Positions 1 through 64,000 of a stretch of 64,000 nucleotides of DNA are shown here, piece after piece. The stretch is taken from positions 6,609 to 70,608 of the forward strand of contig JBCAXK010000003.1 of assembly GCA_038534095.1 (NCBI GenBank), in the 5' to 3' direction. The first letter of the stretch is position 1. Every line of letters begins with the position of its first letter. The notes beneath the pieces were generated by a model. That model saw only the letters and a program-made list of their open reading frames with translations, did not search any database and had not been told where the DNA came from. The position numbers and the translations under genes were made by a program. Origin of the DNA: Chlamydiota bacterium. Lineage in GTDB: Bacteria; Chlamydiota; Chlamydiia; Chlamydiales; SM23-39.

Positions 1-221
1 TCAGGGTTTCCCCAAAATCTTCTGTAAGAGGGACAAAAAAACGCCCACAGAATTGAAGAGCGATTCTTCATGGGGCTAAAGAAAAACGGAGTTTTTTTAT
101 TCCCACTTAGAGGGGGCGTTAGACAAATGACCTATGAAACCATGCTTGCTACTGAAAAGCATTTTATCTAGAAAGATCTGAGCATTTACCCCTGTTTCAT
201 TTTCACCTATCTGTTACACTA

Positions 222-641
222 ATGGGAAGAAAATGTGCGGAAAAAGGAGCCTTAGCATACGTGAATTTGGATATTGGCGTCGATATTGTATCAGTAGAAA
301 GAATAGAACAATCCATCGAGCGTTATGGAGAGATCTTTCTCAAAAGAATCTTTACAGAAAAGGAGCGTGCCTACTGTTACTTGCTAAAAAGCCGCCCTAC
401 CCTACGTTTTGCCTCCCGTTACGCAGGAAAAGAAGCTGTTGCTAAAGCCTTGGGATCAGGAATAGGAAAACACCTCTCTTGGCAAGATATAGAAATTCTT
501 CCAGAAAAACAGAACAAACCTAGGGTCACTCTCTCTGAAAAAGCGTACCATTTTTTCAATAAACCAAACATAATCATTAGCTTAAGCCACGAAAAAGAGT
601 TTGCCGTAGCCTACGCCCTTGTCCAAAGCCGCCCTGCGTAA
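222..641 (+). CDS. acpS: holo-[acyl-carrier-protein] synthase (4'-phosphopantetheinyl transferase)
   Basis: 139-aa ORF with AcpS-like blocks (GVDIVSVERI, RFASRYAGKEAVAKALG, ISLSHEKEFAVAYAL). The true start may be the GTG at 261, preceded by AAGGAG at 244-249. Confidence 0.85.
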   Translation: MGRKCAEKGALAYVNLDIGVDIVSVERIEQSIERYGEIFLKRIFTEKERAYCYLLKSRPTLRFASRYAGKEAVAKALGSGIGKHLSWQDIEILPEKQNKPRVTLSEKAYHFFNKPNIIISLSHEKEFAVAYALVQSRPA

Positions 642-752
642 ATTGATAAGGCCGTTACTAGGGGCAAGGGACCCATGTCAGCAGAACGGGTTTAAAGACG
701 GTTTTGCGTAAAAACAGCGCACATTCCCTAAAGATTTGAAGCAATCGCCTAT

Positions 753-1565
753 TTAGAATGAAAAGGGTAAAAGGTAGGCAACGGTGAAAAAATTCACGCC
801 TTCGGGATAAGCTCCTGCCAAAAGCCTGCGAACATACTCGAAACGGAACGTACCCATTACCCCAATTTTGTAGCCATAACGGGCACCTACATCGAGAAAT
901 TTATACCGAATACGCCCGTAGCCAAAAAAATCATTTGGATCCACTTGGGTTCTTTTTCCATAACCATGTCCCCCTTCTAAAAAAAGAGCCCCGGTATGTT
1001 CGTCAAAGTACTTACCTTCAAAAGAGGCAGTTCCTGAGAACCAAGGAGAACCGCTCGTTGCAAATCCTAAAGAGCCGTATCCCCAAAATCGGTAACGAAA
1101 ATACCGATTGGGATCAAATTCTTTCCCAAAAGCGACATGCAATAAAAACTCCCCAGATCCGTGATAAGGGCAGCTCACATCTCGAAGCGAGCGCCTGGAG
1201 GTAAAGCGGGCAGAAACTCCCGTTGCTAAACTGAGAGGATCTCCAATCACATCGTCCAACCAAAGATAACGCCCTTGAAGGGCAAGAGAGCGGAAGCTAA
1301 AGGATTGACGCGAGGTATCTACGAAAGAAACTTCCCCATCTACGCTCCATTGGGGCGCTGGGGACGTTTCTATCGAAAAGTCAAAATCGTGATCCTTAGA
1401 ACCTGTGTTGGGGATCGTTTCACGGTTGATTTTGTGGTAATCGCTGTAGGTATAACTTGTGAGCAAATGAAACTCATAGACATCGCTAAACCAAGGTTGT
1501 TTTTCAAGACCTGAGGCAAAAGAGGGGAAAAGCCCACAAACCATGAGCGCGTAGAGCCATCTCAT
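753..1565 (-). CDS. putative outer-membrane beta-barrel protein (unknown family)
   Basis: From Met17 of the tracked ORF there is a signal-like N-terminus ([19 protein letters not shown]). The body is Gly/aromatic-rich with an alternating strand pattern and ends LLPFSF (terminal Phe). Its ATG overlaps the trxB stop (ATGA at 1562-1565). Confidence 0.6.
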
Positions 1566-2509
1566 AGGCCAAGTTCCGATAAGTAGCGCTCTGCATCTAA
1601 AGCAGCCATGCACCCCGATCCGGCGGCAGTGACCGCTTGGCGATAACGCTCATCTTGCACGTCACCTGCTGCAAAAACTCCTGGAATGCACGTTTTGCTG
1701 GTCCCTTTTTCGACTTCAATATATCCAGCAGGAGAAAGGGGGAGCTGCCCCTCTAAAAATTTTGTATTTGGCAAGTGGCCTATGGCAAAAAATACCCCGC
1801 CAGCTTCTTGTTCTTGAACGCTTTCTGTAACAAGATCTTTGATGCAAACTGCCCCAACAATCGCCTCCCCTTTTACTTCGTGCAAGACAGAATTCCAAAG
1901 AATCTCCACCTGAGGGTGCTGCAAAGCTCTTTCTGCCATAATTTTTGAAGCGCGCAAAGTATCCCGGCGGTGAACGATATACACTTTTTTTGCATACCTT
2001 GTCAAAAAAATCGCCTCTTCTACAGCGCTATCGCCCCCTCCAATGACATACACATCTTTATTGCGAAAAATCGGCGCTGCGCCATCACAAACTGCGCAAG
2101 AAGAGACCCCTTTCTGCCAAAATTCTCCGTCCCTTGTTCCAGGAATATCGAGCCTTTTTGCGCAAGCGCCTGTCGCAATGATGATTGCTTTTGCGCGCAC
2201 TTCGTCTTGTTTGGTTTTCAAGGTAAACGGTTTTTTTTGCAAATCCACGCTTACCACATCTTCTTGCCGAATTTCGGTTCCAAAACGGAGCGCTTGTTTT
2301 TTAAACGCTTCCATCATTTCTGGGCCTAAAATGCCCGAAGGAAACCCAGGATAATTTTCCACGTCGGTCGTTGTGGTCAGCTGCCCCCCTTCTGGTCCCG
2401 ATAAAAATCCAGAAAAAAGGAGCGGAGAGAGGTTGGCTCTTGCTGCGTAAATCGCTGCTGTGTACCCAGCAGGCCCCGACCCAATGATCACTAAATCTTT
2501 TTCTTTCAT
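1562..2509 (-). CDS. trxB: thioredoxin-disulfide reductase
   Basis: FAD motif [18 protein letters not shown], redox-active CAVCDG and NADPH motif [12 protein letters not shown]. Start taken at [10 protein letters not shown] (ATG at 2507-2509) rather than the upstream ORF start at 2578. Confidence 0.93.
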
Positions 2510-2636
2510 TACGATTTCCTTTTGAATTAAAAGTTGATTGTATCGAACTATCTGCAAAAATTCCACTAGAAAGGACAAAGAAAATCCCTTAAAATGTTTG
2601 CAAGACTTGTCGATAAAATTGGATCTTAAGAATCAT

Positions 2637-5465
2637 ATGCAAAAAGTGTTAAGAAATATTTTTGGCATTTACCCAGGGGAAGTGCTCTCTACGTTCCGAT
2701 TTGTAAAGTTTTCTGTATTCTGGGCCTTTTCCACCTCTTGTTTCGAAACGCTTGCAGATGGCCTTTTTCTTTGTCATGTAGGAGCCGACGGACTGCCTTT
2801 TGTCTATTTTGTGATTGCGCTGGCGTTGATCTTATTTTCTTCCATTATTTTGTACCTTCTTCGGCTGACGAGCCCTTACCGGATTCTTTGCAAAACGCTC
2901 ACTCTTTTCTTGATCGCTTCGGGCTTTCTTTTGCTCCTTTTTTCCTATCACGAGCTGACCAGCCTTCCAAACACATTTTGGTATTTGCTGAAAATCTATT
3001 CTAGAATTTTCTTTGCAGTTTTCTTGGCTCTTGGCTGGACATTCATCGATGAATACCACGACCTACAAGATGCAAAACGGGTCTACTCTTTGTATAGCGC
3101 AGCCTATTTCATGGGTCTTATCCTCTCAGGAACGTGCATTCATCTATTTTTAGATGTTTTAGGGCAAAGAACCTTTTTTACTTTTAGCGCTATTTCTGTT
3201 TTTTTTGCTTTAAAAGAGGCAAGACGGATCAACGCCAATGTCCCTGTTGTGGAAGACGACGGCATTGAAGGGGCTTTTTCTGGCGATCGGCACTCCCTGT
3301 CATCCATGGTACAAAAACTCCTTGGCTCCCCCTACACCATCGCTCTTTTAGCTCTTAGCCTTCTCCAGGCCTTTACCCTCACTACAACAGAATTTAACTA
3401 CATGGAAACCTTTGAAACGGCGTTTCAACAAGGGACTTTGCAAAAAACATTTACCGCAAGCAATCTGTCTGAATTTTTAGGGAAATGGCGGGCTTGGATC
3501 TCCTTTTCTAATGTGCTCATCGGAGGTTTTCTCTACAGACCCTTTGTAAAAAAATTTGGCCTCACGAACGTTGTGCTGATCCCTTCTCTTTTCTTCTTTT
3601 TTCTGTATCTCACCTGGACGTTTCACGATTCTTTACCGATCGCAATTTTGGGTTTGATCGCCGTTGATGGAATTTCTTTTACGATTGAAGACAACAATTT
3701 CAATCTACTAACAAAAGCGGTCCCTTCAAAACTGAAGTCTAAAGTGCGTATTGTCAATGACTCATTTTTTGAGCCCATTGGGATGATGATCTCTTCTGTG
3801 TTGCTTTTATCCTTGCCCTTGTACCAAAGCCGCGCTTTTGGTCTTGTTCTCTCAGTCTTTTTGATCATTGCTAGTTTTTTGGTGCGCGCTCTTTACTCCA
3901 AAGCGCTTTTTACCAACTTAAAAGAGCATACTCTCCGATTTAAAAAAACTCTTCTAGACTGGACTTCTTCTTGGACAAAACGGGAAAAGCGGCTAGCAAA
4001 AGAAGCGATTGTTCAAAAGCTCCAATCCCCAAAAGAGTCGGATAAACTTCTTGCCATTAGAACCATTTTAGCGCTCAAAAAAGAGGACCTAGTTGGCGTG
4101 ATTTCTGAGGAAATGAGCGGTTTTACTGATCTTGGAAAAACGACTCTATTGACTCTACTCGATAACTCTTTTTGCGCCTCTGATCAGAACATCTTAAGGA
4201 AAATTGCCTCTTGGGCAGACTGTTTATCAAGGGTAGAATTTCAACAACACGCCTATTTCTACCTAGCAAAACGTAAGCTTCTCTCTCCCGAAAAGGTGCT
4301 ACATCACCTCGATGCGCACCACCCGTTATGGATTCGCGCTTCTGCTATTTTGACCCTAAAGAAAACCCCTGATTGCGACTCCTTGGATAAACTCGCTCTT
4401 CATAGAACCATTGCCGATCGGGAACTGCACCTTCTTTTAAGCGACCCTGATCCTACAGAAGTGTTGATGGGACTTCGGTTGCTTAGGGAAACTCCTTCCG
4501 TAGAATCTGCGCAAAAAGCCTTGACCCTTTTTTCACACGCCAAACTCGAAATACGTAGAGAAGCGGCGCACGTGATGGCAAAGGTTAGCGATCCTTCGAT
4601 GTACTTCTTGGCTCCAAAAATTCTTGCGCTTCTGCAAGAGGAGACCGATTCTAAAACCCGTCTTTACTGCTTGGAATCCTTAGGCAAGTTTTCCGATTCA
4701 TCGATCGTAAAAGAGATTCTCTTAAAAACAGTCCACTTTCGTCCCGTTGAAAAAAGGCTTACAGAAAAAATCATTGCCAATATGGGACTAAAAAATGTGC
4801 CTTTGATTCTCTCAGTACTCAAAGATGTGCAAGCACATGACAAACCAAGAATTTTAGCGAGCAAAATTTTAGCCAGGCTTTCCCCAGCGCAGCTTCACGC
4901 CCACTTAGACGCCATTTTGCATGTGGAAAAAGAACGGGCCTACTTTTATTTTTACTATGGGCATACTGTACAAACATCCTACCCCGACATCCCCTTAAAA
5001 GACCTCACTCAAACCCTCCTGACCAGCTTTCAATCGGCGATTGACTTCATTATCCATCTTTTGGCGGCTGTAGGTCAGGTGGAAGATCCCGAGCTACTTG
5101 TCTTATCTCTACACAGCAAAAATGCAAAAGTCCATAGTAGCGCGATCGAAGCGCTAGAAACTACTTGCTCTCCGAGCGTATTTTCCTGGATTCTTCCTCT
5201 GATTGAGGATTTACCTTTTGAAGAAAAATTGAACGCTTACAAAAAGTATGCGACAAAAGATCGGAAGCTCACTCTTCCCCATATTTTGCAAAAATTACAA
5301 ACCTCGCCTTCTACATTTGACAGGATTGTTGCTGCAAAATTGAAAGCTCTTGTGAAAACTCCTGGATGGGAAAAAGAGCTTTTACAAGAACTAAAAACCT
5401 GTGATGAAAATTTCCACCACTTTGCGTACGAGTTATTAGAAAATGAAACAGCTCACTCTTATTGA
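2637..5465 (+). CDS. polytopic carrier-like membrane protein (TLC/NTT- or MFS-like) fused to a C-terminal HEAT-repeat domain
   Basis: About 450 aa with many hydrophobic helices, followed by about 500 aa of HEAT/PBS-lyase-type repeats (EIRREAAHVMAKVSDPS, TRLYCLESLGKFSDSS, KVHSSAIEALETTCSPS). Start taken at the ATG at 2637. The carrier family is assigned from memory only. Confidence 0.65.
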   Translation: MQKVLRNIFGIYPGEVLSTFRFVKFSVFWAFSTSCFETLADGLFLCHVGADGLPFVYFVIALALILFSSIILYLLRLTSPYRILCKTLTLFLIASGFLLLLFSYHELTSLPNTFWYLLKIYSRIFFAVFLALGWTFIDEYHDLQDAKRVYSLYSAAYFMGLILSGTCIHLFLDVLGQRTFFTFSAISVFFALKEARRINANVPVVEDDGIEGAFSGDRHSLSSMVQKLLGSPYTIALLALSLLQAFTLTTTEFNYMETFETAFQQGTLQKTFTASNLSEFLGKWRAWISFSNVLIGGFLYRPFVKKFGLTNVVLIPSLFFFFLYLTWTFHDSLPIAILGLIAVDGISFTIEDNNFNLLTKAVPSKLKSKVRIVNDSFFEPIGMMISSVLLLSLPLYQSRAFGLVLSVFLIIASFLVRALYSKALFTNLKEHTLRFKKTLLDWTSSWTKREKRLAKEAIVQKLQSPKESDKLLAIRTILALKKEDLVGVISEEMSGFTDLGKTTLLTLLDNSFCASDQNILRKIASWADCLSRVEFQQHAYFYLAKRKLLSPEKVLHHLDAHHPLWIRASAILTLKKTPDCDSLDKLALHRTIADRELHLLLSDPDPTEVLMGLRLLRETPSVESAQKALTLFSHAKLEIRREAAHVMAKVSDPSMYFLAPKILALLQEETDSKTRLYCLESLGKFSDSSIVKEILLKTVHFRPVEKRLTEKIIANMGLKNVPLILSVLKDVQAHDKPRILASKILARLSPAQLHAHLDAILHVEKERAYFYFYYGHTVQTSYPDIPLKDLTQTLLTSFQSAIDFIIHLLAAVGQVEDPELLVLSLHSKNAKVHSSAIEALETTCSPSVFSWILPLIEDLPFEEKLNAYKKYATKDRKLTLPHILQKLQTSPSTFDRIVAAKLKALVKTPGWEKELLQELKTCDENFHHFAYELLENETAHSY

Positions 5466-5859
5466 AAAAGCATTCTTTTTAAAAAAAGTAAAAATTTTTG
5501 AAGATCTCGATCTCGATTTTCTTCTATCGATTTCCGATAAAGTGCATCAAGACGAGTACGACAAAAATGAGCCCGTTTTTTTAGAAAAACAAATTGGCCA
5601 CTCTCTCTATCTGATTGCAAAAGGATCTGTGGAGCTCATCAAGGGCGCCGTAAGGAGGCGCCACTTAAAGGTGGGGGATTTTTTTGGCGATGAGTCTCTC
5701 TTTAACGAACGTCCCCGCGCTTACGCAGCTGCGTGTACAACAGATACTCTTCTTTTGATTCTATCTCGATCGGATCTAATGAGCATCATTTCTGAGTGTC
5801 CCAATGTAGCGGTACAACTTTTAAAACACTATACAGAGATTTTCCATACAGCAAGATGA
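5443..5859 (+). CDS. cyclic-nucleotide-binding (CAP effector-type) domain protein
   Basis: 138 aa with a CAP_ED-like core (LYLIAKGSVELIKG...VGDFFGDESLFNERPRAYAAACTTDTLLLILSRSDL). Overlaps the upstream gene by 23 nt in a different frame. Confidence 0.8.
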   Translation: MKQLTLIEKAFFLKKVKIFEDLDLDFLLSISDKVHQDEYDKNEPVFLEKQIGHSLYLIAKGSVELIKGAVRRRHLKVGDFFGDESLFNERPRAYAAACTTDTLLLILSRSDLMSIISECPNVAVQLLKHYTEIFHTAR

Positions 5860-7085
5860 ATATTCGAACCCGTTTTTTCCTCTTTTTGATCCCCGCTACA
5901 TTCTTTAGCCATATTTTTATCGCTACTTGCATGTACCAAACGTGGAGCCTTGAAGTCCAAAAGCAGTTTGAAAAACGTTTCAGCGCCGCTTTAGAGGAAA
6001 AAGATGCCCTGTCAACAAGCGAACTTGCGCAGGCTTTAGATAAAGACTTTTTCCTAAAAACGCTCCGGGTGATCCCCAATATCCCTCCTGCTTTCCATCG
6101 GATTCACTTCAAAACTTCTTACTACCATGAAACGGTATTTGCGTACCTACCTCCCACAAAGATGCGAAGCGCTATTCAGGTCGATTTAGCAGCAAAAGAA
6201 CTCTTTTCCGAACTAAAATCTGGGATTTTTTGGACAGCGACTGCCGCTCTTATGAGCATGGGAATCAGTCTTTGCGGCCTGTTTCTTGCTACAAGAAAAA
6301 TTACCGCTCCGATAGAAGATCTTAAGAAAGCAGCTCTTGCGATCGCAGCTGGTGACTACGGACAAAACATCTCTGTCAAAGGCCCCAAAGAAATTCAAGA
6401 ACTATCAAACACGCTAAGCGTAATGAGTGAATGTTTGTATGAAAATAGTCAGCGCCATAAAGAATCCTTATTGGAAAAGCCGCTTGCTAGTTACGAAGAA
6501 ACCTCAGCACGGCACCTCCAAAAAATGATGTTTTCCATGAGAGCCAAAGACTCTAATTCGGACAAAATTTCGATCAAAACGTTAGCGCTCCACTCTCTTC
6601 AGCCCAAAGGTCTTCTTTTGGAGCTATGTGACTCGCCTGGGGCCCCCTTACAGCTTTCCCTGTTTGAAGCTAACCAAGCAGGGCTAGCTGGGATGTACGA
6701 TCTGTTGACCAATCATAAAACCAATCAAGAGAGCTTTCCCCAAATCAGCGCCTCGCTAGATGCGCGCTCCGAACTATTTTCCTACCAAACAAAACAATTT
6801 CCTACCCCTTTCCTTTGGTCTTTTCGGGAGAAAACCTTCTTCCCTTTAAAAGAAGACTGTACCAAAGTGGATTGCGGAGACTGTATTTTTCTTTATACGC
6901 CTTCTCTTTTCTCTCTGTACAAAACAGAAAAAGAAATGCAAAAACATCTTGGTAAGGTCCTGAAATTTTTTGCAGAAGAAGGGCTCGACCCCCTTTCAAA
7001 AATGCTGTACAAAGAAATCCATTTTTTCGCAAAAAAACAGGATTTTGATGAAGATATTCACCTTCTTTTCTTTCAAATTTTGTAA
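5856..7085 (+). CDS. membrane sensor with HAMP domain and a degenerate SpoIIE/PP2C-like (RsbU-like) C-terminal domain
   Basis: TM1 (FFLFLIPATFFSHIFIATCMY), a ~110-aa loop and TM2 (IFWTATAALMSMGISLCGLFLA). HAMP follows (ITAPIEDLKKAALAIAAGDYGQNISVKGPKEIQELSNTLSVM). The C-terminal region parallels SpoIIE blocks (ARHLQKMMF, LLLELCDSPGAP, CGDCIFLYTPSL, DEDIHLLFFQIL). Its ATG overlaps the upstream stop (ATGA at 5856-5859). Confidence 0.6.
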   Translation: MNIRTRFFLFLIPATFFSHIFIATCMYQTWSLEVQKQFEKRFSAALEEKDALSTSELAQALDKDFFLKTLRVIPNIPPAFHRIHFKTSYYHETVFAYLPPTKMRSAIQVDLAAKELFSELKSGIFWTATAALMSMGISLCGLFLATRKITAPIEDLKKAALAIAAGDYGQNISVKGPKEIQELSNTLSVMSECLYENSQRHKESLLEKPLASYEETSARHLQKMMFSMRAKDSNSDKISIKTLALHSLQPKGLLLELCDSPGAPLQLSLFEANQAGLAGMYDLLTNHKTNQESFPQISASLDARSELFSYQTKQFPTPFLWSFREKTFFPLKEDCTKVDCGDCIFLYTPSLFSLYKTEKEMQKHLGKVLKFFAEEGLDPLSKMLYKEIHFFAKKQDFDEDIHLLFFQIL

Positions 7086-7166
7086 ATTTTTTTTGTGATA
7101 AAAATTTTTACGTAGTATAACTTCTTCACGTTTTCACCACCTTGCAATAGAATTTTAGGAGAATTT

Positions 7167-7910
7167 ATGGACCTTGGCCACGAGCAATTCACGACCATCC
7201 AAGAACAGCACCGATCTTATGAAATAGAGCCGCATCTGCTGAGCTCCCGAGTGGCAGTAAAATATGGTCGGATTATTCCTTTAGATATCCACCATCGGAG
7301 ATATGCCAAGGAGATTGTGAAGATTTTGGGTGGCGGTTTTGAGTGGGAAGATCTAGGAAGTATTTTTCTACAATGTTACACATTTTTAGAAGAATTTCCA
7401 TTACTGTCGAATGAAATGCGCTCCGACGCAGCGATTGCCATTTTTCAGTATGTGATCGATTATACAGATTCAGGCTACAGGCCCTATGAGATGAACAAGG
7501 TGCTGCTGAAGAATATGCTCACCCCATTTATTCGATGGCTTTCTCCAGACAATTTGAATCGCCTTGTTCCTGAAAGCACCATCGAAGGAGCTCCTACAGA
7601 CGCAGATATTGTGGCTTATGAGTCCCAGGTTCTGCGTCCTTTCAAAGGGAAGTTTGACTGGTTTAGCCTATCGACAGTTGTCTATTACACAACAAATTAC
7701 GTATCGCAATTTCGCTCGCTTAGCTATGAGGATAAGTGCCGATTATGCTACCGAATTGTCGCCTTTGCTATCGAAAAAATGGACGCTCCCTACGTTTTAG
7801 AGCACTTTGCGGATGATATTTTCAATCGATTTTCACAGCCGATCATGCGTGAGTTGATTAGAAAAATGCATAAAGAGAGCTCCCGTCATCCGCGCAATTT
7901 CCCTAATTAG
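7167..7910 (+). CDS. hypothetical protein
   Basis: 247-aa ORF in an otherwise empty interval, with a purine-rich stretch (TTTTAGGAGAATTT) just upstream of the ATG. No family recognised. Confidence 0.55.
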   Translation: MDLGHEQFTTIQEQHRSYEIEPHLLSSRVAVKYGRIIPLDIHHRRYAKEIVKILGGGFEWEDLGSIFLQCYTFLEEFPLLSNEMRSDAAIAIFQYVIDYTDSGYRPYEMNKVLLKNMLTPFIRWLSPDNLNRLVPESTIEGAPTDADIVAYESQVLRPFKGKFDWFSLSTVVYYTTNYVSQFRSLSYEDKCRLCYRIVAFAIEKMDAPYVLEHFADDIFNRFSQPIMRELIRKMHKESSRHPRNFPN

Positions 7911-8026
7911 GGCTCTTGTAAAAGGGAATCGATGTGGGTTAGATCTTCTCCTGACGTGAAGAGTGGATTGCAAATCGAGAGGTAAGAAAGGCTAGCTTAC
8001 ATGCCAGCCTTTCTTCTAAGAGCTTT

Positions 8027-8263
8027 CTAACCTGCTTTCTTTTGTTTGATGTACTCAATTACGTCACCTACTGTTTTGAGCTTTTCAGAATCTTCTTCCG
8101 AAATAGCAAACCCAAAGTGTTGTTCAAATGTCATGATGAGCTCTGTAGAATCCAAAGAGTCGGCGTTCAAATCCTCGACAAAAGATTTTTCTGGAGTCAC
8201 CTCTTCTTCCTTGACGCCCAGCTGTTCTACAATAATTTCTACGACTTCTTTTTCAATAGACAT
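8027..8263 (-). CDS. acpP: acyl carrier protein
   Basis: 78 aa with the phosphopantetheine-attachment motif [21 protein letters not shown]. Last gene of the fabH-fabD-fabG-acpP cluster. Confidence 0.93.
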
Positions 8264-8297
8264 AATTATTCCTTTGTTGTTCCTAAATTAATGCGCA

Positions 8298-9083
8298 TTA
8301 CATCACCATCCCCCCATCAACATGGAGAGTTTGTCCTGTGATATAGCCAGAAAGAACATCGGATGCCAAAAACAGGGCAGCCTTTGCTACATCATCAGGC
8401 GATCCAAATGTGCGCATGGGAATCTTTTCTTTAATGAGTTGGATCGTTTTTTCTGGTAGTGAACCGGTCATTCTCGTTGTGATGAATCCTGGAGCGATCG
8501 CATTCGCTCGCAATCCTCGTTTTGCGATTTCTTTTGCAAGAGATTGGGTAAATCCGATAACGCCCGCTTTTGACGCTGCGTAGTTAGCTTGTCCCGGGTT
8601 CCCAATCCTGCCAATCACAGAGGAGATATTGACAATCGAGCCCTTCCTTTTTTTGAGCATTGCCGGTAAAAAGGCTTTGCAAACAAGGAAAACCCCTTTT
8701 AAATTCACAGCAACCACATCATCAAAATCCTTTTCTGGCATACGGATCAAAAGATTGTCCCGCGTAATGCCTGCGTTATTGATCAAAAGATTGACGCTAA
8801 AACCCTTTCCTTCTATCTCTTTTTGCACCCTTTCCACATCTTTAGCAGAAGAAACATCTCCTAAAAAGTAGTCACATTGTTGCTCTTGTAAGTGGGCCGT
8901 TTTTTTGAGTAGTTCCGCCGTATTTTGCGCATTTTTTTCATTGGTTCCCATAATGAGGACATGGGCGCCATGTAGGGCAAACAAACGAGCCACTTCTTGG
9001 CCAATGCCCGATGTGCCTCCTGTAATGAATGCAACCTGATCCTTTAAATAGGATGTTTTTTCATTGTACATAGACTTTTTCAA
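8298..9083 (-). CDS. fabG: 3-oxoacyl-[ACP] reductase
   Basis: SDR motifs TGGTSGIG, NNAGI and the S...YAASK catalytic set. Lies in the fab cluster. Confidence 0.92.
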   Translation of the reverse strand: MKKSMYNEKTSYLKDQVAFITGGTSGIGQEVARLFALHGAHVLIMGTNEKNAQNTAELLKKTAHLQEQQCDYFLGDVSSAKDVERVQKEIEGKGFSVNLLINNAGITRDNLLIRMPEKDFDDVVAVNLKGVFLVCKAFLPAMLKKRKGSIVNISSVIGRIGNPGQANYAASKAGVIGFTQSLAKEIAKRGLRANAIAPGFITTRMTGSLPEKTIQLIKEKIPMRTFGSPDDVAKAALFLASDVLSGYITGQTLHVDGGMVM

Positions 9084-9960
9084 GGACCTCGCCGATTTGT
9101 GATTCTTCTTGGACAGAGTAGGTGCGCAGCACGCCCATTTTTCCGTTCATAGCACTAAGCTTTTTACCAGGTCCCACCTCAATCCAGGTATGGATCTCCT
9201 TTTTGAGGGATTGGATGATCTTTGTCCAACGGACAGGAGAGGTCACCTGATCAATCAGGTACTCTTTGATCAATGAAGCTGAGGAAACCTCTTGCCCAGG
9301 AACGTTCATAAAGAGGCGACAAGCAGGTTTTTGAAAAGACAATCCGTCAATGTAAGCAATCAGCCCCTCCCGTGCCTTCTCCATAAAAGGAGAGTGAAAG
9401 GCGCCTTCCACAGATAAAGGGATGGTTTTTGCCCCTTGAGCCGATAGAAGTGCTTGCGCATCTTTCAAGCCAGAAAAGCTTCCTGCAAGAACCGTTTGTA
9501 GCGGAGTATTGTAATTGGCAATCGAAACATCTTCACAAGGGGCAATGATTCTTGCAATTTCTTCTGGGTCCATACCGATGACAGCGCTCATCGATCCAGG
9601 GTTTTCTTCGCACGCTGCCTCCATCAAAGAGGCTCTTTGTTTAATAAGCTGAAAGGTCTCTTCAAAAGAGAGACACGAAGCTGCGTAAAGAGCGGTATAC
9701 TCTCCCAAGCTCAGCCCAGCTACAACCGATGGGAAGCAGGTTTCTTTCAAACGGTCGACAAGAGAGGCGCTTACAAGAAAAATAGCGAGCTGACTCCAAC
9801 GGGTTTTTTTTAACACATCTTCTGGACCTTCGGCTAGAAGGGTAAAAAACTGCTCACCAAGCTCTTTTTTTACGTAAGCAGATTTCTCGTCGTCGCATAG
9901 TCCCCGATCCATACCAACGCTTTGAGCCCCTTGTCCTGGAAAAATCATCGCAATGTTCAT
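9061..9960 (-). CDS. fabD: malonyl-CoA:ACP transacylase
   Basis: FPGQGAQSVGM plus active-site GLSLGEYTAL. Start taken at MNIAMIFPGQG (ATG at 9958-9960), which overlaps the fabH stop as ATGA. Confidence 0.9.
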   Translation of the reverse strand: MNIAMIFPGQGAQSVGMDRGLCDDEKSAYVKKELGEQFFTLLAEGPEDVLKKTRWSQLAIFLVSASLVDRLKETCFPSVVAGLSLGEYTALYAASCLSFEETFQLIKQRASLMEAACEENPGSMSAVIGMDPEEIARIIAPCEDVSIANYNTPLQTVLAGSFSGLKDAQALLSAQGAKTIPLSVEGAFHSPFMEKAREGLIAYIDGLSFQKPACRLFMNVPGQEVSSASLIKEYLIDQVTSPVRWTKIIQSLKKEIHTWIEVGPGKKLSAMNGKMGVLRTYSVQEESQIGEVLEKVYVQ

Positions 9961-28347: not shown

Positions 28348-30375
28348 TTATTCGATCACTTGCGTTGTAGCAACGTTCTTTGCAGAGGAATTGTGGTAGG
28401 TTTCCCACATACTTTGGAAAGGTAGACAGTTTTCTAATAGATAGGATTTTGTCCCTTGGGCGAGAATGCGCCCTTCATCGAGATAGATGATATGATCTGC
28501 GTGGTCAATGGTAGATAGGCGGTGAGCAATGATGATCTGCGTCACCGATCCTTGCAGCTGAAGAAGCGCTTGTTTGATTTTTTCCTCGCTAATCGAGTCT
28601 AAAGATGAAGTCGCCTCATCAAGAACCAAGATGGGGCATTTTTGCAGAAGAGCTCTAGCAATCGCCAATCTTTGTTGTTCTCCTCCAGAAAGACTTTTCC
28701 CTTGCTCTGATAAACGGGTGTAGTACCCTTGAGGCAATTTTTCAATAAATTCATCAGCAAAAGCAGATTTTGCCGCTGCTATCACCTCTTGCTTGCTTGC
28801 CTTTCTACCAATTTTGATGTTATTGATCACCGTATCGTAAAACAGAAAAGGTTTTTGAGGAACAAAGGCAATCAGATCTCGCAAAGACTGCTGCGTGACT
28901 CCGGTCACATCCAATCCATCAATAAGAATTTTCCCTTCGTTGACATCGTACAATCTAGGCATCAGCTGAGCAATGGTCGATTTTCCTGCCCCTGTTGGTC
29001 CTACAAGAGCGATCGTTTGTCCCTTTTTGATCGAAAAGTTGATGTTATGGAGCACTCTATGCTTTTGATAGGAAAAAGATACATTTTGAAAGGTCAACTC
29101 TTGATGAAATGCGCGCAGTGTTTTTGCCCCTTTTTGATCGACCATTTCGGGCACTTTATTCAAAACATCAAACATTCTTTCTGCGGCTACCACCCCTCGT
29201 TGAATATTGGCATTTTCTTCGGAAAATTTTTTTACAGGCTCATAAAACATATGCAAAAAACCGCAAAATACGATCAATTCGGCGACGCTCATACCAAGAA
29301 TGTGCAAACCAAATAGCGCAACAATAGCAAGACAAGTCGTTGTCACAGTATGGAGGAAAGGGCGCGTTAAGAGGCTATATTTTGCGCTTTTACTCTCCAA
29401 GTGGGCCATATGCTGGTTCTGCTCTTGGTATTTTTCTAACGCAAAGCTCTCCATAGAAAAGATCTTGACCGTTTGGATCCCCGACAAAAAATCGAGAAGA
29501 ACGGAAGTGAACGTTTCTTGATTTTTTTGCAGTTCTCTTGCTACCCCTTTCACTTTACGCGTCAAAATCCATACGGGAAAAATGATCAACGGAAGCGCTA
29601 CAAAAATGATGAATGAAAGCTGCCAACTAAAACAAACACAGGCAATCAAGGTCGAAATTAAGACAAATGGGGTTTGAATATAATTGGTCAAACAAGAATT
29701 GATGGATCCTGCAATTTGACCAGCATCTCCTACGGCTCTCGAGCTTAAAGATCCGACGTTATACTCTTGATAAAAACGAAATGGCAATGATTGAATGTGC
29801 TCAAAATATTGCATACGAAGATCTCTTGTCAAACGGATCGAAAGAAGCTGAGTTGTAAACCTTGAGGAAAATAGCATAAGCGCTTTAAAAAAGGCGATGC
29901 CCACAAGAAGGACAATAAATCTATGGAAACTTTTTTCAATATCCAACTTTCTTGAAAGAAAATGGACAATGCGCGTGAAAATTTTCCCTTCTTTCTTACT
30001 GGCTATGTACGTTTTTGCATCTTTTTTCGATAAAACTCCCGGGGTTTCCTTAGGGATTTTCCGCCACTTATCGAGAAGCTCCTCTTCGGTGACCTGCTCA
30101 GCCGGATGCAAATACCCCCCTTTTTCATGACCAAATACTGTGAAAAAATCTTGACCCGTATTTGCAAGGAGTCCAAGAGCGATCATTTCTGCGTGATTAG
30201 CTACCGTTAGAAAGAGTAGATTGATCAAAGTAATCAGGGTTAACAAGGCGTGGCGACTATTGCGCATTGCTATTTTGAGTAATAGCTTCATGTTTCGTGG
30301 CTTCCCATTTGTGAAGAAACTAACAAGATTCTTCGAAAGATCCGATGCATCGAAATTTTTGGTATCTAGATGCAA
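28348..30375 (-). CDS. ABC transporter, fused permease/ATPase (MsbA-like lipid exporter)
   Basis: Six-TM exporter domain plus an NBD with Walker A GPTGAGKST, signature LSGGEQQRLAIARAL and Walker B ILVLDEATSSLD. An alternative start at Met29 (30291) would remove the overlap with accA. Confidence 0.9.
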   Translation of the reverse strand: MHLDTKNFDASDLSKNLVSFFTNGKPRNMKLLLKIAMRNSRHALLTLITLINLLFLTVANHAEMIALGLLANTGQDFFTVFGHEKGGYLHPAEQVTEEELLDKWRKIPKETPGVLSKKDAKTYIASKKEGKIFTRIVHFLSRKLDIEKSFHRFIVLLVGIAFFKALMLFSSRFTTQLLSIRLTRDLRMQYFEHIQSLPFRFYQEYNVGSLSSRAVGDAGQIAGSINSCLTNYIQTPFVLISTLIACVCFSWQLSFIIFVALPLIIFPVWILTRKVKGVARELQKNQETFTSVLLDFLSGIQTVKIFSMESFALEKYQEQNQHMAHLESKSAKYSLLTRPFLHTVTTTCLAIVALFGLHILGMSVAELIVFCGFLHMFYEPVKKFSEENANIQRGVVAAERMFDVLNKVPEMVDQKGAKTLRAFHQELTFQNVSFSYQKHRVLHNINFSIKKGQTIALVGPTGAGKSTIAQLMPRLYDVNEGKILIDGLDVTGVTQQSLRDLIAFVPQKPFLFYDTVINNIKIGRKASKQEVIAAAKSAFADEFIEKLPQGYYTRLSEQGKSLSGGEQQRLAIARALLQKCPILVLDEATSSLDSISEEKIKQALLQLQGSVTQIIIAHRLSTIDHADHIIYLDEGRILAQGTKSYLLENCLPFQSMWETYHNSSAKNVATTQVIE

Positions 30376-31267
30376 TCAATTCGTCTTTGTCTCGGTTGTT
30401 CAGCTTCTTATAGGATTGTACGATAAAGGTTTTAACATTGTCATAGGTTTTTTTGGGGTTGTGGTGAGCGCCCCCCAAAGGTTCTGAGATGATCTGATCA
30501 ATCACCTTGTACTCAAAGAGATCTTCTGCGTGCAACTTGAGCTTTTCTGCTGCTTTGGCAGATTGCGCAACATCTTGCCATAAAATCGCTGCGCACCCCT
30601 CAGGAGAAATCACAGAATAGTAGGAATGCTCAAGCATTCCAATGCAGTCTCCAATCCCAATACCTAAAGCCCCTCCAGAGCAGCCTTCTCCGATGAGCAC
30701 AACAATGACAGGCACGGTTAAGCCCGCCATTTCAAAGAGATTCTGGGCAATCGCCCAACCTTGCCCCCGTTCTTCTGCGCTAAGCCCTGGATACGCTCCT
30801 GGAGTATCGATGAAAGAGACGATTGGGATGCCAAATTTTTCCGCCAGTTTCATGCCTCGAAGAGCTTTGCGGTACCCTTCTGGATGAGGCATACCAAAGT
30901 TCCTCATGATTCTTGTATCGAGATCCTTGCCTTTTTCTTGACCAAGCACAAAAAAGGGCTGCTTCCCTAAATAAGCGCAACCCATGATCATGGCGCGATC
31001 ATCGGCGTACTGACGGTCTCCATGAAGAGGAACAAACTCTTGAAATACATGACGAATATAATCGGAAGCATGGGGACGTTTTGGATGACGACAGATTTGA
31101 ATACGGTCCCAAGAAGAGAGCTTTCCGTACACTTTTTTCTTGAGATTCTGGAGCTTTTTTTCTAAAGAGGCGATCTCTTTCTCGGCCCAAACTTCCTTCT
31201 GATCTCGGAGTTTTTGTAACGTATCTTCATATTCATAAATTTGCTTTTCGTGAGGTAGAATCGTCAT
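30320..31267 (-). CDS. accA: acetyl-CoA carboxylase carboxyltransferase alpha subunit
   Basis: ICRHPKRPHASDYI and FIDTPGAYPGLSAEERGQ blocks. Start taken at MTILPHEKQ (ATG at 31265-31267), which is preceded by AAGGAG. Confidence 0.92.
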   Translation of the reverse strand: MTILPHEKQIYEYEDTLQKLRDQKEVWAEKEIASLEKKLQNLKKKVYGKLSSWDRIQICRHPKRPHASDYIRHVFQEFVPLHGDRQYADDRAMIMGCAYLGKQPFFVLGQEKGKDLDTRIMRNFGMPHPEGYRKALRGMKLAEKFGIPIVSFIDTPGAYPGLSAEERGQGWAIAQNLFEMAGLTVPVIVVLIGEGCSGGALGIGIGDCIGMLEHSYYSVISPEGCAAILWQDVAQSAKAAEKLKLHAEDLFEYKVIDQIISEPLGGAHHNPKKTYDNVKTFIVQSYKKLNNRDKDELIASRYQKFRCIGSFEESC

Positions 31268-31268
31268 G

Positions 31269-32243
31269 TTACTCTCCTTGCTCGCTTCCTGGAAGATCGG
31301 CGTCATGAAAATCGCTGACTACATGGACAAAGGTGGGTTTTGTGATCACAATAGCAAACAGCTCTTCTATATCAGAGGAGGCAAGGCGAATGCATCCATC
31401 ACTATCGTATTTTTGAATGTGGGTCGTGTCTTCAACAAAGCTCCCCCCTTCTGCAGAGGTCCAAGGGGAACCATGAATGCCATACCCCTTCGGATTTTCT
31501 GCGTCTTCACTCAACGCCTTTTCAAACGGCATCCAGCGAGTACCAAAAATCTGGATCATTTCCACTTTTTGTTCCTGAAAATAGCCCATGATCCCTGGTT
31601 TGTAGATAGCCACTTTATCTCCAATTTGATAACTACCTAAAGGCGTTAAGCAGCCCGAACGACTGTCTGGATCTTTTCTTCCTAACCCAACGGGGTAGGT
31701 TTTTAAAAGAACGCGCTCTTGCACATCAACATCTACATAATAGAACCACATTTTGGAGCGAGACACATCGACAAGTAAATGAAACTCGATGTTTTTGTCA
31801 GGAGCAAATACATTCAAACGGTCCCCTGGCGCCACATTTTGTGTAGAGTAGTCTTTTGATCCGCGCAAACTACGCGCAATGAAGTGGCGTGAAGTTTTGT
31901 AGTGTGACGCGTAATCAGAAATCCAAGCGCACCTCCCCTCAAGCCAAGGAACGCGGCTTGTATAGGTGATGGTTTCCACAATAGGCAACTTTGAAGAATC
32001 CAGCGCAAATAGCCGATCGATCTGATCTTTTTCGGGTAAAAGGGCCTCTTGTTTTACGGCCACTTTAGAGAGATCTGGCGCAGGAGCGGGAGGCAAGGGA
32101 ACTTCCCGATCGATCAGGACAATTTCTTCCACCAAAGAGTCTTTTTGCGGCTTCACTTCTGGTTTTTTCTGGAAAAACGAGAGCACAATGATGAAGAAAA
32201 AAAGCGAACAAGTACCTAAAAGTAAGAACCTTGGAAATTTCAT
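31269..32243 (-). CDS. L,D-transpeptidase (YkuD domain), membrane-anchored
   Basis: N-terminal TM (FLLLGTCSLFFFIIVLSFF) and a YkuD catalytic region (GYGIHGSPW...YDSDGCIRLASSDIEELF). Confidence 0.8.
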   Translation of the reverse strand: MKFPRFLLLGTCSLFFFIIVLSFFQKKPEVKPQKDSLVEEIVLIDREVPLPPAPAPDLSKVAVKQEALLPEKDQIDRLFALDSSKLPIVETITYTSRVPWLEGRCAWISDYASHYKTSRHFIARSLRGSKDYSTQNVAPGDRLNVFAPDKNIEFHLLVDVSRSKMWFYYVDVDVQERVLLKTYPVGLGRKDPDSRSGCLTPLGSYQIGDKVAIYKPGIMGYFQEQKVEMIQIFGTRWMPFEKALSEDAENPKGYGIHGSPWTSAEGGSFVEDTTHIQKYDSDGCIRLASSDIEELFAIVITKPTFVHVVSDFHDADLPGSEQGE

Positions 32244-32495
32244 AACAAGAACACCTTTTGCCGATCTTAATTAACTATTATTGAGAAAAAGTGCTTATTT
32301 TTCAATCAGGAAGGTAGATAAAAAGTGCAATTTTTAAAAAACAAAGAATCAAAAACTTACGTATTTTTATTAAGAAAATTAAAAAAAATATTTAATAATA
32401 ATAAATTATATAATTGAATTAAAATATCCTTTATTAATATAATCTAATTAAACCGAATTTTACTAATAATAATTTTATTAAAAAATTGAGGCAAC

Positions 32496-33221
32496 GTGAC
32501 CAGTTTAAGAAATATCGATCAGAGTCCAAAGATACATGCTCATTTACCAAAAACCAATCACCAAAGAAAGCCCTCTTTAGCTCTACATGTGAAAACAATT
32601 CTTACTCAAAGAACAGCTTTTTCGGCAACAACACCTCATACGCTCTATTTACTCCGAAAAAAACTCGAAAAAGTACCCCACACCCCACATTTAGCAAAAC
32701 TTGTCCTCAGGACATTATCAGGATCGATCCAAGAAAACCGCCCAGAAATTTTTCAAAACATTTTTCATCTTCTCAGCATAAAGCGCACCATGCTTCCCGA
32801 TTTTCAAAGCCAACCTTTGGTTAGCAAGACAGACCTTTATCATCTATTTAGGGCGATAGAAGGGAAGAATCTACCGAACTTTGTGCAGCTTTTTCTCAAT
32901 TCTTATTACGCAAGCACCCTTTGTGACGAGGATGTTTTTACCTTTGTATTACAACTAAAAACAAGGCTGAAAGATCTGGATTTAACCACCATTTTTGATT
33001 CTAAAAGGGTTTTATGCCTTCCAGATCATTTCCAAAATACTTTGCATAGGGCAATACAAAATACTGCCCAAAAAAAAGAAGATCAATTTTTTTCAGAAGC
33101 TTTAGCTCGCCAAAATAGACAGAAAGAAAACCACTGTTTTACAGGGATTTTTGGACTCATCGCCATGGGATTTGCAAGTTGGACGATGTATCAGTACACC
33201 CAACTTTTTTTCGAGATATAA
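32496..33221 (+). CDS. hypothetical protein with a C-terminal TM segment
   Basis: 241-aa ORF with a GTG start, preceded by a ~220-nt extremely AT-rich tract. The N-terminus is basic and rich in Pro, His and Lys. There is a single hydrophobic helix near the C-terminus (FTGIFGLIAMGFASWTMY). Confidence 0.5.
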   Translation: MTSLRNIDQSPKIHAHLPKTNHQRKPSLALHVKTILTQRTAFSATTPHTLYLLRKKLEKVPHTPHLAKLVLRTLSGSIQENRPEIFQNIFHLLSIKRTMLPDFQSQPLVSKTDLYHLFRAIEGKNLPNFVQLFLNSYYASTLCDEDVFTFVLQLKTRLKDLDLTTIFDSKRVLCLPDHFQNTLHRAIQNTAQKKEDQFFSEALARQNRQKENHCFTGIFGLIAMGFASWTMYQYTQLFFEI

Positions 33222-33402
33222 AAGAATCCCTTCATGCTGTTCATTATTTTCCTCATGTAGAGCTGTACTAAAGACCGAAAAAATTCCTAACGCACTACTG
33301 AGTTAAGAGACGGGATTTATCATCTCTTATGATATGAGTGAAAGTTTAAAAAAAACCATCAAATTCTAAGAAAAAGTCGATCCTTGCAGAAAGTGGAGAA
33401 AT

Positions 33403-33711
33403 TTAAGAGAGAGGAGCGATTGGCTGCTGATCAATAACAAGCTTCATTTTTTTTCCAGGGGTGAACTTCACCGCTTTTCTAGCAGGAATGACAATAGGGA
33501 CAGAAGCATTTTTAGGGTTACGACCAATCTTTTTTTTCCGACAAACCACTTCAAACACGCCAAAGTCCCGAAACTCTAAACGATCTCCCTTAGATAAAGA
33601 ATCTGTCATTTCATCTAAAAAAGCTTGAATCACCCCACGGACATCATTTGGATGTAGTCCCTTCTTTTGTGAAATTTTCTGGATGAGCTTTTTTTTTGTT
33701 ACTGTAGACAT
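33403..33711 (-). CDS. HU/IHF-family DNA-binding protein
   Basis: 102 aa with GDRLEFRDFGVFEVVCRKKKIGRNPKNASVPIVIPARKAVKFTPGKKMK, the typical beta-arm with RNP. Confidence 0.88.
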   Translation of the reverse strand: MSTVTKKKLIQKISQKKGLHPNDVRGVIQAFLDEMTDSLSKGDRLEFRDFGVFEVVCRKKKIGRNPKNASVPIVIPARKAVKFTPGKKMKLVIDQQPIAPLS

Positions 33712-33810
33712 CCAAGACTCCTTATTGCAGTTTGACTATATCGCAATTCTCTTATCTTAGGGAATTTCCGACAAGAGCTTTTTGGAGTAAATTTTGGGAA
33801 TAAGAATCCT

Positions 33811-35079
33811 CTATCTAGCAGAATCAATCCGGACAAGGATACGATTTTTTTTCCCTGAAGATAGTAAAACAAATGTTCCGCCAATAACATCGGTATCTGA
33901 AAAAACGTAATACGGATCTTGGATACGTTGGTTATTGATGTAGGCTCCCCCGTTTTTCACCAATCTTGTCGCTTCAGATTTACTAGACACAAGACCAATC
34001 TTGAGAGCAACGTCAGAAAACTTTTCTGCAACAATGGAAGAAACAACAGCAGAAGGAATATCTTGAGCGATTTCTTCAAGTTCCTCTTTGCTTAAGCGAG
34101 CTTCAGTTCCTGGCCTAGCCGTCTTGGTCACTTTTAGCGCTTTTTCTAGCCCCTCTTTTTGATGAACAAATCTTGTGAGCTCTTCAGCTAAGCGGCGTTG
34201 CGCTTGATTCGGTAAATAAGAAGAGCTCTTCATTTCTTGTTCTAACTGATGGATTTCTTCAATAGGAAGGAACGTTAGCATTTTCAACAAACGGATCACA
34301 TCTTGATCGGTTGTTTTCATGATGCTTTGATAAAACTCGTAGGGGGACATCCGTTTAGAATCCAACCAAATAGCGCCTTTTTCTGTTTTACCCAGCTTAT
34401 TCCCATGAGCATCTGTCAGTAATGGAAAAGTGAGGGCGTAAGCCTCTTCTTGTCTTTTTTTCCGAATGAAATCAATACCTGCTGTCATATTGCCCCATTG
34501 ATCAGATCCCCCAATCTGCAAAGAAACCCCTTTTGAAAAAAGCTCGTGAAAATCGTTTGCTTGCAGCACTTGATAGCTAAACTCACAAAAACTCATCCCT
34601 TCTTCCGACTCTAGACGAGCTTTCACACTCTCCTTCCCGAGCATAGGACCTAATCGAAAATACTTGCCGATATCGCGTAAAAAATCGATGGCGCTCAAAC
34701 GAAAAAACCAATCGTAATTATTCACAATAACAGGAGAAATGTCTGCTGTTTCTGAGGAAAATATCTTGGATAAAAAAGAGAGTATCTGGGCTGTATTATC
34801 TTCAACAGTTGCTTGGGAAATGGTGGTTCTTTCTGTTTTTTTTCCAGAAGGATCACCGATCAAAGCAGTAGCGCCGCCGACCAAAATATAGGGTTTATGC
34901 CCATAGTTTTGCAGAGCTTTTGCAACGATAATTCCTAACAGATTGCCCAAATGCAGGCTATCGGCTGTAGGATCAAAACCGATATAAAAAGATCGAGGAG
35001 TCGTTAGAAAGGCGCGTAAATTCTCACTGCTTTTCCTTTCAATGAGATCTCTTTCTTCTAAGTAATCAATTGCAGACAT
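33811..35079 (-). CDS. tyrS: tyrosine--tRNA ligase
   Basis: HIGH-type motif (DSLHLGNLLG), KMSKS-type motif (NKLGKTEKG) and a C-terminal S4 domain. Start taken at MSAIDYLEERDLI (35079) rather than the upstream ORF start. Confidence 0.92.
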   Translation of the reverse strand: MSAIDYLEERDLIERKSSENLRAFLTTPRSFYIGFDPTADSLHLGNLLGIIVAKALQNYGHKPYILVGGATALIGDPSGKKTERTTISQATVEDNTAQILSFLSKIFSSETADISPVIVNNYDWFFRLSAIDFLRDIGKYFRLGPMLGKESVKARLESEEGMSFCEFSYQVLQANDFHELFSKGVSLQIGGSDQWGNMTAGIDFIRKKRQEEAYALTFPLLTDAHGNKLGKTEKGAIWLDSKRMSPYEFYQSIMKTTDQDVIRLLKMLTFLPIEEIHQLEQEMKSSSYLPNQAQRRLAEELTRFVHQKEGLEKALKVTKTARPGTEARLSKEELEEIAQDIPSAVVSSIVAEKFSDVALKIGLVSSKSEATRLVKNGGAYINNQRIQDPYYVFSDTDVIGGTFVLLSSGKKNRILVRIDSAR

Positions 35080-35469
35080 ACAAAACATAGTAAAAAAAAA
35101 CAGGGTTTCAAGCAAGAAAAGCTGCTCTCTTTTTCCAGGCATATCGGCCTGCGATCTCAATATTCTAGTGGGCCGCAGAATCATTAGGCAACTTCCTAAA
35201 AAAAGAGACTAATCGACCAGAAAACAAGGGTTGCAAACAAGCTCTCTTACGCAAGACTTCTTGCAATAGAGCGTAAAATAGCCGTTTTTTACTTAAGTTG
35301 ACGGCGTTTCTGAAAGCATATGATAGCCAAGTAATCATCTAGTGCTACTCATGTTGAACTTTTGCAAGCATAATTTCAGATCTCTAATTATACAAAGCAT
35401 GTCTTTACGATGATTTCCACGAAATAGCTTTTAAAAATATGCGAAATAAATCTAAACTAGCTATCATCT

Positions 35470-35499
35470 CAATTTTTTAAGAATCAATTTTTTAAGAAT
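35470..35499. repeat. perfect tandem duplication of the 15-mer caattttttaagaat
   Basis: Unit 1 at 35470-35484 and unit 2 at 35485-35499, ending 66 nt upstream of the 1201-aa ORF start. Confidence 0.9.
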
Positions 35500-35565
35500 A
35501 TCTTACGTATTTTTCCAAAAATTGAAGACAATCACCGAAAACTATTTATTAGGGATGTATTACTC

Positions 35566-38500
35566 ATGTCCGCTCTTCAATGTGTTAAACAAACAATGGA
35601 AATCGATTATTCTGCCATGTCGGCAGAAGAAAAGGCAGATAGTAAACTAATCAGCAGAATCAAAAGGTCTGTTAAGGCTATGAATCTGGTCGGCTCAGAA
35701 GGTAAGAAGTCGAAGCTCGCTAAAAGAATGATATCCCTTTGTAACGAACATGAACACAACATGGCCTCTTTTAAAGCAGCGATTGAGCACTTACCTTGGC
35801 CAGGTGCGCCAGACCAAAGATCAACGCTATTCCTCCTGAAAGAAGCCTTTATTATCGAGAAACACCCGAATAGAATGGACTTTTTAAAGAAATATGGAGG
35901 GATTCCTTGGTGTCAAAAAAACGGGCCTGATTTCGAAGCTTACGATTATCTTGTAAACATACTAGTCTCTAATGATAATAATGATGATTATTACGAATTA
36001 CGTTCAGTGCTCTCTTCCTTTCTCTCTCATTCAATCGAGAAAGAGATTTCCAAAGAAATACTTCAACGCCGTTTTATGAAGAAAATCTTAAAAGCTTACG
36101 AGGAACCAGATCGGTCTATTGATAACAAACAGGATTGGATTGGAGAAAATACATACACCCCAGATGAATGGATGGTTGCGACAGCTATTTTCCACGAAAA
36201 TATTTATCTTGCAAAAAAGTGGATAAAGGCTTGTACCTCTCGTGGTGATTCCTATGCTATCGCCCACTTTGCAGTACAAAAAGCCTTTGAAAATGACCGA
36301 TGGGATTTAGCTAACGAATTCTTTGAGGAAAACATACCAAAACAAGCTTCTAACAGAGAACAATTCCTAAAGACTGGCTTTGAAAAAGCTTTCCTCAATC
36401 ATTGTTCGGATCAAAGTCTTATCATCAACTTTTATTTTCAAAAACTGGAGCCATCGTCCTGGATGAAAAAATCTCAATGGGATGCTAGTAAATGGGTCGT
36501 AGACAAGCTCACCGATACTCACTACCCTATCGCTGATCGGACTGAACTCCTAATGAGCTTTTTACAAGGTCGTGAAAGAATGGTAGAGAACAAATCATCA
36601 CCAATGAACAGTTTGCTAACAGTTACAGTGAACAACATTTTGAAAACCCAAGATTGCAAAGAAATTTTTCGCAGATTATTGGATCGCTACATGCCTACAT
36701 CCCTTGCTCTCAAAAAGCGAGTTGGTCCGGAGTTTATCGACTATTTTATTGACATTTCTTACGGAATAGCAACTACAAAAAACGTAGACAATATCCTATT
36801 TTATCTAAATGGGAATGAAGATCGACTATTTGGAAAGGAAACTTTGTTGAAGGGGGTAATAAGACGACTTACAGAAAATAACAAAAAAGCCTTTGCAAAA
36901 AGATTATTCAATAAATACAAATCCCGACCTTATCCCAATATAAAAGAAGGTTCGTACGCAGAGTACTCTCTTCTTTTTATCCACCATATTTGCCAATATA
37001 AAAAAGATTGGATCGAGTTTCTCTTTGGGAACGAAGATGAAAAGTTTGGCAGAGATATTTCTTTACTAGTTGAATCAATAAAGCGTGCTGTTAATTTTGG
37101 CGCCATAAATTTTCTCATCAAACTATTGAAAATGTACGGAAATAATGTTTTTATCCCAAAAGACTCCGATACTGAGTCTTCTTATGGAAAATTGATTGTG
37201 AAGCAGCATTTATCGAAAGGAAAAGTTCTTAATTTGCTCAAAATTTTAGAAGGAATTGAACAAGTTCATCGGGAAACATTATTACAAATCATTATCGATG
37301 AAGCCTTTTTTGAAAAAGCGGAAGATCTGATCGAGGGTCTATGGAAAAAGTATCGTCACTTAAACATACCTTCAGAAAGACTTTTATTAAACATACCTCC
37401 AAAAAGACTTGTAAAAGCATCTTATGGATCTTACATGGTCTTGAAAGGTTTTATCTGCGAAAATTATCGATTTTTAACTACATGTATAGACAGCTGTACC
37501 GAACATGTTTGGTTTCAGGGCAAGAAAATTACGGTAGCTGAGCTTATTGCTAAATCATCGATAGAAAATCATTGTAAAAATTTTTTCCAAAAGTGCTTGA
37601 TAGAATATGATAAAAAACGTTCTAAATTCAGTAAGAAACACCGAGAATACCGATTAGTGTGTAGAATTTTCCATCGCGCGTTAATGGAAAAACATGAGGA
37701 ATTTCTTAAGCTCTTTAAAACGACCTTGCTGTCGATAAAGGAAGACCTGGGCTCACTTTTCTTATATACCTTACAGGCAGTTATAACACTTTTGGCAAAA
37801 GCATCTCCTACAGGGAAGATCGATAAAGCAGCACAAGAGATCTTAGAGCTGACGATTTCCCACGCAGCGACTGGAAGTGATCATCTATTTAAAGAGATTT
37901 GCTCGAAATTTTCGAAAGAAAAATATAGTGATACATTGCAAATAAAACATGTATTACTTGATTACTGCGTGGAACAAAACGCTAATCAAAGGGCAAAAAT
38001 GCTGATACAAAAACATAGGGACGACCGCTCACAAGTAATCCAAGACGAGGGGGGCGCCTTCTCATGGAATTTTGTCTCTTTAGCGATTGTTTTTGCGATA
38101 AAACATCGCAATGAAGATGTGCTCAATGATTGCCTTACCAAATATAAAGATCATCTTTGGGAAAAAGTTGGAGGTACTAGTTCTATGGGCGCCTTTGCAA
38201 TTGAAACAGCAATACAATATCACTACAACACTTTTGTGATGAAAAAATGCAATAAGAATTTAAACAATTCACAAACTAGAGAAAAGACGCTCAATTGCGT
38301 ATGGAGACTAGCAAATAAATATTCCAATCGAGCGCTCATGCTCGAGCTATTCAACCGTTATCGAAAGTACATTCCGGAAGAAAGGCTTTATCAGCTAATT
38401 AGTTCTTACATGCGCTCTGCCAGTAACATGCTTTTAATGTCTAAAGATATTCTTGAGTATAACCGAGAAATCCGAGAACTTCGGACATCTATTTTCAACC

Positions 38501-39171
38501 TTTCTGGTAAGAAAGATGAATTTTTGAATACAGAAATCCTTTATTTGGATATACGCAAATGGCTTAAAGAACATCGCTTTTCAGAGAATGACATACATCT
38601 CATTCAGTACATAGTGAGCGCATTAGAAACAATTAACCTTCCTTTTTTGGATTTATATACTTTTCCTTGCAGCCTAGAAAACAATTTTTCTCCAATGCCT
38701 ATGAAAAATTTTTTTCAGAGCATAATAACTGATTATTATCGGAATAATATAACAGCTAAATTATCGAACATCATGACAGAGCAGGAAATCGTGAGAGATG
38801 AATCTAGTTTGCGCGCAATGGAGCTAGATCCTGCGCGTCGAGATTGTCCCGCTATTCGCAAATTTCGCGATGATCTAATATGCTGCCAGCGCTATCTATT
38901 GGCTAGAAAGAGCCAAAGCACGCAGCCATCAGTCTTAGATTGGATTTGTGCGCAAAACCCAGACAAACCAAAAAACTGTCAGACTCTAGAGCCTATTAGG
39001 CAAGCCAATGAGATGAACGTGGAACAAGAAGGTAAATCGCGTATACAAGACAGACGAATAGATCGTGGTGATGAAAAAGTATCTTCGGAAGAAAAATCTC
39101 AGCAATGGCATAAAAGATCGGAACAAAAGGCTTCTAGTAATACACACTCTTCCTCAAAAAGGGGTTCGTAA
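35566..39171 (+). CDS. large hypothetical protein (1201 aa), predicted all-helical with a recurring motif; candidate secreted effector
   Basis: Uninterrupted 3.6-kb ORF with Lys/Asn/Ile/Phe/Tyr-rich, A/T-biased composition. The motif h-x-x-h-h-x-[KR]-Y recurs, for example FLKKYGG (106), ILKAYEE (174), LLDRYMP (371), LFNKYKS (447), LLKMYGN (520), LWKKYRH (592), CLIEYDK (677), CLTKYKD (856) and LFNRYRK (928). The C-terminal tail is charged and Ser-rich. Confidence 0.8.
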   Translation: MSALQCVKQTMEIDYSAMSAEEKADSKLISRIKRSVKAMNLVGSEGKKSKLAKRMISLCNEHEHNMASFKAAIEHLPWPGAPDQRSTLFLLKEAFIIEKHPNRMDFLKKYGGIPWCQKNGPDFEAYDYLVNILVSNDNNDDYYELRSVLSSFLSHSIEKEISKEILQRRFMKKILKAYEEPDRSIDNKQDWIGENTYTPDEWMVATAIFHENIYLAKKWIKACTSRGDSYAIAHFAVQKAFENDRWDLANEFFEENIPKQASNREQFLKTGFEKAFLNHCSDQSLIINFYFQKLEPSSWMKKSQWDASKWVVDKLTDTHYPIADRTELLMSFLQGRERMVENKSSPMNSLLTVTVNNILKTQDCKEIFRRLLDRYMPTSLALKKRVGPEFIDYFIDISYGIATTKNVDNILFYLNGNEDRLFGKETLLKGVIRRLTENNKKAFAKRLFNKYKSRPYPNIKEGSYAEYSLLFIHHICQYKKDWIEFLFGNEDEKFGRDISLLVESIKRAVNFGAINFLIKLLKMYGNNVFIPKDSDTESSYGKLIVKQHLSKGKVLNLLKILEGIEQVHRETLLQIIIDEAFFEKAEDLIEGLWKKYRHLNIPSERLLLNIPPKRLVKASYGSYMVLKGFICENYRFLTTCIDSCTEHVWFQGKKITVAELIAKSSIENHCKNFFQKCLIEYDKKRSKFSKKHREYRLVCRIFHRALMEKHEEFLKLFKTTLLSIKEDLGSLFLYTLQAVITLLAKASPTGKIDKAAQEILELTISHAATGSDHLFKEICSKFSKEKYSDTLQIKHVLLDYCVEQNANQRAKMLIQKHRDDRSQVIQDEGGAFSWNFVSLAIVFAIKHRNEDVLNDCLTKYKDHLWEKVGGTSSMGAFAIETAIQYHYNTFVMKKCNKNLNNSQTREKTLNCVWRLANKYSNRALMLELFNRYRKYIPEERLYQLISSYMRSASNMLLMSKDILEYNREIRELRTSIFNLSGKKDEFLNTEILYLDIRKWLKEHRFSENDIHLIQYIVSALETINLPFLDLYTFPCSLENNFSPMPMKNFFQSIITDYYRNNITAKLSNIMTEQEIVRDESSLRAMELDPARRDCPAIRKFRDDLICCQRYLLARKSQSTQPSVLDWICAQNPDKPKNCQTLEPIRQANEMNVEQEGKSRIQDRRIDRGDEKVSSEEKSQQWHKRSEQKASSNTHSSSKRGS

Positions 39172-39586
39172 CCAAGGCTCTCTCCCTAAATTTTGCCTGA
39201 AAGTCCTGTGCCGCATCATTATCTCCTAAGATATGCGTCTCGTAAAAAATCGTAGGCCGCTAAGCCTTGGGCATGACTGGTTTGGGCCTTGCGCAATCTA
39301 GGTATGAGACATTTCATAACCTCAAAATCTTTCTAAAGATCCACACTAGGAAAATAGGTGATTTCATCAACATATCCCTAAAACGTACCGCAATTCCTAA
39401 GAGAACTGCGCACATAATCCGCCTTGCTCATAAAAGCTTCCCTACACAAAAAAAACACAAACTCTTTAAGAAGAAGATCATACTAATCTCTATTCACTAT
39501 ATATCTCCATGAAACTCGACCGGAAAACTTGATCTGCAAAATAGGCTCAAGACTTCGAAAAAAACTCTTGGTCAGCAGAGAAACTC

Positions 39587-39955
39587 TCACTGAATTTTTC
39601 TCATGAGAGCGCCGATCGTTTGCGCAATATCTACTTGAATAGGCTTTCTAGAGGAAAAAAGCAGTCCGCTTGAACAAGCTTTGCGCTCCGTATTCTTCAC
39701 GGTCGATCGCATATAACGCAATTTTTGTCTTAGAGCTTTAGCGATGATTTTCTGTTTAAGATTTTCGCAGCGATGCTTTCTATTTGTTTCCCGCGCTCCT
39801 AAACCTTTTGTGGCTTTGCTATCAGGGTTTCTCATCATGCTTCTATTCCCTACAGGCTGAATTGGAGATCTCACCACTTTAATAAAAAAATTCTTTACCA
39901 TCAATAGCTCATCACCTAGAAAGGTAAAAATTTTTCGCTTAGATTCTCTCTTCAT
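39587..39955 (-). CDS. hypothetical highly basic protein (doubtful)
   Basis: 122-aa Lys/Arg-rich ORF in a region that otherwise looks non-coding or decayed. No family recognised. Confidence 0.3.
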   Translation of the reverse strand: MKRESKRKIFTFLGDELLMVKNFFIKVVRSPIQPVGNRSMMRNPDSKATKGLGARETNRKHRCENLKQKIIAKALRQKLRYMRSTVKNTERKACSSGLLFSSRKPIQVDIAQTIGALMRKIQ

Positions 39956-40287
39956 GCGCTTAATGAAAAGAAGATACTACCTCTAAAAAATGGGCGCCAT
40001 TTTTGGAGAGTAAAGACCCAATGTACCTATCCAATCGAATTAAGGAATAGATTCTCTACTTTTGCAAAGAAAAAAATTCTCATTCGTGCTATTCCGGAAA
40101 AAAACGTAAGATATTTTGTGCGATTTTTAAGAGAGCAAAAACCCCATCTCTTCAGTAAGTCTTCACTCCCCTTGCCCGTTTGCTAAAAGATCCTTTCAAA
40201 AAGGAAGAGAAGATCCCCATACAAAAAATTTCGGTGACAAGAATACTTTTTGTTGTGCATTCTTAGAGAAACGTGAGGAATCTTCGC

Positions 40288-40965
40288 ATGACCAATCAGA
40301 CCATTAAAGAAGGTTTAGGCTACTACGCAGTCCAGTTCATCAAACAGAACATGATTGTTGGCCTTGGCACAGGCTCGACAGCGAGCTGTTTTATCCAAGC
40401 CTTGGCAGCTGCTTGTCAAAAGCAATTAGACATTCAAGCAGTCGCCTCATCTGAACAATCGTTTTTTCAAGGAAAGCGCCTAGGCATCTCCATGCTACCT
40501 TTTGATCGGGTCGATAGAGTCGATCTAACGGTCGATGGGGCTGATGAGATCGATCCACAACATGAGCTCATCAAAGGGGCTGGAGGCGCTCATGTGCGTG
40601 AAAAAATTCTTGCCCACTTTTCCGATCGGCTCATTATTTTAGCCGACGAGACTAAATTAGTAGAAAAACTCGGCGAAAAAAAACCTCTGCCTGTTGAAGT
40701 CGTCTCGTTTGGAGCGAGCGCTACAAAGACCTACTTAGATAAGCTGTGTCCAGGGTGCTTGTTAAGAAAAACGGAACAGGGAAGCGCCTGGAAAACAGAT
40801 AACGGAGGCATGATTTTTGATCTCCCTTTAAGAGGCAAAAATGTATCCGATCTCCATCCATCCATCATGGCCATACCGGGGGTAGTAGACACAGGCTATT
40901 TTTCCAATATGGCAACCAAAGTTGTGATTGGATATCAGAATGGATCTATTTCTACTCTGCGTTAG
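40288..40965 (+). CDS. rpiA: ribose-5-phosphate isomerase A
   Basis: GLGTGSTA, VDGADEID and LIKGAGGAHVREKI blocks. ATG taken at 40288; the tracked ORF begins at an upstream GTG at 40273. Confidence 0.9.
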   Translation: MTNQTIKEGLGYYAVQFIKQNMIVGLGTGSTASCFIQALAAACQKQLDIQAVASSEQSFFQGKRLGISMLPFDRVDRVDLTVDGADEIDPQHELIKGAGGAHVREKILAHFSDRLIILADETKLVEKLGEKKPLPVEVVSFGASATKTYLDKLCPGCLLRKTEQGSAWKTDNGGMIFDLPLRGKNVSDLHPSIMAIPGVVDTGYFSNMATKVVIGYQNGSISTLR

Positions 40966-41294
40966 TATTTGATCTTAAACTGCTCTCCAGCTAACACCAA
41001 AAGGGACTCAACAGCTTCTCTTGCATCTTCCCCGTAAGCTTCCACACGTATTTTTGCCCCTTTTTCCGCAGCGAGCATCAAAATACCGAGCAACGATTTC
41101 GCGTTGACCGAGCAATCTTTATAATGCAACGTGATTTCAGAACGGAAGTTTGCAGCGCACTTCACAAGTTCTGTAGAGGGTCTGGTGTGAAGACCGCTAC
41201 CGTTTTTTACCACAAAAAGGCCGTTTGCTCTGCAGGGGAGCCGTGTTTTGTATGTGTACTTTTTTTTTGTTTTACTTGTCATAACCATATTCAA
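40962..41294 (-). CDS. ptsH: HPr-like phosphocarrier protein
   Basis: GLHTRPSTELV (His15 context) and NAKSLLGILML (Ser46 context), with a ~20-aa basic N-terminal extension. Confidence 0.85.
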   Translation of the reverse strand: MNMVMTSKTKKKYTYKTRLPCRANGLFVVKNGSGLHTRPSTELVKCAANFRSEITLHYKDCSVNAKSLLGILMLAAEKGAKIRVEAYGEDAREAVESLLVLAGEQFKIKY

Positions 41295-41401
41295 AAAAAC
41301 ACGCGAGAAAATTTTCTCGCATGTTCTTTTTCATAAAACAAGCGTTTTTTTCAATCAAATGTTTTTTGCAAATTTGGCGCTTATCCCACAAACAAGTAGC
41401 A

Positions 41402-43255
41402 TTAATGCACCGGTTCGACAGGATCCGTAGTTTCTAAAAGCGCTTCTAACTGCTCTACTAACGATGAAAAATGGTCAATGGCAGACGCAATTGGTTCTTT
41501 TTTTCTCATGTCAATTCCTGCAAGCTCCAACAGTTCTAAGGGGAATTTGGACCCTCCCGAAGATAAAAAGGTCAAATACCGATCTTTTGCCGCGGCATCT
41601 TTGGTGATCTCTTTCCAAAGAGCTAACGCTGCGCTAATCCCTGTCGCATATTGATAGACATAGAAGTTATAGTAGAAATGGGGAATACGTAAGCATTCGA
41701 CTCCTAACAAAGGATCCATAACAAGATCAGGCCCATAATATTCTTCATGCAACTTTTGATATTCGTTACGAACGAGCTGAGGAGTGATCGGGGTTCCGTT
41801 TTCAACCCACTCGTGCAATTGAAGTTCAAATTCAGCAAATAACGTTTGCCTGAATAAAGTGCCACAAATCGAGTCGATAGCGTAACTAATTAGATAGGCT
41901 TTTTCTTCCCTACTTTCGGCTTTCCCGAGTAGATTGTGTAAGAGGAGTTGCTCGTTCAATGTGGAAGCAACTTCCGCGACAAAAATCGGATAGTTAGCGT
42001 CCACAAAAGGCTGATTTTCTCGGCTTTTTTGCGTATGCATGCTATGCCCACTTTCATGGGCTAAAGTAAACACCTCTCGAAGATTTCCACTATCTTTGAG
42101 CGACTCAGTGCCCCCATTTACAGGAAAGTTCAAAAGAATATACGGATAGGAATCATAACACCCTCCTGAATAGGCTCCAGAGCGTTTATTTTTGTTTTCG
42201 TAAACATCGACCCACCTTTCTTCATACAAACCCTTACGAAGGGTTGTTTGGTATTCTTTGCCAAGAGCGCTTACCGAATCGACAACCGTCGCTCTCGCCT
42301 CATCGTAACTCATATTGAATCCGTTGTAGTGCACAAGCGGCACGTAGAGATCATAACGACGCAGTTCATCTAACCCTAGCACCTTCTTACGGAGCGTAAC
42401 GTACTTATGAAGGGCTTGAATATTTTCTTTTACCGTACTGATCAGATTGTGGTACACCTCAGTATCGATTTTGTTATTGTAGAGAGCTGCTTCTAAAGAG
42501 TTCTGGAAATTTCTTGTCCGAGCTAAGTAAGCATGGCTAGCTACCTTTCCCTGCAAGAGCTCTGTAAAGGTATTTTCGTGAGCGGCATATTCTGCTAGAA
42601 AATTTTCATAAGCGGATTTTCTAAGCTCCCGATCCGACGAATGAAGATACCTTCCATAGGCGCTTTGACTCAGCTCCCTCTCTTGTCCGCTTCGATCAAT
42701 CGCAGGTGCAAATGCAAGATCGGCGTTGTTAAGAGCGCTGAATGCCATATGTAATGAAGATAAAGGTTGCTGAGCAAGAGCTAAAAGGGACTCTTCTTTT
42801 TCTGAAAGGGTATGCTTACGTATCCTTTCCATCGATTGTAGAATTCTTTTGTAATCTTTGAGAGATTCTGATTCCAAAAGCTGGAGAAAAGTTTCTTCAT
42901 CCAAACTCAATATGGCTGGCCGGATCCAAGAAGTTGCTTGTTGAAACTCCGTATGAAGGTGTTTTACTTTGATGTAGGCTTCTTTGTAGTCGGTGTTTTT
43001 CAAGTTTTCATCGTAGCGGTGATGGGCGTAGGCGTACAACTTTTCTATCCACCGCTCTAAAGAAAAAACCTGATCAAAGAGCTGCTTGGCGATCTTAGGA
43101 TCTTCTAGCTGGTCTTCATACGCCTCTTTTTTTGGCCAATCTTTTTTCTGAGAGCACTCTTGAAGATCTGCGTTCCAGTAGGATAAATCTTCGTAAATGT
43201 ATTCCATGTTCCAAGTATGTTCTTGGGGAATGTCGTCTCTATCAGGAATCATCAA
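41402..43255 (-). CDS. pepF: oligoendopeptidase F (M3B metallopeptidase)
   Basis: 617 aa with the zinc motif TLAHESGHSMH and M3B-like overall layout. Confidence 0.88.
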   Translation of the reverse strand: MMIPDRDDIPQEHTWNMEYIYEDLSYWNADLQECSQKKDWPKKEAYEDQLEDPKIAKQLFDQVFSLERWIEKLYAYAHHRYDENLKNTDYKEAYIKVKHLHTEFQQATSWIRPAILSLDEETFLQLLESESLKDYKRILQSMERIRKHTLSEKEESLLALAQQPLSSLHMAFSALNNADLAFAPAIDRSGQERELSQSAYGRYLHSSDRELRKSAYENFLAEYAAHENTFTELLQGKVASHAYLARTRNFQNSLEAALYNNKIDTEVYHNLISTVKENIQALHKYVTLRKKVLGLDELRRYDLYVPLVHYNGFNMSYDEARATVVDSVSALGKEYQTTLRKGLYEERWVDVYENKNKRSGAYSGGCYDSYPYILLNFPVNGGTESLKDSGNLREVFTLAHESGHSMHTQKSRENQPFVDANYPIFVAEVASTLNEQLLLHNLLGKAESREEKAYLISYAIDSICGTLFRQTLFAEFELQLHEWVENGTPITPQLVRNEYQKLHEEYYGPDLVMDPLLGVECLRIPHFYYNFYVYQYATGISAALALWKEITKDAAAKDRYLTFLSSGGSKFPLELLELAGIDMRKKEPIASAIDHFSSLVEQLEALLETTDPVEPVH

Positions 43256-43761
43256 CCAACCTCGCTAAAAATAAACATAAAATAATGAATATGACAATTT
43301 TTGCTATTGCTTACAATATTTTTCTAACTCAAAACGATTTCGTCAAGGTACTCCTTTTCGACTTTCTAATACAGGTCGTTGTCCCCAGCAAGTCTTTATA
43401 TTGTAGAAACGTCCCATACGCCAGCAATCTTTCCCCAATTTCCCATTCTCAAATACATCATTTTCAATAAAAAAATCCTTTCTAACCTAGATAGACAAAG
43501 ATCCCTAACTCCCATGTTTCTTCCAGTCTTGTCTTGCCTATTTTCCACTTTCAAGGATTTTCCCTAGTGATCTAACGTTGGGAATGACGCTTTGCCCGAC
43601 CTTCGTGCTAGTCTTGGGGCTAGGCTCTCAAACTACGTTTCTCTCAACACATCATATAAGTTTTTTTATTCTAAGAATCGATCCACTTTCGACCTGGGTC
43701 AAAGGATTTTTTGACTTGTTAACCGGTTATTTTTCCTGCTCAAGTTAGTGATTTTGGCAGC

Positions 43762-43789
43762 TTGCTTTTATCTCAGACAGTTCTATAAT
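43762..43789 (+). promoter_or_regulatory. candidate sigma70/66-type promoter of groES-groEL
   Basis: TTGCTT (43762-43767), a 16-nt spacer, then TATAAT (43784-43789). It lies about 130 nt upstream of the groES ATG and immediately upstream of the CIRCE-like element. Confidence 0.45.
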
Positions 43790-43820
43790 GCGCAGGTAAT
43801 CTAGGCAGAGGCACACTTGT

Positions 43821-43847
43821 TTAGCAGACTTTTAGGGTAAGTGCTAA
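43821..43847 (+). promoter_or_regulatory. CIRCE-like HrcA operator (degenerate)
   Basis: TTAGCAGAC-N9-AAGTGCTAA against the consensus TTAGCACTC-N9-GAGTGCTAA: three mismatches, correct 9-nt spacer, correct position ahead of groES. Confidence 0.65.
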
Positions 43848-43919
43848 TCTTTATTGCGCAAAAAGTGCTTTTTCGCTAAGCTGGTCAATATAAAAACGAG
43901 ATAATGGAGGTCAACAACT

Positions 43920-44231
43920 ATGACGAAACATTCTGAAGCAAAACAAGTTTCTTTGAAGCCTGTGGGTTTCCGCGTGCTTGCAAAGCGTCTAGAGCAAGAA
44001 GAGGTTATGAAAGGTGGAATCATTATTCCCGACTCTGCAAAGAAGAAACAAGAAACGCTCGTCGTCATCCGCGTAGGTCAACCTCAGATCGTTGATGGTA
44101 AAGAAATTCCTATTCCAGTAAATGAGGGTGATCATATCCTTATGGATAAATATTCTGGACAAGAAGTCACTATCAATGATGAAGAGTTTGTGATCATTAA
44201 AGCAGATGAAATCGTAGCTATTGTTGAATAA
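43920..44231 (+). CDS. groES: co-chaperonin GroES
   Basis: 103 aa with LKPVGFRVLAKRLEQEE...GGIIIPDSAKKKQ, the mobile-loop region. Directly upstream of groEL. Confidence 0.93.
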   Translation: MTKHSEAKQVSLKPVGFRVLAKRLEQEEVMKGGIIIPDSAKKKQETLVVIRVGQPQIVDGKEIPIPVNEGDHILMDKYSGQEVTINDEEFVIIKADEIVAIVE

Positions 44232-44236
44232 TTTAA

Positions 44237-45883
<1,647 letters not shown>

Positions 45884-45891
45884 TCCTTCCG

Positions 45892-45924
45892 AAAAAGGCG
45901 CTTTTTATAAGCGCCTTTTTTTTT
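45892..45924 (+). terminator. intrinsic terminator after groEL
   Basis: Perfect 12-bp stem aaaaaggcgctt / aagcgccttttt with loop tttat, followed by a T-run. It begins 9 nt after the groEL stop. Confidence 0.85.
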
Positions 45925-45970
45925 GAAAAATTTCTTTTCTAATAAAAATCCATACAGTTATAAGAAATGT

Positions 45971-46636
45971 ATGAGATTGTTGATCAAGCTACTCCTCTCT
46001 TTCATTCTAATTGTTCTCATTGTTTTGGGCATTGCCTGGGTCTTTCGAGCAAAAATTGTTGCGCACTACATTTCAAAATCTCTCAACGACGCTAAAGTAA
46101 CCGTGCAGCATTTTCATTACGAAGATGCGTCTTTCAAAATAGAAGATTTAGAGATTTTCAATATAGATGATGAAAGAACAACTGCCTTTTCTGCTGAAAT
46201 GATTGAAATCGACGCTTCTTGGAAAGATCTGACAAAAACGCCTCTCGTGATTGAAGCAATCGAACTGTCCAATTTATCCATTCAAATTGAAGTGAGCTCA
46301 AATGGCACAACAAACTGGGATCGTCTACTCAAAGAACAGAATAAAAGCCGAAAGAAAAAACCCTCAAAAGCCTATCTCATTCAAGAGCTCACTTTAAGAA
46401 ATTTATTTGTGACGGTCACAACCGCAAATGGCAAGGTGACGCAGTACCCGATGATTGATGAACTGGTTTTGTACAATATTTCTAATGAAACAGGCTTCCC
46501 CTTGCGCGAAGTGGAAAAAGCGATTTTCCAAATCGTGTTGAGGAAGCTGTTTGAAGATTTTGGTATACGAATCATAGATAATATCCTAAAAGGAATTGTT
46601 CCAGATCCGAGTAACCTCCCTTTTTTAGGACGTTAG
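45971..46636 (+). CDS. hypothetical membrane-anchored protein
   Basis: N-terminal TM (LLIKLLLSFILIVLIVLGIAWVF) followed by a beta-rich soluble part. ATG at 45971 is preferred because the tracked TTG start (45923) lies inside the groEL terminator. Confidence 0.6.
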   Translation: MRLLIKLLLSFILIVLIVLGIAWVFRAKIVAHYISKSLNDAKVTVQHFHYEDASFKIEDLEIFNIDDERTTAFSAEMIEIDASWKDLTKTPLVIEAIELSNLSIQIEVSSNGTTNWDRLLKEQNKSRKKKPSKAYLIQELTLRNLFVTVTTANGKVTQYPMIDELVLYNISNETGFPLREVEKAIFQIVLRKLFEDFGIRIIDNILKGIVPDPSNLPFLGR

Positions 46637-47187
46637 TTTTCTTTCACAAAGACTTTGAGAATCACCTGCTTTTCCAAAGGTTTATTCATGACAGGTTCGG
46701 TGGTCGTTTCTTCAATTTTGCGCACAACCGATTTCCCAGAAATTACCTTACCAAAAATCGTATGGCGACCATTTAACCAAGGAGTAGCAACCGTTGTAAT
46801 GAAAAACTGACTTCCATTTGTATTTGGTCCACTATTTGCCATCGCTAAAAGATAAGGACGATCAAAAATCAGATCAGAGGAACACTCATCTTGAAACGCT
46901 TTGCCCCAAATCGAAGCTCCGCCCCTTCCTGTTCCTGTGGGATCTCCCCCTTGAATCATAAAATTTTTAATGACCCGGTGGAAAATCACCCCTTCGTAAT
47001 ACTTATTTTCAGCTAGCTTCAAAAAATTTTCACAAGCTTTTGGAGCAACATCTGTCAATAATTCGATTTCGATCTCCCCTTGATTTGTTTCAATCACTAC
47101 GATTGGCGCTTTTTTTGTCTCTTGCATAAACGACCCCATACATATAAATAAAATGATTCCAAATAAACCATGATAAAGAAGTTTCAT
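46633..47187 (-). CDS. cyclophilin-type peptidyl-prolyl cis-trans isomerase with a signal/anchor sequence
   Basis: FHRVIKNFMIQGGDPTGTGRGGASIWG, MANSGPNTNGSQFFIT and HTIFGKV, with a hydrophobic N-terminus. Confidence 0.9.
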   Translation of the reverse strand: MKLLYHGLFGIILFICMGSFMQETKKAPIVVIETNQGEIEIELLTDVAPKACENFLKLAENKYYEGVIFHRVIKNFMIQGGDPTGTGRGGASIWGKAFQDECSSDLIFDRPYLLAMANSGPNTNGSQFFITTVATPWLNGRHTIFGKVISGKSVVRKIEETTTEPVMNKPLEKQVILKVFVKEN

Positions 47188-47670
47188 AATATCTCCTACA
47201 GTTTTTTATATTCCATTTACAAAGGAAAGAACCTATCATCAAAAGGTCCTTACTCTGCAAAAAAGTCCTTACAAGTATCTCTTGCTTCCGAAGATAACTC
47301 AAGAGATAACTGCAACCTTTCGCGCTATCGGTGTACTTGGGACTGTTTTTAGGGACTAGCAGGCAGCTCTATTGCGTTCAGTTTTGCGCTTCTTTACAAG
47401 AAGCGTACTTCAAAGAGATAGAACCACCTTTGACCTTAGTTCCTATCACCTTCTGTTACAAATCACAGGACTCTTTCAGAATTACCGAAGGAGAGCGATC
47501 CATTCTAAAGATGTCTTCAAAGGGACATTGATCTCAAACAAGCAGCTTTAGACGAAAAAGGTTCTTTAGAGGCAAACAAACCGAAGTGGGCGATGCATTT
47601 CTCCAATTCGCAAAAATTCTTGTTTCGAGTACTTTGTATATATTTTGATGCGCGATGGTAAAAGGGAGCA

Positions 47671-48597
47671 ATGGACACCTCTTTTTTCAAGATTTTTGCT
47701 GGTATTGCGCTCCTTTACTTGGGGGCTAGCTGGCTTGTAAAATCGGCCACCACCCTCGCCCTTAGAGCTGGCGTTTCTCCTTTTTTAATCGGGTTAACCA
47801 TTGTAGGGTATGGGACAAGCCTACCCGAACTCATCACAACCGTGCAAGCCGCGGCAAAAGGCTACCCAGATATTGCAGCTGGCAATATTTTTGGTTCCAA
47901 TATTTTGAATACTTCATTGATTTTAGGATTGGGCATCATGATCAGGCCCACTTTTTGTAAAAAAAAGGTGCGGTTTTTTGACGCCCCTTTCATGCTCGTT
48001 TCTTCTATTTTACTTTTTTTTACTCCCTACCTGCCCGGTTTTCATCGGATATGGGGCTTTTTTTTACTGCTACTACTCGCTTTTTTTACGCTAGCTGCCT
48101 ACTTATGCAGGAACCTTGATCTGGATGATTCTGAGTTTTCCAGTAACCAAAGCCTACCCTTGGCTGCCTGCCTTCTCCCGATAGGCATCATCCTTCTTTT
48201 GTATGGGGCGCATATTTTCCTGACAGGCTCAACGCTCTTAGCAGAAAAGTTTCACCTTTCTGAAACCTTTATTGGACTTACCATAACAGCGCTTGGAACC
48301 TCACTACCAGAGCTAGCAACCACCATTGTTGCCGCTTGGAGAAAACAACCTATGCTCCTTGTCGGGGGAATCATCGGATCGAGTATCTATAATACGTTAG
48401 GTATTTTGGGCGCTGTAAGCGCTCTATATTCGATTTCTTTGGAAGGGATATCCCCTTTCGACAGTCTATTTATGATCTTTCTTAGCCTTTGGGTTTGCCT
48501 TTTATTGTGGATCAGATCTTATTTGGGACGCTTCTTTGGCGCTCTGCTTTGTATCAGTTATTTTCTTTATTTATACATCCTTGTCTTTGCTAGCTAA
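47671..48597 (+). CDS. Ca2+/Na+ antiporter family (CaCA, YrbG-like) membrane protein
   Basis: Two alpha-repeat signatures, GTSLPELITT and GTSLPELATT, in a ~10-TM protein. Confidence 0.88.
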   Translation: MDTSFFKIFAGIALLYLGASWLVKSATTLALRAGVSPFLIGLTIVGYGTSLPELITTVQAAAKGYPDIAAGNIFGSNILNTSLILGLGIMIRPTFCKKKVRFFDAPFMLVSSILLFFTPYLPGFHRIWGFFLLLLLAFFTLAAYLCRNLDLDDSEFSSNQSLPLAACLLPIGIILLLYGAHIFLTGSTLLAEKFHLSETFIGLTITALGTSLPELATTIVAAWRKQPMLLVGGIIGSSIYNTLGILGAVSALYSISLEGISPFDSLFMIFLSLWVCLLLWIRSYLGRFFGALLCISYFLYLYILVFAS

Positions 48598-49185
48598 CCT
48601 TAGGCATCTAAGGATTGTGCGTGTTGTGCGTGAAGAGGCAGGGCTGCAGGAAACGGCAGGCCAGTTGATGCCTTCTGATCCTCAGATGGCCATGAGCTTG
48701 GGTGAATGCCTAAAGTTGACGGCGCTCGATGGACTGGGATTTGCGTCTAGACCCCTTTATTTAGAAGGACAATTCTTTGCAAATAGGCCGGTAAAGAAGC
48801 TACTAGATAGCGATTAAGGAAAAATAGAAGAGAAAAGAGCTTTTTTAGGCAGGTTGATCCTCGCTACCAAAGAGTTAAACGCAGAAAAAGTTACTTCTCT
48901 TGTAACTCCACGCTCGATAGCCCTTTGTAAAGAGCGTTCTGTGAAAATTATGTTTTGACGAACGGTTTTAGATGTTTGGTCCTAAAGCGTGATGGCGTAT
49001 ACATTCTCCAGGAAGTACAAAGTATAAAACGTACTCAAAATCACTTCTCTATCAATAGAAATAACCTTGAAGACGTTTTTTGCCAGGAAATTTCAATGCG
49101 ATCGCCCTGTAATTTCAGAAAAACCCCCTTGACAAGGGGAGTAAAAAAAATTAGAATTCAACATAAGGATAGTTATAGGGAGGTA

Positions 49186-49446
49186 ATGATGATTTTACGT
49201 TTTATTGTGATGTTGCTAGTAGTCGTAGGTGCGATTAACTGGGGGCTTTGGGGATTTTTTCAATATGATCTAGTAGCATCTCTACTAGGTGGCCAGTCAG
49301 CTCCATTAGCAAGATTGGTCTACGCGATTGTGGGAATTGCTGGGATTTGGGCCATTAGCTTTTTTCCTGCCGTTTGTAAATCTTCTTCTTGCTGTTCTGG
49401 AGAGTCGAGCTCTTCTCACAATGACAAGAATCATGGAGATTCATGA
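49186..49446 (+). CDS. DUF378-family small membrane protein with a Cys/Ser-rich tail
   Basis: MMILRFIVMLLVVVGAINWGLWGFFQYDLVASLLGG... matches the DUF378 pattern from memory. AGGGAGG lies 5 nt before the ATG at 49186. The longer tracked ORF from 48955 looks like a spurious extension. Confidence 0.75.
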   Translation: MMILRFIVMLLVVVGAINWGLWGFFQYDLVASLLGGQSAPLARLVYAIVGIAGIWAISFFPAVCKSSSCCSGESSSSHNDKNHGDS

Positions 49447-49466
49447 ACAATTACAAGTAGGTAACT

Positions 49467-50369
49467 TTGCGGATACTTATTTCAGGATCGAGTGGTTTTA
49501 TAGGGACTTCCCTTTTTGCTCATCTCAAAACCAAAGGGCATGAGGTTATCTCTTTGGTTCGCGATGAAAAAAAAGGGGGAGTCTTTTTCCCTTTCGAAGG
49601 GAAGGGAGACGCATCTGCGTTAGAGAAACACTTTGATGCAGTGATCCATTTATGCGGAGAAAACATTGCTAGTGGCAGATGGACAAAAAAGAAAAAACAG
49701 CGTCTTGTAGAGAGCAGGATCAACACCACTGAGCAGCTTGTACGCGCCATCAATCAACTCCGCGATCCACCAAAACACCTTTTGGTGGCGTCAGGTCTTA
49801 GCTATTTCGGTTCAAGAGGAGACGCTTGGCTAACCGAATCGTCTCTTCCTGGGGAGGGGTTTTTAGCAAACCTTTGTCAAGATTGGGAACAGGCGGCTAA
49901 AGGAGCTATTTGCCCTGTATCTTATCTCCGTTTTGGGATGGTTCTAGGGCCCTACGGAAAGAAAAGCGCTCTTGATCAGATGATTCCCTTAGCAAAGAAA
50001 GGCTTAAGCGCTGTTTTGGGAACTGGGCGTCAGTACCTTTCTTGGATACACATCGATGACGCTGTCAGGGCGGTTGAATGGATTTTGAAAAAATCGTTAG
50101 AGGGTCCTGTCAACATCTGCTCTCAAGTGCCTGCGCAGCAAAAGGATTTTGCCAATCAGTTAGCAAAGTCTTTGCGCAGATGCCGCTTTCTACGCATACC
50201 TTCTTCTATTTTATCTCTGATCATTGGAGAAATGGCCCAGGAGCTCTTGCTCGCTAGCACAAGAGCGATGCCTGACAAATTATTGAAAGCAGGTTTTTGC
50301 TTCAAGTATCCTGAGCTTGAGCAGGCTTTGAGGGAGATCATCTCTTCTACAAAAACGGCAGCAAGTTAG
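49467..50369 (+). CDS. YfcH/TIGR01777-like epimerase-family protein (SDR with DUF1731-type C-terminus)
   Basis: N-terminal ILISGSSGFIGTSL and C-terminal MPDKLLKAGFCFKYPELEQALREI. TTG start in the ORF track. Confidence 0.8.
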   Translation: MRILISGSSGFIGTSLFAHLKTKGHEVISLVRDEKKGGVFFPFEGKGDASALEKHFDAVIHLCGENIASGRWTKKKKQRLVESRINTTEQLVRAINQLRDPPKHLLVASGLSYFGSRGDAWLTESSLPGEGFLANLCQDWEQAAKGAICPVSYLRFGMVLGPYGKKSALDQMIPLAKKGLSAVLGTGRQYLSWIHIDDAVRAVEWILKKSLEGPVNICSQVPAQQKDFANQLAKSLRRCRFLRIPSSILSLIIGEMAQELLLASTRAMPDKLLKAGFCFKYPELEQALREIISSTKTAAS

Positions 50370-50376
50370 AGGATCT

Positions 50377-50988
50377 ATGTTAGATTTTTCCGCAGATTCC
50401 CCCTGTGTACTCATCTGGACAAGCCCTCGCAAGGCAATACAAAAGATCATCGAAACCCATCCAAACTACCTCAATTTTCCCTTGGCTTTTTTGATCTCTT
50501 TAGATCGCCTACTCTTTGAAGCCAGCCAGCAATCTTTAGGCCTGCACTACAATTACTCAGTCATTTTGGGTTTGGCCATTTTGATTGGCATAGGATACGC
50601 TTTTGTATGGCTCTACTTTTTTGGTTGGATTTTGCAGCAAATTGGCAAGTGTTTTGGAGGCTCTGCCCCTTTTGCTCACGTAAGAACTGTTCTGGCTTGG
50701 GCCGGAGCCCCAGCGTTACTCTCGATTGCAGTCTGGTTTGCTCTTTTGCTTTTTTTCCCAAAGTCGACGTTCATCAAAATGGACAGCGGACCTTCTCTTC
50801 TATTTTTGTACTTCATCATGCTTATTCCAAGCGTTTGGAGCCTGGCTATAGGGATTATAGGGCTGCAAGAAGTGCAGCATTTTTCCGTAGGAAAAGCCGT
50901 GGGCAATTGGATCATTTTTTTTGCTATCTTTCTCTTATTCCAAAAGATAGGATTTTTTCTATGGGCATATTTCTTGACTTTTATGTGA
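50377..50988 (+). CDS. Yip1-like multi-pass membrane protein
   Basis: 203 aa with about five hydrophobic helices after a short soluble N-terminus. The family assignment is from overall resemblance only. Confidence 0.5.
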   Translation: MLDFSADSPCVLIWTSPRKAIQKIIETHPNYLNFPLAFLISLDRLLFEASQQSLGLHYNYSVILGLAILIGIGYAFVWLYFFGWILQQIGKCFGGSAPFAHVRTVLAWAGAPALLSIAVWFALLLFFPKSTFIKMDSGPSLLFLYFIMLIPSVWSLAIGIIGLQEVQHFSVGKAVGNWIIFFAIFLLFQKIGFFLWAYFLTFM

Positions 50989-51025
50989 AGAAAAGACCAT
51001 AATATTTATAAACCTACTTTTTTCT

Positions 51026-51340
51026 ATGTCTGATTTCACCGAAGATACGCTCCGTTATTTAGAGAAACTTTCTTGCATTCAATGCGACCCTGAAGAGGAA
51101 GAGAAAATTGCTCGCAGTTTGAAAAAAATTTTGGATTACGTAGAGCAGCTCGATGAAATCGACACAAAAGATATCCCCACTTTTTGGTCAGACAACCTTT
51201 CTTTTACAAGGCAAACGCTACGAGACGATCTCCCAAAAAATCTTCTCGATCACGATACTTATTTAGACAATGTCTCTGAAAAAACCGCTGGCATGATCAG
51301 GGTTCCTACCATTCTTGGTCCAAAAGGTGAGGAGCAATGA
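51026..51340 (+). CDS. gatC: Asp/Glu-tRNA amidotransferase subunit C
   Basis: 104 aa, first gene of the gatCAB operon, with an ATGA overlap onto gatA. Confidence 0.88.
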   Translation: MSDFTEDTLRYLEKLSCIQCDPEEEEKIARSLKKILDYVEQLDEIDTKDIPTFWSDNLSFTRQTLRDDLPKNLLDHDTYLDNVSEKTAGMIRVPTILGPKGEEQ

Positions 51341-52800
51341 AGGATTTACACACCTTTTCTGCAAAAAAATTGCGCGATCTTTTTCTGAAAGGGGATCTTT
51401 CAGCCGAGACCATCACCAAGCACTTTTTGTCTAGGATACAAACACATAACAAACGGCTTGGCGCTTTTTTAAAAGTCTTTGATGAGAAGTCACAAAAACA
51501 AGCGCGCGCTTTGGATAAAAAACGCTCTGCGGGAAAGCCTTTAGGCAAGCTTGCTGGCATTCCCATTGGGATCAAAGATAATACGCACATTCAGGGGGAA
51601 ATCACGACCTGCGCCTCAAAGTTTTTAGAACATTATCGAGCCCCTTTTAGCGCTAGCGTTGTCCGTTTTATGGAAGAAGAAGATGCTCTATTTTTAGGAA
51701 AGCTCAATTTAGATGAGTTTTCTATGGGCTCATCGAACGAAAACTCTGCTTATATGAACGCGCACAATCCTTGGAACACTGCCTGTACCCCAGGAGGTTC
51801 TTCTGGAGGGTCGGCAGCAGCGGTTTCAGCAAGACTTGTTCCTATGGCTACAGGGAGTGATACAGGGGGCTCAATCCGCCAACCGGCCGCTTTTTGTGGG
51901 ATTGTGGGTTTCAAGCCCACCTACGGGCGCGTTTCCCGTTATGGACTTGTCGCTTTCGGATCTTCTCTCGATCAGATAGGCCCTCTAGCTTCCTCTGTAG
52001 AAGATGCCGCGCTCATGATGGAAACCATTGGGCGCCCTTGCTCCCACGATCCGACCACCCTCTCTCTACCTGCAGATTCGTATTTAGATGCCAGTATTAC
52101 CGACTTAAAGGGGAAAGTGATCGGTGTCCCTTGGTCTTTTTTGAACAATTTACAAACAACTTCCCAAAAAAACTTTCAAACCTCTATCGATACCCTCAAA
52201 GATTTGGGAGCGAAAATCGAAGAGGTGGACCTTTCTCTCCTACGCTATTCGATTGCTGTGTACTACATCTTAGCGACTGCAGAAGCTTCGACAAACCTGT
52301 CTCGCTTTGATGGCATTCGTTATGGAACGCGTTCTGCAAGCGGCAGCTCGTTTGAAGAAATTTATCAAAAATCCCGTAATGAAGGTTTTGGTGACGAAGT
52401 CAAAAAGCGGATTTTACTCGGCACATTCGTCCTCTCTGCTGGGCATCAAGATGAGTTTTACAGAAAAGCACAAAAAATGCGGTATCTCATCCAAAAATCG
52501 TTCAACGAAGCCTTTGCAAAATGTGACTATGTGGTCATGCCCACATCCCCTGTATCAGCGTTCCCTTTGAATTCTTTTCAAGATCCTTTTGATATGTACT
52601 TGCAAGATATCTTGAGTATCCCTGCAAATCTTGCCTGTTTACCCGCTGTTTCTGTACCGGCAGGTTTTGATGAAAAAAACATGCCGCTCAGTTTGCAAAT
52701 TCTTGGACCACAGTGTCACGACTCTCTTGTTCTACAAGCAGCCCACGCATTTGAGAAGGCGACTCCCTACAAACATAGGATTCCTGAGGCCTTTGCATGA
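51337..52800 (+). CDS. gatA: Asp/Glu-tRNA amidotransferase subunit A
   Basis: Amidase signature GGSSGGSAAAVSARLVPMATGSDTGGSIRQPAAFCG. Confidence 0.95.
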   Translation: MKDLHTFSAKKLRDLFLKGDLSAETITKHFLSRIQTHNKRLGAFLKVFDEKSQKQARALDKKRSAGKPLGKLAGIPIGIKDNTHIQGEITTCASKFLEHYRAPFSASVVRFMEEEDALFLGKLNLDEFSMGSSNENSAYMNAHNPWNTACTPGGSSGGSAAAVSARLVPMATGSDTGGSIRQPAAFCGIVGFKPTYGRVSRYGLVAFGSSLDQIGPLASSVEDAALMMETIGRPCSHDPTTLSLPADSYLDASITDLKGKVIGVPWSFLNNLQTTSQKNFQTSIDTLKDLGAKIEEVDLSLLRYSIAVYYILATAEASTNLSRFDGIRYGTRSASGSSFEEIYQKSRNEGFGDEVKKRILLGTFVLSAGHQDEFYRKAQKMRYLIQKSFNEAFAKCDYVVMPTSPVSAFPLNSFQDPFDMYLQDILSIPANLACLPAVSVPAGFDEKNMPLSLQILGPQCHDSLVLQAAHAFEKATPYKHRIPEAFA

Positions 52801-54257
52801 ACGATCAATGGGAAGCTATCATTGGGCTAGAAATCCACATTCAGCTCAACACAAAAACCAAACTCTTTTCCCCGGCTCCGAATGCTTTTGGGCAAGAACC
52901 GAATCAAAATATTAGCGTTATTTGCACGGGGCAACCAGGATCTTTGCCACTATTGAATCGAGAAGCGGTAAAAAAAGCAGTTCAGTTTGGTCTTGCCGTA
53001 GGAGCAAAGATTCAAAAACACAGCTCTTTTGATCGGAAGTCCTACTTTTATCCCGATTCTCCAAGGAATTTTCAAATCACCCAATTTTTCCATCCTATCT
53101 TGCTAGGTGGTAGCGTCACGATTCAGCTAGAAAGTGAAGGCAAGGCTTTTGAAAAAGTGATCGACATCCAAAGCGCGCATTTAGAAGATGATGCTGGAAA
53201 TTTGCGCCACTTTTCTGCATTTAGCGGAGTCGATGACAATCGAGCGGGAGCTCCTCTTTTGGAAATTGTCTCAGAGCCTTGCCTCAGATCTGGTCAGGAA
53301 GCTGCTCTCTACGCCCAAGCCATTCGGTCCGTTTTTCAGTATTTAGAAGCCTCGGAAGGGAATCTGGACCAAGGCCAGATGCGCATGGACGCCAATATTT
53401 CTGTTCGGAGAAAAGGAGAAAGCTCTCTCCGGAATAAAGTAGAAATCAAAAATATGAACTCCTTTCATTTTTTAGAAATGGCGATTGAAGAGGAAACGAC
53501 CCGGCAAATTGCCCTCTACGAAAAGGATCCTAACGCCATTATCCCCTCTTCGACCTGCCGGTTTGATCCAGCAACAAAAACAATCGCTGTTATGCGGGTA
53601 AAAGAGTCAACAGGCGATTACAGGTACATGCCAGAGCCAGATATTCCTCCTGTTGTGATTGAAGACCTGTTCATTGAAGAGTTGCAACAATCTCTTCCAG
53701 AATTAGCGCCAGCGCGGAAAAAGCGGTATATCGAAACGATGAACCTTTCCCCAAGCAGCGCCTCTCTCCTTACGTTAGATAAAAAGCTTTCCGACTATTT
53801 CGAGCAAGCGCTTGCTTCGTGTAAATCTCCAAAAATGTTAGCGAACTGGATCACAGTAGAATTTGCAGGCAAACTAAAACCCTTGGGAAAAACGCTTTTG
53901 CATACAAATATCCCCCCCGCCTCTTTAGGACAGCTGGTCCATTTGATTGAAACGGGAAAAATTACAGCGCGCATGGGCAAAGATATTGGAGATGAGATGA
54001 TCGAATATCCTAGGAAAACGCCGAAGGAAATCGTGGAGAACAACCCCAATTATGCGCCCATCGATGATCCAAAGGCTCTTTCTCCTTTAATCGATGCTAT
54101 TCTCGAAGCAAACCCCCAATCGATCACCGATTTCAAACAAGGCCGCAAAAAAGCCTTTGCTTTTTTGGTAGGGCAAGTGATGAAAACAACCAAGGGAAAA
54201 GCGGACCCGAGTCTTGTGAGTCGCCTTATTGAGAAAAAACTTGACGCCAACCCTTAA
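52797..54257 (+). CDS. gatB: Asp/Glu-tRNA amidotransferase subunit B
   Basis: WEAIIGLEIHIQLNTKTKLFS and SYFYPDSPRNFQITQ, with a C-terminal YqeY-like tail (ANWI...GQVMKTTKGKADP). Confidence 0.95.
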   Translation: MNDQWEAIIGLEIHIQLNTKTKLFSPAPNAFGQEPNQNISVICTGQPGSLPLLNREAVKKAVQFGLAVGAKIQKHSSFDRKSYFYPDSPRNFQITQFFHPILLGGSVTIQLESEGKAFEKVIDIQSAHLEDDAGNLRHFSAFSGVDDNRAGAPLLEIVSEPCLRSGQEAALYAQAIRSVFQYLEASEGNLDQGQMRMDANISVRRKGESSLRNKVEIKNMNSFHFLEMAIEEETTRQIALYEKDPNAIIPSSTCRFDPATKTIAVMRVKESTGDYRYMPEPDIPPVVIEDLFIEELQQSLPELAPARKKRYIETMNLSPSSASLLTLDKKLSDYFEQALASCKSPKMLANWITVEFAGKLKPLGKTLLHTNIPPASLGQLVHLIETGKITARMGKDIGDEMIEYPRKTPKEIVENNPNYAPIDDPKALSPLIDAILEANPQSITDFKQGRKKAFAFLVGQVMKTTKGKADPSLVSRLIEKKLDANP

Positions 54258-54358
54258 TCTTCACTAAAACCAGGTTGAGGAGGGCGTTTCTTGAATCACC
54301 TGGCTTTGAAGAATTGTTAGTCTATTCTCATAAAGACGGAAGTAGGCGCTTACGGGTG

Positions 54359-55768
54359 ATGGCTGTAAGCCTTTTCCTATCTACAATCTTGTCTGCTTGC
54401 GCCCAAACGCAAGCTGTTCTAGATCCTTATGCTTTGGCCCCCTGCCTCCCTAACGCTCTTTATGATCAAGAAACTGGGGGAAGCTCGCTCATTTCCTCGA
54501 GCTATTTTCATACCTATTTGCCAAAAAACTACGATCAAGAGGAGCTCTCTTTAGCTGAGCTGATCGATATTGCTCTCTACAACAACCCGAACACCAAAAT
54601 CTCATGGGCAGAAGCAAGGCAAAAAGCGGCTGTTTACGCGCAATCAAGTAGCGCGTATTTCCCTAAAATCGATGCAAACGCCATCTATCAAAGAGAGCGG
54701 GAAACATTTTCCCTATCGGAGAGTTTTACCATCCCCTACCTGCTAACAACAGCAGGACCAGAAATCAACCTTAGCTATACCCTGCTCGATTTTGGGAAAA
54801 GAAAGGCCTCCTCAGAATCGGCGTTGCAAGGCTTGATTTTTGCCGACTTATCCCACAACCGCACTTTACAACAATCGATCAAAGTAGTGATGGATGATTA
54901 TTACAACTATCTTTTTGAAAAAGAGCGCCTTGTTGCTTCAGAAGCCGATCTAATGAACGCCCAAGAAACGCTCAAAGCAGCGCAGGACAAAGGAGCATTA
55001 GGGATTGTCGCAAGAGGAGATATTGCTCAAGCAAAAACGGCGTTCATTCAGGCAAAAATTGCTGTGATTCGTCAAAAACGGGCTGCATCTATGAGTTTTT
55101 CTCAGCTAGCCAAAAATTTAGGCCTTCCAGCTAGCATCTGTTTTCAAGTGGAGCCTCTTCCTGAAAAAGTGACCACCTCCGAAGTGATCGATGATGTCGA
55201 AGATTTGGTCGAGCGAGCACAAAACTGGCGCCCAGACTTGCAAGCAGCGCTTGTCGATTTGGCGCAAAAACGGGCCGATCTTTCTGGGGCCGAGGCCAAT
55301 TACGCCCCAACCGTTTCTGCCAATTTTGATTTGGGAAAATATTGGTATGATCACCGGCAGGATGAAGATTACCATTGGACCTTCTTATTCAAACTCGACT
55401 TCCCCCTATTTGAAGGGTTTTTGCGCAGAAATATCGTACGAGAAAAAAAAGCGGCTGTAGAAAAAAGCGCGGCGCAGCTTTTAGGCAAAGAGCTCTCAGT
55501 GATTGGGGAAGTACAAGATGCGTACACAGATTTTTTGTCAGCAAAAGAGTCGCTCCACTTTTCTGAGGAGTACCTGCTCGAAGCAGATATTCAGTTCGCC
55601 ATTGCTTTAGAAAGCTACAGAACAGGAACAAATACGATTTTAGATCTGCTGTCTGCCCAAAGCGCGGTCGCTGACGCAAAAGCGAAATTGGCTGAGGCAA
55701 AAAAAAACTGGTACCAGGCCCTCGCGCTTGTGGCTTATAGCACTGGCGTTTTAGGTATGCCGACTTGA
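54359..55768 (+). CDS. TolC-like outer membrane efflux protein (OMF), probable lipoprotein
   Basis: The ATG at 54359 gives MAVSLFLSTILSACAQ (lipobox LSAC). Two OEP-type repeats are present, and it is the first gene of the efflux operon. Confidence 0.8.
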   Translation: MAVSLFLSTILSACAQTQAVLDPYALAPCLPNALYDQETGGSSLISSSYFHTYLPKNYDQEELSLAELIDIALYNNPNTKISWAEARQKAAVYAQSSSAYFPKIDANAIYQRERETFSLSESFTIPYLLTTAGPEINLSYTLLDFGKRKASSESALQGLIFADLSHNRTLQQSIKVVMDDYYNYLFEKERLVASEADLMNAQETLKAAQDKGALGIVARGDIAQAKTAFIQAKIAVIRQKRAASMSFSQLAKNLGLPASICFQVEPLPEKVTTSEVIDDVEDLVERAQNWRPDLQAALVDLAQKRADLSGAEANYAPTVSANFDLGKYWYDHRQDEDYHWTFLFKLDFPLFEGFLRRNIVREKKAAVEKSAAQLLGKELSVIGEVQDAYTDFLSAKESLHFSEEYLLEADIQFAIALESYRTGTNTILDLLSAQSAVADAKAKLAEAKKNWYQALALVAYSTGVLGMPT

Positions 55769-55788
55769 GAAACCCTGATGGAGCACTT

Positions 55789-56880
55789 ATGCAAAGATTG
55801 TTGATTCTCTTCTGTTTTCTTCTTGGCGCTTGCACAAAACCTGCTCCGATCAAACAATCCCCTTCCTATCCTGTCCGGGCAGAAAAAGTTCTGAAAAAAG
55901 ATGTCCCTATCTACTTGGAGACTATTGGGAATGTGGAGCCTACCATCCATGTGAATATTACCTCAAGGGTGCAGGGAGAAATTACAGGAGTCTACTTTGA
56001 GGAGGGGCAAGAGGTGGACCAGGGAGACCTGCTCTTCACCATCGATCCTAGAACTTTTGAAGCTTCGCTACGAAAAGCAGAAGGAGAGGCGCAAGAATAC
56101 GCCGCTAAGCTTGATATCGCCCGGGAAAAAGTCCTCCGATTTTCCCCTCTTGCCGAAGAGGACTATTACGCAAAAATCCAATTTGATGAGCTCAAAAGTA
56201 ACCTGCATGCTTTGGAGGGTTCCTATTTACAAGCAAAAGCGTCGGTCGATTCTGCAAAAGTCGAACTAGGCTACTGCTGGATCTACTCCCCTTTGAAGGG
56301 GAGAACGGGGATCTTGCAAGTCGATCAAGGAAATATCCTCCCAGGAACAGAAAAAGAGACGCTTGTCAGCGTGAATCAAATCCGCCCCACTTACGTCACC
56401 TTTTTCTTCCCAGAAAAATATCTTTCTGAAATCCAACGTTTTAAAAAGAGCTCTTCGTGCCTACAAACCGTGGTGAGCCGGGATGGATTTCGCCAGGATT
56501 TCTTGTATGGAAAGCTCGAAATGCTTGATAACACTATTGATACAGACACAGGAACGATCACCTTAAAAGCGATTTTTCCCAACGAACAAGAGGCGTTATG
56601 GCCTGGGCAATACGTACAAGTGCGCCTCATTTTATACGTAGAAAAAGAAGCTTTGTTACTCCCCTACTCTGCCATTCATTACGATAGTCAAGGAGCCTTT
56701 GCTTTCATGATTTCCCACGAAGAGACCATTAGCAAGCGGTATTTGCACCTAGGGAAACGTATTGGGGATGAGGTGATCGTGGAGAAAGGGGCACAAGACG
56801 GTGAGCTGGCTGTCACTTTAGGAGGACAAAATCTTTTTACAGGAGCTAAGGTCTCTATGGAAAAGGGGGATCGCTCTTGA
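55789..56880 (+). CDS. RND efflux membrane fusion (periplasmic adaptor) protein, lipoprotein
   Basis: MQRLLILFCFLLGACTKP (lipobox LGAC), a lipoyl-like hairpin (GDLLFTIDP) and a coiled-coil hairpin. Confidence 0.85.
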   Translation: MQRLLILFCFLLGACTKPAPIKQSPSYPVRAEKVLKKDVPIYLETIGNVEPTIHVNITSRVQGEITGVYFEEGQEVDQGDLLFTIDPRTFEASLRKAEGEAQEYAAKLDIAREKVLRFSPLAEEDYYAKIQFDELKSNLHALEGSYLQAKASVDSAKVELGYCWIYSPLKGRTGILQVDQGNILPGTEKETLVSVNQIRPTYVTFFFPEKYLSEIQRFKKSSSCLQTVVSRDGFRQDFLYGKLEMLDNTIDTDTGTITLKAIFPNEQEALWPGQYVQVRLILYVEKEALLLPYSAIHYDSQGAFAFMISHEETISKRYLHLGKRIGDEVIVEKGAQDGELAVTLGGQNLFTGAKVSMEKGDRS

Positions 56881-59800
56881 ACCTATCGAAACCCTTTGTT
56901 GAGCGGCCCGTGATGACCAGTCTCGTCATGATCGCAGCCGCAATTTTTGGTCTTTTTGCTTACAGATTTCTTCCCGTATCGGATTTACCCGACGTAGAGT
57001 TTCCCACCATCACTGTGAGCGTATCTTACCCGGGAGCGAGCCCAGAAACAATCGCCGCTACTTGCGCAGTTCCACTAGAAAGAGAATTTTTAACCATCGA
57101 TGGTTTGGAGATGCTCTTTTCCAATAACATCACCGGGACATCGACCCTAGTCCTACAATTCTCCTTGAGTAAATCGATGGACACAGCCTCTTTAGATGTG
57201 CAAGCAGCAATCAATCGAGCTCTTCCAAAACTGCCTTCAGATCTTCCCTACAATCCCACTTACAAAAAAATCAACCCGGCGCAAACACCGATCTTATACA
57301 TTGCTGTGACTTCAGAAGCCATGGATCAGCAAGAACTCTATGATTACGGCAACACCTATATTGGGCAGCGTTTGAGTACGATCGAAGGGGTATCACAAGT
57401 GGTCACCTTTGGATCGCCTTACGCTGCAAGAATTCAAATTGACCCCGGGAAAATCGCTCATAGAGGCATTGCGATGGAAGATATTGTCTCTGCGATTGCT
57501 GATGGGAATGTTGACCTGCCAACAGGCGTTCTTTATGGAGAAAAACGGGAAACGACCATTGACGTCTTTGGCCAGCTTCAAGAGGCAAGCGAGTACAATT
57601 CTTTAGCGATCAAATCTTCTAAGCAAAAACTGACCAAAATTCATGATGTGGGCCGCGCCCTAAGAAGCTTTCAAGATGATAAAGTGCGTGAAATCTTTCG
57701 GCAAAAAGGGGTAACGATTCCGTGCATTGTCCTGGCCATTCAAACCCTTCCAGGAGCCAACGCTGTTGCTGTCAATGATCACATTTTTTCTCTCTTACCC
57801 GGCTTACAAAAAGAGCTGCCTGCTTCTCTTCGCTACCACACGATCTACAGTAAAAAAGAGGTGATCATCGACTCGGTCGATGATGTGAAGCTCACTCTAT
57901 TCATTGCGCTCATCCTCGTGATTTTGATTATCTACGCCTTCTTTGGTAAGTGGCTCAATACCCTAATTCCCGCTTTTGCGATCCCTATGTCTCTTCTAGC
58001 CACCTTTTGCGCTCTTTATCTTGCCGGTTTTAGTATCGACATTCTCTCGTTACTGGCGTTAACCCTCTCGATCGGCTTTTTGGTCGATGATGCCATTGTA
58101 GTTTTGGAAAATACAATACGACGTATGCATATGGGCCATTCTCCAAGAGAAGCGACGATCAAAGGAGCTGAAGAGATCAGCGTAACGATCATTTCGATGA
58201 CCCTTTGTCTCATCAGTGTATTTTTACCCCTCTTCTTCATGGGGAGTATTTTGGGGCGCCTATTTCGTGAATTTGCCTTCACGATTGTCACAGCGGTCTT
58301 TTTTTCTGGGGTCGTTTCGTTGACACTCACCCCTCTTCTTTGTAGCCGCTACATCTCTTCTAGTCGGACAAAAAAACAAAATCCTTTAGAAAAAATCTCC
58401 TATTCTTGGCAAAACGCCCTATTACGCCGTTATGAAAAAGCTCTTGTTTGGGCGTTAAAAAAACGGATATGGATCCTAGGGTTAGGAGTCCTATCTTTAG
58501 TTGGCTCTTTTCTCCTTTTCAAAAAATTGGACACAGATTTTCTCCCTTCTCAAGATGAAGGTTTCATTCAAGCGTTCACCCAGTCACAAGATGGCACCTC
58601 GCCTTTCTTGCAAAAAAAACTCCAAGATCAGGTCGTTGACCTTTGTATTGACAATCCAGGTGTAGATACGATTATCTCGGTCACATCGATTCAAGGGATG
58701 ATCAACGATAATCAAGGTCTCTTTTTCCTAAAACTCCGCCCCATTTCTGAAAGAGCTTCTGTATTTGCTTTGATCAAAGCACTCACAAAAAAAGTTGCGC
58801 AAATCCCTGGCATTAGCACCTACCTATCCCCTCTTCCTCTAATCAATCTTACTCTAGGAACAACTACAAAAGCCCTCTACCAATTTTCTCTTTCTGGTTT
58901 GGACACAAAAGATTTGTACCCTTCGGCAGAAACATTTGTAAAAAAAATGCGTCAGCGCTCCGACCTGTTTACCGATGTTTCCTCCGATTTGCAAATTGGC
59001 CAACCTCAAGTAGAGCTCTCCATCGATAGAGAGCGCGCTTCTCAGTTAGGACTCGATGCAAAAAATATTGAAACCCTATTGAAAAATGCCTATTCCGATA
59101 ACAAAGTGTCTACAATCAACACCACAATCAATCAATACGACGTCATTGTAGAAACGTTGCCCGAATTTTATAGAAACGAAGAAGCCTTTTCTTTTTTGTT
59201 TTTGCGCAATGGAGAAGGGAACCTTGTCCCTCTAAAAGAAGTGGTTTCCATGAAAAAAAAGGCGGGGCCTTTATCCATCATCAGGATCAATAGCCTACCT
59301 GCTGTGACGATCTCCTTCAATGTCGCTCCGGGTAAAACCTTAGGTAGCGCTCTTAAGGCTCTTGAGCTGTTTACAAAAGACCTACCTAGGTCGGTTACAG
59401 GCCAGCCGCAAGGCTCTACAGCTGCTTTTGCAGGAATGGCCCGATCTTTTTCGCTTCTTTTCTTGCTAACGGTCTTTGTGATCTACATCATTTTAGGCAT
59501 TTTATATGAAAGCTTTATCCATCCTATTACAGTCATGAGCGCCCTGCCTCCAGCCGCATTTGGAGGGCTCTTTTCTTTGTACATTATGGGAGAGTCTCTT
59601 TCTATTTTTTCTTTTGTAGGGCTCATTATGCTGATCGGCATCGTCATGAAAAATGGGATCATGATGATCGATTTTGCTGTAGTCAATCTAGCCAAAGGGG
59701 AACCAAAAACAAAAGCGATTTATGATGCCTGCATTGTCCGTTTTCGGCCGATCATCATGACAACGATGGCTGCTCTTATGGGCGCTTTACCCATTGCCCT

Positions 59801-60002
59801 TGGCATTGGGGGGCCAAGTGCTAGCACAAGAGCTCCCCTTGGGGTGGCCGTTGTCGGAGGGCTTATTTTTTCGCAAATACTGACACTATTTCTAACACCT
59901 GTCCTCTTTGACTATCTCGAAACTCTTCGGGAATATTTCCAAAAAACTACTCGCAAAAAAAAGCCCAGAAAGTCCCCCAAAAAGGATCAGGGTCTTGGAT
60001 GA
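56877..60002 (+). CDS. RND inner-membrane efflux transporter (HAE1-like)
   Basis: 1041 aa with 12-TM AcrB-like topology. The TM4 motif is SIGFLVDDAIVVLEN. TTG start overlaps the MFP stop. Confidence 0.93.
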   Translation: MNLSKPFVERPVMTSLVMIAAAIFGLFAYRFLPVSDLPDVEFPTITVSVSYPGASPETIAATCAVPLEREFLTIDGLEMLFSNNITGTSTLVLQFSLSKSMDTASLDVQAAINRALPKLPSDLPYNPTYKKINPAQTPILYIAVTSEAMDQQELYDYGNTYIGQRLSTIEGVSQVVTFGSPYAARIQIDPGKIAHRGIAMEDIVSAIADGNVDLPTGVLYGEKRETTIDVFGQLQEASEYNSLAIKSSKQKLTKIHDVGRALRSFQDDKVREIFRQKGVTIPCIVLAIQTLPGANAVAVNDHIFSLLPGLQKELPASLRYHTIYSKKEVIIDSVDDVKLTLFIALILVILIIYAFFGKWLNTLIPAFAIPMSLLATFCALYLAGFSIDILSLLALTLSIGFLVDDAIVVLENTIRRMHMGHSPREATIKGAEEISVTIISMTLCLISVFLPLFFMGSILGRLFREFAFTIVTAVFFSGVVSLTLTPLLCSRYISSSRTKKQNPLEKISYSWQNALLRRYEKALVWALKKRIWILGLGVLSLVGSFLLFKKLDTDFLPSQDEGFIQAFTQSQDGTSPFLQKKLQDQVVDLCIDNPGVDTIISVTSIQGMINDNQGLFFLKLRPISERASVFALIKALTKKVAQIPGISTYLSPLPLINLTLGTTTKALYQFSLSGLDTKDLYPSAETFVKKMRQRSDLFTDVSSDLQIGQPQVELSIDRERASQLGLDAKNIETLLKNAYSDNKVSTINTTINQYDVIVETLPEFYRNEEAFSFLFLRNGEGNLVPLKEVVSMKKKAGPLSIIRINSLPAVTISFNVAPGKTLGSALKALELFTKDLPRSVTGQPQGSTAAFAGMARSFSLLFLLTVFVIYIILGILYESFIHPITVMSALPPAAFGGLFSLYIMGESLSIFSFVGLIMLIGIVMKNGIMMIDFAVVNLAKGEPKTKAIYDACIVRFRPIIMTTMAALMGALPIALGIGGPSASTRAPLGVAVVGGLIFSQILTLFLTPVLFDYLETLREYFQKTTRKKKPRKSPKKDQGLG

Positions 60003-60832
60003 AACGCGAAAAATGCTTTTTTGATATGCTGATCAGATACATGAAGATATCCCTTGGTTGTTTCAATATCTTCATGACCAAGAAGCTCTTGGATCACCCG
60101 CAAATCGGCTCCATTTTCAAGAAGATGACTTGCAAAACAGTGCCTAAGGGTGTGGGGAGAAATCTTTCCTGGCAAACCAATTTTTTTTGCGTAGAATCGG
60201 AGTCTACGATAAATCGTAAAACGATCGACCGGCAAACCATTTTTTGTCAAAAATAGCGCCGGATGATCGTCGCTGCGAAAATGCAAATACCGGTCAATGG
60301 AAGTAAGGGCGTCCTTATGAATCGGTACCGTGCGTTCTTTTTTCCCCTTGCCTCTGACTTGAATGCCTTCTTCATCTACATCATGAATCGTTAGAGAAAC
60401 GCACTCAAACACCCGAATGCCTGAGGCGTACATGAGCTCAAAAATCGCTTGATCGCGGGCGCCAATTCTTGTAGAAATGTCGGGAGCTCTTAAAAGCTGC
60501 AAGATTTCTTCAAATGATAAAATATCGGGAAGGGTTTTTTCGACCGTAGAAGAAAAGATTTGTTGCCCTATCGCAGTTTTGGTGATGTTTTCATCATACA
60601 AAAATTGCATGAATGATTTGATGGCGCTCACTTTCCGAAAAAAGCTCGCAATTTTGTAACGGTGTTGGATGGAAGAAAAGTAGCGTATCAGATCCTCCTC
60701 TTCAATCAAGCTCCAAGGCTTTTGAAAAAAGGTTGAAAGCTGCTCCACATCGCTAAGATAAGCAGAAACCGTATGGACTGAAAGCCCCTTTTCAGCCTGC
60801 AAAGCGCTTCTAAACATCTGTAAAAGATCCAT
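59987..60832 (-). CDS. tyrosine recombinase, XerC/XerD family
   Basis: The N-terminal SAM-like domain (GLSVHTVSAYLSDVEQLSTFF) and the catalytic HTLRHCFASHLLENGADLRVIQELLGHEDIETTKGYLH. The 3' end overlaps the RND gene's 3' end by 16 nt (convergent genes). Confidence 0.88.
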   Translation of the reverse strand: MDLLQMFRSALQAEKGLSVHTVSAYLSDVEQLSTFFQKPWSLIEEEDLIRYFSSIQHRYKIASFFRKVSAIKSFMQFLYDENITKTAIGQQIFSSTVEKTLPDILSFEEILQLLRAPDISTRIGARDQAIFELMYASGIRVFECVSLTIHDVDEEGIQVRGKGKKERTVPIHKDALTSIDRYLHFRSDDHPALFLTKNGLPVDRFTIYRRLRFYAKKIGLPGKISPHTLRHCFASHLLENGADLRVIQELLGHEDIETTKGYLHVSDQHIKKAFFAFHPRP

Positions 60833-61012
60833 ACCTCTTTTTTACAGGATTTTTCAGAAAAAGGCAGCAACTCTCGAGGAATTTTCCTGCAAACTACCTC
60901 TAAGTAAGTCATTACCCTCTAGCATCGTGGAAAGATGGATCAGAAAAAACTGGAAGGCTCGTAGGATGAAATAGCTACCTATCCTATCTTGATTATAAGA
61001 GAGCCTTAACCA

Positions 61013-61657
61013 TTACTCGCTTGTCAAAACTTGACTGCAGATTGTTTGCGCGTTTTCTAACCGATCTTCGTAGGTTGGATCAGGGATGTTGTTCGGAGAA
61101 AGGGGTTGATGCATCAACTTTTTTGCATAAAAGACAATGCTTTTGTAGTCACCGTGAGGATGGTCTTTTAGGTACTGTTTCAGTTCCCTATTTTTCGCAC
61201 CTGCTTCTGCGTATTTTTCAGGGTCACTCCAGGTAATCGAGATTTTTTGTTTCACAAGGTTTAGGTAAGGAAAATAGGTATTTTCTTGGCTACCTTCTAA
61301 CACCAAAGAGCTGATTTCTTTTTTCTCGTCAGAAACTTGGCTCTCTTCTGACAGGCGTATCAAAGAAACAGGATAACGGGACCTGTAAAGGATAGATCCT
61401 ACTACAGGGATGGCTTCAAGTAGACCGATCCCTATATTACCGAGACCGTGAGACACATGAATCCATGCGTGTTTTGTTAAGGAAGAATCTCTGCGCGTAA
61501 ATAAGCGAGCAATGATGCCTAAACTCATGCCGACTAAGGATTGGACTACGCCGAATACCACCTTGAGACTTCCAGATAGAGTACCTAAGACAGGGTAGGC
61601 AGAAAGGTAACTAAGGGTTCTTTCTGTTTGATAAATAGATTGATAGATATTTTGCAT
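61013..61657 (-). CDS. hypothetical membrane protein
   Basis: 214-aa ORF with two Gly-rich hydrophobic segments in the N-terminal half (about aa 15-53 and 70-91). An AT-rich tract lies upstream at 61658-61800. Confidence 0.55.
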   Translation of the reverse strand: MQNIYQSIYQTERTLSYLSAYPVLGTLSGSLKVVFGVVQSLVGMSLGIIARLFTRRDSSLTKHAWIHVSHGLGNIGIGLLEAIPVVGSILYRSRYPVSLIRLSEESQVSDEKKEISSLVLEGSQENTYFPYLNLVKQKISITWSDPEKYAEAGAKNRELKQYLKDHPHGDYKSIVFYAKKLMHQPLSPNNIPDPTYEDRLENAQTICSQVLTSE

Positions 61658-61987
61658 TTTTTAAATTACCATTGGTTTCATTACTTAAAATGATAACAAA
61701 ATATTTCATTTTTTTAAATTTTTATTATTATATTAATGTTTTTTATATTTTGTACCACGAGAAAAAAAACAAGTTATTGAATTTTAAAAGGTTAGAACAA
61801 ATATCAAAAACTGCCCTGATGGCTATGGTGCGTGGATATCAAGATCTTCGGATGCAAATGGGACGGTTCCTCCCCTTCGCCTCACTACCTGTCAAAAAAA
61901 TCGCCCTAGAAACCCACATATCTCCCTAAAGTCTTAGGAAAGGCAGTCTTTTGCAACTTTCTCATTTTCAACGGGTTGATTATTTTT

Positions 61988-62398
61988 TTAGTTGGGGTTG
62001 CTTCGAGCTCTTGATCGACGAGTTTTTCTTAATGCACAAATACTTTGGGACCAGGCAAAAATACCAATGGCTTGGTGGTGGATTTCCCTACACAATACTT
62101 CTTCATCTTGCTTTATGGTGTTTATGCACAAAAGAAACGTATATTCTTCTTCAGAGAAAGCTTCCTTTAAAAAGATATATCCATCTTTTTTTATGAAAGT
62201 AGGCCAAAAAAACTCAAGAAAATCGAACAACATTTTGGGCTCAATGAACTTGTCTTGAATAAGCCAAAATAAAAGAGTATATATAGAAGACTTGTTATTG
62301 CTCATTTTAACTCTTACTGATCCTTTAGGGATTTCATCAGACGTTGGTCTTCTTGCTTCGGGCTTAACTGGCCTGGGCCTATTAGGTGTAATAGACAA
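61988..62398 (-). CDS. hypothetical protein, possibly an orphan immunity-like gene (likely start Met32 at 62305)
   Basis: The ORF opens at a TTG at 62398, inside a palindrome. The core from MSNNKSSIYTLLFWLIQDKF... is a small acidic/aromatic protein, and the preceding 31 codons are a Pro/Arg-rich tail. Confidence 0.4.
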   Translation of the reverse strand: MSITPNRPRPVKPEARRPTSDEIPKGSVRVKMSNNKSSIYTLLFWLIQDKFIEPKMLFDFLEFFWPTFIKKDGYIFLKEAFSEEEYTFLLCINTIKQDEEVLCREIHHQAIGIFAWSQSICALRKTRRSRARSNPN

Positions 62399-62427
62399 GA
62401 CATAATCGTACGGTTATGTCTTGTCTA
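62392..62427. repeat. 36-nt near-perfect palindrome
   Basis: tagacaagacat aatcgtacggtt atgtcttgtcta: the 12-nt arms are perfect reverse complements, and the central 12 nt are palindromic apart from one symmetric mismatch pair. Confidence 0.9.
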
Positions 62428-62471
62428 TTACATTTTAGCTCTTTTTCTACTCACTGCCTTTTTCCGTCAAC

Positions 62472-62956
62472 CTATGTTTCGAATTTCTCAATTTTAGCAT
62501 GATATAATTCTGCTAACTTTTCCATTAATAGTTTGTTTTCTGAATATATTTCGAAATAAGAAGTATCAAATACTCTTATTTCTATCAAAACACCATCAAG
62601 ATCTAAAGAGCGAAATGGTTCGTCTTCGTTTCCTACACACAAATCCAATTCACTCAGGTTAGTTTGATTTTTCTTTATAATTGCTACGAAAATTCCAGAC
62701 AAAAATTGATCTATATTTTCGCATAAATCTATTAAAGATGGATCACCACCTAATTTTTTTAATTGGAATGATTCTATTCCTAACTTCTGGGGTATGGGAG
62801 AAATAGCATCAATATCTGCACAAAACCAACTATGCGGTTAATTAAATCAGACAGGTTTTTGATAATAGACAGTAGTTGAGATCCAAGGCAAACTGCTTGC
62901 CCGTTGGAAAAGACTTTCGCATCTAGTCGAATTAAATATTTTGGCTCAAACATCAT
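62472..62956 (-). pseudogene. frameshifted small ORF (immunity-like position) downstream of the toxin-like fragment
   Basis: Frame 1 starts at ATGATG (62951-62956) and stops at 62780-62782 (58 aa). Frame 2 is open from 62837 to the stop at 62472 with no ATG near its beginning. The two frames overlap over 62783-62837. Codons were checked by hand. Confidence 0.45.
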
Positions 62957-62967
62957 TGCATCTCTCT

Positions 62968-63485
62968 TTAAGATAAGGGTTCAGCTTCAGGGGATCTTTG
63001 AGGAGTCCCTCCAGTTGGGTTTGGTTTCCACTTATGCTCGTGTGGATTCGGATGATTCTTTGGACGACCATGATCAGTAAAATCAATATCCTTCACCGGT
63101 TTTCCTTGCGCATCAAACTCTCTTGCTTGTGGATATTTTCCCTTGGTGCCATCTTTTGTACCTAATTGGGTATGAGCACCGTCTGCCTCCGGAACAGGCT
63201 CTTTAGTTCGGGATCACGAGGCAATGGACGATCAGGAACATAGATGTCCGTATTTTTCCATGAAATATCAGAAAATTTAATATCCTGGGCATGATAAGTT
63301 GTCGTGGCAAGGCCGGCTCCGATTAAAGCTGCTCCAGTGCTTGTTGTTAAGCCTATCCCTATCGTAAACCCACCAACTGTTGCTACTTCTAGAGAAAAAC
63401 CACCTACCATAATAGCTGAACCTAGGTGTTTGGTCCCAGAGTGTGGTTGTGTGAATTGTGGCCATTTTTGATCGAAATTAACAGG
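62968..63485 (-). pseudogene. frameshifted, N-terminally truncated toxin-C-terminus-like fragment
   Basis: Frame A is open from 63485 to the stop at 63162 and includes MVGGFSLEVATVGGFTIGIGLTTSTGAALIGAGLATTTY. Frame B is open from 63213 to the stop at 62968 and encodes SRTKEPVPEADGAHTQLGTKDGTKGKYPQAREFDAQGKPVKDIDFTDHGRPKNHPNPHEHKWKPNPTGGTPQRSPEAEPLS with no start codon. The next ORF begins 12 nt after the stop. Confidence 0.5.
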
Positions 63486-63690
63486 TTATTCCCTAGGCGC
63501 CAAGCATTTCTGTTGAAATCGCTCCGGCAGATATTTTGATAAAAAATATGTACTTTTTGCAAATCTCTCAAAGCGCTCGATAGTGATCAAAATGCATATT
63601 TTTGCCAGTTTTTAAAAAAAAAGTATATCTCAATATCTCTCTCAAACCATCGAAAAATACGTAATCATAAAATATTTATCGATAGCTTAC

Positions 63691-64000
63691 CTAGGTAATA
63701 TCGATCATAGCGCTATTTTCTTCAGGCATGTTTTCTACAAAAAGAATGTCTATTATAGGTTCCTTTTCTCGAAAACAAGCAAAGATTTTCGGAATCACTC
63801 CGCTGTCTACAATTAGCCATAAAAGTCCTGAGAGAATGTTGATAAAACCAGTTATGCGGGCCGATTCTTTTCCTTCACTAGCAATAACAATGGAAGCTAA
63901 GCTGACCAAAGCGGCGAGTATCAGAGCGATATGCACCGTAACTGTTTGCCTATGATCTTGAAAAATCGCTTGCTCAATACTTGCTGCCTTTTCTCTAGAA
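63691..64000 (-). CDS. hypothetical membrane protein, 5' end beyond the window edge (partial)
   Basis: The frame is open to nt 64000 (…SREKAASIEQAIFQDHRQTVTVHIALILAALVSLASIVIASEG KESAR ITGFINILSGLLWLIVDSGVIPKIFA…). Two adjacent hydrophobic helices are separated by a short loop. Confidence 0.5.
   Translation of the reverse strand, partial: SREKAASIEQAIFQDHRQTVTVHIALILAALVSLASIVIASEGKESARITGFINILSGLLWLIVDSGVIPKIFACFREKEPIIDILFVENMPEENSAMIDIT

Follow-up and report, generated by a model that had tools for sequence, protein, structure and literature searches.

The closest described relatives of the locus analysed here are the NTT-HEAT proteins, which Major, Embley, and Williams reported in 2017 as NTT-HEAT proteins, as NTT-HEAT proteins accompanied by a cNBD gene, and as NTT-HEAT-cNBD fusions; the family forms a separate long branch that is sister to the characterised NTTs, and these authors already speculated on cAMP-regulated uptake (PMC5381601). 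Our locus comes from an uncultured Chlamydiota bacterium (GCA_038534095.1, contig JBCAXK010000003.1), and all coordinates refer to the window, that is, the whole 64,000-nt stretch of DNA that was analysed. Three plus-strand genes, g1 (2637-5465), g2 (5443-5859), and g3 (5856-7085), make up the module. As in the published system, an NTT-like domain is followed by HEAT_2 repeats in g1 and a cNBD gene lies immediately downstream; however, the published description has no third partner (PMC5381601), whereas here a HAMP/PP2C-fold protein is near-constant in environmental Chlamydiota, and fused NTT-HEAT-cNBD forms elsewhere are accompanied by HAMP proteins related to g3. The first-pass annotation, made from the sequence alone, knew of no functional description of such a system; the fusion and its pairing with a cNBD gene have been in print since 2017, and it is the g3 partner that is new.

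Gene organization, the carrier-like protein, and its cNMP-binding neighbour

Reading of the sequence confirmed the three same-strand ORFs and both overlaps reported at first pass. The g2 ATG lies at 5443 and the g1 TGA at 5463-5465, which gives a 23-nt overlap (5443-5465, plus strand), and the g2 stop and g3 start codons share an ATGA (5856-5859, plus strand). In relatives, the g1/g2 junction is usually a 4-nt overlap and sometimes one of 14, 17, or 23 nt; the g2/g3 junction is a 4-nt overlap in most loci, as it is here. The trio is one conserved and, to judge from these junctions, translationally coupled operon. A weak and uncertain sigma-70-like promoter match lies upstream of g1 (2567-2595, plus strand; 9/12 matches in a consensus scan), and such sites are no more numerous in this region than expected from shuffled sequence. 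Downstream, g4 (7167-7910, plus strand) encodes a 247-aa hypothetical protein whose membership in the operon is doubtful: it had no match in Pfam or NCBIfam, a homologue (48% identity) was present only in L044/L062, and in other genomes its position is occupied by unrelated hypothetical genes of ~270 aa or by an SSF symporter gene.

Read from its ATG, g1 encodes an NTT-HEAT protein of 942 aa. A MAG-derived Chlamydiota protein at NCBI has the identical sequence (100%), and TLC, HEAT_2, and MFS_1 matches occur in homologues of ~930 aa. An upstream TTG start at 2538 lacks support, since the homologues begin at the ATG-equivalent 'M..FRK.FGIYPGEG'. Residues 1 to 444 (2637-3968, plus strand) constitute an NTT/TLC-like MFS carrier domain; in the AF2 model, 12 long helices lie within residues 16 to 444, and a solenoid follows them. 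The top three Foldseek PDB matches were NTT1 of C. pneumoniae (9j3n) and NTT1 of Arabidopsis (9j3m and 9j3l), with E values of 5e-7 to 3.5e-6 and TM values of 0.65 to 0.69, and the next MFS matches were ~100-fold weaker. Canonical NTT/TLC carriers, including the chlamydial Npt1/Npt2, are therefore the best structural match for these 12 helices; however, identity to them is only 15-18%, and g1 both misses the TLC model and adds a HEAT tail. A TLC or MFS match, proposed as a check at first pass, was not obtained in Pfam for g1's own sequence but was obtained among 22 members of its family (TLC in 13/22 and MFS_1 in 17/22). Because g1 misses Pfam TLC and its family is only a long-branch sister of the characterised NTTs, a nucleotide substrate is a guess.

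The remainder of g1 (residues 448 to 941; 3978-5462, plus strand) is a HEAT/ARM-type alpha-solenoid of ~490 aa, with a Pfam HEAT_2 match at residues 599 to 682 (37 bits against a cut-off of 27.7), profile matches to alphaRep/HEAT PDB chains, and about 30 short helices in the AF2 model. This match and the NTT folds bear out the carrier-HEAT fusion recognised in the first reading. Proteins of MFS topology have both their N and C termini in the cytoplasm, so the solenoid is probably cytoplasmic. The adjoining g2 product (138 aa; 5443-5859, plus strand) is a lone cyclic-nucleotide-binding domain, as first described, with a Pfam cNMP_binding match of 51.9 bits against a cut-off of 27.5 (E 7.5e-14). 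The Gly, the acidic residue, and the Arg of the phosphate-binding cassette 'FFGDE(S/A)LFNE.PR' are retained in 48 orthologues, in which 'IISECP' is invariant; the predicted ligand-binding core is conserved.

A HAMP protein with a PP2C-like fold

The 409-aa g3 product (5856-7085, plus strand) is arranged, according to its AF2 model and the family alignment, as TM1, a small periplasmic alpha/beta domain, TM2, HAMP, and a PP2C-fold domain. Its ATG start fits the family N terminus 'MKIRTRLLLFLLP', and the TM1 motif found there is nearly invariant; a GTG start at 5796 does not fit it. At E<=1e-30, the representative library contains 124 clusters of this family. The HAMP domain (residues 145 to 192; 6288-6431, plus strand) scored 36.4 bits in Pfam against a cut-off of 25 (E 6.5e-9), the g3 profile matches the HAMP regions of Tsr and NarQ in the PDB, and the two-TM HAMP architecture read at first pass is upheld by this score and by the model. 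Short family members keep both TM helices, HAMP, and the C-terminal domain and have no periplasmic domain.

In the AF2 model of g3 (pLDDT 84), residues ~210 to 409 (6483-7082, plus strand) adopt an RsbU/SpoIIE-type PP2C fold, the metal site of which appears to be incomplete. Foldseek matches, at E values of 1e-7 to 1e-5 and TM values of ~0.5-0.57, were to the PP2C domain of P. aeruginosa RssB, the RsbU domain of Rv1364c, SpoIIE, RsbX, and SiaA; the top entries were 3f7a, 3f79, 3es2, and 6k4e, the last of which is SiaA. Pfam and profile searches with the sequence gave no SpoIIE/PP2C match, and the SpoIIE/PP2C domain of the first-pass annotation thus stands on the predicted fold but not on the Pfam SpoIIE search. 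Catalytic positions were mapped by fold, by motif reading, and by a low-confidence hhalign register against PP2C (4% probability), which aligns L253 with Asp1, E271 with Asp2, and a variable residue with Asp3; D400 was placed at Asp4 by eye. The Asp1 (GGD motif) position is Leu throughout the family, and the Asp3 (TDG motif) column holds Q, P, E, K, or D, so that at least two of the four metal-binding aspartates appear to have been lost, in agreement with the "pseudo" status first assigned to the domain. E271 and D342 are invariant and D400 is nearly invariant, all at or near canonical metal-ligand positions, and these conserved acidic residues could form a noncanonical site.

Together with the PP2C fold, these acidic residues would suit a phosphatase that is active through an unusual metal site and, controlled by HAMP, removes phosphate from g1, g2, or some other protein, and P. 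aeruginosa SiaA, which has the same HAMP-then-PP2C layout (6k4e; partial NCBIfam match), is an active enzyme. We nevertheless regard such activity as distinctly improbable, given the family-wide leucine in place of the GGD aspartate, the variable column at the TDG aspartate, the missing Pfam SpoIIE match, and the absence of a kinase gene within the operon. SiaA is catalytically active on SiaC, whereas g3 appears to have no complete metal site; RssB carries a receiver domain where g3 has TM-HAMP; and neither protein, unlike g3, is associated with a transporter or with a cNBD.

The RsbU/SpoIIE-type fold also lends itself to another, transceptor reading, in which the carrier domain mainly senses nucleotide or energy status and the pseudo-PP2C domain of g3 sequesters or releases an RsbV- or RsbW-type partner-switching protein, thereby feeding into sigma-66 availability and development. 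Chlamydia offers a precedent: CT589 of C. trachomatis is a membrane pseudo-PP2C, an inactive RsbU paralogue without metal ligands, for which the same output has been proposed through binding to RsbU or RsbV1/2 (PMC4552016; PMC5177608), and ATP sensing and partner switching are central to current models of RB-to-EB differentiation (PMC13463777). Like RsbU/CT589, g3 is a membrane protein with a periplasmic portion and, behind a HAMP linker, a cytoplasmic domain of the PP2C type, and it shares the missing metal-coordinating residues with CT589, as judged from the published description of that protein. RssB, moreover, is among the top fold matches of g3, and the pseudo-PP2C-derived domain of enterobacterial RssB, the E. 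coli adaptor, is a noncatalytic binding module. However, g3 is much smaller than RsbU/CT589, its gene lies with those of a carrier and a cNBD instead of beside rsbU, and sequence models fail to detect its PP2C-like domain, whereas InterPro PP2C models do pick up CT589 (PMC4552016); g3 and CT589 probably belong to different families. Furthermore, the highly conserved transmembrane domain of g1 is what would be expected of a working carrier, and no STAS or anti-sigma gene occurs in the listed flanks of the wider non-chlamydial clusters described below. With no RsbU metal site in g3 and no RsbV or RsbW gene in the operon or seen in the window, the "partner-switching-type element" of the earlier description is not retained, and we consider a partner-switching output rather unlikely.

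Linkage of the trio within and beyond Chlamydiota

The operon is conserved in searches from either end. From g1, g2 followed directly in 47/47 loci with room, and g3 followed g2 in 39 of 45 chlamydial species-representative genomes; from g3, g1 and g2 lay directly upstream in all 35 informative metagenome loci (those with enough upstream sequence), where g1 identity went down to 31-36%. The distant g3 members P0273 and P0172 have the same g1-g2-g3 arrangement. Since this arrangement recurs across species-level genomes at g1 identities as low as 31-66%, it is more than chance. The co-occurrence and the carrier-family assignment on which the first-pass interpretation depended were therefore both found, as neighbouring genes in related genomes and as NTT folds. 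The third gene is absent from 6/45 genomes, including the closest relative (L004), which suggests that g1 and g2 can work without it.

Some of this conservation of gene order could be passive, because the whole block of acpS, omp, trxB, the trio, acpP-fabGDH, recR, and bamA is syntenic across chlamydial genomes, and the three genes might be mere neighbours that share an inherited block and no function. This explanation is strongly disfavoured: no g3 homologue stood apart from g1-g2 in any of the 35 metagenome loci, the overlapping stop and start codons are conserved, natural fusions join the domains of g1 and g2 (PMC5381601), and the linkage of g1-family, sensor-HAMP, and small cNBD genes is seen again in bacteria of 35-59% GC, where the genomic contexts are unrelated.

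In this larger version outside Chlamydiota, 8/8 distant relatives of the sensor-HAMP part of g3 adjoin g1-family genes of the fused NTT-HEAT-cNBD type, and the usual cluster consists of NTT-HEAT-cNBD, two HAMP proteins, and a small cNBD. The module is thus not peculiar to host-dependent chlamydiae, the setting given at first pass. Natural fusions were confirmed in L112, L113, L117, L118, and L119; the g1 profile matched the fused proteins at E values of 1e-88 to 1e-117, and the cNBD of L113 gave a weaker match to the g2 profile (domain E 2e-5). Such fusions are sequence-level evidence for cooperation between HEAT and cNBD domains. Sequence comparison established no link between the C-terminal domain of g3 and those of the HAMP proteins outside Chlamydiota. 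A HAMP plus Guanylate_cyc gene adjoins 2/8 of these clusters within the fetched flank, which is consistent with a cyclic-nucleotide signal; neither the window nor any of the chlamydial flanks examined yielded a cyclase.

It can also be envisioned that the carrier moves the cyclic nucleotide itself, with import of host cAMP/cGMP in chlamydiae, export in free-living bacteria that have a neighbouring cyclase, and cNBDs as substrate-feedback sensors. The cNBDs are indeed fused to the carrier or encoded beside it (PMC5381601; L112 and L119 among the confirmed cases), and g1 has the fold of nucleotide transporters. The distribution of cyclase genes, present beside two non-chlamydial clusters and not found in chlamydial flanks, points the same way; however, the adjoining clusters are only two of eight, and the chlamydial search covered only flanks and the window. 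The case is purely inferential, we know of no NTT that carries cNMPs, and we give cyclic nucleotide transport only a slim chance.

A regulated carrier complex as the proposed mode of action

We propose, as the likeliest reading and at what we would call an even chance, that the products of the trio associate physically and act together in a single membrane complex, in which a carrier or transceptor would be controlled by a cyclic nucleotide and by a noncatalytic HAMP transducer. The ligand-regulated transport or transceptor signalling suggested at first pass would be a reasonable idea. In this model, built on domain content and predicted folds, g1 would be an NTT-type carrier with its cytoplasmic HEAT solenoid as a docking platform, g2 would be a diffusible cyclic-nucleotide receptor, and g3 would be a two-TM HAMP transducer that acts by binding and not by dephosphorylation, as the loss of the binuclear metal site from its PP2C-fold domain suggests. 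Whether g2 is occupied by cyclic nucleotide, and which state the HAMP domain of g3 is in, would change what binds to the HEAT platform or which partners bind each other, and the changed binding would in turn gate or tune the carrier. Because many g3 orthologues have no periplasmic domain, the HAMP state would be set chiefly through the membrane helices, and perhaps by their contact with the carrier.

The proposed arrangement is reminiscent of BceAB-BceS, DctA-DcuS, and UhpC-UhpB, in which transporter and membrane sensor are encoded together and the sensor, with little or no extracytoplasmic domain, reads the state of the transporter. The short g3 forms, in which only a TM hairpin and HAMP precede the C-terminal domain, fit this cosensing logic. 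Unlike in those pairs, the output domain of g3 has a pseudo-phosphatase fold and is no histidine kinase, and a cyclic-nucleotide receptor is added; the analogy may extend to the working mode and implies no family membership.

In conclusion, the first two genes of this locus are a known pair, and what turns out to be new is that g3 is a near-obligate third partner of that pair. The chlamydial trio is a streamlined form of a wider bacterial cluster.

Conservation of the three-gene locus in Chlamydiota

In this analysis, we have followed three same-strand genes with overlapping ends: g1, encoding a carrier-HEAT protein (2637-5465, +; 942 aa), g2, encoding a lone cyclic nucleotide-binding domain (cNBD; 5443-5859, +; 138 aa), and g3, encoding a HAMP protein with a PP2C-like fold (5856-7085, +; 409 aa). 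The coordinates proposed in the first-pass annotation were confirmed, with overlaps of 23 nt between g1 and g2 and of ATGA between g2 and g3; for both g1 and g3, the N terminus set by the ATG start fits those of the homologues, and an NCBI MAG protein matches g1 at 100% identity. The locus, from an uncultured Chlamydiota genome, lies among typical chlamydial genes, namely, acpS, an outer-membrane protein gene, and trxB on the 5' side and acpP, fabG, fabD, fabH, recR, bamA, ompH, and lpxD on the 3' side. In a promoter and terminator scan, site counts deviated by no more than about 1.5-2 SD from those expected after shuffling, and no strong internal terminator was seen.

The linkage of the three genes was examined in both directions. 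When species-representative genomes were scanned with an alignment of g1, 56 loci were obtained, all from environmental chlamydial MAGs; g2 directly followed g1 in 47/47 loci with room for it, and g3 followed g2 in 39 of 45 chlamydial genomes, the other 6, which include the closest relative (L004), having different genes at this position. Conversely, 50 loci emerged when metagenomes were scanned with an alignment of g3, and all 35 that had enough upstream sequence carried g1 and g2 directly upstream of g3, even where g1 identity fell to 31-36%. The three genes are neighbors in related genomes. At 50% identity, g3 proteins fall into about 124 clusters; distant members of the family show the same gene arrangement, a 4-nt overlap is the rule at both junctions, and among the loci examined g3 was never seen apart from the g1-g2 pair.

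Several features of these loci were recorded in passing. In L004, whose g1 is 64% identical to that of the window, a 528-aa opposite-strand gene lies right after g2 (6549-8135, -). In two loci (L053, 10001-11218; L055, 10001-11239), the g1 homologue ends after ~400 aa and consists of the carrier part only, g2 and g3 are missing, and in L055 fabG is close behind; these shortened genes may be pseudogenes or reversions to an unfused carrier. Downstream of g3 in the window is g4 (7167-7910, +), a 247-aa hypothetical gene with no Pfam or NCBIfam match that is conserved only in L044 and L062 (48% identity). Elsewhere in chlamydiae, the g4 position holds between one and three hypothetical genes of ~270 aa that are paralogous to one another (for example, L001, 11368-13917) or, in L060, an SSF symporter gene (9556-11025). 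On the upstream side, a 286-aa protein without family matches, probably an outer-membrane beta-barrel, is encoded at 753-1613 (-) and overlaps the 3' end of trxB (1562-2578, -) by about 50 nt; almost every related locus keeps this pair upstream of its g1. Two large ORFs of the window, encoding 1,201 aa (35566-39171, +) and 549 aa (26564-28213, -), showed no obvious family resemblance by eye.

Predicted architecture of the three proteins

NTT carriers are the basis of energy parasitism in chlamydiae. Pfam analysis of g1 itself detected HEAT_2 alone, with no TLC (PF03219) match at an E value of ≤0.1; among 22 close family members (46-64% identity), HEAT_2 was matched by 22, MFS_1 by 17, and TLC by 13 (best E value, 1.4e-8), and the g1 profile gave an E value of 0.053 against the PDB sequence of NTT1. 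The AF2 model of g1 (pLDDT 79.5) contains 12 long helices between residues 16 and 444, followed by an alpha-solenoid that extends to the C terminus. In a Foldseek search of the PDB with this model, the three top-ranked structures were those of Chlamydia pneumoniae NTT1 (9j3n) and Arabidopsis NTT1 (9j3m and 9j3l), with E values of 5e-7 to 3.5e-6 and TM scores of 0.65-0.69; other MFS transporters scored ~100-fold worse. Both parts of the fusion that had been read from the sequence, a polytopic carrier domain and HEAT-type repeats, are thus borne out, the former as a 12-helix MFS-type fold closest to the solved NTTs and the latter by the Pfam match and the modeled solenoid. With an NTT-like domain, C-terminal HEAT repeats (PF13646/PF02985), and a cNBD gene that overlaps its end directly downstream, g1 is, from its domain content and fold match, a member of the NTT-HEAT family (PMC5381601). 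In that family, a cNBD gene often lies within a few nucleotides after the NTT-HEAT gene, NTT-HEAT-cNBD fusions exist, and C. trachomatis has one uncharacterized copy, which was marked as an experimental priority (PMC5381601).

The lone cNBD assigned to g2 was likewise recovered: g2 matches PF00027 at 51.9 bits (gathering cutoff, 27.5) and has no DNA-binding or other domain in Pfam. Its phosphate-binding cassette (FFGDE..FNE.PR) retains the Gly, the acidic residue, and the Arg in 48 orthologues, in all of which the C-terminal IISECP is also invariant; the Ser/Thr position after the cassette Arg varies, with Ala in the window protein. Ligand binding by g2 is plausible. The pairing of g1 with g2, together with the idea of cAMP-regulated uptake, is already published, having been described in 2017 (PMC5381601). 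A rival explanation is that the cyclic nucleotide is itself the substrate transported by this NTT-like carrier.

For g3, the only Pfam match was HAMP (PF00672; 36.4 bits against a cutoff of 25), at residues 145-192 and directly after a helix at residues 114-164, as had been anticipated. The AF2 model (pLDDT 84; 34 homologues in the alignment) has the order TM1, an alpha/beta periplasmic domain of ~60 residues, TM2 running into HAMP, and a 200-residue alpha/beta domain. Foldseek matched this C-terminal domain to the PP2C domain of Pseudomonas aeruginosa RssB, Rv1364c, SpoIIE, RsbX, and SiaA, with a probability of 1.0 and E values of 1e-7 to 1e-5. The proposal of a SpoIIE/PP2C-like domain of the RsbU type therefore holds at the level of fold; however, it has no counterpart in sequence profiles, since Pfam, NCBIfam, and PDB profile searches gave no match of this domain to SpoIIE/PP2C (PF07228), and these searches returned just the HAMP region or chance matches to BAFF/TNF ligands.

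The catalytic residues were mapped with hhalign against an RsbU-like PP2C sequence; because it retrieves the same PP2C structures in a PDB search, it was accepted as being of that type. In the resulting register, which has a probability of 4% and agrees with the motifs, the aspartate of GGD (Asp1) is Leu in g3, that of DxxGxG (Asp2) is an invariant Glu (E271), and that of TDG (Asp3) falls in a variable column, so that in this low-probability register the four-aspartate metal site (GGD, DxxGxG, TDG, DD) is incomplete. Because of the changes at Asp1, Asp2, and Asp3, we read g3 as a probable pseudo-phosphatase, in agreement with the "pseudo" label given to it initially. The last-strand aspartate (Asp4, D400), read by eye from the alignment, is mostly kept in the family; a competing view is that g3 keeps residual phosphatase activity.

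Many g3 orthologues are shorter, at 310-340 aa, and retain both TM helices, HAMP, and the C-terminal domain with essentially no periplasmic domain; examples are found at L011 (12086-13051), L015 (13218-14198), and L052 (9700-10638) and in proteins P0144, P0147, and P0163. The conserved core of g3 is therefore intramembrane and cytoplasmic, and these sensor-less forms suggest that the HAMP input arises within the membrane. BceS and DcuS are sensors that read a partner transporter, and they serve here only as an analogy for such an input.

Alternatively, the g3 output might feed into Rsb partner switching, the role that has been put forward for CT589, the inactive RsbU paralogue of C. trachomatis (PMC4552016; PMC5177608). 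The rsbV/rsbW-type partner genes are dispersed in Chlamydia (PMC4552016); there are no genes for RsbV (STAS) or RsbW (kinase/anti-sigma) in the operon, and a search of the window revealed neither an RsbU paralogue nor a further copy of g3. Unlike CT589, g3 has no InterPro PP2C signal, and the two proteins also differ in size and in their gene neighbors; these indirect signs argue against orthology.

A larger cluster outside Chlamydiota

Searching a library of 1.8 billion proteins with the g3 profile gave next-best matches beyond the g3 family in which the similarity to g3 is confined to the TM, sensor, and HAMP part; their periplasmic domains differ, many being beta-propeller-like, and their C-terminal ~200 aa are unassigned. 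All eight of the non-chlamydial matches that were looked up adjoin a g1-family gene. This gene is complete in six of the eight (1,027-1,064 aa), and five of those six carry a cNBD of their own. The usual order is NTT-HEAT-cNBD, a first HAMP protein (HAMP-A, 500-720 aa), a small g2-like cNBD (127-135 aa), and a second HAMP protein (HAMP-B, 430-467 aa), with 4-nt overlaps at most junctions. Four-gene clusters were located at L112 (3847-10912), L113 (7001-13297), L114 (702-7510), L116 (3-6118), L118 (2802-9912), and L119 (2858-9901). The non-chlamydial loci range from 35% to 59% GC, and their flanking genes are unrelated to one another.

Two of these clusters adjoin a gene for a HAMP protein with a class III cyclase domain (Guanylate_cyc; L118, 10143-11957, +; L119, 360-1886, -), the N-terminal sensor-HAMP part of which matches the g3 profile with E values of 1e-15 to 1e-19. 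Neither the window nor any of the chlamydial flanks examined contained a cyclase gene. On two unrelated contigs, an Orn/DAP/Arg decarboxylase gene adjoins the NTT-HEAT-cNBD gene (L112, 2407-3603; L113, 13354-14493), a possible sign of a connection with polyamine or amino acid metabolism.

Judged by gene position, g2 and g3 of chlamydiae resemble the small cNBD and HAMP-B. As origins of g2, the small cNBD of the cluster and a split-off fused cNBD were compared, and the comparison favors neither. No sequence link to g3 or PP2C was found for the C-terminal domain of either HAMP-A or HAMP-B, and an hhalign bridge from that of HAMP-B to the g3 C-terminal domain or the RsbU-like PP2C gave a probability of <1%; by eye, HAMP-B carries PP2C-like motifs.

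A proposed regulated carrier and its significance

The bidirectional conservation of gene order, the retained translational coupling, and the natural fusions of g1 to a cNBD lead us to argue that the products of the trio would act together. In the most economical model, a carrier or transceptor would present a cytoplasmic HEAT platform that binds the cyclic nucleotide receptor (g2) and also the noncatalytic PP2C-fold domain of the HAMP transducer (g3). A broader reading, speculative and on balance doubtful, is that the trio would be the smallest, chlamydial version of a widespread system not yet described, in which cyclic nucleotide and dedicated HAMP transducers with dead-phosphatase outputs control a nucleotide-type HEAT carrier. 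In free-living bacteria, the system would comprise a pair of HAMP proteins, one more small cNBD, and in some cases a HAMP-cyclase of its own, and in chlamydiae host-derived nucleotide or cAMP status would be relayed to carrier activity or developmental control.

What appears to be new is that the third gene is a nearly obligate companion of the pair and that other bacteria carry a larger HAMP/cNBD/cyclase cluster; our literature searches found no description of either and nothing relevant on CT234/CT235 or on a C. trachomatis cNBD with HEAT repeats, and a 2026 review of chlamydial signaling names only Npt1 and Npt2.

In conclusion, the NTT-HEAT branch, so far without a functional handle, is now seen with two fixed regulatory partners, and the same logic is found in culturable-type, free-living bacteria, with a neighboring cyclase in two clusters. 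Together, these observations yield a testable hypothesis, that of a second-messenger-gated carrier or transceptor, for which free-living bacteria are easier experimental systems than chlamydiae. As a predicted pseudo-PP2C, g3 would add a second membrane protein of this kind to chlamydial signaling, beside CT589.

Follow-up and report, generated by a model that had tools for sequence, protein, structure and literature searches.

The Parachlamydiaceae carry expanded families of eukaryote-like repeat proteins that evolve by birth and death and are positive in a heterologous type III secretion assay (Domman et al. 2014, PMC4209131). Gene P0001, located in the 64,000-nucleotide stretch of chlamydial DNA analyzed here (the window), encodes a large repeat protein that was compared with these families and with the ankyrin (ANK) and PPR proteins. 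A reading made from the sequence alone had described P0001 as an A/T-biased orphan with a recurring helical motif and as a candidate effector. The gene belongs to a paralogue family with a repeat unit of ~38 residues, and delivery by the type III secretion system of the same genome is the best reading of its context. The features of the locus are collected in Table 1.

Table 1. Coordinates of features at the P0001 locus, numbered from the first nucleotide of the window
Feature	Position	Strand	Basis or remark
tyrS	33811..35184	-	Left border of insertion; Pfam, NCBIfam, synteny
tyrS-P0001 divergent intergenic region	35185..35565	.	AGGGA Shine-Dalgarno-like site 10 nt before ATG (sequence read)
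Inverted repeat left arm, 20 nt	35497..35516	.	Repeat pair I2, 19/20 complementary
P0001, 1201 codons	35566..39171	+	Complete; member of lineage-restricted paralogue family
N-terminal region, aa 1-189	35566..36132	+	Paralogue alignment; pLDDT 30-76
Alpha-solenoid, aa 190-960, ~20 two-helix hairpin units	36133..38445	+	DSSP of AlphaFold models
Best-supported internal repeat, aa 342-689	36589..37632	+	hhalign off-diagonal matches with shuffle control
In-frame 27-nt tandem duplication	37360..37413	+	Repeat family D2, 89% identical
C-terminal domain, aa 961-1130	38446..38955	+	Alignment A3, 8 invariant columns; DSSP
Disordered basic Ser-rich tail, aa 1131-1201 (HKR...SSSKRGS)	38956..39168	+	pLDDT <40
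P0001-rpiA gap	39172..40272	.	1101 bp; hmmsearch, blastx, blastn
Basic orphan ORF, 122 aa, putative coding	39587..39955	-	ORF list; very basic
Inverted repeat right arm	40096..40115	.	Repeat pair I2; 158 nt upstream of rpiA
rpiA	40273..40965	+	Right border of insertion; Pfam, NCBIfam, synteny

The P0001 gene and its internal repeat

The P0001 reading frame is intact and begins at the first start codon in frame, and its N-terminal sequence (MSALQCVK) aligns with the paralogue starts MSMVQCAK and MSTIRCVQ. An independent Logan assembly (SRR22824329) recovers tyrS and the first 941 codons of P0001, and the encoded protein is identical except for the last residues at the contig end. Comparison of family genes between strains gave dN/dS values of 0.64 (416 codons) and 0.78 (796 codons). 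The run of 1201 open codons at 37% GC, the agreement of the independent assembly, the open frames of the paralogues and the dN/dS below 1 identify P0001 as a genuine protein-coding gene. The dN/dS range of 0.6-0.8 and the shortened copies in the family also fit relaxed constraint. Promoter and terminator scans were at or below chance, with no sigma-70 promoter match above chance in the tyrS-P0001 intergenic region, and an Rfam scan of the window returned no match.

P0001 has a GC content of 0.371, at the 1st percentile for the genome, whose 703 long ORFs have 0.440 ± 0.024. Its GC3 of 0.350 falls at the 5th percentile, and Lys, Asn and Ile together make up 23.2% of the residues (98.6th percentile), which bears out the A/T and Lys/Asn/Ile bias noted by the sequence-only reading. 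That reading also took the ~1 kb after the gene to be decayed sequence, a claim that the analysis did not confirm. Searches with hmmsearch, blastx and blastn matched the gap before rpiA neither to the family nor to any other part of the genome, and a family-gene relic was rejected because none of these searches gave a signal. The gap contains no long plus-strand ORF and holds the 122-residue minus-strand ORF, which has no Pfam, NCBIfam or PADLOC match and is unmatched in 40 related genomes. IS-like repeats occur at contig ends of the genome, and a 15-nt match between one of them and the downstream DNA was judged to be chance because no alignment was found outside the 15-mer.

A helix-end motif, h-x-x-h-h-x-[KR]-Y, had been proposed to recur at ten sites in the protein, each preceded by an amphipathic helix. 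All ten sites and the three helices quoted as examples were found in P0001. P0001 contains 6 instances of the strict pattern [AVILMFWYC]xx[AVILMFWYC][AVILMFWYC]x[KR]Y, compared with 0.51 ± 0.69 expected from 2000 composition-preserving shuffles, none of which reached 6. In the AlphaFold model, 10 of the 10 sites lie within helices, and the motif tyrosine is the last or last-but-one helix residue at 7 of them.

Periodicity was measured with hhalign by aligning segments of the family profile with the whole profile and using column-shuffled profiles as controls. This format was used in place of the built-in self-comparison, which returned nothing for the family profile. Off-diagonal scores of 50, 50, 46, 43 and 33 were obtained, and the highest score in 88 column-shuffled controls was 22.3. 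The match of 342-491 with 492-700 had a probability of 97.1% (E = 6e-11) over 90 columns with an offset of ~147, and a second self-alignment of the profile had a probability of 68.9% with an offset of ~73. These results indicate significant internal periodicity. The best-supported region is a super-repeat of ~147 residues (four units) in which an alternating double unit of ~73 residues bears the h..hh.[KR]Y helix end, and its AlphaFold model has a pLDDT of 78.9 and a pTM of 0.74. In the models the chain is built from two-helix hairpins, each a basic unit of ~38 residues, with beta-bridged loops that are short. The 68-85-residue spacing between motifs therefore corresponds to two units, and the divergent tandem array seen by the sequence-only reading is confirmed with a ~73-residue module made of two hairpins (four helices).

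Repeat number differs among the paralogues, and P0011 has one additional 73-residue double unit in the region matching aa 342-689. The 27-nt tandem duplication in P0001 falls in an inter-helix loop, where it specifies LNIPSERLL/LNIPPKRLV, and it is represented by a gap in the aligned paralogues.

Domain architecture and predicted fold

The P0001 protein is soluble and consists of an N-terminal region of ~190 residues, a solenoid, a C-terminal domain of ~170 residues and a disordered tail. Its AlphaFold models are all-alpha. No signal peptide or transmembrane segment was found, and the maximum Kyte-Doolittle value for a 19-residue window over the whole protein was 1.49. The N-terminal region, with its LPWPG and PW motifs, is conserved among the paralogues. 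Its first 22 residues are predicted to be disordered, and four paralogues show conservation of the extreme N-terminus. The 14 hairpin units between residues 199 and 700 are spaced 31-48 residues apart, giving a mean period of 38.4 ± 5.3 residues. The C-terminal domain is common to six family genes including the most divergent ones, is missing from paralogue C13a, and is characterized by the motifs LR(K)..CP...D.FL.P, S..D...L..I...L...LPFL, P.I..F..E and W. It is predicted to contain helices and one beta-hairpin and has no PDB or Pfam match. The paralogue tails contain KRKR or RKRR clusters followed by TSSS; the tail of P0001 lacks such strong basic clusters.

Pfam, NCBIfam and PADLOC scans of P0001 and its paralogues identified no family, and a Pfam hmmscan of seven members at E ≤ 10 gave no ANK, PPR, TPR or Sel1 family, in line with the initial view that the protein has no assignable motif. 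No F-box, BTB, U-box, RING or canonical ANK domain is detectable in the family by Pfam. U-box domains are expected to have a hairpin. A U-box match in one paralogue (E = 0.014-0.02) was under the cut-off, missing from the other members and without the expected hairpin, and was rejected. Sequence-profile searches of the PDB, run for the family as a whole and for the C-terminal domain, returned only noise (SsaV, E = 0.32; HP0062, E = 0.21).

Foldseek was used to compare the AlphaFold models with known structures. The top PDB match to the full model was 24-repeat AnkB (4rlv) with E = 1.1e-5 but a TMq of 0.15. Karyopherins, SF3B1 and Ski3 were also matched, and the TPR proteins Ski3 and Ctr9 appeared among the generic solenoids only. 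All matches to the central model had E ≥ 3.7e-3 and TM < 0.5, and none was significant. The best E-value belonged to the designed PPR protein 5i9d (E = 3.7e-3, TM 0.21), and the best ANK match was 3eu9_B (E = 9.9e-3, TMq 0.34, TMt 0.47). Of the 50 PDB matches, ~35 were ANK proteins, as were almost all of the 50 best BFVD matches, the latter with E ≥ 1.2e-2. The suggestion that the modules resemble TPR, PPR or Sel1 repeats is supported as to helical modules, with the nearest fold matches being ankyrin and PPR rather than TPR or Sel1, all of them sub-significant, so that the repeat is not assigned to a class.

These matches raise the question of whether the family consists of highly divergent true ankyrin-repeat proteins, forming an eroded branch of the ANK superfamily, whose members abound in intracellular bacteria and giant viruses. 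The helix-turn-helix and beta-bridged loop pattern of the models, the top rank of AnkB with the full model, the dominance of ANK proteins among the PDB and BFVD matches to the central model, and the GxETLL and GRDISLL sequences at the start of helix 1, which recall GxTPLH, are all consistent with such an origin. However, no Pfam ANK model matches any of seven members even at E ≤ 10, and hhalign aligned no repeat between the family profile and a canonical chlamydial ANK protein (genome G051). The mean period is 38 residues rather than 33, helix 1 is about one turn longer, and the designed PPR protein ranks slightly ahead of ANK among the sub-significant matches to the central model. An ANK ancestry is unlikely on this evidence, though it is the alternative that fares best.

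Paralogues and their insertion sites

P0001 is one of ~7 paralogues encoded in the 1.6-Mb genome, and paralogues that are 17-38% identical have open frames of 600-1242 codons. Several copies keep frames of more than 1200 codons, and shortened or chimeric copies also exist, such as P0010 (264 residues) and C13a. A profile search of 1.84e9 representative proteins yielded 9 matches, 8 from the same genome and 1 from a 98%-identical strain. The full P0001 protein has no match in 40 relatives, the family was not found in a same-genus genome or in 24 genomes of the same family, and the C-terminal profile has no convincing match in 300 genomes of the order. The paralogue search suggested by the sequence-only reading thus located the relatives of P0001 within its own genome and none in the 40 related ones. 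On the public data, the family is restricted to a single lineage, that of an uncultured chlamydia-like bacterium.

The family genes interrupt gene orders that are conserved in relatives. The distance between tyrS and rpiA is 5088 bp here versus 448-579 bp in three relatives, and P0001 together with 1.1 kb of orphan DNA interrupts the otherwise conserved tyrS|rpiA junction. The 20-nt inverted repeat brackets the inserted 4.6 kb. The pair is found only here in the genome (genome-wide E ~0.1), and on its own it is weak evidence for insertion. A search for the same locus in the sister strain through the identical HU, GroEL, rpiA and tyrS proteins recovered only same-strain Logan contigs. Three paralogues are arrayed in the interval from ribF to ychF, next to sctU and sctV. 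The ribF and ychF genes adjoin in five relatives, the same-genus genome included, and are 5.6 kb apart with family genes between them in strain L020. When the array is compared between strains, the flanks are 97.6-98% identical at the nucleotide level and the family region is 66-80% identical, with the breakpoint inside one gene. These results identify the family genes as AT-rich insertions in otherwise conserved housekeeping gene orders (tyrS|rpiA and ribF|ychF) and establish a multi-copy expansion specific to the lineage, in which copies are rapidly gained and lost.

Secretion context and comparison with known systems

A type III secretion system is encoded in the same genome. SctV (PF00771) is located at C13:6690-8675 with E = 3e-220, an SctU-like ORF adjoins it, and the two genes lie 1.7-2.9 kb from paralogue C13a. 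The type IV core proteins VirB4 and VirD4 were not found in the genome. Since ychF-sctU-sctV is a conserved order in its own right, the position of the array near sctU and sctV may be incidental. SET-domain proteins are a known type of chlamydial nuclear effector, and one paralogue adjoins a SET-domain gene. The P0001 sequence shows no recognizable secretion signal, and no chaperone gene was found beside P0001 (the neighbors are tyrS, HU, rpiA and the 122-residue orphan) or near the paralogues.

The best reading of this context is that the family is a type III-secreted host-interaction scaffold, to which we assign a probability of roughly 55%. It draws on the presence of a type III system, the non-detection of a type IV core, the lineage-specific expansion, the hypervariable locus, and a protein with neither signal peptide nor transmembrane segment. 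The family proteins would be substrates of the type III system, the only translocation machine found of the two sought, and the solenoid would act as a protein-binding scaffold inside the host cell. The conserved C-terminal domain and tail may confer a common function such as targeting, host-enzyme modification or docking, and paralogue turnover and recombination would diversify the binding surface.

A non-secreted scaffold that works inside the bacterium without host contact, for example as an organizer of the developmental cycle or of an envelope complex, would account for the lack of a recognizable secretion signal, chaperone or eukaryote-like catalytic domain and for the resemblance of the generic alpha-solenoid to the housekeeping scaffolds karyopherins, SF3B1 and Ski3. 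Core scaffolds are normally conserved, whereas this family was not found in the same-genus genome, in 24 genomes of the same family or in ~300 genomes of the order; it is also multi-copy and differs between 98%-identical strains. We consider an intrabacterial role quite unlikely. It is highly improbable that the 4.6-kb insert is the cargo or remnant of mobile DNA with no host-directed role, brought in by a transposition-like event, in a family that spreads through selfish propagation or drift and has begun to decay in part. The flanking 19/20 inverted repeat, the low GC, the truncated and chimeric copies, the dN/dS of 0.6-0.8 and the IS-like repeats at contig ends speak for this origin. Against it, no transposase, integrase or target-site duplication was found, the inverted repeat is one short match that is not repeated at other loci of the family, and several copies keep frames of more than 1200 codons.

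The type III-secreted scaffold can also be framed in a more specific form, in which the family would be a new type III-delivered class directed to the host nucleus, with a new ~38-residue repeat, a new C-terminal domain, a basic-cluster/TSSS tail recognized by importin or host kinases, and rapid recombination at a hot spot next to the secretion genes that retunes host-target specificity. This version is speculative and very unlikely to hold in full.

Environmental chlamydiae are a large and mostly uncultured reservoir of host-manipulation proteins, and the family shows that even a 1.6-Mb genome of this group generates large repeat proteins of its own, without detectable relatives, and reshuffles them rapidly. 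Two concrete insertion sites are identified here, one beside type III genes, with turnover between near-identical strains. If the proteins are secreted, the family provides a repeat scaffold and a conserved C-terminal domain that are both new, and would mark host adaptation at the level of strains. If they are not, it stands as a clearly bounded orphan family whose general interest is modest.

Ankyrin proteins such as AnkB (4rlv), HIP14/DHHC17 (3eu9) and those of giant viruses share with the family models the helix-turn-helix units, beta-bridged loops and stacked solenoid, and they are the most frequent fold-search matches. The family differs from them in its period of ~38 rather than 33 residues and in having no TPLH signature and no Pfam or profile-profile match. 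PPR proteins, represented by the designed dPPR 5i9d and the plant mitoribosomal rPPR proteins, likewise form a superhelix from two-helix hairpin units of ~35 residues; however, the TM to 5i9d is only 0.21, Pfam gives no PPR match, PPR units do not have the beta-bridged loops predicted here, and nothing points to RNA binding. Compared with the Parachlamydiaceae F-box/BTB families with LRR or TPR repeats (PMC4209131), the present family is much smaller (~7 genes), carries no detectable F-box, BTB, U-box or RING domain, and combines a two-helix hairpin unit of unassigned class with N- and C-terminal domains that have no known relatives. The two systems nevertheless occur in the same phylum as lineage-specific multi-copy families of small genomes, vary in copy number and structure among close relatives, and encode repeat-scaffold proteins that are candidate type III effectors.

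Repeat architecture of the window protein

The sequence-only reading had described the window gene as an A/T- and Lys/Asn/Ile-biased orphan with no assignable motif and a recurring helix-end motif, hydrophobic-x-x-hydrophobic-hydrophobic-x-[KR]-Y. This observation is confirmed. The gene, with AGGGA 10 nt upstream of its start, has a GC content of 0.371 compared to 0.440 ± 0.024 across a set of 703 long ORFs from its own genome (1st percentile), and K+N+I make up 23.2% of residues (98.6th percentile). Pfam, NCBIfam and PADLOC models did not match the protein. All ten proposed motif positions and all three example helices were found in the sequence. Six copies fit the strict motif, whereas 2000 same-residue shuffles averaged 0.51 and none attained six.

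To assess repeats, 100-residue segments of the family-alignment profile were compared against the entire profile. The highest off-diagonal scores reached 50, 50, 46, 43 and 33, whereas 88 column-shuffled control segments peaked at 22.3. Direct comparison of residues 342-491 with 492-700 aligned 90 columns at an offset of ~147 residues (97.1% probability, E = 6e-11), and a second alignment had an offset of ~73 residues (68.9% probability). The proposed 68-85-residue spacing is therefore real.

AlphaFold2 models were built on the shallow family alignments (6-8 sequences). The window protein is predicted to be all-alpha with a mean pLDDT of 69.9 (75-90 across residues 200-690), and residues 340-700 modeled separately gave a pLDDT of 78.9 and a pTM of 0.74. 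The basic unit in both models is a hairpin consisting of an ~11-residue helix, a three-residue turn and a second helix of 8-11 residues, and the loop that follows frequently pairs with its successor through a short beta bridge. Residues 199-700 contain 14 units, spaced on average 38.4 ± 5.3 residues apart. The motif is predicted to mark the second-helix end in every other unit, its Tyr being the last or last-but-one helix residue at 7 of the 10 sites, so that 73 residues correspond to two units and 147 to four. These results support and sharpen the repeat interpretation. The predicted solenoid runs to about residue 960, with longer helices past residue 700. Beyond it, residues 961-1130 are predicted to fold as a distinct helical domain that includes one beta-hairpin, and residues 1132-1200 to form a disordered tail.

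Foldseek was used to search the models against PDB and BFVD. The top PDB match of the full model was 4rlv, an ankyrin-B solenoid with 24 repeats (E = 1.1e-5), with HEAT, ARM, TPR and PPR solenoids close behind and every TM-score below 0.26. The central model (340-700) had no PDB match at E ≤ 1e-3. Its leading matches were designed PPR proteins (5i9d, E = 3.7e-3, TM 0.21); ankyrin domains made up ~35 of the 50 PDB matches listed (best 3eu9_B, E = 9.9e-3, TM 0.34/0.47), and giant-virus ankyrin models nearly all of the 50 BFVD matches listed, at E of at least 1.2e-2. Seven family members were scanned with ANK, PPR, TPR, Sel1 and HEAT models, and none had a match at a cut-off as loose as E ≤ 10. 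When the family profile was compared with a canonical ankyrin protein encoded in a different chlamydial genome, no repeats aligned. Nothing at the sequence level supports ankyrin membership. Given weak fold matches and absent sequence matches, the array is termed an ankyrin/PPR-like solenoid of two-helix units, and its class is left unassigned.

A variable paralogue family

The full window protein matched seven more stretches in its own genome (1.6 Mb, 87 contigs) and nothing in 40 related genomes, so the paralogues that the earlier reading proposed to look for exist within this genome. Iterated HMM searches over all six-frame ORFs brought the total to nine ORF pieces. Among 1.84 billion representative proteins, a profile search found nine proteins, eight of them from this set of ORFs and one new, the 264-aa P0010. 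It adjoins P0011, a 1242-aa member, on a 14.7-kb Logan contig of a sister strain (L020, SRR27352957). The N-terminal part of P0011 resembles C72b and its C-terminal part C25, so the truncated ORFs of the window's genome probably pair up as two halves of one gene, giving ~7 genes in total.

Features of the window gene, its surroundings and its family
Feature	Location	Strand	Description
Window gene	35566-39171	+	family ORF piece; 1201 codons, uninterrupted, begins at frame's first start codon
Tandem duplication	37360-37413		27 nt, in frame, 89% identical; encodes LNIPSERLL/LNIPPKRLV, solenoid loop
Inverted repeat	35497-35516 and 40096-40115		20 nt, 19/20 complementary; brackets window gene and downstream 1.1 kb
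Orphan ORF	39587-39955	-	122 aa, very basic
Family array at ribF|ychF	G000 (window's genome) C13:1-3826, C72:1-3422, C25:1-2429; L020:3789-9414
C13a			family ORF piece, 775 aa
C13b			family ORF piece, cut by contig end
C72a and C72b			two family ORF pieces, each cut at contig end
C25			family ORF piece, cut by contig end
C19			family ORF piece, 859 aa
C18			family ORF piece, 603 aa
Weak member	contig C1		C-terminal domain in common with family

Repeat number and architecture vary among paralogues; P0011 has one additional 73-residue double unit and C13a lacks the C-terminal domain. Eight residues of this domain are invariant across six members, which are otherwise 18-34% identical to the window protein there, and across 300 genomes of the order its profile gave only two matches, both marginal. 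In another chlamydial family, a canonical ankyrin-repeat protein of 482 aa (L105, G051:C1:478076-481228, at 1141-2589, +) contains ELSFDDMSEIAYLFKKIQDKNCPFLSE, which resembles the family C-terminal motif S..D...L..I...L...LPFL (E = 2.8e-4 per genome; hhalign score 27.9, shuffle maximum 20). The resemblance may reflect a short module common to both or be coincidental. The genes flanking C18 (L010, G000:C18:16000-22000) encode a 246-aa SET-domain protein (1166-1906, -; E = 2.5e-14) and a zeta-toxin-like protein (4449-5345, -; E = 5.9e-10). In chlamydiae, proteins with a SET domain are known as nuclear effectors.

Five relatives, including a same-genus genome, have the order infB-rbfA-truB-ribF-ychF with ribF adjoining ychF. 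The sister strain has 5.6 kb with P0010 and P0011 between ribF and ychF, and the window's genome has a bigger array at this site (C13a, C13b...C72a, C72b...C25). sctU and sctV come after ychF, directly beside the array. The two strains, compared over one contig, are 97.6-98% identical in nucleotide sequence in the flanks, and the array is merely 66-80% identical and rearranged. A sharp step from ~78% to 97.6% identity marks a recombination breakpoint inside the P0011 gene, near L020 nt 6836-6997. Its N-terminal 416 codons have 62% protein identity between strains compared to 92-99% for neighboring housekeeping proteins. A repeated element terminus containing gcgtcgcataACTACCTCTAAAAAAattacaaaggtagcgtttatacaac is present at several contig ends of G000 (C10:1-80, C43:1-90, C52:1-90, the minus-strand end of C58, C7:50-190 and C63:3785-3920); the element is probably an insertion sequence at which assembly was interrupted.

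The tyrS-rpiA locus

The tyrS-rpiA gap is 448-579 bp in three genomes of the same family, with pepF and groEL following, and 5088 bp in the window, so the large gene and the 1.1 kb behind it are an insertion into an otherwise conserved gene order, as is also seen at ribF|ychF. An independent assembly (SRR22824329) reproduced the tyrS-window gene junction. The downstream DNA had been described as apparently decayed; 39172-40272 holds no family relic and matched nothing else in the genome, which does not bear this out. The 122-aa ORF was assigned to no family, had no match in 40 related genomes and is a putative gene. The inverted repeat pair occurs once in the genome and is weak evidence on the origin of the insert; it may have been left by the insertion, or be a palindrome of the ancestral tyrS-rpiA spacer that was split apart. 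The 27-nt duplication is in no paralogue and is recent. Upstream of the HU gene, a 241-aa ORF (32496-33221, +) has no Pfam or NCBIfam match, and an independent Logan contig has a gene call there too. A whole-genome search found one in-frame TAA in the tyrS match of genome G009 (L019, G009:C2, 177208-178470), which may reflect an error in sequencing or a disrupted gene.

Candidate function and dynamics

Neither a signal peptide nor a membrane segment is present in the window protein, most of which is a predicted repeat scaffold of a protein-binding kind. The window's genome encodes a type III system; VirB4 and VirD4 were sought there and not found. The family is lineage-specific, AT-rich and hypervariable. 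Together these features suggest, at roughly even odds, that its members are type III substrates acting as host-protein-binding scaffolds, and candidate effector status is plausible. Bipartite-like basic clusters are present in four of seven family tails compared to 10% of the genome's other long proteins. The window protein's own tail has none, so putative nuclear targeting is only a low-probability lead. The conserved domain and tail are worth attention.

The family is a new orphan among genes of a kind that is already well known. Varying repeat number, varying architecture and the 27-nt duplication indicate turnover by the processes, birth-and-death and recombination, that are described for the expanded effector families of Parachlamydiaceae (PMC4209131).

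Follow-up and report, generated by a model that had tools for sequence, protein, structure and literature searches.

A probable dead remnant of an Rhs (YD-repeat) polymorphic toxin gene and of its presumed immunity gene in the genome of a Chlamydiota bacterium

The window analysed here is a stretch of 64,000 nucleotides from a Chlamydiota bacterium (GCA_038534095.1; contig C3, JBCAXK010000003.1, positions 6609-70608), whose 1.6-Mb genome is assembled into 87 contigs and is 96.6% complete. Its minus strand carries a decayed cassette, the sole match of its kind in this genome, which extends over 63426..62451, wider than the 62968-63485 first given. The minus-strand features are: a decayed terminal piece of an interspersed repeat (63422..63470), whose core is shared with about 15 copies in the genome; part 1 of the remnant of an Rhs C-terminus (63211..63426; a Gly-rich hydrophobic segment, a linker and the start of the toxin domain, delimited by DNA and amino acid alignment to the closest intact orthologue); a frameshift in the toxin tail (63210..63211); part 2 of the remnant (62968..63210; an Ntox24-like toxin domain and the stop codon, 62970-62968, assigned from Pfam, conservation and a structural model); the pseudogene of an immunity-type protein (62472..62956); and a 136-aa ORF directly downstream of this pseudogene (61988..62398). 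Homology to the toxin spans 63426..62968. The G+C content is 45% in the toxin piece and 33% in the downstream gene, against a genome average of 42.9%.

The two frames of the toxin tail, and the small gene located 12 nt downstream, were reproduced letter for letter as given in the original prediction. The ORF at 63410..63162 (82 codons) reads MVGGFSLEVATVGGFTIGIGLTTSTGAALIGAGLATTTYHAQDIKFSDISWKNTDIYVPDRPLPRDPE..., and passes through the Gly-rich hydrophobic stretch and then ...DIYVPDRPLPRDPE before leaving the frame and turning into nonsense. The frame at 63213..62968 is open, has no start codon, encodes 81 residues that read SRTKEPVPEADGAHTQLGTKDGTKGKYPQAREFDAQGKPVKDIDFTDHGRPKNHPNPHEHKWKPNPTGGTPQRSPEAEPLS*, and has ...DIDFTDHGRPKNHPNPHEHKWKPNPTGGTPQRSPEAEPLS as its C-terminal end. 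Within part 1, the Gly-rich hydrophobic segment corresponds to LGSAIMVGGFSLEVATVGGFTIGIGLTTSTGAALIGAGLATTTY and the start of the toxin domain to VPDRPLPRDP. The toxin frames were searched as separate pieces, and the full-length picture was taken from intact orthologues.

The closest relative of the cassette is found in a metagenome-assembled genome (MAG) labelled Simkaniaceae bacterium (JBBDIZ010000004.1), which is 89% identical to the window DNA 63426..62451 over 979 nt; the aligned stretch comprises the last ~460 nt of a 1706-codon rhs gene and the whole of the 168-codon gene that follows it. This alignment contains two frame-breaking gaps, each a single base absent from the assembled window sequence: one at 63211|63210 (gap after query position 490), separating ...PLPRDP from TKEPVPE... 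in the toxin tail, and the other at 62841|62840 (gap after query position 860) in the small gene, indicating that the two toxin frames belong to a single gene and that the small gene, likewise spread over two frames (62956..62780 and 62837..62472), is a second one. Part 1 shows 79% amino acid identity to residues 1566-1638 of the Simkaniaceae protein (80% nucleotide identity, dN/dS 0.14), part 2 shows 94% identity at both the nucleotide and the amino acid level, and there is an ATG at 63410 where the orthologue encodes Leu. The 81-residue piece matches the C-termini of chlamydial Rhs proteins with E-values down to 6e-49, and the match of the toxin pieces to Rhs C-termini is, on these alignment scores, far beyond chance.

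Both frames are collinear with the single, continuous C-terminus of RHS-repeat proteins of 1500-1760 aa encoded in dozens of genomes, and among these genomes the hydrophobic part is never a separate gene. Seven intact chlamydial loci were fetched for inspection. The large orthologous proteins have a hydrophobic, signal-like N-terminus; in the Simkaniaceae orthologue, an open frame of 1706 aa, this is followed by RHS repeats, a core-end motif, the Gly-rich segment and the toxin tail; the RHS_repeat family was detected in intact orthologues with Pfam E-values of 2.8e-43 and 1.4e-47. The core end reads ...YFGKRYYDP...DPAG...NNPFRYYDPNG (motif stretch TTDPAGLEDSFNPYQYVLNNPFRYYDPNGEN) and, in several orthologues, is directly followed by the Gly-rich segment, the linker ISWKNTxVYVPDRPLP and the same toxin module; each intact orthologue is succeeded within a few bases by a gene for 150-168 aa. 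The RHS (YD) repeats present in the intact orthologues are absent from the window remnant, as is the core-end motif DPxG...DPxG (homology opens ~17 residues past it, at LGSAI); the variable C-terminal toxin domain and the small cognate immunity gene are both at the locus, both frameshifted. By its sequence, the locus is a remnant of a member of the Rhs/YD-repeat polymorphic toxins, not a functional member. The missing 5' part of the toxin gene amounts to ~4.6 kb (signal peptide, RHS repeats and core end), in line with the earlier description of a fragment devoid of its N-terminal trafficking and repeat regions.

The sole Pfam match of the 81-residue piece is Ntox24 ('Bacterial toxin 24', PF15529; E=4.4e-4, profile positions 10-79 of 91); the window piece scores 20.9 bits and the intact Simkaniaceae tail 18.6 bits, both short of the gathering cut-off of 24 bits. 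Ntox24 is also matched by 17 of 18 chlamydial homologues at E<=0.1 and by 9 of 71 cross-phylum homologues at E<=1e-4 (best 2.7e-6), and the toxin domain is best described as a divergent, sub-threshold clade that appears Ntox24-like. The Pfam search suggested along with the original prediction thus gave a toxin family below threshold and no PT-TG; the proposal that the Gly-rich segment is a pre-toxin module found no counterpart either, as a scan of the 107-aa frame containing this segment gave no PT-TG, other pre-toxin or toxin-associated Pfam family at E<=1. The domain carries the motif DFTDHGRPxxHPNPHxH, and the positions invariant over 71 sequences are G18, Y27, Q29, R31, G37, D44-F-T-D-H48, H58, H60 and G68-G69. 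An AlphaFold2 model of the toxin domain (pLDDT 89.4) is all-beta, with four strands and no helices, and places DFTDHGRPxxHPNPH in the loop between strands 3 and 4. Ntox24 was described as an all-beta domain with a conserved Y, H and H, associated with RHS and filamentous haemagglutinin repeats, and with chlamydiae among the phyla in its range (Zhang et al. 2012, PMC3482391); the small all-beta domain of the model, with Y27, H48, H58 and H60, agrees with the entry in Table 2 of that study. The same authors predicted that Ntox24 is 'conceivably' a metal-independent endoRNase, and also noted versions of it in what appear to be toxin-antitoxin systems of type II (Zhang et al. 2012, PMC3482391). 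A PDB sequence search with the toxin profile gave only a non-significant match (E=0.11) to the YD repeats of the Rhs protein Tse15, and a PDB fold search with the toxin model gave no resembling structure (best E=0.6).

The toxin tail was found in 49 of 401 Chlamydiota genomes by six-frame search, nearly always at the extreme end of open frames of 1500-1764 codons, and in 159 confirmed loci across Bacteroidota, Pseudomonadota, Actinomycetota and others when all prokaryote species genomes were searched. The window piece is 58-77% identical in the toxin domain to the non-chlamydial copies listed (Chitinophaga, Massilia, Streptomyces, Serratia, Burkholderia and others). When 1.84 billion cluster representatives were searched with a profile of the domain, 1109 members were obtained at E<=0.001, including 611 at E<=1e-10; among the 150 members listed, which are proteins of 83-2726 aa, the domain lies at or within ~20 residues of the C-terminus in nearly all, and this placement is the pattern of a polymorphic toxin tail. 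The one genome of the same genus (G283) has no copy of the tail, at a completeness of only 88%; its contig stops just past xerD, short of the comparable site.

The small gene opens with ATGATG at 62956, 12 nt past the toxin stop. Its intact orthologues encode 150-168 aa, the 168-aa copy standing directly after the Simkaniaceae toxin gene, and it shows 91-93% nucleotide identity to the intact orthologue with a dN/dS of 0.20-0.28. Eighty loci were retrieved across all prokaryote species genomes, 72 of which have an ORF of >=60 codons starting ~-40 to +250 nt from the toxin stop; with an iterated HMM seeded with the closest orthologue, one small-protein family was found in 62 of these 72 loci, spanning Chlamydiota, Bacteroidota, Pseudomonadota and Actinomycetota. 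Linkage as strict as this is what marks a cognate immunity protein, and the downstream family is presumed to be one. Pfam contains no dedicated model for it; weak matches to DUF2691 were obtained for 18 of the 62 members (best E=3e-5), and none of the 62 matches Imm50 or Imm53 in the Pfam scan. The AlphaFold2 model of the immunity protein is a confident alpha/beta fold (pLDDT 85), with no sequence match in the PDB and a best fold match at E=0.05 and TM 0.24. Since no solved structure resembles either the toxin or the immunity model, the RNase mechanism is taken solely from the published prediction. The RHS repeats of the orthologues (E=2.8e-43), the Ntox24 match and the recurrence of the downstream family bear out the original prediction of a polymorphic-toxin C-terminal cassette, of the Rhs type, that has decayed.

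The 136-aa ORF (61988..62398) contains a 59-aa stretch that is 37% identical to the third gene of a related chlamydial cassette (L038, 3903-4439; tblastn E=3e-8, this one subject), and the ORF is a possible additional passenger of the window cassette, perhaps decayed itself. It matches no family in Pfam or NCBIfam. Scanned against Pfam, the Gly-rich frame, the downstream pieces, the 136-aa ORF and a further ORF (ORF214) gave no toxin or immunity families, and the NCBIfam scan of all pieces gave nothing meaningful. On the minus strand beyond 63691, several genes encode proteins whose hydrophobic helices come in pairs, similar to Inc-type inclusion membrane proteins.

Homology to the intact toxin gene opens abruptly at CCTAGGTTCAGC (63426). 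The end of a short interspersed repeat, in diverged form, occupies the ~45 bases upstream (63470..63422) and includes the 30-nt core of the repeat, which reads CACAACCACACTCTGGGACCAAACACCTAG at 63451..63422. This core (CACCACCACACTCTGGGACCAAACACCTAG) occurs in ~15 copies in the genome, which fall into two subfamilies with lengths of 90-180 nt; over 25-48 nt, the copy in the window shows 84-97% identity to others. The flanks of the copies always diverge right after CTAG, CTAA or TTAG, and many copies are at contig ends. A YTAR-type target is typical of IS5-group elements. The sequence CCTAG (63426-63422) is common to the end of the repeat and to the toxin gene, which places the junction within 63426-63422. 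There was no transposase next to the repeat at the five internal copies inspected, so the repeats look like MITE-like or solo-end elements, and the one at the junction would be a mobile element. The Rfam scan of 61000-64000, for the junction repeat as a known RNA, gave only a chance lncRNA match. As read from this junction, the fragment is the putative leftover of an element-associated insertion or deletion.

Seven full-length orthologues were used as tblastn queries, and the 5' part of the parent gene type was not found anywhere in the assembly; they matched only Rhs paralogues, 25-28% identical, on contigs C1 (46528-51228), C38 (2330-7795) and C78. The genome keeps two other full-length Rhs open frames, on C1 and C38: the C38 gene has a tail and a small downstream ORF, and the toxin tail of the C1 gene is apparently absent. 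With 87 contigs and 96.6% completeness, there is a slight chance that the 5' part hides in unassembled sequence. The original prediction had also suggested an orphan module whose intact parent might lie past the window edge; contig C3 extends for another 6 kb with genes for Inc-like membrane proteins and without an rhs gene. An orphan array behind a parent toxin at the window edge was rejected, given the Inc-like genes upstream and the location of the Rhs genes on other contigs; the start at a repeat end, the lack of an rhs gene nearby and the lack of the 5' part in the assembly indicate that this is not an orphan module behind its parent gene.

The DNA similarity between the source genome and the Simkaniaceae MAG is confined to the cassette: the neighbouring housekeeping genes of the MAG show 32-48% protein identity to their homologues in the source genome, and search tallies place the two genomes in different families, indicating that the cassette moved laterally from one of these distant chlamydial lineages to the other, or from a third into both. 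The divergence is mosaic (80% DNA identity and a dS of 0.76 in the Gly-rich part, 91-94% and a dS of 0.17-0.29 in the toxin domain and the immunity gene), which suggests a recombination breakpoint inside the tail. The dN/dS is 0.14-0.28 throughout, there are no in-frame stops within any piece, and each gene has one frameshift and no other lesion; low dN/dS and a single lesion per gene indicate that the divergence accumulated mostly under selection and that the inactivation was recent. The same combination is also expected from consensus errors in an intact module. The contig ends overlap by exactly 77 nt, which points to a short-read de Bruijn assembly, in which indel errors would be rare.

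Taken together, we consider it highly probable that the locus represents what is left of an Rhs (YD-repeat) polymorphic toxin gene, namely its inactivated 3' end, together with the inactivated immunity gene. In the intact system, as reconstructed from the orthologues, the protein would be exported by Sec through its Sec-type signal peptide; ~1500 aa of RHS repeats would form a delivery shell enclosing the tail; and the core end (DPxG...NNPxxYxDPxG) would be the presumed site of self-cleavage. The tail would be delivered to a neighbouring cell, probably a bacterium, and a glycine-rich, glycine-zipper-like hydrophobic hairpin of ~55 aa would probably help it to enter the target membrane. The Ntox24-like all-beta domain of ~85 aa would then damage nucleic acid, probably RNA, in keeping with the RNase activity predicted in the literature, and the cytoplasmic protein of ~160 aa encoded right downstream would protect the producer from the toxin. 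In the source genome, the cassette would have arrived laterally from another chlamydial lineage and died recently: its first ~4.6 kb would have been lost at the junction with a small mobile or repeat element, and each of the remaining genes would then have gained a one-base frameshift. With no promoter-proximal part, signal peptide or shell, and with both genes frameshifted, this ancestral mechanism cannot work in the present genome, and no functional product is expected from the window cassette now.

Three other explanations were weighed. That the two toxin frames are independent small genes, or an ordinary membrane-protein gene with a sequencing error, would suit the ATG and the hydrophobic product of the first frame, and is refuted by the collinearity of both frames with one Rhs C-terminus, in which the hydrophobic part never stands as a separate gene; its probability is practically nil. 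The truncation could also be real and the frameshifts mere assembly or consensus errors, leaving an intact orphan toxin-tail/immunity module that starts at the ATG at 63410 and serves as a recombination reserve or an addiction pair. The low dN/dS, the frame pieces free of stops, the ATG in place of the Leu codon and the occurrence of Ntox24 in apparent type II toxin-antitoxin systems (Zhang et al. 2012, PMC3482391) are all compatible with it, but it demands two independent one-base losses in adjacent genes, neither of them in a long homopolymer, in an assembly whose 77-nt overlaps suggest short reads and few indel errors, and the locus has neither a stretch of rhs core for recombination nor a full-length rhs gene nearby. 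We regard such a surviving module as very improbable.

The remaining alternative concerns the parent protein, which might have been a host-directed effector, with the Rhs shell serving to bring its tail into eukaryotic host cells. In its favour, this chlamydia has an obligate intracellular life, the host has been argued to be the target of many toxin-like proteins in intracellular bacteria (Zhang et al. 2012, PMC3482391), and an RNA target could be common to host and bacteria. Set against this, the tight linkage of the immunity-type gene in those 62 of 72 loci, chlamydial ones included, implies that the producer itself is at risk; the same domain occurs at 60-77% identity in Rhs proteins of free-living soil and water bacteria; and chlamydial (Simkania) toxins with adjacent immunity genes were treated as agents of intraspecific conflict (Zhang et al. 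2012, PMC3482391). An effector role is therefore unlikely, if somewhat less so than the surviving module, and we retain the reading of the locus as the dead end of an antibacterial Rhs toxin gene with its immunity gene.

In enterobacteria (e.g. Salmonella Typhimurium), orphan rhs-CT/immunity modules consist of a toxin tail and an immunity gene without the N-terminal delivery part; the classical ones retain some conserved core-coding sequence, sit immediately after a full-length rhs gene and are intact for recombination swaps. The window locus is alike in having a tail and an immunity gene without a delivery part, but it begins past the core end at a repeat junction, has no full-length rhs gene on its contig, and both of its genes are frameshifted. 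The Rhs/YD-repeat toxins with Ntox24 (Zhang, de Souza, Anantharaman, Iyer & Aravind 2012, Biol Direct 7:18, PMC3482391; PF15529) share with the cassette the same parent architecture, from signal peptide to immunity gene, and a small all-beta domain with conserved Tyr and His, and their published range already covers chlamydiae and the RHS association. The window clade differs in scoring below the Pfam cut-off (18.6-20.9 versus 24 bits), in its D-H...H...H-x-H motif, richer than the 'single conserved histidine' of Ntox24, and in its partner, an unnamed family weakly related to DUF2691 instead of Imm50/Imm53; the window copy is, in addition, truncated and frameshifted. In obligate intracellular bacteria, the URI-nuclease toxin of Simkania negevensis and the Odyssella toxins, with adjacent immunity genes, were taken as infrequent but genuine instances of intraspecific conflict (Zhang et al. 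2012, PMC3482391). The window locus resembles them in pairing a toxin with an adjacent immunity gene; unlike the Simkania pair, its toxin is Ntox24-like and not a URI nuclease, and it is a dead remnant in a genome with other long-frame Rhs genes. A 'RhsB, RhsD - RHS family' cluster had also been included among chlamydial outer-membrane predictions, and Rhs family proteins were thus on record for environmental chlamydiae (Heinz et al. 2009, PMC2811131).

The locus is an ordinary dead pseudogene remnant, and Rhs and Ntox24 in chlamydiae were already catalogued in 2009 and 2012; remnants of conflict systems in an obligate intracellular lineage are accordingly less notable than the original prediction supposed, with the tail present in 49 of 401 Chlamydiota genomes and Ntox24 already listed there (PMC3482391). 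In itself the locus carries little weight, being a further example of accessory-gene decay in a chlamydial genome that is already reduced; the appropriate annotation is a pair of pseudogenes rather than three or four small ORFs. A more far-reaching reading, which we hold tentatively and at somewhat less than an even chance, combines recent movement of the cassette between different chlamydial families with a widespread toxin/DUF2691-like pair whose mechanism is possibly new. If true, such inter-family movement would mean that distant chlamydiae meet, compete and exchange DNA inside shared hosts, and the pair (~1100 toxin cluster representatives) could act by a new mechanism, e.g. a metal-dependent one through its His cluster in place of the metal-independent RNase activity of the published prediction. 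The toxin/immunity pair, highly conserved across phyla and without a solved structural relative, is a reasonable target for biochemistry in a free-living host that is easy to handle. For the chlamydiae, the cassettes appear to pass between distant lineages and to be lost afterwards via repeat-element junctions and frameshifts, and about one eighth of the environmental chlamydiae sampled carry this same Rhs toxin/immunity system in apparently intact form, which points to conflict of bacterium against bacterium despite an intracellular life.

Beyond the toxin remnant, further Rhs genes are retained in the source genome, each on the minus strand: an apparently intact 1821-codon frame on contig C38 (2330-7795), followed by a small ORF of 103 aa (C38:2008-2319); a 1566-codon frame on C1 (46528-51228), which seems to stop directly past the core, without a toxin tail; and a partial gene on C78 (452-2143) with a tail of about 250 aa. 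The C38 tail has a Gly-rich hydrophobic stretch, as does the remnant in the window, and the C78 tail includes an AHSKG motif and may be hydrolase-like. Neither the C38 nor the C78 tail had a Pfam match.

Directly upstream of the toxin remnant lies a run of at least four minus-strand genes (window 63691-64000 and beyond, C3:70300-76600), whose products combine paired hydrophobic helices with long tails, coiled or acidic. The products resemble Inc-type inclusion membrane proteins and seem to form a tandem family. On the other side, 3' of the immunity pseudogene, a 136-aa ORF (61988-62398, minus strand) is 37% identical over a 59-aa stretch to gene three in a related chlamydial cassette (L038:3903-4439). 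The ORF could be one more conserved passenger gene, perhaps decayed too.

The genome carries a family of short interspersed repeats comprising two subfamilies (about 90-120 nt and 100-180 nt) with a common 30-nt end, CACCACCACACTCTGGGACCAAACACCTAG. Copies were found in the window (63422-63470) and at C2:23241-23332, C7:20115-20164, C8:245-365, C9:42490-42616, C16:15624-15649, C26:22702-22798, C32:18-199, C35:6785-6874, C36:1-121 and 9168-9218, C43:12673-12749, C44:9146-9189 and C49:4008-4180. The DNA flanking the copies differs immediately past CTAG/CTAA/TTAG, no transposase lies beside the five internal copies inspected, and the window copy had no match in Rfam; the repeats resemble MITEs or solo-end elements. 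Many copies are located at contig ends, indicating that the repeats break the assembly.

Two short contigs, L056 (CAMCLJ010000076.1) and L095 (CAMCLJ010000073.1), both encoding this Rhs tail and the immunity gene, belong to one MAG titled 'Chlamydia trachomatis', and other carriers are titled Verrucomicrobia or Verrucomicrobiae; all of these look like misassigned environmental chlamydiae.

Residues 30-50 of the toxin domain (AREFDAQGKPVKDIDFTDHG, window about 63060-63125) resemble a YD/RHS repeat unit. In a profile search this central region matched repeats in Tse15, an Rhs protein of solved structure, at a non-significant level (E=0.11); the likeness could be due to chance or could hint at an origin of the domain from repeat hairpins.

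Divergence from the closest intact orthologue (the 1706-aa RHS-repeat gene and 168-aa gene of a Simkaniaceae MAG) is mosaic: the Gly-rich segment (63211-63426) shows 80% DNA identity (dS 0.76), whereas the toxin domain and immunity gene (62451-63210) show 91-94% (dS about 0.2-0.3). This sequence comparison suggests a recombination breakpoint within the toxin tail, the pattern expected of swapped cassettes.
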